A stretch of 64,000 nt of DNA from Gnetum montanum. Taxonomy: Eukaryota; Plantae; Gnetophyta. Every line of letters starts with the position of its first letter. Position 1 is the stretch's first letter. The position numbers and the translations under genes were made by a program. A model generated the notes under the pieces. It was not told where the DNA came from, did no database searches, and saw only the letters and a program-made list of their open reading frames with translations. This document shows, piece by piece, positions 1-64,000 of this stretch. Where the stretch lies: positions 124,001 to 188,000 of the forward strand of contig MNCI01000736.1 in assembly GCA_015680685.1 (NCBI GenBank). Direction: 5' to 3'.

Positions 1-2670
1 ACTAGGAATATATTTGATTTCAAAATCATATTCAGCTAATAATTGTATCCATCACCTTTGATAGGTATTCAAAATAGGCTTTCTTTGTAAATATTCTAAA
101 CTTTTATGATCTATTTTTAGTACAAAACTTTTTTTGTAAACATAATGTCTTCAAACTTTTAGAGCATGAACAATTTCTAGTAATTCTAAATCATGGGTTG
201 AGTAATTTACCTTGGCTCCTCATAATTTATGAGATTCATAACATACCACTTTATCTTCTTGTGAAAGAACTACACCAATTCCTATTCCATAGGCATCCAT
301 TGATATTTCAAATTATAATTCTTTATCTAGAATTCTCAAAATAGGTGCTATTGTAAGTAGCATCCTTAATCTAAGAAAAGATTCCTTGCATTTTTTCATT
401 AAATTTGAACATACTTTTCTCCTACAAAGGTCAGTCAATGGGGCTAGCAATGTAGAATAATCTTTAATGAAATTTCACTAAAAACTAGCTAAACCTAAGA
501 AACTACAAACTACTATAACATCTTTTAATTTAGGCCAATCTTGGATCACACTAATTTTTGCTGGATCTACTTACAATCCTTTCTTGGAAGGTATATGTTC
601 TAAGTATGAAACTTCTTCCTTAAAGAATTCACATTTACTCAATTTAGCTTTTAGTTAATTCTCTTTAAGAATTTCCATTGTGGTTTTCAAATGTTTGATA
701 TGTTCTTCTTTGGACTTAGAATAAACAAGTATATCATCCATAATACTTTAACAAATTGATCAAAATATTCATAAAAAATATTATTCATTAATGTCATGAA
801 TGTTTTAGGTGCATTAGTTAATCTAAATGGCATCACAACAAATTCATATAATCCATATCTGGTTCTAAAAGAAATTTTCTCAATATCTTTCTTCTTAATT
901 CTTATTTGGTGATAACCTGATTTTAAATCATCTTTGAGAAATAACATGCACCTGTAAGTTGATCAAATAAATCATTGATTCTAGGTAAAGTATAAGTATT
1001 TTTAATCATCACTTTATTCAATGCTCTATAATCGATGCATGATCTTAGTGTATCATCTTTCTTTTTATGAATAAAACTGGTGCACCCACCCCAAGGTGAT
1101 ACGCTAGGTCTAATTTTTCCTTCTTCCAATAATTGGTCTAATTGTAGCTTTAATTCTCTTAATTNTCCAAAATTGCATCAACATCACCTAGTTCAAATTC
1201 AAAATATTCATCAATGAAAGGCATGTTTTGAAAAGTAAAGTTAATTTCTCCATACCTAGAATTTTTGCTCATAGTTGTTCCATCTGCCAATTCTATCTTA
1301 ATAATTTTCTTGAAAGGTAAACTTGATTTCAATAAATTAATTAACTTTGGGAAAATAAAGTTATCACTGGTACCACTATTAATTAAAAATTTAATATGTT
1401 TATCTTTAATTGAACCTTCAAAAATTAGTAAAGCAAATTGAAATTTATGCAAACCTGATTTAGTCGATGTAGATATCTTCTTCACTGCTATGGTAGTGGT
1501 TGGATTTTCTCCTTTGTTCATGTGTGGGTTGGGTTTTTGATTTCTGATTTGGTTGGTCCTTTCAAAATTTTGTGTAATCTCATTTGAAATGCTCTTCACA
1601 ACAAATAAAACATCTAGATGCTAATTGAGTTTTTTTTTATTGGTGTCTCTTCTACCATTGCTTGTGGAAAAGTAGTTTGTTGAAGAGTTGTTTGTCATAT
1701 GATAACTCATATCTAATTTAATTCCTCATAATGCTTAGTAATTCTATATGCTTCATCAATGGTTTAAGGATTATGGGCTTATTTTTGGGGACATAATTGA
1801 GCATGTAGTCCTTCAATGAATTTTGAAGCTAATTCTCACTCATCTCAGTGGCTTACATATCGAGAGAGATCACAAAATTCCTTGTAGCAATCATCTATAG
1901 ATCATCTTCCCAACATTAAGGAATCAAATCTTATTTTTTTATTTTTGAGAAAAGAATCAAGAATGAATTTATGTTCAAAATATTGACAAAAATTAAGTCA
2001 ATTTTTAATCAAACCTTGAGATCTTAGTCCATTCCACCATGTTGCCACAAGTCCTCTTAAATACATGGAGATAACTTCTAAATGTTCATGGTTTGACAAA
2101 TTTAACATATCAAAGTAATTTTTTATTGCATCAAGTCAATCCTTGTGTTAGTACTAGATCCAAGGGCTCCATCATAATGTTCTAATTTTACTTGCTTAAT
2201 ATGAAATTTTGTTAATGATTCTCTAGGTGGATTAAGCCACTTCGCATATCCCTCATATTTGGTTTCAATTCTACAACCTACAGGAGGAATTTTGGTATCT
2301 TGTTCACTTCTAGGTAGAGGTTGTTTTTGGTGTGGATCCTTAGAGGGGATTTGATCTTGATCTTGATGTTGTTCCCTAGGTAGAATGTGGGCAGGGTTTG
2401 AAGACTAAATGAGATGGTCAATTAATTGTTTGATGGAGTCTACAAAGGAATCCTTCTTTCCTTGCATGTCTAACCATTTATCTTCTAAACTTTGGAACAA
2501 TTTCCTAATTTTCTTAGACATATTTTACATCTCTATCCCAAACCTTTGGTTTGAGTGACAAAGTTCTTCATGAACACCATTAATCTCATTAATTTGATCT
2601 TTAAGGGCATTCATCTAGTCATTGACTCAAACTTCCATTTCTCTCTAATTTATTCTTTAGGTTCTGGACA
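1..2670 (-). pseudogene. degenerate gag-pol (gag ~2670-1620, aspartic protease ~1450-1160, RT 1130-~480, RNase H ~330-1)
   Basis: Gag LEHYDG...MYLRGLVATWWNGL; protease FLINSGTSDNFI; [44 protein letters not shown]; RNase H MDAYGIGIGVVLSQ...NYSTHDLELL. Many stops and frameshifts. Confidence 0.93.
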
Positions 2671-2987
2671 TCAATAAGTTGAATAAATTAGGTATGTTGA
2701 GAATCCTTAGCCTCTATGGCTCTTTTTATGGGTCTCAAAATCATTAGTTAGTTGTAGAAGAAGTTGAAACTTTCATGGATTTCTTGTCAAGTATTGATCC
2801 AAATTATTTTTGGGACATAAAATAATGAACTAAATAATAATTTTCTATAATTTAAAATCCAAATATGACCATTCCATTGAGTCTAGAAGTTTCAAATCTA
2901 TTAGAATTGATTTTTGTTTGGTTGCAAATGGTCTCTAAATTCAAAATTTATAGCTATTTTAACTTTATGAACTTTCACATTTTCCTA

Positions 2988-3040
2988 GACTTCCTGAGAG
3001 GTCACCCATCCCAGTTCTACTCTAGGATGTGCATGCTTAA
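2988..3040 (-). promoter_or_regulatory. 5S rRNA-derived internal control region (A box-IE-C box) inside element A1
   Basis: Minus strand TTAAGCATGCACATCCTAGAGTAGAACTGGGATGGGTGACCTCTCAGGAAGTC aligns without gaps at 41/53 to the recalled plant 5S segment TTAAGCGTGCTTGGGCGAGAGTAGTACTAGGATGGGTGACCTCCTGGGAAGTC. Confidence 0.8.
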
Positions 3041-3269
3041 TGAAAAAAATTTTATTTCTCTTATTATCATAGCACCAATTTGAATTTTTATAAATAATTG
3101 AGTGTGTTTTCTATTTAAATTGAAATTGATAGGTGCAAATTTTTTTTGAAAAAAAATTTTGTCAATTGATGGGAATTTGAAAATTCCCATAAATTGTCAA
3201 AAAAAATGATTTTTCCATCAACTGATATATGACTCATTCGAGGATCCACATGGTGGTGCTAAAAGCAAT

Positions 3270-3500
3270 GATGAATGGCATTGGAGGTAGTGATTTGCAA
3301 CATAGAAAGCAATAATGAATGGTGTGGAAGGTAGTGATGGACAATGTGAGAGGTAGTGATGGATAGTGTATGAGGTAATGATGGATGGCATGGGAGGCAG
3401 TGATGGATGGCATCGATGGTAGTGATGGATGACATGGTAGGTAGTGATGGGTAATGCGAGAGGTAGTGATAGGAAATGCAAGAGGTAGTGATGAGCGGTA
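3270..3500. repeat. 22-bp tandem array (GAGGTAGTGATGGATGGCATGG, ~10 copies) in the A1 leader
   Basis: Repeated GGTAGTGATGG at 22-bp period; reverse complement of the array at 36850-37110. Confidence 0.9.
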
Positions 3501-4496
3501 GGCAATAAGCATGTGGTAGGCAAGGTGTGGCACAATGTAGTGACATGGTGTTGGTAGGTGCAAGGTGCAAAATGGTGCGGAATGATGATCAACGTAGAGA
3601 AGGTGGTAAGTCATGTAGAGGAAAATGTTTAAGGATGATGCAACATGGTGCATTGTGGGTTTTACTATGGCTACAATGTGGTGGTCAATTTTCTACAGCT
3701 ATGACTAGGCAACGTGATGTAGTGCAATAGTGTGATGGCATGAGTGGCACGGGGGGTGCAGTGGTTAGAGCAACAACAAGAGAAGTGTGGTAGTGCAAGT
3801 GATGGTACAGTCAGCATAGCAAGGCATGCATAGCATAGGTGGCAGTGATGAAGGCATGCAGGCATGATGTGGGTCATAGGGCTACGTTAGGTTGGGCGGC
3901 ATGGTGGTGCAAGCAGTGGATGTGTTAAGATGTCCTTGGGCCTTACCATGACTAGTCTTGTAGGCCCTACCATAGCTGGCTGTGGCCCTACTATGCTAGC
4001 CTCATAGGCCTAGCAATAGCCTTGCCATAGTTGGCCATAGGCCTAGCCATGGTTGCTCGTAGCTAGCTTCAGCTCGAGACCTCCAATTTTTAGGGTTTGG
4101 GTTTAAACCCGAGGCCTTCAATTTGATTTTTTAAAAATTTTAAAAAAAATCATATATATATATTATTAGTATTATTATTATTATTTAAACTACATGTAAC
4201 TCAAGAATGATCGTATCTTTCAAACCATAAGTCAGATTTTAATGAAATTGGTATCATTGAAATCATCTTGGAGAGTACTTCAAGTTAAACTATAGATAAT
4301 TCCACTTTAGTGAACATAAAAATCATAAAATCAAAAAAAGTGAATGTTATCTTTTAAAACAAAAACTAAATGTTAGCTTTTTCTTTAAAAAAAATTATAT
4401 GTTAGCTTTTATTAATTCTTTAGTTATCTTAAGTTATACTTTCTCTTGAATTTTTCTATGATTTCTATGATTGTATTATAAATAAGAGAAGTAGGA

Positions 4497-6536
4497 TGAG
4501 TTACTCATCACAACTTAATACCAACAAAAGATTATCAACAAAGAAGCTTCAAGATTTTCTATTATAAAGAATTCATAGCTTCCAAATATCAAGCTTCACC
4601 TCAGGCTCCTTCAGGTAGCAACTCTTTATTGCCTAATATTATTTTACATTAAAATAATGTCCTCTCTACTTTTGATCAAGTTCATAGCTTGCTTAGAAAG
4701 GATGGTTTTTAGTTCCTTACCAATTTTAAGTTAGCTGATTTACTTATTTTCCCAATTTTAAAACTTTTCCAATGCAAGAGTATTCTTTCAGAGTGGTGTG
4801 AATAGTATGAAAATAAGAAAAATTATACTTTTGAATTGGTTTTTGGAGTAATAACAATCCTTTCTCTTGATATTAAAGTATTCTTAGGTTTTCAACAAGG
4901 AGAAGATCTTTTAATTCCTTCAATTTATTCTCAAAAATTTAAATCTTTTTGTAACAAGGAATTATTTGCCTATGTTGTTGACTTTGCCATTGGCAAAAGC
5001 TAATTTGTTCATAAAGATTTCATTAACGAGGCTCACTTTGACTTATGTCTATTCATTATTAGCAAGGTTCTATGGTATAGACAGTAAGATAATGTTAGTT
5101 CTTATTCTATTTTCATACTTCATGGTGCCATAACTAGTAAAATTTATGATTGGTCATTGTTTTGTTTCTCTACCTGGTATATTGCTATGAATGATATTAT
5201 TGTTACCTAATAAAATCCTTCAATATCCTATACCTTATGTTGTATACCCTTGATCATGTGTATGATCTTAATTTATGATCATCCTAAGAAATGGTTTACT
5301 TGTTACAATCCTTAGTTGTGCCTTGAATTTCTTGAAGATGAGAGGATTATAAGGAGTAAGATTATGGATGCCAAGAAAGGTCAGCTGGCTTTACAGCAAG
5401 CTCGAAGTTAGGAGGAAATCAATGAGATATTTTCATGTTTTTATTATTTCCTTTTTTGTTGATTATGTTTTTATTTTATGTATTTGATAGTGCAATCTAG
5501 GTTGTAGAATGAACCAACGCAGAGTGTTGAAGCTACACAAGGCGAAGAAATTTAAAGTACTTCATCCTTTGGTATGGTTCAATCACAAGAAAAGATCATG
5601 TTTTCTAGTCCCAAGATATATATATTTAAATATAACTTACTTATTTTTATGTATTATCTATATATTTGTTTTTCTAACAAATCTCTGTTTGTAGAGGCAA
5701 TGTACTAGGCAAAGTTTTGGTAGTCCAGTAGTTCTAAGACAACAAACCTAACAACAAGCTCCACAACAATCCCAACAAACTTGGTAGAGTTCAAGACAAG
5801 ATAAGAGAATGTAACTAGAGGTAAGTTTTATTTATTTAAAGGTTTAAATACTTCTCTCTTTTCTTTATATGATGTTGATTTNTTTATTCAATGGGAAAGA
5901 TAGTGGTGGCTGCTAAAGAAGAACGTGTACTTCTTTGGCACATTAACCAATGAATCTCATATAATAAACCCTATTTTGTTCATGAGGGTGTCTACCATCT
6001 ATGAGATTCTTAGTCATGTGACTTCAAGGTAGATTATGATTTAATATACGCTAGATTTTCATCATCTTTTCTTCTAATTCCTAAGTATGCTCCAAATGAT
6101 ATAAAAGATCTAGAGCAACTCTTAGGAGAATTGGAAAGCACAACATGCTATGCTCACCATCTAGCAACTCATGAATGGTTTCTTCAAATTGATAATGATT
6201 GATTTCAAGCAATACTTCTTTTTTTTATTTATATTTGTTTGTTGATTTGCTCATAACTCATGATTTAAATCTTGTTCCCTATAGAGAGAGGAGAATGAAT
6301 GATAAAATGACATGGATGATTGATTAATATAGATGGATATGTTGCAAACCCAACTTGAAAGAAAGGAGGAATCCATAGTTGTAGCAAAACTTTCCATTGA
6401 ATATATCAAACAATTGTGTGATGGACTGGTTAGATGTAAAGTAGTACTTAGTAAGGTAGATGCTATTATTGAAGAAAGAGAGTCCCAATTGAAGATATTC
6501 ATAGATCTTCTTGAGTCTCTTGGTCATAACAAATGA
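4497..6536 (+). pseudogene. antisense accessory gene of A1, Plant Mobile Domain (PMD)-like, probably spliced
   Basis: One frame at ~4570-5426 is broken only by TAA/TAG stops. It contains LSEWCE*YENKKNYTFELVFGVITILSLDIKVFLGFQQG (PMD-type 'ERW..ETHTF....GE.TITL.DV..LLGLP..G'), KIYDWSLFCFSTWY and LIMCMILIYDHP. Downstream are GT..AG introns (5572-5694, 5821-) and a coiled-coil-like last exon (6333-6536). Confidence 0.6.
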
Positions 6537-6753
6537 TCATAGTTGCCTTTCTTACATTTTTCCCTTTCTACTTCTTTTCCCTATTCTTCCTTTTTCTATA
6601 TGCTATGTAAATGTACTTCCTCTCACTTCTCTTTTACTACAAAATAAAATAATATAATATTTTCTTCCATTTTATTATTTTTTAATGTACTTTTGTTCAA
6701 TAATAATAATAAAGTAAAATTTTTCTTCCACTTTGGCTCCTAAATCATGGTTT

Positions 6754-6765
6754 GCTTTAATACCA
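6754..6765 (-). promoter_or_regulatory. primer-binding site, tRNA-iMet (A1)
   Basis: Minus strand TGGTATTAAAGC (canonical TGGTATCAGAGC), 2 nt from the LTR end GTCACA. Confidence 0.85.
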
Positions 6766-6767
6766 AA

Positions 6768-7160
6768 TGTGACATCCCNTAGAAAATAAATAATTGGTAT
6801 TAAAGAATAATAAATTTTATTAATTGAAGAGAGTACTATAACACCCTTTAGGTTGTCTTCCTATGTCACTTAAGCCTTAGAGGTAATCCAACACTACCAC
6901 CATGGTTAGGCTATCCTGCCAAAGGGGTGATTAGTCCCTTTTTGTCCTACTTCACTTAGCTTTTGTTACTTGCCTTTCCTAGCTCTGCAACTCCATGCCT
7001 GGCATGACCTCTAATCTTGACCTTAAATGGCATAGGTCAAACCTTTTTCCAAGGGATATATATATAGTTGTAATCACTCATAATGAGGTGGTCCTTCATT
7101 TGAAGGTTAATTACATTGTTTATAATTATTTCCACCTTTAACAAGGGATGGGACATTATA
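6768..7160 (-). repeat. 5' LTR of A1 (shorter family-A variant; single N at 6779)
   Basis: Termini TGTGACATCCC...GGGACATTATA. The core CACTACCACCATGGTTAGGC..GCCAAAGGGGTGATTAGTCC is shared with the LTRs at 34275, 39774 and 49426. Confidence 0.8.
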
Positions 7161-8891
7161 GTTCTTGAGGGCTATGAGGTGGTCATGCACTTTGATAGAG
7201 CTTTGATTGCCCATGGGGCTAGTTCTTCTACCACCATAACATTTCCATATGGTGAAATCCAACACTTTGATTACTGTTTTAAATTTCCATGTACCAATAA
7301 TCTAGCAAAGTATGAGGGTTTGATTAGAGGAATGATGATAGCATATGATAAAGAAATAAAATTCTTAATGATTAAGGGTGATTCATAACTTGTGGTCAAC
7401 AAAGTAACCAAGGTTTATGCATGCAGAGCTAAACATTTATAACCATACTATGATCTAGGAAAGAAACTACTACAACAATTTATAGACATTAATATCCAAC
7501 ATGTATCCCAAACTGAGAACATGTTAGCCAATGCTATTATAATGCTAGCCCTTAGTGTGATGCTAGATGTGTTTAGAAATTGTTTCACCTTGACTATGGA
7601 CTATGCTCCTTCCAGTATACAAAACACTAAGGAAAACTCCACAGTCGCAATTCATAATACTCCTCCAAATAAGTGGTATGACAATATTACGTTTTACCTT
7701 ATGTATGGTAAACCTTCATAAGGCTTAACTACTACTCAAAAGGACATTGTATGTAAATTATCAAAATAGTATGTCATAGTATGTGATAACACATTATGTC
7801 AACAATCCTACAATGGCATATTGTTAGTATGCTTTGGCAAAGCCAAAGACCGAATGGACCTAGAGCAAGTTCACAAGGGTGTATGTGGGGGACATATAGG
7901 ACATAGAGCCATGGCTACTAAGGTTAGACAGTTAGGCTATTATTGGTCCTATATGAAAATAAATTACCTACAAAAGGTTAAAACTTGTGATACATGCCAA
8001 TGGGATAGCAACCTTATACACATATCACCAAATGAGTTGCATATCACCTAGATTACTTGGTTGTTTCAATGGTAGGGGTTGGATATCATTAGACCTATAA
8101 CACCTAAGTCTTCTATAGGGCATAGCTTTATTATCACTACAACCAAATACTTCACATAGTGGGTTGAAGCTCTTCCTCTAGGAAGAACAACATCTAAACA
8201 ATTCTATAGATTTATACTTGATAACATAGTAGCCCATCTTGGCATACCTATGACCATAGTCACAAATAATGAACTACAATTTAGTAGCCTAGAAACAAAT
8301 AAATTTTTTCATGAACTAGTCATTAAGCATTTCTTCTCATCACCATATTACCCTCAAGCCAATGGACAAGTAGAAGCAAGTAATAAGGCCATTAACAAAT
8401 TGATCAAGAAGATGTTGAAAACAGGAAGCCTAAGTGGCATGAGAGGCTTAACAACATTTTTAACTATAACTAGTGTAACCTAGTATAGCGTAGTTTATGG
8501 TTCTAAATCTATTTTACCTCTTGAGTTGTAGGTACCATTGCTCTGAGTGGTCTTGTCAAACTTCATCAATGATGAACAAAACAAGAAATTATGTATCATG
8601 GACCTAGATTTAGTGGATAAGCAACATGTGTGAACTCTTGCTGATATCAAGTAGTACCAAGAGAGGTAGAAGTGGCAACACCACCATAACCTAAGAAATC
8701 ACAAGATCAAGAAAGGAAACTTGGTCTTCAAGGCTATTTGCAAGCATGCAAATAAATTCTCAGCCAACTGGGAAGGGCCTTTTTTGGTTACCAAAGCCTA
8801 TGGCAATGGAGCATTTAGAATAGGAGACATCTATGGGAATGATTTATCCAATCCAATCAATAATTCCTAACTAAAACCTTACTACATGTAG
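7161..8891 (+). pseudogene. Tat-lineage Ty3/gypsy pol remnant: archaeal-type RNase H plus integrase
   Basis: HFD..., CTNNLAKYEGLI.G, IKGDS*LVV (aRH); HKGVCGGH..GYYW..KTCDTCQ; SSPYYPQANGQVEASNK; NWEGPF; ends LKPYYM*. Confidence 0.9.
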
Positions 8892-9399
8892 CTTGCTAGA
8901 ACCAATAGTTGACATCAACAACCAACAACAAGTGAGATTGTACAACCTTTCTTCCTTATTTGCACAATGGTAAAACTATTAAACTTTGTAACATCTATAA
9001 CCTATGGTAGCCTAGTTTGCTAATCAATTGATGGCCTTATATATTACCATGTAAAAACATTCTTTCTTTGCTTCATTTTCTTGTCCTCTTGGAGTTATGC
9101 TTGCAAATAAAACATGGAAGTCATTGTGAAGGTAAAACTCATCATGGTAGAAAGTCATCATGTGACCTAAAAGTGCAAGATTTGATGAGTTTATCTAGTT
9201 GTTCCAAAAGTGGTTATTCCACTTCACTCTTATTACTTCTCCTTAAGCCTAGCCTCGTAACTTTATTATAACCTTCCTTATCATGGATAGCAATGTTGAC
9301 CAATATTTTACATTCATGTATGATGGCCTTATGACATTCCTTCATCGTGCTCCACCATCAAGTCCATTGAATGTAACATATCTCATTTAGAGGGAAACT

Positions 9400-11253
9400 T
9401 GTATCAAACCCAACTTTGGAAATGCAACCCAATGAATCTTTCACCCAAAAAAAATTGGGAGCAAATTACCTAGAAGTTGGAATGGCTGATGAAGATAAAA
9501 AGCATAAACTAGTAGCTCCAAACATGCAATGGAAGGATTCTAAGGGCTAAAGAAATCATGGAGCAAGATTTTGGATCCTCAAATGCATTTTTTGGGTGAT
9601 TAATATCTCAAAATATGAAGTACTAAATCCATTGATTGACCAACATGTCAATGCCACACTATAGCCATGATGTCAATACTTGGAATGCATTGTTATACCT
9701 TATTACCATTTCCTCATCATAGCTTTATCCCACCATCACAAGCATTCTTTGGCATGATTTGACATGAATTAATTAGATGTGAAGAAGGAAATTTGGTGAT
9801 GGACTTGTATTGGTGTTTTTTATTCTTTGTTTGTGCCTCTTAGGTCAATCCTCTAGACACCAACAAATAGGTGCCAATGAAACACCACAAAAAATGTATG
9901 TTGTAATCTTTGTAACCCTCACCTCATGAAACTTGAGGATAAACTTTCATTATGAATGTGAAGATTATAATCCAAGAGATGAAATGTTTCCTACTTTAGC
10001 TTTTTGGGCTGAAAATTACCTCATAAGTCATCAAAGCCTCAACTCTCAAGTGAAAAGAGCTATATCATGCCTATATTTAGGCTTGGGGGCAAGGTGGGGG
10101 GAGTCGGGGGCCTAGTTTAAAAATTCCTTTTAATCTACTAAAATTGGCATTTTGGAGGATTTTTTGGGAGGTAAAACATGCTACAAAAACCTATTAGAGG
10201 GTGTAACCCACCTACACCCAACGTTGGGGGGTATAACACCTTCACCCCTAGTGTTGCACCTTCCCCTATTGTTGCTCTAGCATGACACCAAGTTCAACAT
10301 TGACCTTGTAGTTTAGCATTGCTATTGGAAGGTCCAACATGGGTGGAAGAAGCCAAAATGGATGAAATTCCCATTTACTATTTTTAGTAAACAAAAAGGT
10401 TTTGATGTCATGGGAATATCAAAACTTATCATACATCATAACTTGATTGGATTTGTACACCTACAACATCTGTATGCTATAGAAATTAGTTAGAAATTAG
10501 GTATAAATTTGTAGGCAAACTCATGTCCTTGAAAACCTATAAAACCTAATATCAAAAATATAGAAAGGTTCCACTCTATTGCATTTTTTTCCATATTTTT
10601 GCATTTCAGAGTTTTTGCAAACCTACAAGAACAAAGCTTCTTGAATCACCCCAATGTAAAACTAGCAGTTGTTACAACCATTGTTACCTCCTTGAAATTG
10701 TGAGTTTTGGTATCAATGTTGAGTACTTTGGGCTTTAAGACTCCTAGCATGGCTCTTGATTACAGCCAAAAATCCCTAGACATCTTATCCCCCTATATTA
10801 ATAGTGTGGTAGGTCTATGGAGGGGAGTCGCAAGGTTCGATATCATTAGGTGTTATGGAACCTCTGGATCATGGAGTTGATTATGACATTCAAAACCACC
10901 AATTTCATTGGAATCTAAACCTCATCAAAGTGAATCCCCCCTACTACATAAGGCATGATCTTGTACATAATTTTGGACTCTTTCTTTATTTTTAGTAGTA
11001 AAGTTTAAAGTTTTGTTTTATTGTGCAAGTTAGATTTATTTCTTTCATTTCTGTGCATTTATTTTCTCATATTTGAATTAATTTTTTATTTTTGTTATCA
11101 CTATTTGACCCTCCTTAGGTCCCTAGGTAATATGCTAGACCATCTAGGGTAGCTCAGATTCTATTATTTGCAAAGGCCCTTGGGATCTAGGATCAAGACT
11201 ATAGTGCCAGAACCTTTGATTTTCTAGCAACTAAAATTTTTTCAGTCACTATA
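9400..11253 (+). repeat. probable 3' LTR of the Tat element
   Basis: Purine tract AGAGGGAAAC (9389-9398) precedes TGTATC; possible end TTCAGTCACTATA. No partner copy in the window, so the boundaries are uncertain. Confidence 0.4.
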
Positions 11254-13932
11254 GATACAAGGAATGAAATATGATTCATCATATATAGAAATGATAAGGC
11301 ATGATAGAAGCTACTTGACACAAAATAACATTTGCAAACTATCAACTAGAGGAATTTCTAAAAAGCTAGAGCCAATTTACAATAGCTCCAAATTTATATT
11401 TAAGTTAATTTACTTGTTTCATTTTTATGTTGTGTTTGATATTATAAATTATATCATTTTATATTAATATTTTCATATCTTTCAATGTTCCAACATTCAA
11501 GGCTTTACAGTTAAGAAAAGTATTTCTTCAAATAGATAATGGAATATTCAATAAGTGAAATGAACTATTTACAATGTATCAGAATGGTACCTTATACTTT
11601 AAGGAAAACAACCTTAAGAATTTGAGTGAAAATATTTTCCACCACTACAAGGCCTTTGATTACATGAAGTTGAAAAATGTGCTAACATGATACTCTCTAG
11701 GGAGAAGTGTTTTAAAGATCTTAAAGAAAAGGATAAGCCTTGTAGATTAGTAATTAATAGAATGATCACTCTAGTGGAGAAATGTGATCATATAAAGTGC
11801 TCTAATTTACTCAAATTAGCTCTAGTCTAATTTTTTATGGGTAGAGATTCATTTTTTATCCACTGCATAGACCTTATTATTAATAACATTTGCAATAGAT
11901 ATTTAATCTTCTACATCCTAAAATATTATCTTATTTAGATTTGAATAGGAAATTTCTTTTTTTACTAATTTTACCTATTTAATAGGTATTCAATTGATGA
12001 ATACATGTTCATTAGTCTTCTTGGTAATGTGTTAAAACAATAGTTCTTCTAAAGTGCCTATATGTAGTAGCTACAAAATAAGAAGGTACCTTGTGGCTAA
12101 TAACAAATCATTAAGTTAAGTCCACAATGTGCATGGAACCATCAAAGAGCCTCATGAGCACCTATATAGAACCATGACCCTACATACAAGTGTATACTTT
12201 GTATAGCATTAGAACCATTGTACATATAAATAGTGATAAGGATACCTAAACCATTTACATGACACAAATAAAACATGATGCTACAAACATAGTCTTAATT
12301 ATATAAAAATACAAGCCCTACATCTACATACTATAATTGAACATCCATAGGTCTCTACCACAACCACATGGTTTCTTGAGTATAAAATATATAATACATG
12401 TAAACTTGCTATTTTCACATTGTACACATGACCTATCAAATTTTAAATATTCACCAAAGAGTTCATGAACCCTCATTGTTACATCGTCATTCAACACATG
12501 GTTTTAAAGTAACACATGTTCATTTCCTAACAGCTGATAACCTCATTGTAGTTAGATTACAACTTTTGATTCATATTTTTCTTCAAATCACCATCCATAG
12601 CTAAACATAAAATTACTATATCATTATAGCATTTTACTAGGTCCCTATAGTTCTCAAACAAGATTCATAGCACCTGGTATCAATCCAACAAACATAGAAA
12701 ACATTACATGTGCAAACTATTAGAAGTAAATGGTCATATGAACTTGTAATTGCATATGAATCATTAACCTACACATTCATATGATACAAACCATGTACAT
12801 AAGCATACACATAAATGTTAGGAGAATACAACTATTATAAGGTAAAGGAAATCCACCAATCATAACTAAAGTTCATGGAATTTCAGAATGATCATAGAAA
12901 ATTTGCAACAAAGATATAAATTCAATGCAATCCAATTAAATTTTTAATTCAAGCTCATGAAATAACATAAATATAGCTTTCAAATGATCTTATGATATCA
13001 TAACATGCATGATAAAATAACATTAGTAGTTCCAAGTTTCAAAATGCACAAGTAGTTGATACAATATTGAATGGAAAAATAAAAAATGATATGGTTTTTT
13101 AAAAAGTGTTTTAGATATAGTATAATTTAATAAAATATGGAATATCATTTTTATAAGTTTCATTGTAAGCTACTCAATCCAAGTAGTACATCTATGGTTC
13201 AAAACACATAACTCACTCATCAAAGCTCTAAATCGAATATTGATTAAATCCACAATAAGCACATCACACATGCTACATATTCACATGTCATAGATAGATC
13301 AAAGAATTACAAAACATAACCATATAGATAAAATGCATAAATGATAAAAACTATGCATAAAACATAAATACATACTAGACAACTATGCTTTTCCTTAGTC
13401 CTTCATTCCTACTAGTTGGAATACTTGCCTAACACATCTCAAAAGATCAATGCATATGATTGTTATTACAATTTTGTCATTATATAGAACAACTATTAAC
13501 TTAGACACAAATATTTTAAGGAAAATTCATTTCATGAAATTCCTACATGAACATAGTAAGGTTTCATGTGATAATTAATAATTCTTATTAAGCTTGATGA
13601 TTTTTGTGCATGAAACAATCAAGAATTTTTTGAAGAAGATTATTTGAGAATTTTTAGAGGTTTGAATCAAAGTATGCAAAGTAATTTGTTATTCTAATGG
13701 TGAAAATGCACATAAAAAAAATCCATAAATTTGAAATGAAGCTTGTAATAGAAACCATTTAGAAAAATAGAGAAGGATCAGTAAAACATTTTATTTAAGT
13801 TAAGCAAAGGATCTAGGATAGATTCATAGTCATAGAAATTTTTTGTTTAAATGAAGCTTAAAGATTATTAACATAGCCAAATATATAATTTTCTTATGGG
13901 CCCACCTATTTGAGCTTATTAGAATGCATTCA

Positions 13933-15649
13933 TAGAACAATATTATTGTTCTACAAAAAGGCTTATTGACATGTTAGCATTAAGATATTTAGACAAAACA
14001 TATGGAGCTAATCAAAAGAAGTTAAATTTTAAATAAATTTTAAGTTGAATGAGAATATATTAATAAGGAAGAGTTTGTAGATTAGTAGTTTGATTTAGTT
14101 TCATAAAAGGCTACCACATCAACTAGCCTACTTAGGTTAATATCTTAAAGCAACCTATGGATTCATAAGCTCAGACTTAGTATAGTTTAACTAGTTGGAG
14201 AGCTCATAGAAGAACAAATTAGATCTACAAGCAAACTTGATTTCAGATCTATCATAGTAGCACCAAATGAGTTAGCACTTAGATGCAAGCAACTTAAGTT
14301 TCTAATTCAATGAAGTTTAAAGAACATTGGTATGTGTCATCTTGAGCTTCTTAAATGCAGATTTGTTGAACTAGACATTGATGCCATAAGGGAATATAAA
14401 ATTGGTTTTACAAATAAAGCTCATATTTTGTGTCACATAGGTTAAGTAAGAAAGGCTTGGTTTTTAGAAGCAAAAAGAGGTTCTACAAGGAGAAGTAAAT
14501 TTGATTTTACAAAGCAAGCTCATATCATTTGATTTAAAGGAGAAAAGCTTTGTAGAATAAAAAATTGGCTCTATAAAAAAACTTAAAAAATGTTTTATAA
14601 ACCATGTTAGCTCAAGGCGTAGTAGAACCAAATATTGGTTCTACAAACAAGCTTTAAATTAGTTCTATGAACCACGTCAACTTCAAGCTTATAAAACATT
14701 TGTAGATCTAAAGGATGATTCTATAAAGGAGTTCAAAATTGATCGTATAAGCCACCTTAGCTCTCAATATAAAATGAGCTTATAGAACAAAAAATGTAGT
14801 TCTATTGAAAAACACTAATTTATTCTACAAGCCACATCAACTTTGGGAAAATAATTTTGTAAAACATAAAAATGATTCTATAAGGAAGCCCAAATATGGT
14901 TCTATGAGCAAAGTCTATGTCTTTTTCCACATAGGCTTAAGAAAGTAGTGTAGTTTATAGAGTAAAATATTGGTTCTACAAATGAGTTTTTAATTATTTG
15001 TATGAATCATGTTAGCATTTGATACATAAGAAGTTTGTAGAACCAAAAAATGATTATACGAATAAAGAAAAAATCAATTATACAAGCCATGTCAGCTTGT
15101 AGAACTAAAAGAGAGTTCTACTTAAATGCTCAAGTCCTACTTTATAAACATGGGGCTCACAACTAAATGATAAACATATTAATTTTTCATACATGCTAAA
15201 TTATGACTTTAATTTAGATGAATAAATCAAAGCTAAATGAGGCTTAGAACAAAGAAGATTTTAAAGATTCTTAGTGGAATGAATATTATAAAAGGATTTA
15301 AAGACCATGTAGGTAAAAGATTCATAAAATTAAAAAATGATTCTATAAAAAGCTCATAGATTTGGTTGTACAAAGAATGGTCAAGGTTTGTGGATTTGAT
15401 TTAGCAAAAATAGAGTTTTTAGAGTCAAAAAAAGAGAAAATTGATGATTTCAAAGGGTCATGTTAATTTTTCAAAGATACACTCACATAAAGCTTCACAT
15501 TAGCACAAACTTTATAGAACTGAAAAAATAATTCTATAGAAAGTTTCCTTTATGGTTTTATAAGCCATTCCAGCATGCTATATGGGCTAGGGAAAAGCTA
15601 AGAAGCTTATTTCATCATGAAATATCATAGAACCAAAAATTGATTCTAT
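13933..15649. repeat. degenerate array of ~14 imperfect palindromes TAGAAC-N~9-GTTCTAY
   Basis: Copies start at ~13933, 14207, 14465, 14553, 14623, 14703, 14783, 14860, 14958, 15038, 15100, 15325, 15515, 15628; spacing is ~60-100 bp in the core. Confidence 0.75.
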
Positions 15650-17468
15650 TAACAAGTTTTACTTGCAACTCATAATGATACATCATCTCATTAATACTTA
15701 GAAAAAAAAGTTATTTTAACTAAGAGTTGAATCTATTAGAGGTAAGTAAAGTATTTGAAAAAATTTATTGAAACTTCTTGGACATTAATGACTTTACATA
15801 AGTAGCTCAGCAAATTTAGGAATATGTAGAGATTTGAGACATTCCAATAGCATGTCTTTAAGTGACCAAATTAGGATTATATCTTTAAAGTATTAATTAA
15901 TAAAGCCATGCTAACTTTTTAATCATAGAGTTGATAAAGAGAAAATATAGATTTTAGTTGCAAAGTGAAATAGCAAATTATAGTTGCATTATAAAGCCCA
16001 AACTGAGTCTTTTGAAGTGTGAGAATATTTTCAATTCAAACTTCTTTTTCAAAATTTCAAATTTAAAATTTTCTCACAAGGAGAAAGAGGGAGCTTCATA
16101 TAAGTTTCAAGATATTAATACTTTTATCCTCTTAGACTACTTATAACATTTCAAGCTAAACATTTATTTGCTACATTAATGGATTAATGTTGAGCATTTA
16201 GAACTAGAGTAAGATGAAAGAGAAATTTTCAATTTTGATGAAGATCATGATTTGGTTAAGATATTATGGCTCAAAATCCTAGGAATAATGGAAGAATGGT
16301 GTGAATTATACAAATATGACAAACCTCAATAAACTTGGATTTAGGCCAAGGGATAAATTAAAAAAAGATTTCATCAATCACCTAGTAGCAAAGATACTCT
16401 TCGAGAAGGATAAGTTCTATTTTAGGGAGAATAGAAAATATTTTATTAACATTAGCACCAAAAATGCATACCAACTCTATGACATCATAGAGCCTAACAT
16501 TAGTGAGGAAGAATCATAGTAGATTAATGAGAAAGTGCTAAGTGAATGATTTTCGCTGCAACCAAATATAGGAAAGGATGTAAGACTTCCACTAGCTTAG
16601 CACACAAAAGCTTGGGACTGCTAAACTATCATCTTAAAAGAAACTAACCTTAGTTTTTTTCATTGAATTTTTATTTTAGCTTTTAATATTTGTATAGGAC
16701 TTGTAATCAACTTTATTGGAGATGATCATGTTTGGGTTTGGGTAGCTCTAGAAAATGGAAGAAATTTCTTCCCTTTCCAATATATGAATGATATGTTATA
16801 ATAGATCTTGGTAGAGATTCATGAGAAAGAGATATAATTGAATATAAGCTTATTTATGATGGATTATCTTCCAAGTGAAATGCTAAAACTAAAGTAGAAA
16901 TCCCAATTTTTGTTAGATATATCTCATAGTACAAAGCTTAGCTAGAAGACTCTTGTTATGAATTTTTCCCATTTACTTATCTAAAGAGATATTTTGATGT
17001 CCAAGATTTATATTTTTTGATGAATTATGTATATTCCCATATTTTTAAATTCATCTTAAGGACTTTTCTACCATGAGTAGACTAGAAAATTATTGATAAA
17101 ATCTACAACAAGTGCCAAGCTATTTTACTTCTTTCTCTTGAGACTTAGATTCTAAACGTAGGTTTTGAAGGCCAAGCTCAAAAGCTACTAAGATTCATTG
17201 CTTCTTATTTGGAATAAAAATATGGAAGTGCATGCTTAGATAAGACTATAAACACAAGAAATTATTTTATTTGAAATTTGACTTTTGAAAGTTTAACAAT
17301 GCAAGGCACCTCAAGGGAATGAATAAGAGGTATAAAGAACAATATTCTCTTCCATTAGTTCTAAAAAGGATCTACTTAGCTACAAAGACTAGACTAGTGT
17401 ATTATCCTAATGAAATGGATGTTCTATATCAAAGAGCTTTGGATAGAAAAGTAAATCAAGAAAAATAT

Positions 17469-18570
17469 TATTGACCTTTTTGCATGTCAAAACCTTAAGG
17501 ACAATGGAGAAAATATAATGCTTGTGGTGGATGATGATTTTATAGGACATGAACAAGAAATCCACAATGAGACCTAAGAACTTAAGGAAACAAGATGTAT
17601 GACGAGATGTCAAAATGAAGACTACATTGGCAAGATGAGAGCATAGATCGATAGGAATGAAAATGAAGACTACAAATAAAATGAACATGCTCCAAGGATT
17701 GGCAAGAAGGCAAAGTGACAAAATAAAGACTTAGAAGATAAAGCATAAAATTTGAGGAGATGTCTCTTAAAAATAGTAGACATCTACATTCAAGAGAAGA
17801 TTTCTCCTTGTAGACATCCCATAAATGACATCCCATTTTCTAGTAATATGTCTCTCCTGAATTAAGGCTAATCTTAGGTAGACATCACAACTTAAAAAGA
17901 AACATATACACTAGCCATTTAGTAGCTATTGCATGAATTCCAAGGAGTTTTCGGAAACTCCAAGGCTATAAGAAGATACCAAAACCTTAGGAATTGTACA
18001 AGCACTATTCAAACTAAAGCTCCTAATTATCTATTCTATGTTATTCTAGTATTGCTCTTTATTGTAACATGATTTTCTTAATTGTAAGTTGTATTGAGAT
18101 TCAAGTACAAGACTTGTAAATTTATTTACATTTTTTCCTTATTTCTTTCTCTCTTACTTATTTCTTTGTAGGGTTGATGTGCTTCTCGAGAGAAGGCATC
18201 TACATTGAGCTTGTTAGGACTTTACAGGGTTAAGTGATTTTGTAGCACCAAAACACTTTGGAGTAGAGCTCACTTTTGTAAAGGTCATAGGATTCTTAAA
18301 ATTACATTTTGAGCTAATTGGGATCTTGTGAGGTTGAGAGGTTATGTAGCAATGAAGAACTCTAGAGTAGAGATCAAAGCTTGTAGAGGGTATGGTGTCC
18401 TTCAAACCACATTTTTGAGAAACAAAGTCCAAAGATGTTCATAGGTTCTACTCTCTAAGTGTGGATGTATCCAAGTTTGGGAACCATGTAAAATTTGGTT
18501 TGTTTTATGTGGAAGATGAAATTTTAATTGGGGAACTTATTCAACCCTCCTTCTAATTTCTTGATCCACA
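17469..18570 (+). repeat. 5' LTR of the copia element
   Basis: TATTGACC...CCACA, direct repeat of 22927-23991; TATA-like GGCTATAAGA at ~17965. Confidence 0.9.
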
Positions 18571-18572
18571 AG

Positions 18573-18584
18573 TGGTATTAGAGC
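18573..18584 (+). promoter_or_regulatory. primer-binding site, tRNA-iMet (copia)
   Basis: TGGTATTAGAGC 2 nt after the LTR end. Confidence 0.9.
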
Positions 18585-18626
18585 CTGGCACTTTCAAGTT
18601 CATGCTTCAACTTTCCAAAGTGAACT

Positions 18627-20450
18627 ATGGAGGGCATATCCTACAAAAAGTCACCAGTGTTCAATGGGTTTGATTTTTCTTATTAGAAGAAAAGGATGCA
18701 AAAATTATTTGAGTCACTATAATTTGAGGTATGGGAGTCAATTCTTGAAGGCTACACACCACCCATTGACAATACATCAAAGGCCCTCAAGACACAAAGC
18801 AAGTAGATGTCTAAAGAAGAGATAAATTTATGTATGATTATAAAACAAGACATTTTTTATATTGTGCATTAAATAATTCTAAATTAAATAGAATAGCATG
18901 ATGAAAAACTACTAAAGAAATTTGAAAAACCTTATAAGCTACCTATAAGGGTACATCCATAGTCAAATAATCAAAACTTTTGGTTTTGCAAAGTGAATAT
19001 GACAAACTTAAAATGAGGCAAGGTGAAAAGATTAAAGATTATTTTTCTAGGGAAAATGATCTAGTTGTAGTAATTAGGGGTATAGGAAAGGACTTGTCTA
19101 AAAGTGAAGTAATTATTAAAATGATTAGAATACTACAACCTGAATTTAGATCTAAGATTATAGCTACAGAAGAGATTAGAGATTTTTCGATCTTAAAATT
19201 CAAAGACCTCCAAAGTTGTATTATTACTTATGAAATGGATCTCATAAGTGAAGGAGTAATAAAAGAAAATCTCATTGCCTTAAAATTAGCATCTAAATAG
19301 AAAGAACCTGGGAAATAAGAAATGAATTGTGGGAAGAAGTACCTCTTCTATCAAGAAGATTTCAAAGGCTTCTACCATGTAAAGGAAGAAGCTTCAATCA
19401 ACTAGGACCTAACCAATCCACCACAAAAGGTAAAGATAAAGGTAAGAATTTTTGAAATTTAAATTTTGATGTTTTTTCAATAGAATGTTAGGTAGATGAT
19501 GGAAGAGACCATGCAACCTTCAAATGTCCTAGCATTGGAAAATTATAATGAAAGGATAAGACTAGCATGGATATGAAAAAGAATAACTTCCAATCAAGGT
19601 AGGATGATGGAAAGCAAAGTGAAGAAGAGGTGGATGACACTTCAAAAAATTCACATATCATCTGTATGGCTCTTACAGATGATGATACTAGCATGTTAGA
19701 TGATGATGATCAAATGGAAAATGACGAAGAAAGATATGATCTCTTGTGCAATGAAATTCTATCTCTTCAAAATATTTATATAAAATTAAATAAAGAATTA
19801 AAAAACAAAGATTAAGATGTCTCTTTATTAAATATGAAAATTTTAGATCTCACAAAAGAAACCTTACACCTAAGAGCTAAGAATAAAAAACTAATTCTAT
19901 CCTATGAGTAGATTAAGGGAGAACTTGTAGATGCTAAACTTGCAAATGAGAGGTTGCTCAAAGAAAAATAATATCTCTAAATAGTTATTGGGAAAGAAAG
20001 AATTACAAATGATAAAAGTGGACTAGGTTTCTATCAACAAGAAAAAGGATCCACACAAAATTTATTCAAATAAGAGGCTCCTTCAAAGATTAAGGTCACT
20101 ACTAGTACTACAGTTAACCAAAGAGTAACTCCAAGGTTTGATAATTTTAATCTAAACAAAAGAATTATAGGTTATTATTGTAATAGAGTTTGAAATAAGT
20201 AATAAAATTGCAATTTAAAGTATTATCTATTTGGACATATCGTAAAAATCCTTGTTCTTATCCAAATGTATCGAGAAAGAAAATTGTGCACTATAACAAA
20301 AAAAGGTGAACAAATAAAAAAGGTAAGAAAGTTAGGAAGGTATGGATAATTAAAAAGAAGGAAGATGATAGTGAGATATTCTCCAAAAAATTTATGAAAG
20401 GTATCCAATATTTGGAAATAGAAGAAATTTCATGAAAGGAGTTACCTTGA
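18627..20450 (+). pseudogene. copia gag (UBN2-type) with long coiled-coil extension
   Basis: SPVFNGFDFSY*KKRM, VWESILEGYTPP, LQSEYDKLKMRQGEKIKDYFSR, KSGLGF motif. Confidence 0.88.
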
Positions 20451-20884
20451 AAGAGGGATCTCATTCTCAAGCTCCTTAGGCACCATCATTATCTTCAACA
20501 AGAAAGGTAAGTAGATGTAGTTCTTCAATTCATTATGAATATCTCTTAAGACTATAGTCCTTGGTAGCCATCCTTGAGCCTTTTCTTGCTAAGATGTTTA
20601 CCTAAAGATATCTTTCATGAGACTTCTTCATCATAAGAGAGATGTCTACTTAGAGACATTTATTTTCTAAGTGAGACGTCTACATAATTTTTGATAGATG
20701 TGACATAGGTTTCTACATTTCAAAGGAATGTATATATTTTTGTAAAAAGTCCCTAATGACCATGATTATATAAATCCAAACATTCATTTCTTATTCATTC
20801 TTCCACATCTAAGCATAGAAGATCAAGGGTGGATAACTAGGGCTTCACCAATAATAGCGAGTTATGCAAGTTTTTTCAATCTCC

Positions 20885-22512
20885 ATGGCCCATAAGAACA
20901 CTAAAATGTTAAGGCCACTACCAAGGAAGAGCAAAAAGTCAAAGGAAGCGACTTCCAGCACAGAAGCATCTATTCTTCACATTTCATATCTATTGAGGCC
21001 TAGAATTAGTTTGAGGTAGTTCAAACCATCTCTATTATCTCTAAACATTCTCTTTGTTTGTAGCAGTGCTATTAGAAATAATTGATGGGGTTCTTTCAAG
21101 TTTTGAATTAGATTTCATTCATTTCCATCAATTTATGTGTGCCTAAAATTCTCATACAAAAATTCTATTATAACATTATCATTACAAATACATCTATTGG
21201 AGCTTTTACTATAATGGTTGGGGGTGTGTTGATTGATGTTTCTCATCAAGTAGTTAATGCAATTCCTGGGATATCTAGTGCTAATTTTTTTAGGATTACC
21301 ACTCATTCCATGAATGAAATTTTCACAAATGGTGTGAATCTTGTCTCCCAAGATGAATTTTGTGATTCTTTGTTGTAGGAGTTTGTGTCTCTATGTACTG
21401 GAAGAATTTATTCAAGTCAGATGATCCTTGATGCCTTCATCCTCTATCTCATTATTTTATATAATTCCATTGTAAAAGGTGGAAGCTATAACTATTTTTT
21501 GCTAGACCAAGCATTTGTTCTCTATTGCCTTCTCATAAAAAACCTTTGGGGTTGGATCATACTCTATGTCGAGACATGTTGGGCTTCTTCACCAAGGATA
21601 GAATCTATGAGCATCCTCACCTCATTAGTTTGTTGATTTGATAGAGAGGTGTTTCCATTTGAACATGCATTTTCTTAAAGGAAAGAAAATGTTTGATGAG
21701 TATTTAGAAAAGAGGAGCTTCACCCATGCTAAAGATGTAGAACCCAGCACCAAGACTTACAAATTAAGAAATAAGAAATTTGCATCACCATCTTAGACCT
21801 CTCCTCATTTGAGAAGGTCTAAATTTTTTGGAGGTCAGGTGAGGTCTTCTCTAAAGAAGTTTCTTAAGCCCTTTTCTCATGCAATTAGAAGAATTTGTAG
21901 GAAGCACTCTTACCTTCATAAAAGAATGGACATAGCTAGAGTACCTCTACCTCTTGATGGATAGCAGTTTAAGGAGATCACCATGCCTCCTATATTAGAT
22001 AGTGAGGAAAATTTTCTAGCCCTACCTAGACATTTAGTAGTAGTTGGGCCTTGTTGACCTTATGACTTAAGAAATGCATTAGATTTAGAGGAGCTAGATG
22101 CATCACTAATACATGTCTATGGAGATTTTCCTAATCCCATGTAGCCTACACCTAATTCTCATCATCAAGATGATGCTTTGCAAATATTTGTGTATCAGGT
22201 CATGGATAGCATCTTCGGGACTTCTTTCCCATGGAGACTTTCCAATCTTATCACTTATCAAAATAAGGGTGATTTCTCATCCTCTTAGTGGGCTCCATCC
22301 TAATAGGATCCGCCAACTTCATCTCAATTTCAAGTGAAGCTTCATACATGAAGGGTTCTAGTTTAACTACCATCTTTGGACAATGACAATGAGCAATGTG
22401 TCTCCAACACCAACACCAATAGTAATGATGATGAGGTAGAGACCTATAGACCATCTCATGTTGCAACTACTTTTGATGAGGATTTTGATGATGCCAGTGA
22501 GGATAGTGATTA
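20885..22512 (+). pseudogene. env-like/3' accessory ORF of the Sirevirus-like element
   Basis: PKILIQKFYYN...VGGVLIDVS..VNAI.GI (resembles the '..LVREFYAN...V.G..I' motif of such ORFs); acidic tail DEDFDDASEDSD*. Confidence 0.65.
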
Positions 22513-22926
22513 GTCCTCAAGTGATTCCTCCTTTTGGGTGATGTCCAAAAAAAGGAAGAATTTTTGGATAGTTTATTGTGCATTGGATAGTTTATTTTGA
22601 GGATAGTATAAATTTGTACATTGTGGATGGACAAAAATAATATGTCATATGTACATGTATGAACATTTTCTCATGAACTTTGTGCCCTTTTTATATGGAT
22701 GATGACTATGCTATATAGATAGGTTGGCATAGTTGTAATAATCCCTTGTTTATTCTTGAACCTATTGGCCTCAAATCTTATATTTTTACCTCAACACTTA
22801 ACTTTGGCTAACATTGGAATTTATATGTCTTAAGCATTTTTATTGATTACCATTATTTAAATTTTATTCCATAATGTCTACTATCTCATTTTCTTAAGTT
22901 TTGGACCTCACCAAAAAAGGGAAGAT

Positions 22927-23991
22927 TATTGACCTTTTGGTATGTCAAAACCTTAAGGAAAATGGAGAAAATAGAATGCTTGTGGTGGATGATGATTTTG
23001 CAAAACATGAAAGGAAACTTCACAATGAGACCAAAGAGCTCAAGGAAATGAGATCTATGATGAGATGTAAAAATGAAGACTACATGGACAAGATGAGAGC
23101 ATGGACAAGCATGAACGAAAATGAAGGCTACAAATCAAATGAAGATGCTCCAAGGATAGGAAAGAATGCAAAGTGACAAGAGAAAGTGTCAAAAGACAAA
23201 GCATAAAATTTAAGGAGATGTATATTAAAAATAGTATATGTCTACATCTAAGAGAAGATGTCTTCATGTAGACACCCCATAGAAGCTGTTACATTTTTTA
23301 GTGAGATGTCCCTTCTAAATTGAGGCCAATCTTAAGTAGACATTCCAACTTTGAAGGAGATGTCTAGACTAGCCATTTGGTAGTTGTTGCATGAATTTTG
23401 AGGACTTTTCAAAACCTCCAAGGCTATAAGAAAATATCAAAATCTATGAAATTGTACAAGAACTATTCACACTCAAGCCCCTAATATTCTATTCAATGTT
23501 ATTATATTCTTACTCTTCATTGTAACATCATTTGGTTGATTTTGAGTTGTACTAAGCTTCAAATACAAGGAATTGTAAATTTAGTTACATTATTTCCTTA
23601 TTTCTTTATCTCTTTCTTTTTGTCCTATGGGGTTGATTTGCTTCTTGCAAGAAGGCATCCACATTGAGCTTCTTGGGTCCAAAGTGGAGCTTAATTTTCT
23701 AAAGGTTGTGAGATCCTTGAAATCACATTTTGAGATTATTGAGACCTTGTAGGATTAAGTTATTTTGTAGTGATAAAACAATTCAAAGTGAATCTTAGAG
23801 CTTGTATAGGGTGTGATGCCCTTAAAACCACATTTTTGAGAAACAAAGTTTGAAGGTGTGCATGGATTCTATCCTCTAAGTATGGATGTATCCAAGTTAG
23901 GGAACCACATAAAATTTGATGTGTTTTGTGTGGCAGGTGCAATTTTAATTGGGAAACTTATTCAACCTTCCTTTTAATTTCTCAATCTATA
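22927..23991 (+). repeat. 3' LTR of the copia element
   Basis: Directly follows the PPT AAAAAAGGGAAGA; direct repeat of the 5' LTR. Confidence 0.9.
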
Positions 23992-26429
23992 AAGAGAACA
24001 ACTAAGAAGAATTTTGTGGATGAAGGTCCCAACATCATCTTATGAATAATCTACCATAGAGGCTTGTAGATGGATGAAGAGAAGAGATTACTTTTTGACT
24101 AGGTATTTTCTAGATGAATATATAGCTTTGGTGAAAGAGAATTATTTCTCTTAAAAGTTAAAAACCACTAAAGAAGCTCTACATATGAGAGATTTTTGCT
24201 TAGTAGTACCAAGTATGCGAAAATTCAAGGAGCTAGGAAGATCAAAATTAAGAAAATAAAAACCAACAAGGAAAGAGATTGAAGTTATTAGAGTAGCAAA
24301 CATTATTAGGGTAATAGCAACAACATTAGCTACTTGAACACCAGCAACAAGAATAAGAGATACTAGAGAAGCATTAGGAAGAGCAGTAGAAAGAAAGTAA
24401 AAGCTCATCAATTGTTTTCTTAAGGTATCTAATGAAAGGAATAGCTTGATTCTTCAAAGTGAAGAAGAAAGAGGAAAGAATCATTTTGAGTCACAAGCTT
24501 CAAACAAGATAGAAACTAAAAAAAGTGTTATTTTTCCATACATGGAAGATGATCCATTAACAAGAGGAAAAAGATAGTGATGAAATACCAAGACATGTTA
24601 GAAACAATAGCTACATCAATTCGCGACATGGAACAAGTGCTTGATAATAGGATAACAATGTTAAAAGAGTTCTTAGTACAAGAAAAAAAACAAGAAATAT
24701 ATAGGATAAAGAAAGAACTTAAGAATTCCAAGGATTTAAATGAATATCTCAAAAACACAATCATAATAAAAGATTCACTACTAAAAAAATAGAAAGCAAG
24801 CTAGCCTATAATTAAAAGAAAGATTAGCTATTGTAAGCTCATAATTGGAGAAAGCTAAGAAAATGAAAGGTTTAGATCATGCTTGTTTGTTGTAGCTAGA
24901 TTTTCAAAATTTAGTTGCTAAATTCAAGTTTTAGAAAAGTGGGTAAAAAAGAATTAAGTAGAAATTAAATAAGAAAGAAGAAATTAAGCTATATTTATGC
25001 ATATCAATAAAAGGGCTCAAAATATGGTAAGAACAACCACTAAAATAAGGGAAAGAATACCATCATTTAAAAAAGGATTTCTTGGAAAACACTATGGTGG
25101 AGATTATAAGAGTGATAACTAATATCAACCAAAGCAAGCTAGAGCTATAACAAGCTTTTCCTATCGTGGACATAGTGTTGAATGAGTTAACCAACTTGTT
25201 AAGTAAACTAGGAGCTAGTGAAGAGGAAGCAAAAGAAGTCATAAAGAAGGTAGACTAATCAGAGCTAAATCCATTGAGCAAAGCAATTAAATTTTTGTGT
25301 AATTGTGGTAGAATTTCACAACAATTGGTAATAGAAAACCAACATATTCAAATAATGAAGATACATTTTTAAGTAGTTTCACAAATCTGAAATTTTTTGT
25401 ATCTCTATGAAGAAATCATAAAACTAATTAGGGCTTATATTTGTAACTATTGTAATTGCTAAAGTTACTATATAAAACTTTGAGTAGATTCATAAGAGAA
25501 AAAAAATTAAAGTAAGATAGTTGTAAGATAATATTCTATAATGACATTATAAACAAGTTTTTCTTTTCATTTTTCGCATTTCCTCTCAGCTTGTCATTTA
25601 CTTAGATAACTTTCTAACTATTTAGCTAGATTTGCATATAGCCATATTTCAATATATAATAATTTTCGATTAAGCTATTTGCTTAAATCATGAAGGTTCA
25701 TCTCAATTTTTTTATGTTCATAAAACAAAATAGTGTTTTTAAGTGTCAACTTTGAATGAGTTTAAGGTGAATTAGTGTTATCCTAGGTATAATCTTGAGC
25801 TTCATAAATAATCATTTAATATCAAGTTTTAGCACTATGTAGGATGACTTCTGTAATACATATCTTTTGGAATGTGTGTTAGCAAATAACTCGAATTCAT
25901 TGAATGAAAAATTTCATAAATTTATTTGTTTACTATCATAGCTATGTAAAAACTAAAACTTAATGATTAGAAATCTATTGAAAATCACCAATGTTGAAAG
26001 GTAGACAAAGGAGGAATATTATTATTAGTAACTACAAATAGAGATTATACTTAATATGCTCAAAAGGTAGCTTAAGAATATATAAATTAAGCCATAATTA
26101 TCTCATTAAAATTAGTAGAAGCTATTTAAAGGTATCCATGCCTTAGTTGATCCAAATACCAAGAGCCACCTAAAACAAGTAATTAAACTATTCTAGTCAG
26201 GGTTATTCCCCTACACCAACAATAATCATGCCATGTAATTATCAATGGGACATCCAAAATTACATATCATAATGCATCATAAATTATCATAAATAAATTT
26301 ATGAAATGTAAAGGGTACAAGTATACTTTCATGATGATAGAATTATGAGAATCAAATGTACACTTGGAATATAATATCTTCAATATCATATGCACATACA
26401 CTTCACAAATTGAGCTAGTATATTTCATA

Positions 26430-27995
26430 AAGTAAGATTTTAAAGATTCTATGAATTGGATGCTTTAGCAAATTTCCCAATAAGAAAGAATATCTATTGA
26501 TAGGGATTTTAATTATATGTTGGATCTATGAAAATGGGATATGACAAGGTTTATGAAGGATATGAATTTAGAAAGTGCAATGATATGGAAGATTCACTAT
26601 TACAATTTGTAAGTGTTTATGATATTGCAATTGAAAATGCTTATTTTAAGAATAGGAAAAAAAATTAATTACATATAAGAGTAATATGGTACTCATTTCT
26701 TTAAGTTAAAAATCTAGATTTAAGCTTAGGCATTGAAAATCAAATAGGTTAGAATTTTTATCAGCTATAAACCCTCCTTGGATCTTGCTTAGTAGGATGA
26801 GCACTATGATTTTAGTTGACGATATTTTTTATATAGGAGTGGTATGGATAAAGCAAAAATTTATTATTTAAAATTATTTTTAATGTGTATTAAATTAATA
26901 ATTTCCAAGATAATATATCCATGAAGAAGAATCAAATTTTTTTTTGGTTGATGAACTTTCCTTCTTTGAGGTAAACATAACCTTATCAAATATGAAAAAT
27001 GAAAAAGTTATTCCTATTGAAACTTGGAAAGCATTGGGAAACATAAGAGTTTCTTGGCTAACAAAATGATTTACCAAAATTTTGAAAAATGAAGAAATGC
27101 TTAATAATTATAGGAAAAGCATTATTGTTTTCATCCATAAAAATAAAGATGTACAAAATTTTTCAAACTATAGAGAGATCAAGCTAATGAACCATAGTAT
27201 GAGCTTTGGAAGAGAGTCAAAGAGTAACATCTTAGACTCAAATTAACAATATCAGAAATCAATTTGGATTTATGCTAGGGAGATTTACTATAGAGGCTAT
27301 TTTTTGAATAATAATTGTTATAAAAATTCATAAAATCTAGACAAGTTCACATTATGATTTTTATTGACTTGAAAAAAACAAATAATAGTTCCTGCAATAG
27401 TTTCACTACCTAGAATCAATTCTTTATCAAATGGTGAAATTGATAAACAGATAAGAAATAGAATTAAGGTAGGATGGTCAAAATGAAGAAAAGCTAGTGA
27501 TTTTCTATGTGATAAAAGAATACCAATAAAATTAAAGGGGAAATTTTACAAGATAATAATTAGACATGTTATCTTATATCATTTAAAATTTTGGATAGTA
27601 TGAAAGATACATGAACAAAAAATTAGTGTCATAGAAATGTAAATGCTTAGACGGATATTAAATGTTACTAGAAAAGATAAAATACATAATACAATTATTA
27701 GAGGTAGATTTTGATTAGCTTCTATTTCAATTAAACTACAAAATAATGGCTTAGATGGTTTGGATATATTCAAAGAAGATAACCTAATCAGCCTATAAAA
27801 AAATATTGTTATATTAATGTTCTAGAAAAGCCATAAAAAGGTAAATGAAAGAAGATGTGGGAAAAAATAATTGAATATGATTTAAAGAAACTACAAATAA
27901 ATAAAAAGATCTAGCTTTTCATAGATGTGAATAATAAAAAAACTTATATAGATGATTCCATTTTATTGGGATAAGACTAGGATGGTGATGATGAT
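26430..27995 (+). mobile_element. RTE-clade LINE remnant (5' truncated, internally deleted)
   Basis: Endonuclease tail ENAYFKNRK..ITYKS; RT NYREIKLMNH, NQFGFMLGRFTIEAIF, IFIDL, RIKVGWSK, LCDKRIPIKLKGKFYK, RWFGY; 3' end TTGGGATAAGACTAGGATGGTGATGATGAT typical of plant RTE. Confidence 0.88.
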
Positions 27996-28099
27996 ATAAC
28001 ATGTCATGCTATCTAGCCCAAACACATCTCTAACCATAACTTATGTAAGCATGTAGTTAAATAACATGCTATACCAAATGACCTTAAAAGTGGTGTGAT

Positions 28100-28574
28100 A
28101 TTGCTACTCTCTTCACAAATCTTCCTTTTTGAATATGTTAGGATGAGTAGCTTACATATCTTTCTCTATTTCCTACATTATCTCCTAGAAGTTGTGGCTA
28201 CTTCACAACATCTTAAACCATTGAAATAACTCTACTACACAACCACTACATCATATAGTCCATAATCTATACTAGCTATTCAATGTATGAAGCATCGAGC
28301 TACAATTATATATCTAAACAATTAATGACATTCCACTCATATGATACATACTTTACCAACATAAAGACCTAGAACACATCATGTAAATTAGTTAATTGTG
28401 GAGGCAATGTTATTTAGTTGGCCATCTTGCTAATTCTTTGTAATACCTTAGAGGTACCAACATACCTTAAGTCTAATTTTTTCTTTAAGCCAAATCACAT
28501 AAGTCCCTTTAGAGAAGAAACATGAAGGAAAACATGATTCACAAGAGAAAAATCTAATGGTCTCCTATTACAAT
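28100..28574 (-). pseudogene. Tekay-like gypsy integrase C-terminus/chromodomain (continues from 47124)
   Basis: NRRPLDF..NHVFLHVSSLKGLM*FG.KKKL..RYVG..KVLQRI; MLVKYVS...YIE*LV*IMD. Confidence 0.75.
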
Positions 28575-29459
28575 TGATAAGCATCAGAGTGTCAAGTTGA
28601 CAAGGCCCCATTGACATGTTGTTGCCATGTTGATGGGGCCCCATCGATGTAGCCTTATTGCAAAAACTATAAGTATGTGCTCCTAGCCATGTTTATGGGA
28701 CAACAAGTCATAGTAATAACAGATCTCTTGTAGTTTTTCCATTTGAAAGTTAGAATACTTCTCTTAGTGCTCGCAATAGGAGTTAGAAAGTATATAGATC
28801 TTTATTCGAGCACTGTTGTACTTGAACCATACCAATGTGTATGGAAATAAAGATAAGCCTTTTGATCAAACCTTACAACACCTAGAATAGATTAATGATT
28901 TATTTATGCATTCATTGTTTTCATTAAATATGCAATTAATTAAGCTAAATTATACCTAAATAGATTAGTTAATTATTTAAGATAAATAGATTAAACACAT
29001 AAGTATAACGGGTTCAAGTGTAAACATATATTCCCTTGGTAATCCTAGTAGCATTATTGCTTGGTGCACCTAGTAGTGTAGTGCTTGGTAATTTAGTAGT
29101 GGATAAGTGGTTTCAAGATGTGTACAGAAAGTGGGATTAGATGCTTATGTTAGGACTAGTTAGAGACTAGTACAGTAGTTAAATTAAATTAGTTATTAAG
29201 ATAAATAGATCTCCCTATTTAAGTGCCAAAGAACATTAAACATAAAACAATAAAAATCATATGCCTCAATTATAGTTAACCATACCTTTGTACATCACAA
29301 GTGTAATTGGAGAGACAACAAATAACCTTTAGGATGAGGTTCAGTTCCTACAGATTTAGTACACTAGAAACTATAGAGACCATGGAATTTGATGAGATCA
29401 TGTATGAACGCTTTGTGATTTATATGGTCGAGCATAGGGGTACCTTCGACTACTCATCA
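28575..29459 (+). repeat. 5' LTR of the Athila-like element
   Basis: TGATAAGCATC...ACTCATCA; direct repeat of 46155-47123. Confidence 0.9.
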
Positions 29460-29460
29460 T

Positions 29461-29478
29461 TAGCGCTATTGCCAAGGA
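29461..29478 (+). promoter_or_regulatory. primer-binding site, tRNA-Asp type
   Basis: TAGCGCTATTGCCAAGGA = deaminated TGGCGCCGTTGCCGGGGA, the PBS typical of Athila. Confidence 0.8.
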
Positions 29479-30399
29479 TTCTTTTTGTTGAAATGTATGT
29501 TATCTAGGATTAGTGAACATTATTAATATCATTGGAAAAACCTCAAGGTTGACATCATTCTTGACTTATATAATTACAAAAGCATACTAATATTTTATTT
29601 ATTTGAAAAATATCTTCTTGTCATATAAATGAAGATGTCAAACCACTAGTTCCAAAATAGTGCAAGGTGGTATATACTCATCTAGATGAGTATGTGCCTT
29701 ATTTTACCTTCATCTTGCACCAGGATGAACAATTGCGATGGCGTGATATGGAAGGCAACATTGCAATGCCTCCTAATCGATCTATGCTTGTGATGCTACT
29801 TCAAACTCTTACAAATTTAGGATTTCATGATCTTCAAGAGGAATATTTTGTAAATGGTTATCAAACTTGGGACTTCCATACCACTAACACACAATGTAGA
29901 ATAGATTGATACTAAGAGAAGCATCATGAGTTTACAAAGGGGAAATAGTTCACCAATCCCTTGTTCCTACTAAACCAAGATGATAATAAGGGCCTTTCTC
30001 TAAAAACTTTCAACATAAAAATTCTCCACCTCTCATTACTAATGATGAATGTGTAAACCTATATCTACATTCTACTATCAACAAACCAGGTTCAGGAAAA
30101 GATGGTAGTTAAGGTAGAAGATTGGGCAAGCATAAAGAAAATAAGAAATTTGATGAACATGGCCATGACAACCAAAGGGAAGATGACATACATCATGGTG
30201 CTAGTAGTTCTCCTTCCTCTTCATCTACATATTCTTCTTCCTCTTCTTCTAATTTTGAAATAAGTTTTATAAGAAATAATCATGATGGAGGTGAGCACCA
30301 AAATAGTAATACTAATCGCCATGCCCACAATAATCAAAGAGGTAACAGAGAAAATTATCAGTGGCATTGAAATAATGATGATGATGAGCATTTGCTAGC

Positions 30400-33300
30400 A
30401 ACTTGAAGCATGATTAATATTGAAAAGGCAATTAAGATTCCAACTAGGCATGTGAAAGATAGTTGAATCAAGCACTTAGACATGAACAATATCCCAAGAT
30501 TTGAGGGGGGATATAACTCTAATCCATAGACACATCTATAAGCTTTTCACAATGCTTGTGCCTCCTAGAACATTGAAAATGATTGGAAAAAACTTAAACT
30601 CTTCCCTAGGACATTCATCAAAGAGGCTAAAAGCTGGTACTAGTCCTTAGAGTCGGAATATATTCACTGATGGAATACAATGCTTGAGCTATTCAATGAT
30701 AAATACTAGACATACTCCAGAGTGTCTAATTTGAGAAGGCAAATCCAAGGTTGAAATCAAGGAATACATGAACCCTTGGATGCCACCATGGGTAGATATA
30801 TTTCTCTCATAAATTGATGCCCTAGTGCATGGTTATTCTCAAAGAGAATAACTCTACCACATCATTGATGGGCTCAGAGCAAAAACTAGAACTCTTGAGG
30901 TTTATGCCCAAGGGAGACTATTCGAACTAAGAGCTCATCAAATACAAAGGTTGATAGAGCAAGTAGTAAAATAATAAGATCAATTATGAAAATGAAAAGT
31001 ATAGAAGTACATAATATGGATCCTTTCATTAAGGAAAGGGAGGCCTAATTCTATGACAAGGAGGAGTCACTGCTCAATGAAGTGGTGAATAAGAAAACCT
31101 TGCCTATTCAAACATCTATTTCCAATATTTTGGCAAAGGTTGATAACTTATGGGACTCTTTGGATGAAAAATTCCAAACTACTATGAAGATTACTAAAGC
31201 ATCCAAAGAGAAGAATAGTGATTGTGATCGTAAGAGGTAAAAAGAAGTTGAACGTGCCTACCAAAGAGGTAAGGAAAAAGCTACTATAGTAGAAGAATTT
31301 ATGGAGATAGACTTTGATGATGATGCTAGTTGTAACATTTATCAACATGAACATCCAAAGGTATGTTGTCCTATGGTGTCACACTTACAAGATTCTAGGA
31401 TGTACACATTGAATCCTCAACTAGCACGTAGGCAAGCATCCAGATGATTGCCTTATCCTCAAGGCAATCCAAGGTAGTTCCACTAGCAACAACAATTTTA
31501 TTATCCAAGTGGAGCTCCATCACAACCGTATGAACAATACTAGTAGTGGCACCAATCACAATCATGGGGAATGCCATTTTCAAGATAGCAGTACCCTTAC
31601 AGGCAATTAGATTAATACAGGTACTATGTTTAGCAACCCATTTCTCCATAGTACTATTAAACTCATTCGCCATCTACTCAAGTGGAGCACCCATATCCAT
31701 ACCACCCTCCACATTCATCTACACCCATTCCTTCACCCTCAAGCTAGTTACCTCCTACTCCATTTGTGCAAGGTGAAATTCCCTCATAACAATAGCAACG
31801 AAATGCTATGAGGGTTGTAAATTTACGATGGTTGAGTGGTTTAGATAACTGATCTAAGAACTAATCATTTTTTCAACCCAATAGTCCTCCCAAATCCTCA
31901 CAACCTAATGCAACTAGTTTCCCTATATCTTCAACATCCTCATCCTCTGTATCAAACACATTCAAGTTTCCTTCAAATAAAACACCATCTCAAATCCACA
32001 CCATGATGTTAACTCATGTTGTTTCTAATTGGATTAAGGCTAGAAACCTTCCCACAAAATGATCTGACCTAAGAAGTCCTATTATTTACTTGTAGATCAC
32101 TAGACATGAGCCATGTAATGTTCTTCTTGATTCTGGTTCTAGTGTCAATCTCATCTCTTATGACATGTACAAGGCTTGGAACCTACCACCTCTCAAGAAG
32201 AGTAATATCCATTTAGAATTGGCAAACTTATCAATCATTGTCCCTTTGGGGTTAGTGGAGGACATTGTGACCATAGTTTGTGGGTGATCTTATCCTACCA
32301 ATTTTCTTGTGCTAAAAGTTTAAAACTACAAAGGCAATTTTCCCATCATTATGGGACATGCATGGTTGAGCACTATTAATGCATGAATGGCCATTAGGAA
32401 TCTCTCTTTAAAAATATCTAAAAAAATGAATTTGAACAACTTGAGAAGAAGTGAGTTCCATGCATTGCATACAATGATAATGGGTGCAATTACATGTAGA
32501 ATATCTGGTCCATTAAAAGTACATTCCTCAAAGGAAGCAATCAGTGTGCACATGAAACAAATATCCAAAGGTGCAAATATGTAGTAGCCATAAAATAAGA
32601 GGGCACCTAGTGGCTAACATATAACTCTAATAGCAGCACATTATGCATGAAACCTACTAAGAGACTGACATGTGCCTATGTTGAAGGCATAGATGAACTT
32701 TATGAAGTTTATCACCAACTCTTTAATGATGAAAATGATTATACTTGTTGGGGGGAGGTGGAAATTGCTGATAATCTCAAGTAAGAGCTTGTAGAGTTAA
32801 AAACTCTACCAATTGGCATGGAGTATGCATTTTTAACTAATGACAAGCTAGTTATCATTAATGTAAATTTTTCTCTTGAACAAAAAGACAAGCTGTTGAC
32901 ATTGATCAAAAAATGGAAAACAACCTTTGCTTTATCATATTCTGAGCTAACTAGAATTGATCCAAGCATATGCCAACATCATATCTACATTGACTTATCC
33001 ATGAAGCCAAGAATATAGCCGTAGAAGTGACTAAATCCCAAATTTAAGTAGATAATTAAAGAGGAAATAAAACAACTCCTCAAGGCAAGGTTCATCGATC
33101 CCATTGTGGATAGTGAGTGGGTTAGCCCACTCATAATTGTGCCAAAGAAAGGTGGTAAGTGGTAGGTCTACATCATCTCTAGGCTGTTGAATATAGCAAC
33201 CTTTAAAGATCATTTTCCATTGTCATTTGTGAACAAAGTGTTGGACACCATATCTAGGCATCATTATTATAATTTCTTGGATGGTTATAGTGGCTATAAC

Positions 33301-33613
33301 CAAATCTAGATTGTGCTCAAGGATCAAGCCAAAACAATATTTATGAGTCCCTAAGGAACATTTGCATATTGTAAGATGTCATTTGGTCTATGTAATGCTT
33401 CAACAACATTCCAATGTCTAGCTCTTAGTATTTTTCAATAGTAAATTGGTAGCAAGATAAAGGTCTTCATGGAAGACTTCTCTACCTATGGGTTTACATT
33501 TGAGCAAGCCCTAGACCACCTTGAGCAAGTACTAAAAAGATGTGTTGAAACAAACATTATGCATAATTGGAAGAAAAGTTGTTTAATGTTCCAAGAAGGC
33601 ATAGTACTCGGTA
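30400..33613 (+). pseudogene. Athila-like gag, protease and RT N-terminal part
   Basis: IPRFEGG..KLKLFP; NVLLDSGSSVNLI; DSEWVSPLIIVPKKGG, KDHFPLSF, FLDGYSGYNQI, FGLCNASTTFQ, FMEDF, EGIVLG. Confidence 0.9.
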
Positions 33614-34260
33614 TTTTAATGCATGTATAATGAGAAACTTGAAACATCAATATCTCCCAAACCATAAGTCCAATTGAGATGAAATTTGTATCATTGGAAT
33701 TGTCTCAACAAGTGCTACTCATTGGACATAGTTTTTAAGTTTAAAAATGTACTTGATTTTTCAGAAATTGAAAGGAAAAAACTAGCCTATTTTGTTGAAC
33801 TGACATTTCTAGGCTAATATATGGTAACTTGGAATCTTCTAAATTATTTGGATAGTGAAAAACAAGATCAATTCAAGCCATGGTTACTAACTTTCTTGAA
33901 ATAAATTTAATAATGATCCTAATTGATTAATAATTATAGTATTAGCATGGGTAAGAGTTACCTGGACTAGTGTATCATTATCTTACCAAAATCTCTTGTA
34001 ATTGATGAATTTTGATGAGGTGTAATCAAATCTTCATCAGTTAATGATATTCATGAAAGAAACTTTGTTGGTTGCTGGGATCTAGATGCCTAATCTATTG
34101 TTTGTGAAGTCAATGGAAAGGTATCTTCTAACTTGCATCACAAATATATGGTACATCCAATGATGATCAATGGCTTTCCATATGTTGTGGCTTCAAGGTT
34201 CATCATTAGGTTCATGTTTTAGTCAGTTGATGGTTCTGAATGGCCCTTGGGTCATGGTTT

Positions 34261-34272
34261 GCTCCGATACCA
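34261..34272 (-). promoter_or_regulatory. primer-binding site, tRNA-iMet (A2)
   Basis: Minus strand TGGTATCGGAGC, 2 nt after the LTR end. Confidence 0.9.
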
Positions 34273-34274
34273 AT

Positions 34275-34879
34275 TGTGACATCCCATCCTCAAATGTCAT
34301 GGCAAACATCAAATATACAATATATTAGACATTATGCATATAAAGAAAATATACCAAATGTGAAATATAAGTGATATTCAACATCATGTATAAAGGAAAT
34401 AATAGGAAAAATGTAGAAAGAGAAATAAAAGAACGCTTTATTAATATGGAATAACTTATCCAAATCATGCTCTGAGAGTGTTCCTTGGGGTTTTCTTCCT
34501 TTGGCATCTATCCCTTAGAGGAAATCTAGCACTACCACCATGGTTAGGCCTATAACCTAGCCAAAAGGGATGACTAGTCCACTTCTTGTCCCACTTCACC
34601 TAGCTTCCTATGACTTGCCTATACCAACTCTACCACTCCATGACTTACCTATACTAGCTCCACCATTCCATGTTGGTATGACCTCTAACCCTAGGTATAA
34701 ATGCTTTAGGTCAAACCCCCAACAGTTACCTTAAGAGACACATCCATTATTACAACATGCCCTTTTGGGTCTCAATTACAACTATCCTTTCAAGTCTTGT
34801 TAAGATAATAATAACACTAGTTATGAAGAGACACCATCTTCATTAGTTAGTAGCATCATATGGGAATGGGGATGTGACA
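34275..34879 (-). repeat. 5' LTR of A2 (605 bp)
   Basis: TGTCACATCCCC...GGGATGTCACA on the minus strand; colinear with 39774-40274 and 49426-50032. Confidence 0.92.
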
Positions 34880-35955
34880 TCATGGATAGTGCTCACAGGA
34901 TTGAACAAACTAGTGAGCATCCCTCAAGATTGTAGGCTAATAGTTCTTTCCATTAGGATTTTTACGACCATGCATCTCCTAACATAGTGGCCTCTACAAG
35001 GGCCTTCATGAGTATCTTGGAGAACGTGCAATTGATCTACATTAGGTACACACCAATGAACTAGGCCATCAGTGCACACCTTGTAAAGTTATCTATTTAT
35101 TTCCATCAAGTACTTAGCCTGATGAAGAAACTATTATTTTTTCTTGAAGTCCAAATATTTTGGCATCTCTTGTGTGAGAAGGTAAGTGAGAATGCCATTG
35201 TACCATTTTGTTTTTGTAGGAATTTTTTTATTTATTACTCCTATAGAGAGAAGTTCATCTAGAATATGATTATAGAGTAGGCTCTCTTCCTGTTTGTTAT
35301 CCCATATTAACCAAGAAAGATGGTCAACAACCACATTTTCAATCCCTTTTTGGTCTACCATTGTAAGATTGAATTTCTACAAAATCATTAGCCACTATAT
35401 GATATAGGGGCTCATCATTGGCTTATTCATTGGGAAGTAGACACTGCTAGGATCTACGTGCATAAATACTATATAGCCAAGCACATAGTACCTACACTTT
35501 TCAAGAGTATACACCATTTTCATTAGTACTTTGTTAGTTGTGATGTAATTCAACTTTGCATCCACAACGCTTTGACTCATGCAGTGGATGTAATATGGAT
35601 GTTTCTTGTCATCCAACTACATAATCACAGCTCCTAAGAAATAATTGGATGCGTCTATCATTATGTAAAATGGTTTGGACTAGGCTGGTACCTGTAGAAT
35701 TGAAATTTTTACAGTTTTATCCTTTAACTATTGGAATGCATGTTCACACTCCATGGTCTAGATGAATAGAGCATCTTTCTTTGTAAGCTTGACCAATGAC
35801 TTTACAATCTTAGAGAAATTCTCTGAGTCACCAGTAGTAGCTAGTGTGTCCAAGGAAAGATCAAATACCTTTGACTATCTTTGGCTGATGTGTGATTCCT
35901 TGGATGATACTTATCTTTTTTGGGTCTACCTCAATCCCTACTTGAGTAATTTTGT
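34880..35955 (-). pseudogene. inverted RT C-terminus, RNase H and integrase N-terminus of the Athila-like element
   Basis: GIEVDPKK, SFLGH..YY, DASNYFLGAV, NYITT..L.KMVY.LEK, KGIENVVVDHLS, HEGPCRGHY...FVQSCE. Confidence 0.9.
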
Positions 35956-36849
35956 TAAATTATTAATTTATTATTTGAACAAAAAAAATGTCAAAATTGT
36001 AGGATTTGGAATCAACCCAGAATCGCCATTTACGCATACCAAACCCTTACCTTGTCATCAATCGAACCACCACGTTAACCACTGAGGCAAGGTGGAATAA
36101 AATAATAATAAAAAGTTAAAAAAACTTTAATTTTGAACGAGAGATCATCAATTCAAACCCAATCCCCCACAGTTTTAATTTTAAAAAAAAAGATACATAT
36201 AATATATATAACATTATTTTTTAAATAAATATAATATTAATTAAAAAATAGAAAATATATATATAATAAAATATAATTTTGGAAAAAAATGGGGGATATA
36301 AGGTCTCAAGTTCAAACCCAAGCCCCAAAAAAATTAATAACAAAAAATAATTTTGACCTTGGCCAGGCCTAGGACTAGAGCTATAGCTAGTAGTGGCCAG
36401 GCCTATAGCCAACTAGGCCACAAACAAGCTACTGGCAAGTCATGACAAGACTAGCCCTAGGGCTAGCCCCAAGGCCAACCCATTAGCCACTCTACCTACA
36501 CCACATCGCACTATCGTCTATCGTCATATTGCACTTTAGTCCATCACCATATTATGCCTTGCATGCCTTCATTTCCCTTGCTACTCTACTTTGTTTTTAT
36601 TGCTACTCCAATATGCTACTATGTTCTTTAGTCTACTACCATGTCACACTCGGGCCTAAGCTTGTGCCTGCCACCAAACTGAACTGCATAAAAAACCCTT
36701 GTTTTCATCGTCACCACTAGGGCTATTGTCGTTGCCCTACCCTCACATTCCTTACTGTGCACCATCCATTACATGCCCTACCACTACCCATTACATGCCT
36801 GCCATGTCCACTTACCACTTGCCCATTGCCTACTGAGCACAACATCGAT

Positions 36850-37110
36850 CACTGCTTCCTGTGTTGCTCATCACTACCTTTCATACTACCCATCATTTCC
36901 TTGAGTGTCACCCATCAAGGCCTCCCATGCCACCCATCATTGCCTCTAATGCTGCCCATCACTACCTCCCATGCTACCCATCACTACCTCTAATGCTGCC
37001 CATCATTGCCTCCCATGCCACCCATCATTGCCTACCATGTCATCAATCACTGCCTCTAGTGTCATCAATCATTACCTTTAGCATTATTGATAACCACCTC
37101 CAGCGTAGCC
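36850..37110. repeat. 22-bp tandem array (CCATGCCACCCATCATTGCCTC) in the A2 leader
   Basis: ~10 copies; homologous to 3270-3500 in the opposite orientation. Confidence 0.9.
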
Positions 37111-37309
37111 AATAACTATAAATTTTCCTTTATATGATAGAAAATTTTCAATTGTCCATCAACTGATAGAAAAATTTGAAATTCCAATTAATTAACAGAA
37201 AATTTAAATTTTTATCATTAAACTATTAGTTTAAATTAGGAACTTGTGAAAATAGTTTCCAAAATCAGACTTGGGTGTAGTGGTAGAAACAAAGATTAAA
37301 ATCCCACAA

Positions 37310-37362
37310 TTAAGCATGCTCACTCTAGAGCAGAATTGGTATGGGTGACCTCTTGGGAAGTC
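37310..37362 (+). promoter_or_regulatory. 5S rRNA-derived internal control region inside A2
   Basis: TTAAGCATGCTCACTCTAGAGCAGAATTGGTATGGGTGACCTCTTGGGAAGTC, 41/53 ungapped versus recalled plant 5S; the flanks AATCCCACAA and TCATATCTCACACC also resemble 5S. Confidence 0.82.
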
Positions 37363-38110
37363 TCATATCTCACACCAAAGTACTTAGACTCTAGAAGCCA
37401 TAACTTTTAATTTTGGAAACCTTTTTCAACGAAAGAAGAGTCATTACCTATAGATTTCAACCTTCCAAGTTCAATGGTGGAGTCAAATTCATCTTAGGGA
37501 ACTCCAAAACTTGGTTTTTACTCTTTGTCCAATATAGTGCCTCGAGAACCTCAAAAGTCTAATTTTCACATAACTTGAGCATATGATGTCCATTTTTGAC
37601 ATATGAATAGTCATTTATAACATTTTTCACCCTTTTGAACTCAATGTGAGGTTACATTTGACATTCAGGTATCCTATGATTCAATAATATTATAAATTCA
37701 ACATTTTAGGCTTTAAAATTTAGTACATAACCGTTATAGATAGTCTTTAAATCACTATGACATGTTATTAGTTACATTGTTGGAGTCAGTGTTGGGGGGT
37801 AGAAAGGTCATCAAAAATAATAAAGTTAAATATTACTAAAAATCAGGTAATTATATATTACTAAAATTAGATAATATAGTTACATGTTATTATATGATGT
37901 TGTTAAATATTACTAAAATTAGATACTATAATTATAAAAATAGATAATATAGTTATTCATTTGATGTAGTTGATTATTAGTTGATGTGTTAGTTAAAAGA
38001 TCAATTGATGTATTAGTTGGAGAATTCATTGAAAAAAAATAGAACAATCTTCAACAATCAAGAAAGGGTATATTAATCCATTCTACAATCAAAACATATG
38101 ACAAAACAAC

Positions 38111-39340
38111 ATGGAGATTCAAAATGTCATTTTGATAAGGAATATGATACTCATGAAGAGAAATGATCTAGAAAAGAATCCAAGAATAGGAATGAAAGTT
38201 GCAACATACAACATGCTTGCAAAACCCCTAGTGAGTGAGAAACAATATCTGTTATGTCCATCATGGGCCTTGGATTCACATCAATATCGATACCTACTTA
38301 TTTTAGCAGAATTACAAGATTTGGATGCTGATGTCTTGTGCGTATAAGAAGTCTTACCATGGGAATTTCTAAATCAATTCCAACTAGATTTGAAAAAGGT
38401 TCTTATGGAAGTTCTTTTTTTTTAGCCATATAGGTTAGCCTATTGCAAAAATCACAACATGGATGGTTGTGTGATCTTTTATAAAGAAGCCAAGTTTGAA
38501 TTGGTACAAACATTTGAATGGAGTTTAGAAAATATTATTTTTGAAATTCCAGAACTTCAAGCAATGGAAAAGAAAGAATAGCTAAGATTTTGGAAAAATC
38601 ACATAGCCTTGGTAGTGAGTCTAAAAGTTCATCTATCAAGAAGATGTGTATGTGTGGTTAACACACATTTAATTGCCAAACCAACATGTTCAAATGTTAG
38701 ACTTTGTCAAGGAGCATACTTTATTAAGCCAATAGAAGAAAGTTTGAAGAAGAAGTTATTCCTAAGTTGNAATACTTGATTAAGCCAATAGAAGAAAGTT
38801 TGAAGAAGAAGTTATTCCTAAGTTGTACCAATCCAGTTCCATTTATTCTTTGTGAAGACTTCAATGCAAAAGTTGGAATTAGCATTTATCAATTCTTAAA
38901 ATATTGATCTATAAAAAAAATATTTGGAAGATGAACTTGACTTGAAACATATGTTTCCATCAATTTAGCATAGCCATTACATATTCTACCAATGCATATT
39001 CTACTTACTTTGAATCTTTAGTAGATAAATCAGACTTTAGAATTTAGGAATAGATGATGTTGATGAATAACACTCATCAAGAACCACAATTTACAAATTA
39101 CTCTACAATGATTAATGAGGATGGGTTAATAAAATTCTTCATTTAGACTTTGGATTATATTTGGTATGATGTCTGATTCTTTCAAGTTACCAAGTTACTA
39201 AAGTTGATTTCTAAAGAAGAAGTTGAGAAGAATCAAGATCAAGCCTTGCCATCATTAACAAGACCATTTGATCATATACCACTTATGGTAGAATTACAGT
39301 TACTCCCATCAATTCATAAGGTTGATAAAGATGAAGAAGT
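38111..39340 (+). pseudogene. CCR4/nocturnin/Angel-family EEP deadenylase-like gene carried by A2
   Basis: VATYNMLA..QY..CPSWALD..YR..IL.EL....ADVLCV*EV; DGCVIFYK..KF; KNHIALVVSL; CVVNTHL; PFILCEDFNA; EPQFTNY; TLDYIWY; ALPS..RPFDHIPLMVEL, all in canonical order. Confidence 0.88.
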
Positions 39341-39761
39341 ATCTCACTCTTACTTTTATTTGATGATCTTATTATTTTATTCATTATTTAATTATACTTC
39401 AATTAGATTAATAAAACATCTAAGGTAATGCAAGTTGGAAAAAAGGAATTTTCCTTGCCTTCACATGGGTAGCCAGATCCAAGTTGCACTTTGTGTGATC
39501 TTGGTCAAGATTGGTGATTAGTGGTTGATAAATATTTAATTCATATTTTGTCATTATCTTAGAAAATGAAGTAAGTATCAAGAAAGTAATATTTAATTTT
39601 CCATATAATCTTTCTCATATATATTTTATTTGAAGAATAAGCAAGAAACAACTTCAAGTTCAAAGGAGAAATCAAATTATTAAAGCACAAGATATTGAAA
39701 GAAAGCATTGGAGCTAGAAAAAAATAGAAAACATGGATTTATTTAAGGATGAACAAAACCT

Positions 39762-39773
39762 AAGGGGGTAGAT
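39762..39773 (+). promoter_or_regulatory. polypurine tract of A2
   Basis: AAGGGGGTAGAT directly before the LTR start TGTCACA. Confidence 0.8.
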
Positions 39774-40274
39774 TGTCACATCCCCATTCCCAAATGATGT
39801 TGTTAACTAATGAACATGGTGTCTCTTCATAACAAGTGTTCTTATTATCTTAACAGGACCTAAAAGGGTAGTTGTAATTAGACTCGACAAGACATGTTGT
39901 AATAACAAATGTGTCTCTTAAGGTAACCATTAGGGTTTTAACCTAAGGCATTTATACTTGGGGTTACAGGTCTTGCCAGCATGGAATGGAGGAGCTAGTA
40001 TAGGCAAGTCATGGAGTGGTGGAGACAATATAGGCAAGTCATAGGAAGCTAGGTGAAGTGGGATAGGAAGTGAATTGGCCATCCCTTTTGGCTGAGTTAT
40101 AAGCATAACCATGGTGGTAGTGCCAGATTGCCTCTAAGGGATAGATGCCAAAGAAGAAAACCCCAAGGAACACTCTTAGAGCATGATTTGGATACGCTAT
40201 TCCATATCAATAAAACATTCTTTTATTTCCTTTTTTCATTTTTCCTCTTATTTTCTTTATACATAATGTTGAAT
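39774..40274 (+). repeat. 3' LTR of A2 (right end in assembly gap)
   Basis: Colinear with the 5' LTR, roughly 85% identical by eye. Confidence 0.92.
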
Positions 40275-40483
40275 NNNNNNNNNNNNNNNNNNNNNNNNNN
40301 NNNNNNNNNNNNNNNNNNNNNNNNNNNNNNNNNNNNNNNNNNNNNNNNNNNNNNNNNNNNNNNNNNNNNNNNNNNNNNNNNNNNNNNNNNNNNNNNNNNN
40401 NNNNNNNNNNNNNNNNNNNNNNNNNNNNNNNNNNNNNNNNNNNNNNNNNNNNNNNNNNNNNNNNNNNNNNNNNNNNNNNNNNN
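40275..40483. other. assembly gap (N run)
   Basis: Run of N. Confidence 1.
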
Positions 40484-41090
40484 GGTCAAACATAAATTAA
40501 TAACACCCTATCACCCCCAAGCCAATGGTGAACCAAAGTTAACTAATAGGAAGGGTTCAAAGATTTTAAAAAGAACTATCAAAAAATATAGGAGAGACTA
40601 GAGCTCAAAGCTCAATGATGCCCTTTGGGCATATCACTCAACATAGAAACTCCCTATTGGCTACTCTCCCTATGAGTTAGTGTATGGAAAACTTTCAATG
40701 CTGCAAATTCAATCCAATCTCTGTACACTCTTAATAGCCTGTGATCTAAATCTTGACCTAAGCCTAGCATAAAAAGAAAGATTGTTCAACCTCAACATGC
40801 TAGATAAAAATCAATTAGTAGCCCTATTTTTGAATAAAGTTCATAAGGTATTCAACAAGAAACAACATGACCTTAGAATATGAAAAGTAAAATTTCAACT
40901 TGGAGATAAGGTTTTGTACTGGAACCCCACCCATGTACCCTAAAAAACAAAGTTCTAAACATTGTGGGAGGAATCTTATATAATTGATAAAACCTTTTAT
41001 TTTGGGAGCATAACCATATACAAAACTAAGAGGCCAAATAAAAAGTAGTTGATAAACATCCAACATGTAAAGCCTTTCTACGAGCCAAAG
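40484..41090 (+). pseudogene. integrase C-terminal part of the Athila-like element
   Basis: VKHKLITPYHPQANG..LTNR, LNDALWAY, TPIGYSPYELVYGK. Confidence 0.88.
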
Positions 41091-42974
41091 CAAGCTAGTG
41101 TAATGAATACCTTAGCAAATGGAAAACCATACTCAATTTTTTAGATCTCCTTATTTCAACTCAATTGTGAAGGAGATGTCCATCCATGCTAATGATCAAT
41201 ATGGCTCTTTCATTTTTCTATTTTTTTTTACATTTCTTATTTGCAATTTATTTATTTTCCACCTTTTTAATTTTCAAAATTTTTTATTTTACACCATTTT
41301 TTTGCACCATTGTTAGTACATTTAAATATTTCATGAATATTTTAAACTTTCTTATAAATTTTACTTTGTTTTGTTTGAGTGTGATTCTCAAATTTGGTTA
41401 ATAAACATGCTTTGCACCAATAGGACATAGTGGTGCTATAACTATTATTAATGGTAGTTTGTGCTTTATGTTTTGTTTGCTAATGTCTACTTTCTATTTT
41501 TAAATTTTTGTACCAATGGCTAAGTCATGGTTTCTTTTGCATGGAACAAGTAGTGAGTCCATCACATCCACCCATTCATAAATTCTATGGTTTTCCTTAT
41601 TTTGGACGTTTGGGATCCCTTTCATTAAATAAACTTTCAATAAATTGGTGACCTTCATAGTTTCTAGAATTGGAAAGGATGCAATGGTTTGTATAGGGTT
41701 TGACTTTAAAGAAACTCAATATTCTTTGTACTCTTAGACAAACAAATGGGCTACAAGCACTAGTTATGGAACTAGAAAGACATGTTACCCATGCTTTAAG
41801 GTCTCCTCTAACTAAGTCCCTCTCTCACTTCTTACTTATCTTTTCTTCTTCTTATGGAATGGTGGTTGTTCTATGGGTGCATTGTTATGTCTTGAGGGGA
41901 TGGATCAATCTTGAAGTGGTGATGTGAAGTCACTGAAAAAGGTTGGTTTTAATCTAGACTAAGGATGGATATTCTTAGGTCATGTTAAATACAAAACTCC
42001 ATAAGGAACTTCTTATGACCTTAATTCTAAATTCCATTCCACCTTCTCCATCATCCATCCATGCTATTCGTAACTCACCACACTATCAATGTCCATGTTC
42101 TTTATTTAGTGTCTTGGTCTTAAGTACTTGAATTCTTAGGTAGAATCTTTTGAGTTTTGGTCCTTAACTTTTGTTGACCATTAATCACCTATAGGGTCCA
42201 CAGACTCCTTAGCTTGAGGTTATGCAAGGGTAAATAATGCATGTGCTTGCTATGGGGAGGATCCACTTACATCTCTCTTGGTTGGGTTCATTAAGCACCT
42301 TATCTTGAGGCATTCTTGTAAATAAAATCTTTCATACACCTGTCTTCAAAATCAGATCATGTGCTCTTTTACATATTTATTTTAACAAATACTTTATTTA
42401 TCAAATTTTTAAATTTTTAAGGTTTCAAAGATCCTCTTTAATGATTTTCTCATATTCTTGGCTTTTCTAGGACTCCATAGACCCCAAGTTCATTAAAAAA
42501 ATCCCTTGTATTTTTTAAAATATTCATATTCAAAATTTTGTGTATGGGCCCCATATATAGGGCCTTGTCAATGGAGTAGACATATATATATGAGGCCCCA
42601 TATACAAGGCCCATTGACATGGTGGAAAAATATTATATATTGGCATGACCCCACCTAGAAATTTCTACATTTTCACATAAATCTTAAGGCAGTTTTTCAA
42701 ATTTTCAAAGCCCAAAAACTTCTAGAGCCCATAACTTCTTAATTGTTTATCTAAATCACTCCGTTCTTTGACCCTGTAGCTATTGGAGGTAATTTCTTTG
42801 TCATTTTTACCAGAAATGTGCCATTTTTACTAGAAACATTTTCTTCATTTTTCTAACTTTGACAAAGGTTTAACTAAGAAATCAACTATTAAATACCAAA
42901 TTACAAGAGTTAAACCTTTCCAACAAACTCTAATGACATTTACAATAAATAATTAATAAAATAATCAATATACC

Positions 42975-45940
42975 ATGGTCGAACCTTAGCCAAAAGTGTA
43001 ACTAACTAATAAAAGAAGGTATTCAAAAATTTAAAGTTACACATTATATCTACTAATCCATAGATGTGTTGTAACCACATATGATACCAAAATAAATGCA
43101 CACACAAGAAGTAGAACCATCTGAACCAAGGGAGAAACAACCTAGAATAGGAAGAGGCCAAGATCAATCCCAAGAAGAATTTCTTGCAGCCCACATCATA
43201 GGTCCTCTTAGGAAAGAGGTTGATGTGGAATCTATTCAATAGATTCAAGAACAAGTAGCAACAATAACACTTCCACTAGGATGATGCACTAGTTCAATAA
43301 GCAAATCTCAAGGTAACCTTGATAGAAGCTTGCTTAAATCAAATGAAATTAAGGGAGGTCCAAAAAATTGTGCTCTAGGAGTTAAACTTTGGCCCTTTCT
43401 AGAGCAAGCACCAAAAGAAGTGTAGGACCAACTGAAGGCCTCTCCCATGTGGCCAATCATCACTTCTATCAACGAGTGGTACATGGGAGAGATATTTTTA
43501 TTCTAGAATAATAGGTAGCCTAGATCCACAATAAAAATCAAGGACATCTTAGTGTTCTACTTAGTGCAAGCTATTGCTACAGTGCTTGGGTTGCTAGAAA
43601 TAGGGATAAGTCTTATTGAGATTCCAATGGAGGTAGACCCTATCATTAACAAAGAATGGGTGCAAAAATGCTATGGCATTGTCCACAAGTAGTTTTGTGT
43701 GCTCACAGTAGTAGAAAGGATCCATTATAAGATTGCAACCTTCCATCTCAATCCCATAGTGAGGCCAAGAAAAATCACCACCTTTTCTACTTGAGCTTGC
43801 CTTGTCAACCTCCAACAACTACTCTATCTAGACATAGAAAAGTAATTTAAAGAAAATGAACATGGAAGGAAGGCACCCCCCTTTCCATATCTCATTAGAA
43901 AAATTTGTCAGAGGGGAGGAATATTTTGTTATATGAATGATGCTATTAGGCATGGCTTGACCACCAATTGAATGGAAATGATGAAAGATAAAATGCCTAC
44001 AACTACCATTCAAGAAGAGGAGCAACAATCACCACCTCCACCTACAACTCAAACAACTATGCTAGATGTCGCTACAATTTCCCAATGATTGTGTGAGTAC
44101 TAAAAATGGCTCTTGAGTGAACAAGAGAAATAATTAGGCATGAGTGATGAGGACCCATCTTTATATAAACTAGAAATGAGTCACCTAAATGAGGTGGCCT
44201 AAACAATTAGATTAATGAGTAGAGGTGAATCTATTTTCTCAACCCAAAGAACATAGTTGCTTGTAAGGTTGAATCCTAGCATCAAAGAGGTTACTGTATC
44301 CCTTGCAGAATAGCAGTCACTCCTAAAAATCACTGGTAACTTCACAACATTCTTAGTGCACCTAGATAAAGGTTAGGGGGTAGAAATATTGATGATGTAG
44401 CACCAAGGATAGGAGATAGTAGTAGAGGTGGTTGCTAACTGAATAGCCAAAATACTCAATGCACCTACAACATCTGTACCAGACATCATTACATTCAAGA
44501 ATGTGTAGACATCTATAGGATCAACAAGTGGTAAAATAAATGTAGCATAACATGAAGAACTACTAGATTGACTAGTAGGAACTAGGCAACCACTTTTAGA
44601 TGTCTTTGACCTTTCAGAAAATATTACTGCAACCTAGTCAAAGTTACTAGAGGCAAGGGGTAAGATCATCATCTTGGAGGGGCAACTCAAAACATCCAAA
44701 GAGCTAAACAAACACTTGGCTATTGAATTTGTTAAATTAAGAGCCTAGATTGTTGACCCTACATTTCTCAACCTAGCATTGACAAGAGATGAAGCTATTG
44801 AATAAATTGACACTAAACTAAAAGGGTTTGAGGATGTAATGAAGATAATGGTGTTCTATTGATCCTTTGTAGAGGCCACACAATAAAACATTTAAAAGAC
44901 CTTGGATTAAACCCACTAGGAGAATGTACAATTGATTGTAGAGAATCATTGCCTATGAAATATTGATGAGCACAAAAAATAATTAACTAACTTCATCCAT
45001 TAACAACATGAGAAACTGGACAAAGCAAACAGAGAATGGAGGAGATTGGTAGTAGAATATAGAAACCTCTCCATGGAGGAGGTCTATGCCCTTTACTAGA
45101 AAACTATGATTAAGGTAGCTACCTAGAAATTAGAGGCTCTTAAATTTAAGAGATTCAAGGATTATTACAAGGAGCAAGTCAATCTACAATAATAAGTGAA
45201 TGAAAAACACATCTACTTGACAAAGGAGAAAGTGAATGAAGCCCTCTAGCAACTACAACAACAAAGAGAAGTTTGATAGTCTATCGTTGATGGGATAGAT
45301 GCCTACAACAAGGTAGAAATTCACATAAAGGAGTTTCATATTGAGGAGATGATACAATACATGGAGCTCACCAATCCTCAATACGTAAATCTGGACATGT
45401 TGACTACTGGATGGCCATGGTTAAAACTATAGAAATAGGTGGATAGCTCATACTTATTGTATGAGGTCAAGTTTAAGCATCATTAAAAAACCAAGAAAAG
45501 GTTTGTGGTGGCAAACAGTAAACTTGAAGTTCTTAAGGGTAAATACACTGATCAAATATCTACTACAAAGAACCTAGCTAAAAGAATGAACAACTTCCAG
45601 AAGCTACAAAATGTAGTCAATGCATTCGATGTTGACTAAAAATAGTTCACTGCCTGGTTTAACAACATGAAAGAGATGTTCCTGATAATGTCCTATCCAT
45701 AGGATATCCCCATTCTAGCCCACATTGGTGGTTTTGCATGGACTATGAATGATCCTTGGAGTAAGGAGGAGCAGATGAAGGAATTACTATATGCCTTTCA
45801 CCTTCCATTGGAGTTTGTAGTTGTAGTAGAATAGCCACAGTCACCTCAACCAACACACATGCCTAGAGCCAATTAAGCTGCTTTAGAACTTTAGAAGCCC
45901 TCACTACCTGGGATTGTCTATTCTTCTTCACCATCTTCAT
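42975..45940 (+). pseudogene. long degenerate 3' (env-like/accessory) ORF of the Athila-like element
   Basis: Extended coding-like, coiled-coil-rich frames between INT and the PPT; no family-defining motif recognised. Confidence 0.5.
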
Positions 45941-46154
45941 GTCATTAGAGGACATGGTATCCAATTTTTTGTATTCATGTCATGGTGTTCAATTTTGTGT
46001 CATGAACATCATAATTTTTATTATGTTGATTTATACACTTTGGCACTCAGTTTTGTCAAGTCAATTTCTTATGTCAAGAGTTAATCAATAATCCCATACC
46101 TTCTCAATTTGGTAAAGGAACTTGAGGACAAGTTTTCATTCAATCATGGGGGTA

Positions 46155-47123
46155 TGATGAGCATCAAAGTATCACATTGATGGACCTCCATGGACATGAC
46201 CTTGTTGATGGGACCCCGTTGATTAGGCCCCACTTACATGGTGCTGCTTCGTCAATGGGGATATGCCGATGTAGCCTTTGCTACATCAACAAGGCCTTGT
46301 CAATGTAGCCTTGTTGCAAAAACTATAAGTACATGCTCCTAGCCATGTTTATGGGACATCAAGTCATAGTTGTAGTAGAGCTCTTGCAGTTTTTCCATTT
46401 GAAAGTTAGAATATTTCTTTGAGGACCCATAGTAGGAGTCAGAAAGTGTATAGATCTTTATTCAAGCACTATTGTACCTTAACCACACCAATGTGTATAA
46501 CAATAAAGATGAGCCTTTTGATCAAACCTTGCATCACTTAGAATAGATTAATGAATTATTTATGCATTTATTATTTTCATTAAATATGAAATTAACTAAG
46601 ATCAATTAAGCTAAATTAGACTTAAAGTGATTAGTTAATTATTTAAGATAAATAGATTAAACACATAAGTATAACCACTTTGAGTGTAAACATGTATCCA
46701 CTTGGTAATCCTAGTAGTGTTATTGCTTGGTGCACCTAATAGCATAGCAAATGGTAACCCAGTAGCGAATATGTGGGTTTAAGATGTGTATAGAAAGTGG
46801 GATCAAATGCTTATGTAGGACTAGTTAGAGACTAGGAAAGTAATTAAATTAAATTAGTTATTAAAATACTTCATCTCTTTATTTAAGTGTCAAAGAACAT
46901 AAAACATAAAATAATAAAAAGCATATGCCTCAATTACACTTAACCATACCTTTGTACATTACAAGTATAATTGGGAAGACAACAAATGACCTTTATGGCG
47001 AGGTTCACTTCCTAGAGAACTAGTACACCAGAAACTATAGAGTCCATAGAATTCAATCGAATCATGCATGAACACTTCCTGATTCATATGGTTGAGCATA
47101 GGGGTACCTTCAACCACTCATCA
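46155..47123 (+). repeat. 3' LTR of the Athila-like element
   Basis: TGATGAGCATC...ACTCATCA after GGGGGTA; ~85 bp longer than the 5' LTR in U3. Confidence 0.9.
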
Positions 47124-50100
47124 AAATTGGTGTACATCACCTACCTATCTTGGGAAATTTGTACATAGTTCCAAATCTCTTGAATCTACTTTATGATATG
47201 CTCTACCATATTACCTACCTAATGGTGATACTTCATGGCATCATAGCACAATGGTATCCAACATGGTTTGGCATACAAGACCTCATACATGATTTTCTAT
47301 AAAATTTCCTAATAGCTATTTTTATAAGTAAAATAGAATAAGAAGAACATCTCATCTCAATTATCTTCATGCTATAATGCTTAGGGTTTCAACATATTCT
47401 TAAAGTTCTAGTTTACCTATTTAATTGAGGATTTACTATATGCTATAAACTACCAATGAATATGATCTACAGTATCTTGTAATTGCAAATTGCAATTAAC
47501 TATGATCTACAATTAGTCTACAACAACTTTCCTAGTTATAAAAACATACTCAAATGACTTAAAAATACTAATACACAGTTCCTATGACTTCTAACATATA
47601 TTGAGGATGTTAATTACATTAGGAAGATGAGTTTATGTCACCATTAAAATTCATACCAACTATCTTTAATATTAACTAAGGATTCTTGTGGAGACACAAA
47701 TTTCCATTAGACCTTTAATGTTGTACCTTTACTTTCTAGAAAATTAAACATTAGAAAAAATACTTACCTACACCTCTCTTCATGCTTGCCACCAGTGTAT
47801 CCATCTTAAACTTTGATTTATCTTTTCTCTACCTTATTGCAACTAATATTATCTCATATGTGGCTCATGCAACAAGTGGAATTGCAAAGCCTTAGTAGCA
47901 TAAACTTTATCATTACAATACAATACATATTAACTATCAATAGAGAAAGATCCATTATTGGTAGCTTGCTAATTCTACTCCAAGCATCATAAATCACTTT
48001 TCTACTACTTCTAAATCTCATAATGTACATTAAATTAGATGGAGAGGCTATGAACTTTACCTACTACATTTCTTAGCATGTTTGCAACTTGATATTCCTC
48101 TCAAATCAATATTTGATGGTAATTAAAATTTTTTAACAACTAAACTCATATGCATTCCCATAAATTCAACTATGCCTAACTCATAAGGTACTAAAGACTC
48201 TTATGTATAGTTCACACTATTACTTGCTCCTCATATAGATAGTATTGCTAAATCTTTAGTGCAAATAATTAGTACATCCAACTCCAAATCATGTGCCAAA
48301 TATTGTGGCTCATGAGGCTTTAGCTAATGAGAAGCATAAGCCACTATATTTTATTTCTAGATCAACACATAGCCAAACCCATCACTAAAAAATGTTTTAT
48401 ATTCATCATAGAAAAAGCTCTTCTTCGATGAGATCAACACTAGAGCAATCATCAATATGTACTTCAACCCATCAAATGCAACCTAACAAGATGAATTCAA
48501 TACAAAGCTAGTCTCCTACCTTAATAAATGAATCTAAGGAGATGCTATCTTGAATAAATGCTCCAAAAATTTATGGTAATAACCTATCAATCATATAAAT
48601 CTCTAAAAGTATACCACTAATTATGGAACTAGCCTATCATGAATCACCACAATCTTCACTAAATTCATAGAGATACCAATTCTTAACATCACATTTTCTA
48701 AGAAATGGATCTCATACTACCAAAATAAATAGTTGGATGGTTAAGTATAGAAGTGATACTACCTCAAATTCTACAACACCATCCATAAATACTTTACATG
48801 TAGTTTCTCATTAGGTGAATAAATTAGAACATCATCTAGAAAAATAATCACATACTAATCTAGAACTATCTGCAACAAACTATTCATGATATGCATAAAG
48901 ACTATTGGTGTATTTTTTAATTCAAGTGGAAGCACCAGAAAGTCATAATGATAATAATGAGTTCAAAATGGTATCTTTGATATATCTTATTCATGAACTT
49001 ATACTTGATGATAATTATATTTGATATCAATCTTTGAGAATATAGGGGTTTCTTGAAGTTGATCAAATAGGTTATTAATGTATAGAAATGAAGACTTATT
49101 CTTCATGTTAACTTGATTAAGATACTTGTAATCAATGCACAATCATAGGCTACCATATTTATTTTTGATACATAGAACTAGTGCATCCCAGGGTAATACA
49201 TAAGGACAAATGAAATCTTTGTTCATCAGCTTCTACAATTGTATCTTTAGCTCTACTAACTTTACTAGAGACATCTTGTGTGGTGACTTTGTGATAAGCT
49301 CTATACTGAGCTTGAGCTTGATCCTAAACTCAACCTCATGCCTCTATAAAAAACTTGATAACTCTATATAGAACACATTTAAACACTCATGGGTCATAGG
49401 AATCTAATATATTTTATTTATCTATTATCACATCCCCATTCCAAAATGATGTGGTTGCCTAATGAAGGTGGTGTATTTTCATAACAAGTGTTAGTATTAT
49501 CTTAAAAAGACCCAAAAAGGGTAGTTGTGATGAAGACCTGAAAGGACATGTTGTAATAATAGGCATGTCTCTTGAGGAACCTTTGGTGGTTTGACCTAAG
49601 GCATTTATACCTGGGGTTAGAGGTCATGCCAGCATGAGAAATGGCAGAGCTAGTACAGGCAAGTCATGGGGTGGTGGAGCTAGTATAGGCAAGTTATAAG
49701 AAGCTAGGTGAAGCAAGATACGAAGGGGACTGGCCCACCCTTTTGGCCAAGTTATAGGCCTAACCTTGGTGGTAGTGTTGGATTGCCTATAAGGGATAGA
49801 TGCTAAAGAAAGAAAACCCCAAGAAACACTCTTAGAGAATGATCCAAATACACTCTTCCATATCAATAAAGCATTCTTTTATTTTCTTTTTTTCATTTTC
49901 CCTATTATTTCCTTTATACATAATGTTGAATATTACTTATATTTTGCATTTGGTATGTTTTCTTCATATGCATAATGTCTAATATATTGTATATTTGACG
50001 TTTGCCATGACATCTAGGGATGGGATGTCACATCTATGCTCTATAGATTGATATCACATAATACCTACTCTCTTTTCAAAGCATCATGTGGGATCCTTAG

Positions 50101-51300
50101 GAAGATATTAGATCTAGTTACATTATCTATGGTTGCATCTACATCTTAACCTATGCACTATTTTTTGTTTATAACCTCTAAAGCTTTTATGATAAATTTG
50201 TATTGGCATTGAAATATGATAACTAGTCCATGCTCAGGATCATATCATACTCCTTGAGGTCCATGACATGAAAATCATTGATTAACTAAACTTCTTGAAG
50301 ATCCATAGGTGCATCTTCACATACTTTATTAACTCAGGTCTCCTTAGCTCTAATGGGAAATACAAAAAACCTTGGATGAAGAGCATAATATACAAGGGCT
50401 AACAAGGATTTACAAATGAATGAATATCACTAGGATCAAATGAAATAACATAGAAATGTATGAGATAATATCTTGTATCTTCTCATAGTATTAGGTTGCA
50501 CATCTAATGGTTGGTCTGCTAGAGTATATACCTAAGTTAGTTTTCCTACCTTGCTCTACCTAGTTGTGCTATAGATGTATCTTGCCCATCCTATATAGAT
50601 GGTCATCCTCAATCATAGAATATGATCCTTTGGCAAGAGCCTTAAACCTCTAACAAATATTTTTAGCCTGAACATATAATTAGTTTATCTCTATAAAACA
50701 TAAGTACTTAACTCAAACAAATGAACATCATACTTTGCTACCAACTCTATGCCTTGAAATAATTAGTAGAACTCATTCTCCTTGGTCTAAGAATATTAGA
50801 TTAATAAATATCTATCTTGAAAGGCTATTACAAAATTAGTCCACTATACCTCTTAATTTATCCACCTCTTGGCTTACTCCTTAATCTTACACCAACATTG
50901 TGTAGTACCTATCAATTGATATACTATTAATCATATTTATTATGCTCATGTATAATCCATCAAAAAAATTACATTTTTTAAATTTCCAATCCACTTATTT
51001 AATATAATATAATTATCAGTATAGTAAATGCTAGAGATCATAACTTATAGAATTACTCTACTAGCTTCCTACTCATACGCTATTTGGTTTGATCCATACT
51101 ACTATCCTTGAAACTTCCAACCTCTCTAGGAGCTAGAGTGAAGCCATCACCAATTGCATGTTACTACTAAAACTAAAATTTCTACTAAGAAAACTTAGCA
51201 TAACTACTTTATGTTTGCATGTGCATGTTACTTCTATGGACCTACCTTCTTAGACCCTTGTGCTTTATCATCATCAAAACTAGACTAGAACCCCATCTAC
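47124..51300 (-). pseudogene. highly degenerate Tekay-like gypsy gag-pol (RT ~48500-49250, RNase H ~48100-48400, INT toward 47124)
   Basis: LCIDYKYLNQVNMKNK..INNLFDQLQ...FSKID...YHQV; IIFLDDVLIYS; GFGYVL...VAYASH*LKPHE..Y..HDLEL. Confidence 0.82.
49426..50032 (+). mobile_element. family-A solo LTR with 5-bp TSD
   Basis: T(A)TCACATCCCC...GGGATGTCACA flanked by TCTAT (49421-49425 and 50033-50037); no PBS or PPT adjacent. Confidence 0.93.
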
Positions 51301-54300
51301 TTGTCATATTTCTTACTTGAAATCACAAGAAGGTAAGTATCACAAGTACCAAATAACTTGTAGTAATAACCTATTGTAATACTACATCCAAAATTATATA
51401 AATTATTGAAGTAAAAATAATAAATAAACATAAATAAAGTGGAAGAAACATTATAAATTAAAAGATCATCATAAGCATATTAGGAGAAAACCAAAACATT
51501 GATCATTATATATCACTATCTACTGAAACAACATCATGCATAATATTCATATACACATCATAAGAAATTAAGCTTATTATTCATATCCATAAAATATACT
51601 ATACATAACATGCATGCATAAATTCAAGTCCTAGCATATTAGTTTTCTAAATTAAAAATCATAAATACAAGTACATCAAATACATAGGCTTACATAATAA
51701 ACATGACTCCATCCTTCCCTTCAATTATGACATCCTCTTGTAATACTATACACATTACCTATATATAATAAATTTAGTATAAATTAAGAGGGAAGCTTTT
51801 ATACCTTCCTTGCAAGATGGCAGATAAGTCTTGCATTCAAGGAAAATAAAGAAAGAGAGTATGTTGCATCAAATGTCAATCTTGCATGCATATCAAGAAT
51901 CACATATACACATATCATCATATCATAAAGTTTCAAAGAACATATTGGTTAGAAATAGTATGAATGTATGCATTCAAATCCTCCATGAACATATCTCTTT
52001 CATTTTTAAAAGAGTAGGACATATTGGTAGTTTTTAATTTCATGTTGATATCTCCTTTTGATATACTAGGAGCTATAAGTGTGTTTTTTTAACAAAAAAG
52101 AGTCATAAATAGTTAAGTTAAGATAAAACATCCAAAAATGTAAAGAAGGGGCCAAAATCATTTATGAGAGTTCCATGGTGAAAAAGACAAGATCCTTTTA
52201 TAGAAAAAGTATAAATAGGGGGTGAAACCCTTTGATAGTAACTTACTAAAAGAATTGAAGTGAATAGTAAAGCTTTTTTTTTTCTTTATTTTGAGTGTTT
52301 TGTGTAGGTCTTTAAGTACCTGGTTGAAGCTCTTCTAGTTACAATTCTTTACTCTTTTCTTGTATTCTTACAACATGCTTCTCTCATCTTGAGAAGTTAA
52401 TCCATCTTCATGGTTTATTTTCTCAAGTTCTCATACCTCTTTTGCATAATTTCTTTTATTATCATGTAATTTTATATGTTTATTACATAATTGATCATGT
52501 TTTAAGTTCTTTCAAGATTTTAAAAGTTTCATTATGTTTCTTTATGTTTCCTTTGAAAAATTCAAGTACTACAAAGTGGATTTCAAGCTAGTTTCACTCT
52601 CAAGTTTTAGATTTAAGTTAATTTCTCTCTAATTTCATGTGCATGTTAAAGGTTTAAAGAGGATGTTATTCTATTTCTTATAAATTAGATATAAAATCCC
52701 ATTTCTTTCCTTGCATAAGCTTGTTCCAAGATACTCTAGCTTATATAAAGTATTCTATCCAAGTTTATGCCAATTTTATAAAACATTTATTATTAATGTT
52801 GAAAGGCTTAATGCATGTTCTCTTTTTTTTGTGCATGTTACATAGATCTAAAGAATTAGTAAATTTTTTAATGTTATTCTCATAATTGAATCCTTCCAAA
52901 ACATATTTATGGATCATATGTCATGTTTTAAGTCTCATATATGAGGTTGGTATTGGCATATTTGCTTAATTATAATGCAAAATTCTCATTTTTATTGTTC
53001 TATACATTTCCAACAATTTCACAATCTCATTAAAATGTCATAATGATCCATGGTAGATTTTTGATCAATTTTCTAAAGTACAGAGGAAGCAAAGATGGTT
53101 CATAAAGGCTACCATGACTTGTGGTTAACTTGTGATTTACATAGTTTGAAACTTTTCTTTGTTTTATATTATCATGACTTGTTGTAGAATACCATGACTT
53201 GATTACAATCATAATTTAACCCCTCCTCATATATCATGACCTATGGTTAGATTCCACAACTTTTGGTTAGCCTCCACAACTTAGTTACATCTCATTGTTC
53301 CATTTGTGATCACTCAAATGATCAAATTTAGAGATAAAATTTTAGAGTCATAAAGTTAATAAGAATGCTATTCTAATGTATATGCCTAATAATATACATA
53401 TCTTTTAGCATAACCATATGATAACTAGTGTTTAATAACATATATTAGACTCATATTGTAACTAGTGCTTCATGTGACATGTAGAGACATATCACTAATA
53501 ATGATTAGCACACTAATAATCATACTAGATCCACATGCCAACCTATGTTTCATACATATGTACATCAACATGACATGGAAAACTATTTCTACAAGCATGA
53601 CCATATATGTAAACCACATTATTACACGAGCTAATAGCAACATACTACAAGTCTCAAATCCTACTACTTCCATTAGCATATGATCATAACATATACATAG
53701 ATTGATACATCGATTACATTAGGACTAATGATGCACATAATACCAATTAAGAATAAACTCATTTGGTAGATATCATATTTGCATTTATTGTAGCATGTGT
53801 ATTTAGTCATAAATACTCATAATCAAATGCTTTCAAATCTTTTATTAGTCTTTCATTATTATAATTAGTACTAGAATCTATCAACTAGTGATTTGTAACC
53901 ACTAGAATTCTTGAGGATTGGTCATAGGTACAACAAATTACTCTAGTAAATCACATACTTGCCATAGGAATGAACACTTTTATGTTCACTGATGAGTGTC
54001 TAGGTATTCCAACACTCCATCATACAAGTCATGAACCTTCATGTGTGACTAGATCGTAATTCATGGATGGACAATATAAATATGCTAGTGGTTAAGAGTC
54101 AATTTATGATTGTTGTATTCTCAGATTTAGTTAGTGAAGTAAGAGTAGTATGCTTTAACTCTTAGTGAGGTATATGATACCATGATGTTGTAGGCTCAAA
54201 TTACTCATAAGTGCTTCTATAGTGAAAATAAAAGTAAAATGTAAATCTAAGCACCCATTCCTAGCTTGTCATACATGCCCTAGGCTCATGTAACTGTTAC

Positions 54301-55489
54301 TAGGATTACCAAGTAAATTCGCTACTAATTGAATTAAGTGAAATCACTACTAGGTTACCAAATGATTACACTTAACACTCGGAGCCAATCATACTTATAC
54401 CATATTACTAATGGACATTGAAAAAGTAAAGTACTTAGAAAATGTAAAAACACTAAATTAAACATATTATTAAATGAAAGTAAATTAAGTGAGATGTTGT
54501 AATGGTAAGAAAAAAACTCAATCTTTATTAGTAGTCTTGAATTATGTCAAGGTATAATCCACTTGAATAAACACTCCACACAACTATTAGTTACCACACT
54601 ATAGGCATTCACTTCTAACTCTAACTCTAAGTGTAAATCATGAAAAGAAATTCCAATAATTTTGCTGAGTGTTAAACTAAAGTTCTTTTTTTGACATGAC
54701 CAAAGGTTGGTATTTATAGTATAGACCAAGACCCTCTACATTGTATCAACAATGACAGATGTAGGGCTATGATTTCATAGATGTAATATCATAGATTCTA
54801 TAGCATCTGAAAACATTGGTGGCTAGAATACCAAGAGGTTGTCAAGCGTACAGCCTAACCCTGAGTCTGTGGGAGGGTTGTGCTAGAGAAAATGGAAATA
54901 GGATGTCTTGAACAGTCTAATCAATTAGACAAGGACTTACGTGGTGTCTAATAGCCAATTGCAAATAGTGATTTTAGAGTGTCATGCGTGGGAAGTTGGA
55001 ACAAGCAAGAATGCAACATGCATAACAGCATGAGCGTATCAACATGTGTATATTAATACATAATGATAATAAAAATAACAAGTATGCTAACAGTTTAAAA
55101 TATGTATTGTAGAAAAATAAGAGGAGATTTTAAGTGAGGAAATGCACCACCCCAAGATTGGGGGACTTGACTTTTGATCAAATGATATGTACAAATAGTA
55201 CGTGGTGTTAGACAAGCATAGCGAGGTAGTGAGGCAATGTGGTCATAGTTCCTAGGATGCTATAGGTGTAGTGTTGATATCCATAGATGAGATGAAACTT
55301 ACTAGACTGATAGTTGCTACACTATGTAGGTGCAAGGTGAAAGTGTCATGCTCAAGTACAAGGTTGAGGCAAATATTTGGAATGCTCTAATGTTGAGATT
55401 TTCCACTCATCAACCTTTTGTTTGCCAATCATCTGCCAAATCTAGTTGTAGAAGCTAACCCTTAGAATGTCTCTAACCTTGGCTTATGC

Positions 55490-57150
55490 ATGGTAGATGA
55501 GGAATAGGTCTCTACTGCCAAAGAAGAGGCCCCTACAGCAAAAGAGGAAGCTCCTGCTATAGAAGAGGAGGACCCTACTATAGAAGAGGAGGCCCCTACT
55601 GCAAAGGAGCCTTTTGTAGATAGTGTCCCATAGCCTAAGGGATGTATGATAGTTGAGGATGTCACTACACTCTTAAGGTAGCTTGAAGAAGAGGGGCTGC
55701 ATTTTGAGGATGATGAGTTTGCTAGTTCGTTTGATAGTGTGTAGATGGGCATCCCCCCACTCTTACCCCTGAGGGTTTGCTGGGTAGGAGCTTTGCACTG
55801 TCATTTATGTTATCCTCTAACTTTCCCTCTTTCCTCTTATCCTCTTCTATTTGTTTGTTTTCTTGTTTTCTTGTTATTTTCCTCTCCTTTTTCTTCTTTT
55901 CTTTATAACGCTAACATGCTTTATTGTGTAGTGGATGCTACTTCTACTAGGGGTATTGAGTCTTCATCTACTTTTTTCCTACAACCATGGGTAGAAACCC
56001 AAGATAAGTTTGCTTTTATGCAAGGTGTAGTGGATGATATGATCAATCGCTTAAAGCAAATCGACCCTAAGATAGGTTCATTTGGGCTATTACATTTTCT
56101 CTTTATGTTGTTTAATTTTTTTCCACCATTTTATGACTAACATTTTCTTGTTTTTGGTATAACAACTTCGCAACTTAAATGGGACCTGAGATGGGTAGTT
56201 GAAGTTGAAGCAATGCCTAAACTCCCTCTAGAGGTAATAGATGTGTCTTGTCATATATACGATGAGGCAAGTAAATGCACACTACACTTAGCATGATCAT
56301 TGTGGGAGTGTAGACATGTCAATGAAGACCTTTGAAAATGAGTTCAAAAACTCAAAAAAGAAAAGGTGAGCTAAGTAGCTAACCTAGAAGACCTACGATC
56401 ACAAAATGAATTCCTAATGGCTCATGATAATTCAGATGGAAACTGGCGTATGGCTGTAATTGATTATGCCAAATATTGATTGGCTATGAGAAGTAAGAAT
56501 GAAGCCACGTGTGAAGTGATTGAAAAACACCTGCAAATGGATCTCTTGGCTCAAAAGAACCAAGATTGGAAAGATTATATTACCAAGGTATATGAATGGG
56601 GGCAAGCACAAAAGAATCATAAGCATATGTACAAAATGGAACGTGCTGCTTACTACCAAGAATACAGAGATGCATCTATAGAATGGTGAGGTCATGAGCT
56701 ATTCCTTGAGGCTATTGGTGCTACCTAGGCCTATAATAGATTTGCAAAGCACTTAGTGGTTAGTGAATCCCAAAAGATGGAAATGACTATACCTTCTAGA
56801 GAGGCCACATCTACTATGTTTTCTCTAGGGCCACCCATATGAACAATTGTGGAGAAAGAGAAAATATTAGTAGGCGTTGATTTGGGGGAGGAACACTAGG
56901 AAAATTTGACTAAGGAAGAAATCCTCCGATGCTTGGCATCTAGCCTTAACAGAATACCACTAGACATGGATGTGGGCCCATCTTAGGTTAGTTAAGTCCA
57001 CTCTATTACAATTTTTTTCATGATAGCCTGACATGTCATCTTGCTTATCCATTGGTTTGTTGTTTTTTCCTTGGTTGGTGCAAGATCAAGAGGAAGATGC
57101 AAGACCTAGTGGGATGGTGGATAAAGACAGAGGAGAGAACCCATAGCCTA
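55490..57150 (+). pseudogene. antisense, apparently spliced accessory ORF with 21-bp (EEAPTAK-like) repeats
   Basis: Acidic repeat at 55520-55610; coding-like blocks separated by T-rich GT..AG stretches. Confidence 0.4.
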
Positions 57151-57329
57151 TTCATTGATATTTTTAAATTTTGAAATGTAACCCCCATTGTTGGGCAATA
57201 TTGCAACTTTGAATGTAAACATAATTTTAAACTATGTATTTCATTTATAGTTTAATGAGAAGTAAGATGCTTGTTTTATTTCCTTTGCATGGCATTTTTG
57301 TCGATGTAGTTAGGCCCCCTATGGGCCCC

Positions 57330-57605
57330 CTACTCTAGCTTAAGGCCATTTCAGGCCATGGCTAGTTTAAGGCCATTTTGGGCCATAGCTATTTTAAAGC
57401 CATTTTGGGCCATGCTATAGTTGCAACAAAGAGTGGGTTGCCAATTTTAGGCCTTGGCAGGCCATGCGATAGTTGGAGGTCATTCTGGGCCATAGCTAGT
57501 TTAAGCCCATTTTGGGACATGGCTAGTTTAAGGCCATTTCGGGCCATGGCTAGTTTAAGGTAATTTTGGGTCGTGGCTAGTTTAAGGCCATTTCAGGACA
57601 TGGTA
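57330..57605. repeat. ~27-bp tandem array GGCCATGGCTAGTTTAAGGCCATTTYG
   Basis: About 8 copies visible with one interruption. Confidence 0.88.
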
Positions 57606-57699
57606 ATATGACTAACTCAAAAAGTAAACATAATCAAAAATAAAAATTGTACAAGAAATCACAATAAAGACAAAAGAATTAAAAGAGTAATGTGGGGAC

Positions 57700-60600
57700 A
57701 TGCCCTAATCACATAATTGTTTCCTAACTTGATGTGGGTTAGGCAAGGTGTATGGCCTGGGAGACTTGTTGTGATACTCTTCTAAGTTTTCACCTGCTAT
57801 TGAAAAAGGTAACTCTACCCATGTAGTTTCTTCATACAAATTGTTAGTTTTGCATGGTTCACTTGCTGAACAATATTAGGTTGAATTGTAGATAGGTGAT
57901 GCATCTTCAGAGACTTCTATCTCTAACCCTTTCTCTATATCTATATTGTTGATAGATCAAGGGGCTACATCATCACCCAATATCACCACCTCTCCACCTG
58001 CATAGGGTAGGTGGATCTCTTGGTGTATTGGTGAAGAGACAACCCTTAATTAGGCTAACCAAGATCTTCCCAAGATTAGATTGAACCCTAGCATCTCTTC
58101 TACTACGATAAATTTTGTATTAGGGGAGAACTTATCCCCTGCCATGAAATTAATAGTGATGGTTCCCTTAACCATGACACATGCCCCATTGAATGACTTC
58201 AAACAAGAAGTTGTTGTAGGCCTGATTTGATCCACCAAGCCCAACATGTCAATAATAGGGAATGGGATCATGTTGGTTACAACCTCATCATCGACGTGCA
58301 CCCTACAAATCTTGTATTGACCTACATGAATTTTTATAAACATAGGGGTAGTGGTTACTTGACCCCTTTCGAGATCAACCTTAATGGCTTCATCATGAAA
58401 AGTCAAATGAGTTGACTGTGGTTTTTTAGTTTTTGGTGGAAGCATCATGGCATGAATGACCTTCTCTTCTACTATCATATCTTATTTAATAGGAATAGAT
58501 GCCAACATGCAGATGAAAGCCTCATGATGTGTAGCAGAAGTCATTATTAAATCATACAAGCTTGACATTGTATTTTTTTGTTTTGAAGCTTATCTAACTT
58601 GTGTGAGTGGATCTAAAAAATCTTGTCCACCGTCTAGTTGTTTAGTGGTTTTTGTTTCCTCTATACATCCTGAGAGGTGGATTTCTCAAGGAGGAGAGGA
58701 CTTGGCTTTCAGTTGGGTGGCATTTGTAGTTGCTTGTTATGAATGCATTTTCATCTTATCTTTAGATGGTGAAGCCATGGGAATCACTAATAAGGGGATG
58801 GACTTAGGAGGACCTAGTGCGATATGTTCTTTAGTCATTTTTTCAACTAAGAATTATTCATGTTTCCTTAGGCAAGAAGGTTGTGATGTAGCTCTAACCA
58901 CTAGACTTTGGGCAGGTAGTGAGTTCATATGTTTTGACACTCTTATAACAAAAGGTGCCTAGGTTGTTGTAGCAGCGTGTTGGGGGCTCCTAACAACAAA
59001 AGGTGTGATGGGTCCCTGTGAAGATACCTTAATGACAAAAAGGGCATGTGGCCTAGGTGAAATTGAAGCTTATGCACTATGAGAAGGCATATGGACCACA
59101 AATGGCTCATGTGTAGACTCTACATTTTCATTAACGCTAATGGTGTTAATAATATAACTTGCACTACCAGCATTCAATGCATCTTTATAAACATTCATAG
59201 ATTGGTTTTCCAGCTGAACAAGATTGTTTTTGTCAAGGACCAACTTACCTTGATTAATCATGCATTGGTTGTCATCTTTCAATGCCAAGTAGTAGTCTAT
59301 GTCATGGCCACACAATTGGTGACAATTGTAGAAGCGATCTAGCCTAAAATTTTTGGGCACTAGAGGCTCATTAGGCATAGCTACAGAGGGGCCCTAAAGG
59401 ATCTTGCAATACCTCTTGTGCCACTTGTGGGCCTCCTCCAACATTTTCTTATGTTGAATGTTCCTAACACTTAGTAATTGATCTAAGAGCTCTGATGGCT
59501 TAATAGGCAACAAGCTATATTTTGAGTGATCTTTACGCTCAAAAGTTGGCCTCTACAAAGTTTGTGTTGTGGTCGTTGACGTCGTAGGTTGGCTAGTTTC
59601 TACTTACCAAAGCTCAACATTTTATTAGTAGTTGTCATGGCCTTAGGTGCCATAGCCACCTATTTGTTGTTATTGTTTTTGGCTTCAACCACCACAGCAG
59701 CCACAATGGTTGTAGTGGCCTTCCCCTTTTCTTTATCTTTCTTTGCATGTGTATTCTTGTAAGTTATGTAAGTGGGATCTCTGCTAACCTTAGTCGCATC
59801 TTGTATACTTTTTGTCTGAGCAAATGCCTACCTAAGGGAGTGTGGTGCTAAATAGTATAGCTTGGATTTGATCAAATCATTTATAACATCCTTAAAAATG
59901 GCCAGTAGATGGGCTTCATCAATCGGCTCACAAATCTCATTTAAAGCAACACTCCAACATTGTATGAATTTTTGGACAGGTCTTAACACTTCTTGTTTGA
60001 CATTCATAAGTTGGTCTAAGGTGGCTTCTAGCTTCAAGTTATACTTGAAGCAAGTTACAAATTGACTCAGCAACTCTTCCAGAGTTGAAATAGAAGCATA
60101 GGGAAGCATGTGATACTAGTCTAAAGCCTTGCTAGTCAAGGACATAGCGAAGACATGAATAATCGCATGTGGCCATGGTTGTAGTAATAAGGGCTTGGAT
60201 CGAAAAGTAACTAGGTGGGCATTTGGATTACCCTCTCCATTGTATTTTGTAAATTGGGGAAGTTGTACCCTAGGAGGAAATGCAAGCAAAGGAACAACAG
60301 GGCTAATAGGGTCATCATGATAAAAGTCCATTACTTGGACTATTTCAAAGTTGGTAGCTTTAAGCCTCTTGACTTCATTGGTGAGGGTTTGAATGAGCTA
60401 AAAGACTTGGTCTAGACTCGAGGGTGTTATGAAAGGTTGCATTAGTTGGATTTTTGATGGTATTGCCAAAGTAGTCATCATTGGTGATGCTATTGGTGCA
60501 GCTACTAGTCCCATTGGGGATGCTGTCAGAGCAACTCCCATTGGTGGTGTAGTCTGAGTAGCCCACAACCCTATGGGTGGTGCGGTCAAAGCGACTACCA

Positions 60601-61531
60601 TTGATGGTGCTATGAGCACGGTTACCTACCCCATTGCCAGTGCAACCCATAGCCCCGTAGTTGGTTGCACCATGTGTGAAGCTTGATATGTTTGGGGCTA
60701 CATATACTGTGGCATATGAGATAGTTGGATAATAGGAAACGATGTCACTACCCACCATGCAGTTGAGGTTGGAGCTACTATTGTTGGTGGGATTAGAATA
60801 GAAGAAGTAATGGAAATAGGGCTAGTTTGTAGTTGTGATGTAGGCATAGTATATACATATGGCAACATAGGCATTACAGACATTAGTTGCAGAAATTGAA
60901 TGGATTGCATAGGAATAATAAAAGGAAAAGAAGTCGAAGGCCCTACATGCTATCGTGTTGATAGCATTTGATGGCTACCTACCACCAAAGAAGGTCTAGG
61001 TTGTGAAAGCATCGTAGCTATCACAAAAGAGGTGAAGGATTGTGACTAGTGTGGAAAAAATAAAAAAGTGGATTGTGAGGCTATGGTGTAGAGTAGGCCA
61101 CCACCCTCAGAATGGGATTCAAACTCCTCTTGCCCATCATGGAGGGGCTCATCATAATAAGATGTTTTGTCTTATTTCTTTGACCCACCCAATTACATAA
61201 ACTGGTTCAAAATCCATTAGAATGTTTCAATGAGTAGTATAATGGCATCAGGAGCAGGAAGGAACTTCCTTCCATTCCGGTGGATGATTTCAAAATTACA
61301 CTTTTTTATGAATTTGTAGCAGTCCAACGGTAGACCTACTTGGATTTTTGCACATAAGAAGTTGTATTACTCCTCATCACATGGTGTGCATTCGGGTGAT
61401 TGATGTTGTAGTTGAAGAGACTGACATTGTGGTTGCGTTGGGCTAAGCAGTTGCTCAAGATCTATCGCATGTTGCAAGGGATGAGCTATTTTCAAACTCA
61501 AAGTGGCAGTTGAGGTGCTAGATGGGTTCAT
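57700..61531 (-). pseudogene. gag and protease of the Tat/Ogre-like element
   Basis: PPRVQLPQFTKYNGEGNPNAHL..F; CH.L.GHDI..C-like knuckle; RVHVDD...NMIP..FNLILGRSWL. Confidence 0.82.
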
Positions 61532-64000
61532 TTTTACTATGTCAAAAAGGACGTGAGAAGAAAAGAAACTAGTGAGAAATAGTGAAATACAATAAATTTT
61601 GAGCTAAAATTCTTAAATAGGTAAGCTGCATAGAAAATAGGCCAAAAACAACAAATTTTGAAAATGCTGAAAAACTAATAGTTTGTGCTATTATGCTCAC
61701 TACACTAGATAGGACTGTCACATTGATAGGGTCTTCATGCTACATGTGCTACACTACATGGAACATAGAGAGCTTAACACAGTATACAATTTTGGGCTTT
61801 TCATCCTACAGGGTTCTAGTGTAATTGTCAATCGAGATCAATCTACACCGACTGAAACATAAACAATTCTTGCATTGGCCTATGATCCAGCTACTACTGT
61901 AGTAAATCCACAAGGATGTTACATTTACACTAGTCTATTACTAGTGATGAGGGTATAGAAAGCATGCAAGAGTACTTGTGGTACATAGAAGGAATAGGAA
62001 TGCCCTCCTTCTAGCATCAAAAACTGTAGCATCTAAAAACATCGATGGTTGTAACATTGCGAGGTCGTTAAGTGTACAACCTAATCCCGAGTCTGTGGGA
62101 GGGCCATGCAGAAGAAAATGGAAATAGGGTTCCCTAAATAGTCTAGTCAATCATACAAGGACTTACAAGGTGTCTAATAATCATTCGCAAATAGTGATTT
62201 TAGAGCATCATGCACGGGAAGTTGGAACAAGCAAGAACACAACATGCATAAGAGTGGAAGTGTATCAATGTGTATATCTTAATACATAATGACAATAAAA
62301 ATAAAAAGTATACTAATAGTTTAAAATATGTGTTGTATAAAAAATAAAAGGAGAGTTCAAGTGAAGAAATGCACTACCCCAAGATTGGGGGACTTGACTT
62401 TTGATCAAATGATGTGTACAACTAGTACGCAGTGTCAGACAGGCACAAGAAGGTAGCAAGGCAATATGGTCACAGTCCCAAGGACACTACAGGCGTGGTG
62501 TTGATAGCCATAGATGAGATGAAGCTTGCTAGACTAATAGTTACTATGCTATGTAGGTGTAGGATGTAGGTGTCACACTCAAGTACAATGGTGAGGCAGA
62601 TATTTGGAATGCTCTAATGTTGAGATTTTTCACTCATCAACCTTTTGTTTGTCAATCATCTACCAAAGCCAACTATGGAAACCAACCCTTAGAATGTGGA
62701 TTACTGGGGTATTTATAGGGCCAAGATTAAGGGAAGACATGGATTGGATGCCACATGTCCTGGATCCCACATAGAATGAATGTGAATGTGTTACGATGAT
62801 GTGCTATGCTTGAAGTGCTAAGCTTAATGGTGCTACGCTCAACAGGACAAGAATAGGGACTAAAAATCTACCAAACTGACACCATATTGCCCAAATTGCA
62901 TGTGCCAAAGTCTAAAGAACTACCATGTACCTACAAAAATGTCCAAAACAAATGCAACTTAAAGCCTACACTCTAGGACTACATCTTCTCTCCTCTTTTA
63001 AGTAGGATCAAGCATAGGAACAATTTTGGGGGTCAGCAGGGGGTACAAAAATAAAGAAAATTGTTGATCTCAATCATTAGAGAGATGCCAAATCTGAAAT
63101 GAAGGTTGATGTTGAATTTTGGAAGCTTTTGGAGCATTTGGAGGTGTTTTCTAAGTGTTATGTTGTCTATGCTACCCAGTGTGATGAAGCATAACATAAA
63201 CACTTAGAAAACATTTGGTGTTTTGGCCCGCTATGTTGTCTACGCTGCACAGCATAGCATGGTGTAGCACCTATTTTCCAATGAATTTTGCCAAAATTAA
63301 AAACATCACTTTATGATTTAGCGAGACAAGTAATTTCAACAACCATAAAAATGCATCTTCCCTATCAAAATAACCTAATACCCCCTTGTTCCATACTTGG
63401 AACATTTTTGATCTCGAAGTCTCTACTATGTTGTCTACGCTATGCAGTGTAGTAGGGCATAGCACCAAATTTTGAGTGAATTTTGATAGAATTTGCAATT
63501 TTTTTCAATGACACACTGATCATACTTTGAGGATGAAGTAGGACAGGCAACCTTGGAAGTCAAAAAATTGCCAAACACAGCTTCCATGTTCGATCCAACA
63601 CTTAGGAAAAATTTTAGCCCCGCATGCCCTGCTATGCTATGCAGCGTAGCAAAGTGTAATAGGTCCAAAGATAGAAAATTTGCCAAAATATTTTTTCAAC
63701 CTAAGCATTTTTTACAACTCCTAGCCTAGCGCCTGTGTGGACTAACAACCAGGACATGTGTCAAGCTGGGCAAGCTAGAGAGCGTAGCAAGCTTGATGTC
63801 CCAATAGATAGAAAATTTGCTAAACTGTTTAGTCCATCCTTAGTGCCCTTTTTGTGCAAACTGGCCTTGGAAATGGATGCTGCATTGACTATGCCAAGGA
63901 GCATAGTAGACAGACCTAGAAGAAACTTTGCAAACATTAGGACTTCCAAGGTGCCACGCTATCTATGCAGCATAGTGTGATACCACACTTAGAGAAATTT

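Follow-up and report, generated by a model that had tools for sequence, protein, structure and literature searches.

In a 64,000-nt stretch of Gnetum montanum DNA (hereafter the window), two decayed members of a Ty3/gypsy retrotransposon family carry, within their leaders, a segment derived from the 5S rRNA gene's internal control region. This internal 5S module of a gag-pol family is real, family-wide and, as far as the literature was searched, previously undescribed. As a tentative explanation, given slightly under an even chance and resting on sequence comparison, the 5S promoter core, a fixed leader part of this many-copy family, may have been kept as a DNA docking site for TFIIIA, TFIIIC and TFIIIB. 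The two copies in the window are:

2988..3040, minus strand: copy 1 of the 5S-derived control region, covering 5S nt 52-104, with box A at 3042-3031, the intermediate element (IE) at ~3022-3021 and box C at 3012-3000
37310..37362, plus strand: 5S-derived internal control region, copy 2, 41/53 to 5S and 45/53 to copy 1 (nhmmer model 40-104 at 37298-37362, E 7e-9)

The first-pass annotation had recognised copy 1 as an ungapped 53-nt 5S match (41/53) covering the A box, IE and C box, and this is upheld by nhmmer, blastn, shuffled controls and box spacing. Read from 3040 to 2988 on the minus strand, the segment aligns without gaps to plant 5S nt 52-104 at 41-42 of 53 positions, with eight plant 5S genes as references (nhmmer E 1.3e-7; blastn E 8.8e-7), while the runner-up 5S site elsewhere in the window reaches 28/53 and no more than 32/53 is attained in 100 block shuffles. 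The reference genes come from a 24-letter pattern search of genome contigs, which returned 28 small contigs; an Rfam scan of 20 of these 28 loci identified 20 full-length 5S genes, of which eight were used. As a side observation, 28 deposited bacterial genome assemblies contain small plant 5S rDNA contigs, which represent contamination. The Cassandra query boxA-N18-boxC, taken from PMC7215508, has exactly two matches in the window, at 3000-3042 (minus) and 37308-37350 (plus), with two mismatches each, and none in 100 shuffles of the window. In addition, ~3,370 host 5S rRNA reads of RNA run X18 align to 2988-3025. The Rfam check proposed earlier for both boxes gave a divided result: no 5S match reached gathering level across the window, box 1 scored 20.8 bits (E 0.11; gathering score 38) and box 2 gave nothing at E<=1, in contrast with the significant BLAST and nhmmer scores. 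The 5S likeness is confined to the control region, with 5S nt 1-36 matching at 9/36 and 4/36 and nt 105-119 at 1/15 and 3/15 in boxes 1 and 2, respectively, and the box is thus not a full ~119-nt 5S gene. The similarity likely starts ~12-15 nt further 5', for a total of ~65-68 nt, as judged from the nhmmer model positions 40-104 in box 2 and from contig loose-end lines. This additional part is decayed in copy 1 (5/15), and since family-type contig lines remain 5S-like for ~15 nt further 5' (11/15 by eye), the captured piece would extend from about nt 37 to nt 105.

Copy 1 lies in the leader of element 1, which comprises the following features:

1..2671, minus strand: broken gag-protease-RT-RNase H of Ty3/gypsy, tentatively chromovirus-like, type (Pfam Retrotrans_gag E 4.9e-6, RVT_1 E 1.2e-9, RT_RNaseH E 1.9e-22; tblastn)
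3113..3119, minus strand: TATA-like 7-mer, positions -28 to -22 relative to the 5S-equivalent start; also present in copy 2 (37230-37236)
3151..3214, minus strand: AT-rich hairpin, upstream of the box; fold z-scores -2.67 (copy 1) and -0.75 (copy 2)
3329..3493, no strand assigned: 22-bp tandem array in the leader (TRF; also in element 2 by alignment)
4611..5411, plus strand: broken reading frame antisense to gag-pol in the leader, multi-copy and absent from element 2
6754..6765, minus strand: decayed primer-binding site (PBS) of Met type (Met PBS as printed in PMC7215508)
6768..7155, minus strand: 5' LTR of 388 bp, with no 5S similarity

Element 1 extends over more than 7.1 kb and presents an LTR, a PBS, gag and then RT and RNase H, with no integrase ahead of RT, as in Ty3/gypsy elements. 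Its closest protein relatives are gypsy elements, 44-50% identical in RT-RH; the term chromovirus-like is tentative, because one member of the relatives' cluster, P0146, has only a weak Chromo match (E 4.7e-4, under the cut-off). The LTR ends of the family are, we presume, Tekay-like. The gag-pol frame is interrupted by many stops and frameshifts, its protease is recognised solely as a motif in the translation, and integrase and the 3' LTR lie beyond the window. Box 1 is on the same strand as gag-RT-RNase H, 317 nt ahead of the ATG at 2671 (further decayed candidates for the gag ATG are at 2776 and 2818), and 3,728 nt from the end of the 5' LTR at 6768. These distances agree with the earlier placement of the box, sense to gag, ~300 bp upstream of it and ~3.7 kb from the LTR, and the Pfam gag, RT and RNase H matches on that strand confirm that the control region is internal to a gag-pol-bearing gypsy element. 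An LTR identity of 2874-4200 was considered and discarded, since this stretch is not followed by a PBS and has no TG..CA/target-site duplication (TSD), and since both elements show the true LTR-PBS in collinear position upstream.

Among the other leader features, the TATA-like 7-mer, located at -28/-29 in the two copies, is one of two identical runs of at least six letters between 3256 and 3042 (~215 columns of the two-copy alignment). Plant 5S genes have a TATA at -28 to -23 (PMC8264772); the word is a weak lead because it is AT-rich. A miRNA or snoRNA identity of the AT-rich hairpin was discarded, the Rfam matches being far under gathering scores. The antisense frame at 4611-5411 gave no Pfam hit and no homolog, and its contig depth in DNA run X2 is 2,000-8,000, depths here not being copy numbers and left unconverted. 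It falls within a multi-copy antisense region (~4470-6530, plus strand) with intron-like AT-rich stretches, where the reads of RNA run X18 include 68 that have a T-run as loose end at 5438 and 10-12 located at 6237-6241. On the far side of the LTR, at 7155-8890 (plus strand), lies a decayed pol interrupted by element 1; its translation shows an extra RNase H-like stretch ahead of integrase, and we take it to be Tat-like.

Copy 2 is the homologous internal site of element 2, located ~2.0 kb from the LTR, and a solo LTR of the family lies further along:

34275..34879, minus strand: 5' LTR of element 2, with the PBS at 34272-34261, within an apparently inverted block (~33612-35965)
38189..39300, plus strand: broken, apparently intronless CCR4-family deadenylase-like frame, in the place of gag-pol in element 2
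39774..40274, plus strand: 3' LTR of element 2, running into an N gap, with a polypurine tract (PPT) at ~39762-39772 ahead of it
49426..50032, plus strand: solo LTR of the family with a 5-bp TSD, inserted in another gypsy RT region

Element 2 is ~5.6 kb long, its LTRs are 87.8% identical over 500 nt (K2P 0.136), and gag-pol and the antisense frame are absent. By piecewise alignment, elements 1 and 2 are collinear through LTR, PBS, AT-rich/GC-rich leader, tandem array, hairpin and box, to ~125 nt past the box. The CCR4-like frame matches CNOT6L of the PDB (E 1e-13) and has 652 matches at E<=0.001, the best at 34% identity, plus a Pfam Exo_endo_phos match (E 0.0019) under the cut-off. As the best matches are only 29-39% identical, this frame may be a gene carried by the element that diverged long ago, and not one recently captured from the host. 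Element 2 itself lies within a different gypsy pol, the RT of which ends at ~33603 on the plus strand and the RNase H of which resumes at 35950 on the minus strand, from which an inversion of the block ~33612-35965, either true or an assembly effect, was deduced; it flips the RNase H-integrase part of the surrounding pol as well as the 5' LTR, the PBS and the initial 660 nt of element 2. A near-perfect 56-bp tandem duplication around a single N at 38716-38825 probably arose from the joining of sequences during assembly. In the 5' flank of box 2, a word at 37272-37283 (plus strand), poorly kept in copy 1, presumably resembles the tRNA box A consensus; ARAGORN predicted no tRNAs. Four LTR copies of the family occur in the 64 kb, and all four (one without its last ~100 nt, in the gap) are devoid of 5S similarity. 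The only two 5S matches in the window are both internal, and the box is therefore internal in two of the two window elements having this leader.

Presence of the box across the family was assessed in eight of 24 listed sequencing runs, six of DNA from five organisms and two of RNA, searched at 80% likeness. Five of the six DNA runs contain a clear family-type row, in which the box is accompanied by the family's own flanks; X12 has a mixed row only. Among the 24 contig pieces listed of 9,329, seven comprise the box plus flank and differ by 17-19% from the window locus. They derive from other loci, as a same-locus piece shows 0 differences over 303 nt. Two listed pieces cover the whole box with 31 or more letters on each side (2917-3074 and 2871-3089), three extend from the box to 2764-2808, in the gag-side leader missing from element 2, and further listed pieces carry on from there into the gag start, with two contigs matching the edge of the box as well as the 5' end of gag. 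Family-type loose ends with a non-5S flank directly 3' of the box occur in 108, 86, 112 and 119 contigs (X1, X8, X13 and X2, respectively) and 5' of the box in 60, 29, 69 and 50 contigs (X1, X8, X13 and X6, respectively), counts to be read knowing that the loose-end lines agree only at 0.56-0.64 and that at 3025 the rows combine true 5S and family copies. Because five of six DNA runs show the box with family flanks, some reaching the gag-side leader, it constitutes a fixed module of the family. Among the 15 joints listed of 35, one skips the box, by a 138-nt deletion in a single contig and not as a clean empty site. Outside these runs, 80 metagenome gypsy loci retrieved with the best RT relative as query showed no box; 77 of them are only 36-45% identical to that query, the three closer ones have at most 1.25 kb upstream, and most hold little upstream sequence. 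A search of viral contigs gave no matches.

The two window boxes are identical at 45 of 53 positions (85%), a level that falls to 192 of 332 (58%) for the flanking AT-rich sequence (p 1e-4 by Fisher's test), and the excess holds against flanks and tandem array together (362/569 identical; p 1.4e-3). This excess conservation is modest relative to the tandem array, since the GC-matched array, 72% identical between copies, reaches 41/53 in its best 53-column window, and both boxes were selected for 5S likeness, an ascertainment effect. Box A, IE and box C hold, the changes being gathered between the promoter boxes (5S nt 62-66 and 73-78), and a subfamily that differs in the same inter-box stretch emerges from the loose-end rows at 3022; variation is likewise located between the promoter boxes in Cassandra (Maiwald et al., PMC10853983). 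These patterns suggest that selection may have acted on DNA motifs read by TFIIIA. As to origin, A51 and T68 are common to both boxes and to the host 5S reads, as is G80, deduced from a 90-95% likeness class, and none of the three letters was found in the 28 retrieved plant 5S loci. At nt 58-59 the host has two CpGs where the boxes show deamination products; the product at nt 59 is the angiosperm-type letter, not the host's, a mismatch explicable by CpG decay. Letters of this kind would suit a host that is probably a gymnosperm; a literature search on them gave no paper. The host-like letters would fit capture in this lineage, beside which co-evolution with the host is possible as well, because Cassandras also mirror their hosts' promoters.

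Under the docking-site reading, the box would go back to a single capture, by an ancestor of the family, from a 5S gene in the lineage of the host. Factors bound to intact copies would idle without transcribing, or else yield at most a ~110-nt Pol III RNA ending at a T5 run, and the benefit would be a locally open, insulated chromatin patch just before gag in a heavily methylated genome, with genomic RNA still being made by Pol II from the 5' LTR. A T5 run lies 3 nt after the box in other copies, according to loose-end lines with an agreement of 0.56-0.64. The two window copies, both of which are dead, contain no T5 run; in copy 1, seven Ts in a row (3049-3043) lie immediately 5' of box A. The RNA of a replicating retrotransposon must begin in the LTR. 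Because the box is outside the LTR and is followed by T-runs, it cannot drive genomic or gag-pol RNA by Pol III; the earlier promoter proposal thus stands as to the identity of a 5S internal control region and falls as to a Pol III promoter of that RNA. The first T4 run is 41 nt downstream of box 1, 27 runs of four or more Ts occur in the following 2,987 nt, and four Ts stop Arabidopsis Pol III (PMC10533338). 5S promoters are the assembly site of TFIIIA, TFIIIC and TFIIIB (PMC10533338); in yeast, Pol III complexes exert local chromatin effects and, when bound, block Pol II read-through (PMC4228148). This last property weighs against a docking site, which would hinder LTR-driven genomic RNA because that RNA crosses the box. 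Retention of the box in element 2, despite the missing gag-pol and antisense frame, was counted in favour of docking. RNA run X21 provides 17 reads over 721 nt, four with the family's 3' flank, and X18 is swamped by true 5S reads; with one oligo-dT and one unspecified library, these runs are uninformative either way on Pol III activity. A bolder version, which we regard as a long shot, holds that the leader is a complete miniature Pol III gene (TATA-like word, 5S region and T5) making a ~110-nt half-5S RNA and shielding gag, and that the transfer of such a module into the LTR of a deletion derivative would have been the missing step to Cassandra; the lineage would be one of gymnosperms, the only seed plants from which no Cassandra is reported.

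Other explanations were weighed against the docking site. The 5S segment and its box spacing are as in Cassandra, and the box could accordingly be a fragment of Cassandra or another TRIM inserted in this copy. Such a fragment, which would be rare in the family and bounded by its own TG..CA ends and TSD, had been named beforehand as what would undo the finding. The searches point the other way: within 600 nt, neither box is enclosed by a TG..CA pair with a 5-bp duplication (0/1,188 and 0/1,600 pairs), no PBS-like word occurs near them except a chance one inside box 2, the LTRs contain no 5S, collinear homology crosses the box on both sides and many copies occur in contigs. No Cassandra has been reported from gymnosperms, according to PMC10946416. 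A nested Cassandra is thus largely refuted and exceedingly improbable. In comparison with SINE3, no tail was seen and homology is continuous through the box, an ancient insertion being possibly eroded. A more serious contender, still unlikely, is that a 5S fragment (from a template switch, a pseudogene or an old SINE3-like insertion) was fixed by chance and copied as a neutral passenger without function. Both copies are indeed decayed, mostly by transitions, the best array window and the choice of boxes by 5S likeness weaken the conservation argument as described above, and 5S pseudogenes occur in gymnosperm genomes (PMC6526317). Chance retention sits less easily with a box that is still 85% identical where its flanks have drifted to 53-65%, with variation placed between the promoter boxes, with a retained stretch close to the ~70-bp core kept by Cassandras (PMC10853983), and with its persistence in a derivative that lost the coding regions.

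The box might instead act in RNA, the leader folding like 5S helices IV-V and recruiting TFIIIA or L5 for export, packaging or gag translation, which we consider improbable. It is in sense orientation ~300 nt before gag, copy 1 forms a helix IV/V-like hairpin (-19.9 kcal/mol, z -1.92; z -3.46 for the 117-nt stretch), and TFIIIA binds 5S DNA and RNA alike (PMC10533338). Copy 2, however, has no such fold (z -0.90 and 0.09), neither the 5' half nor helix I's 3' strand is present (9/36, 4/36, 1/15 and 3/15, as above), and box A is conserved though its pairing partner is gone. Loop E has a role in 5S, and its U76 is changed in both copies. A full mimic of 5S RNA, one of the roles first suggested for the segment, is unlikely because the 5' half is absent, U76 is changed in both copies and the fold of copy 2 is not 5S-like. 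Very unlikely, finally, is an internal promoter for a subgenomic gag-pol RNA, at which factors including TBP would start a transcript before gag and skip the 3.7-kb leader. Position and orientation, the very long leader with its antisense frame and the TATA-like word at -28 are in line with it. Against it, Pol III RNAs are uncapped, and no start cluster was seen near the box among the rows listed for the two RNA runs, whose libraries are poorly suited; Pol III would also stop at the T-runs right after the box (PMC10533338).

Whatever its role, the module resembles known 5S-bearing elements in part. With Cassandra TRIMs it shares a ~70-nt 5S segment with box A, IE and box C at 18-nt spacing, variable inter-box motifs and host-matching promoter letters (PMC10853983, PMC7215508), as well as a Met PBS, in both window elements, and a PPT, in element 2. 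Cassandra elements are 563-968 bp long and non-coding, with 5S in both LTRs driving element RNA (PMC10853983, PMC7215508). In contrast, the present box is single and internal, stands ahead of gag-pol at a distance of 2-3.7 kb from the LTR, and is unable to drive genomic RNA; 5S is not in the LTRs, and the elements are larger, with gag-RT-RH in element 1 and the CCR4-like frame in element 2. According to PMC10886601 and PMC7215508, no autonomous partner of Cassandra is known. Ajax and Helenus (TRIMp3) are likewise LTR elements with an independently acquired promoter fragment of a small-RNA gene, but are short and non-autonomous and have the promoter in the LTR; their autonomous partners are expected to use Pol II promoters, and none is named with a 5S segment in the sections consulted (PMC10886601). 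SINE3 is a mobile element with a 5S-derived Pol III promoter, yet it is a non-LTR element with 5S as its 5' head, and no 5S-derived SINE is known from plants according to the review PMC10946416. The LTR-PBS-gag-PR-RT-RH order is that of plant chromovirus-like Ty3/gypsy elements, to which the present family adds a long leader with a tandem array, an antisense frame and the 5S control region.

No gag-pol LTR family with an internal 5S control region was found in the literature search (including the accessible parts of PMC12222929, PMC12486564, PMC3692318 and PMC6526317), which covered the literature without most subscription papers and without Repbase. In Table 2 of a 2024 review, carriers of 5S promoters are SINEs and the TRIMs Cassandra and Ajax only (PMC10946416). 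These SINEs and tiny TRIMs need the promoter for their own transcription (PMC10946416), whereas here the core sits where it cannot make element RNA. Having gag-pol and a promoter in its LTRs, the family provides a natural test of whether a plant retrotransposon uses Pol III factors for something other than transcription, and a comparison case for how Cassandra arose. A further caution is that dispersed 5S signals, like 5S copy counts, may in genomes of this kind comprise hundreds of boxes from retrotransposons.

The remainder of the window, which has a GC content of 0.33 and a CpG o/e of 0.13, is full of decayed retroelements. Three more LTR pairs, 78-85% identical, are located at 17464-18561/22922-23982, 28644-29459/46300-47123 and 54798-55470/62024-62697, the first being followed by a Met PBS and a copia-like gag. 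A 27-bp tandem array occupies 57335-57593.
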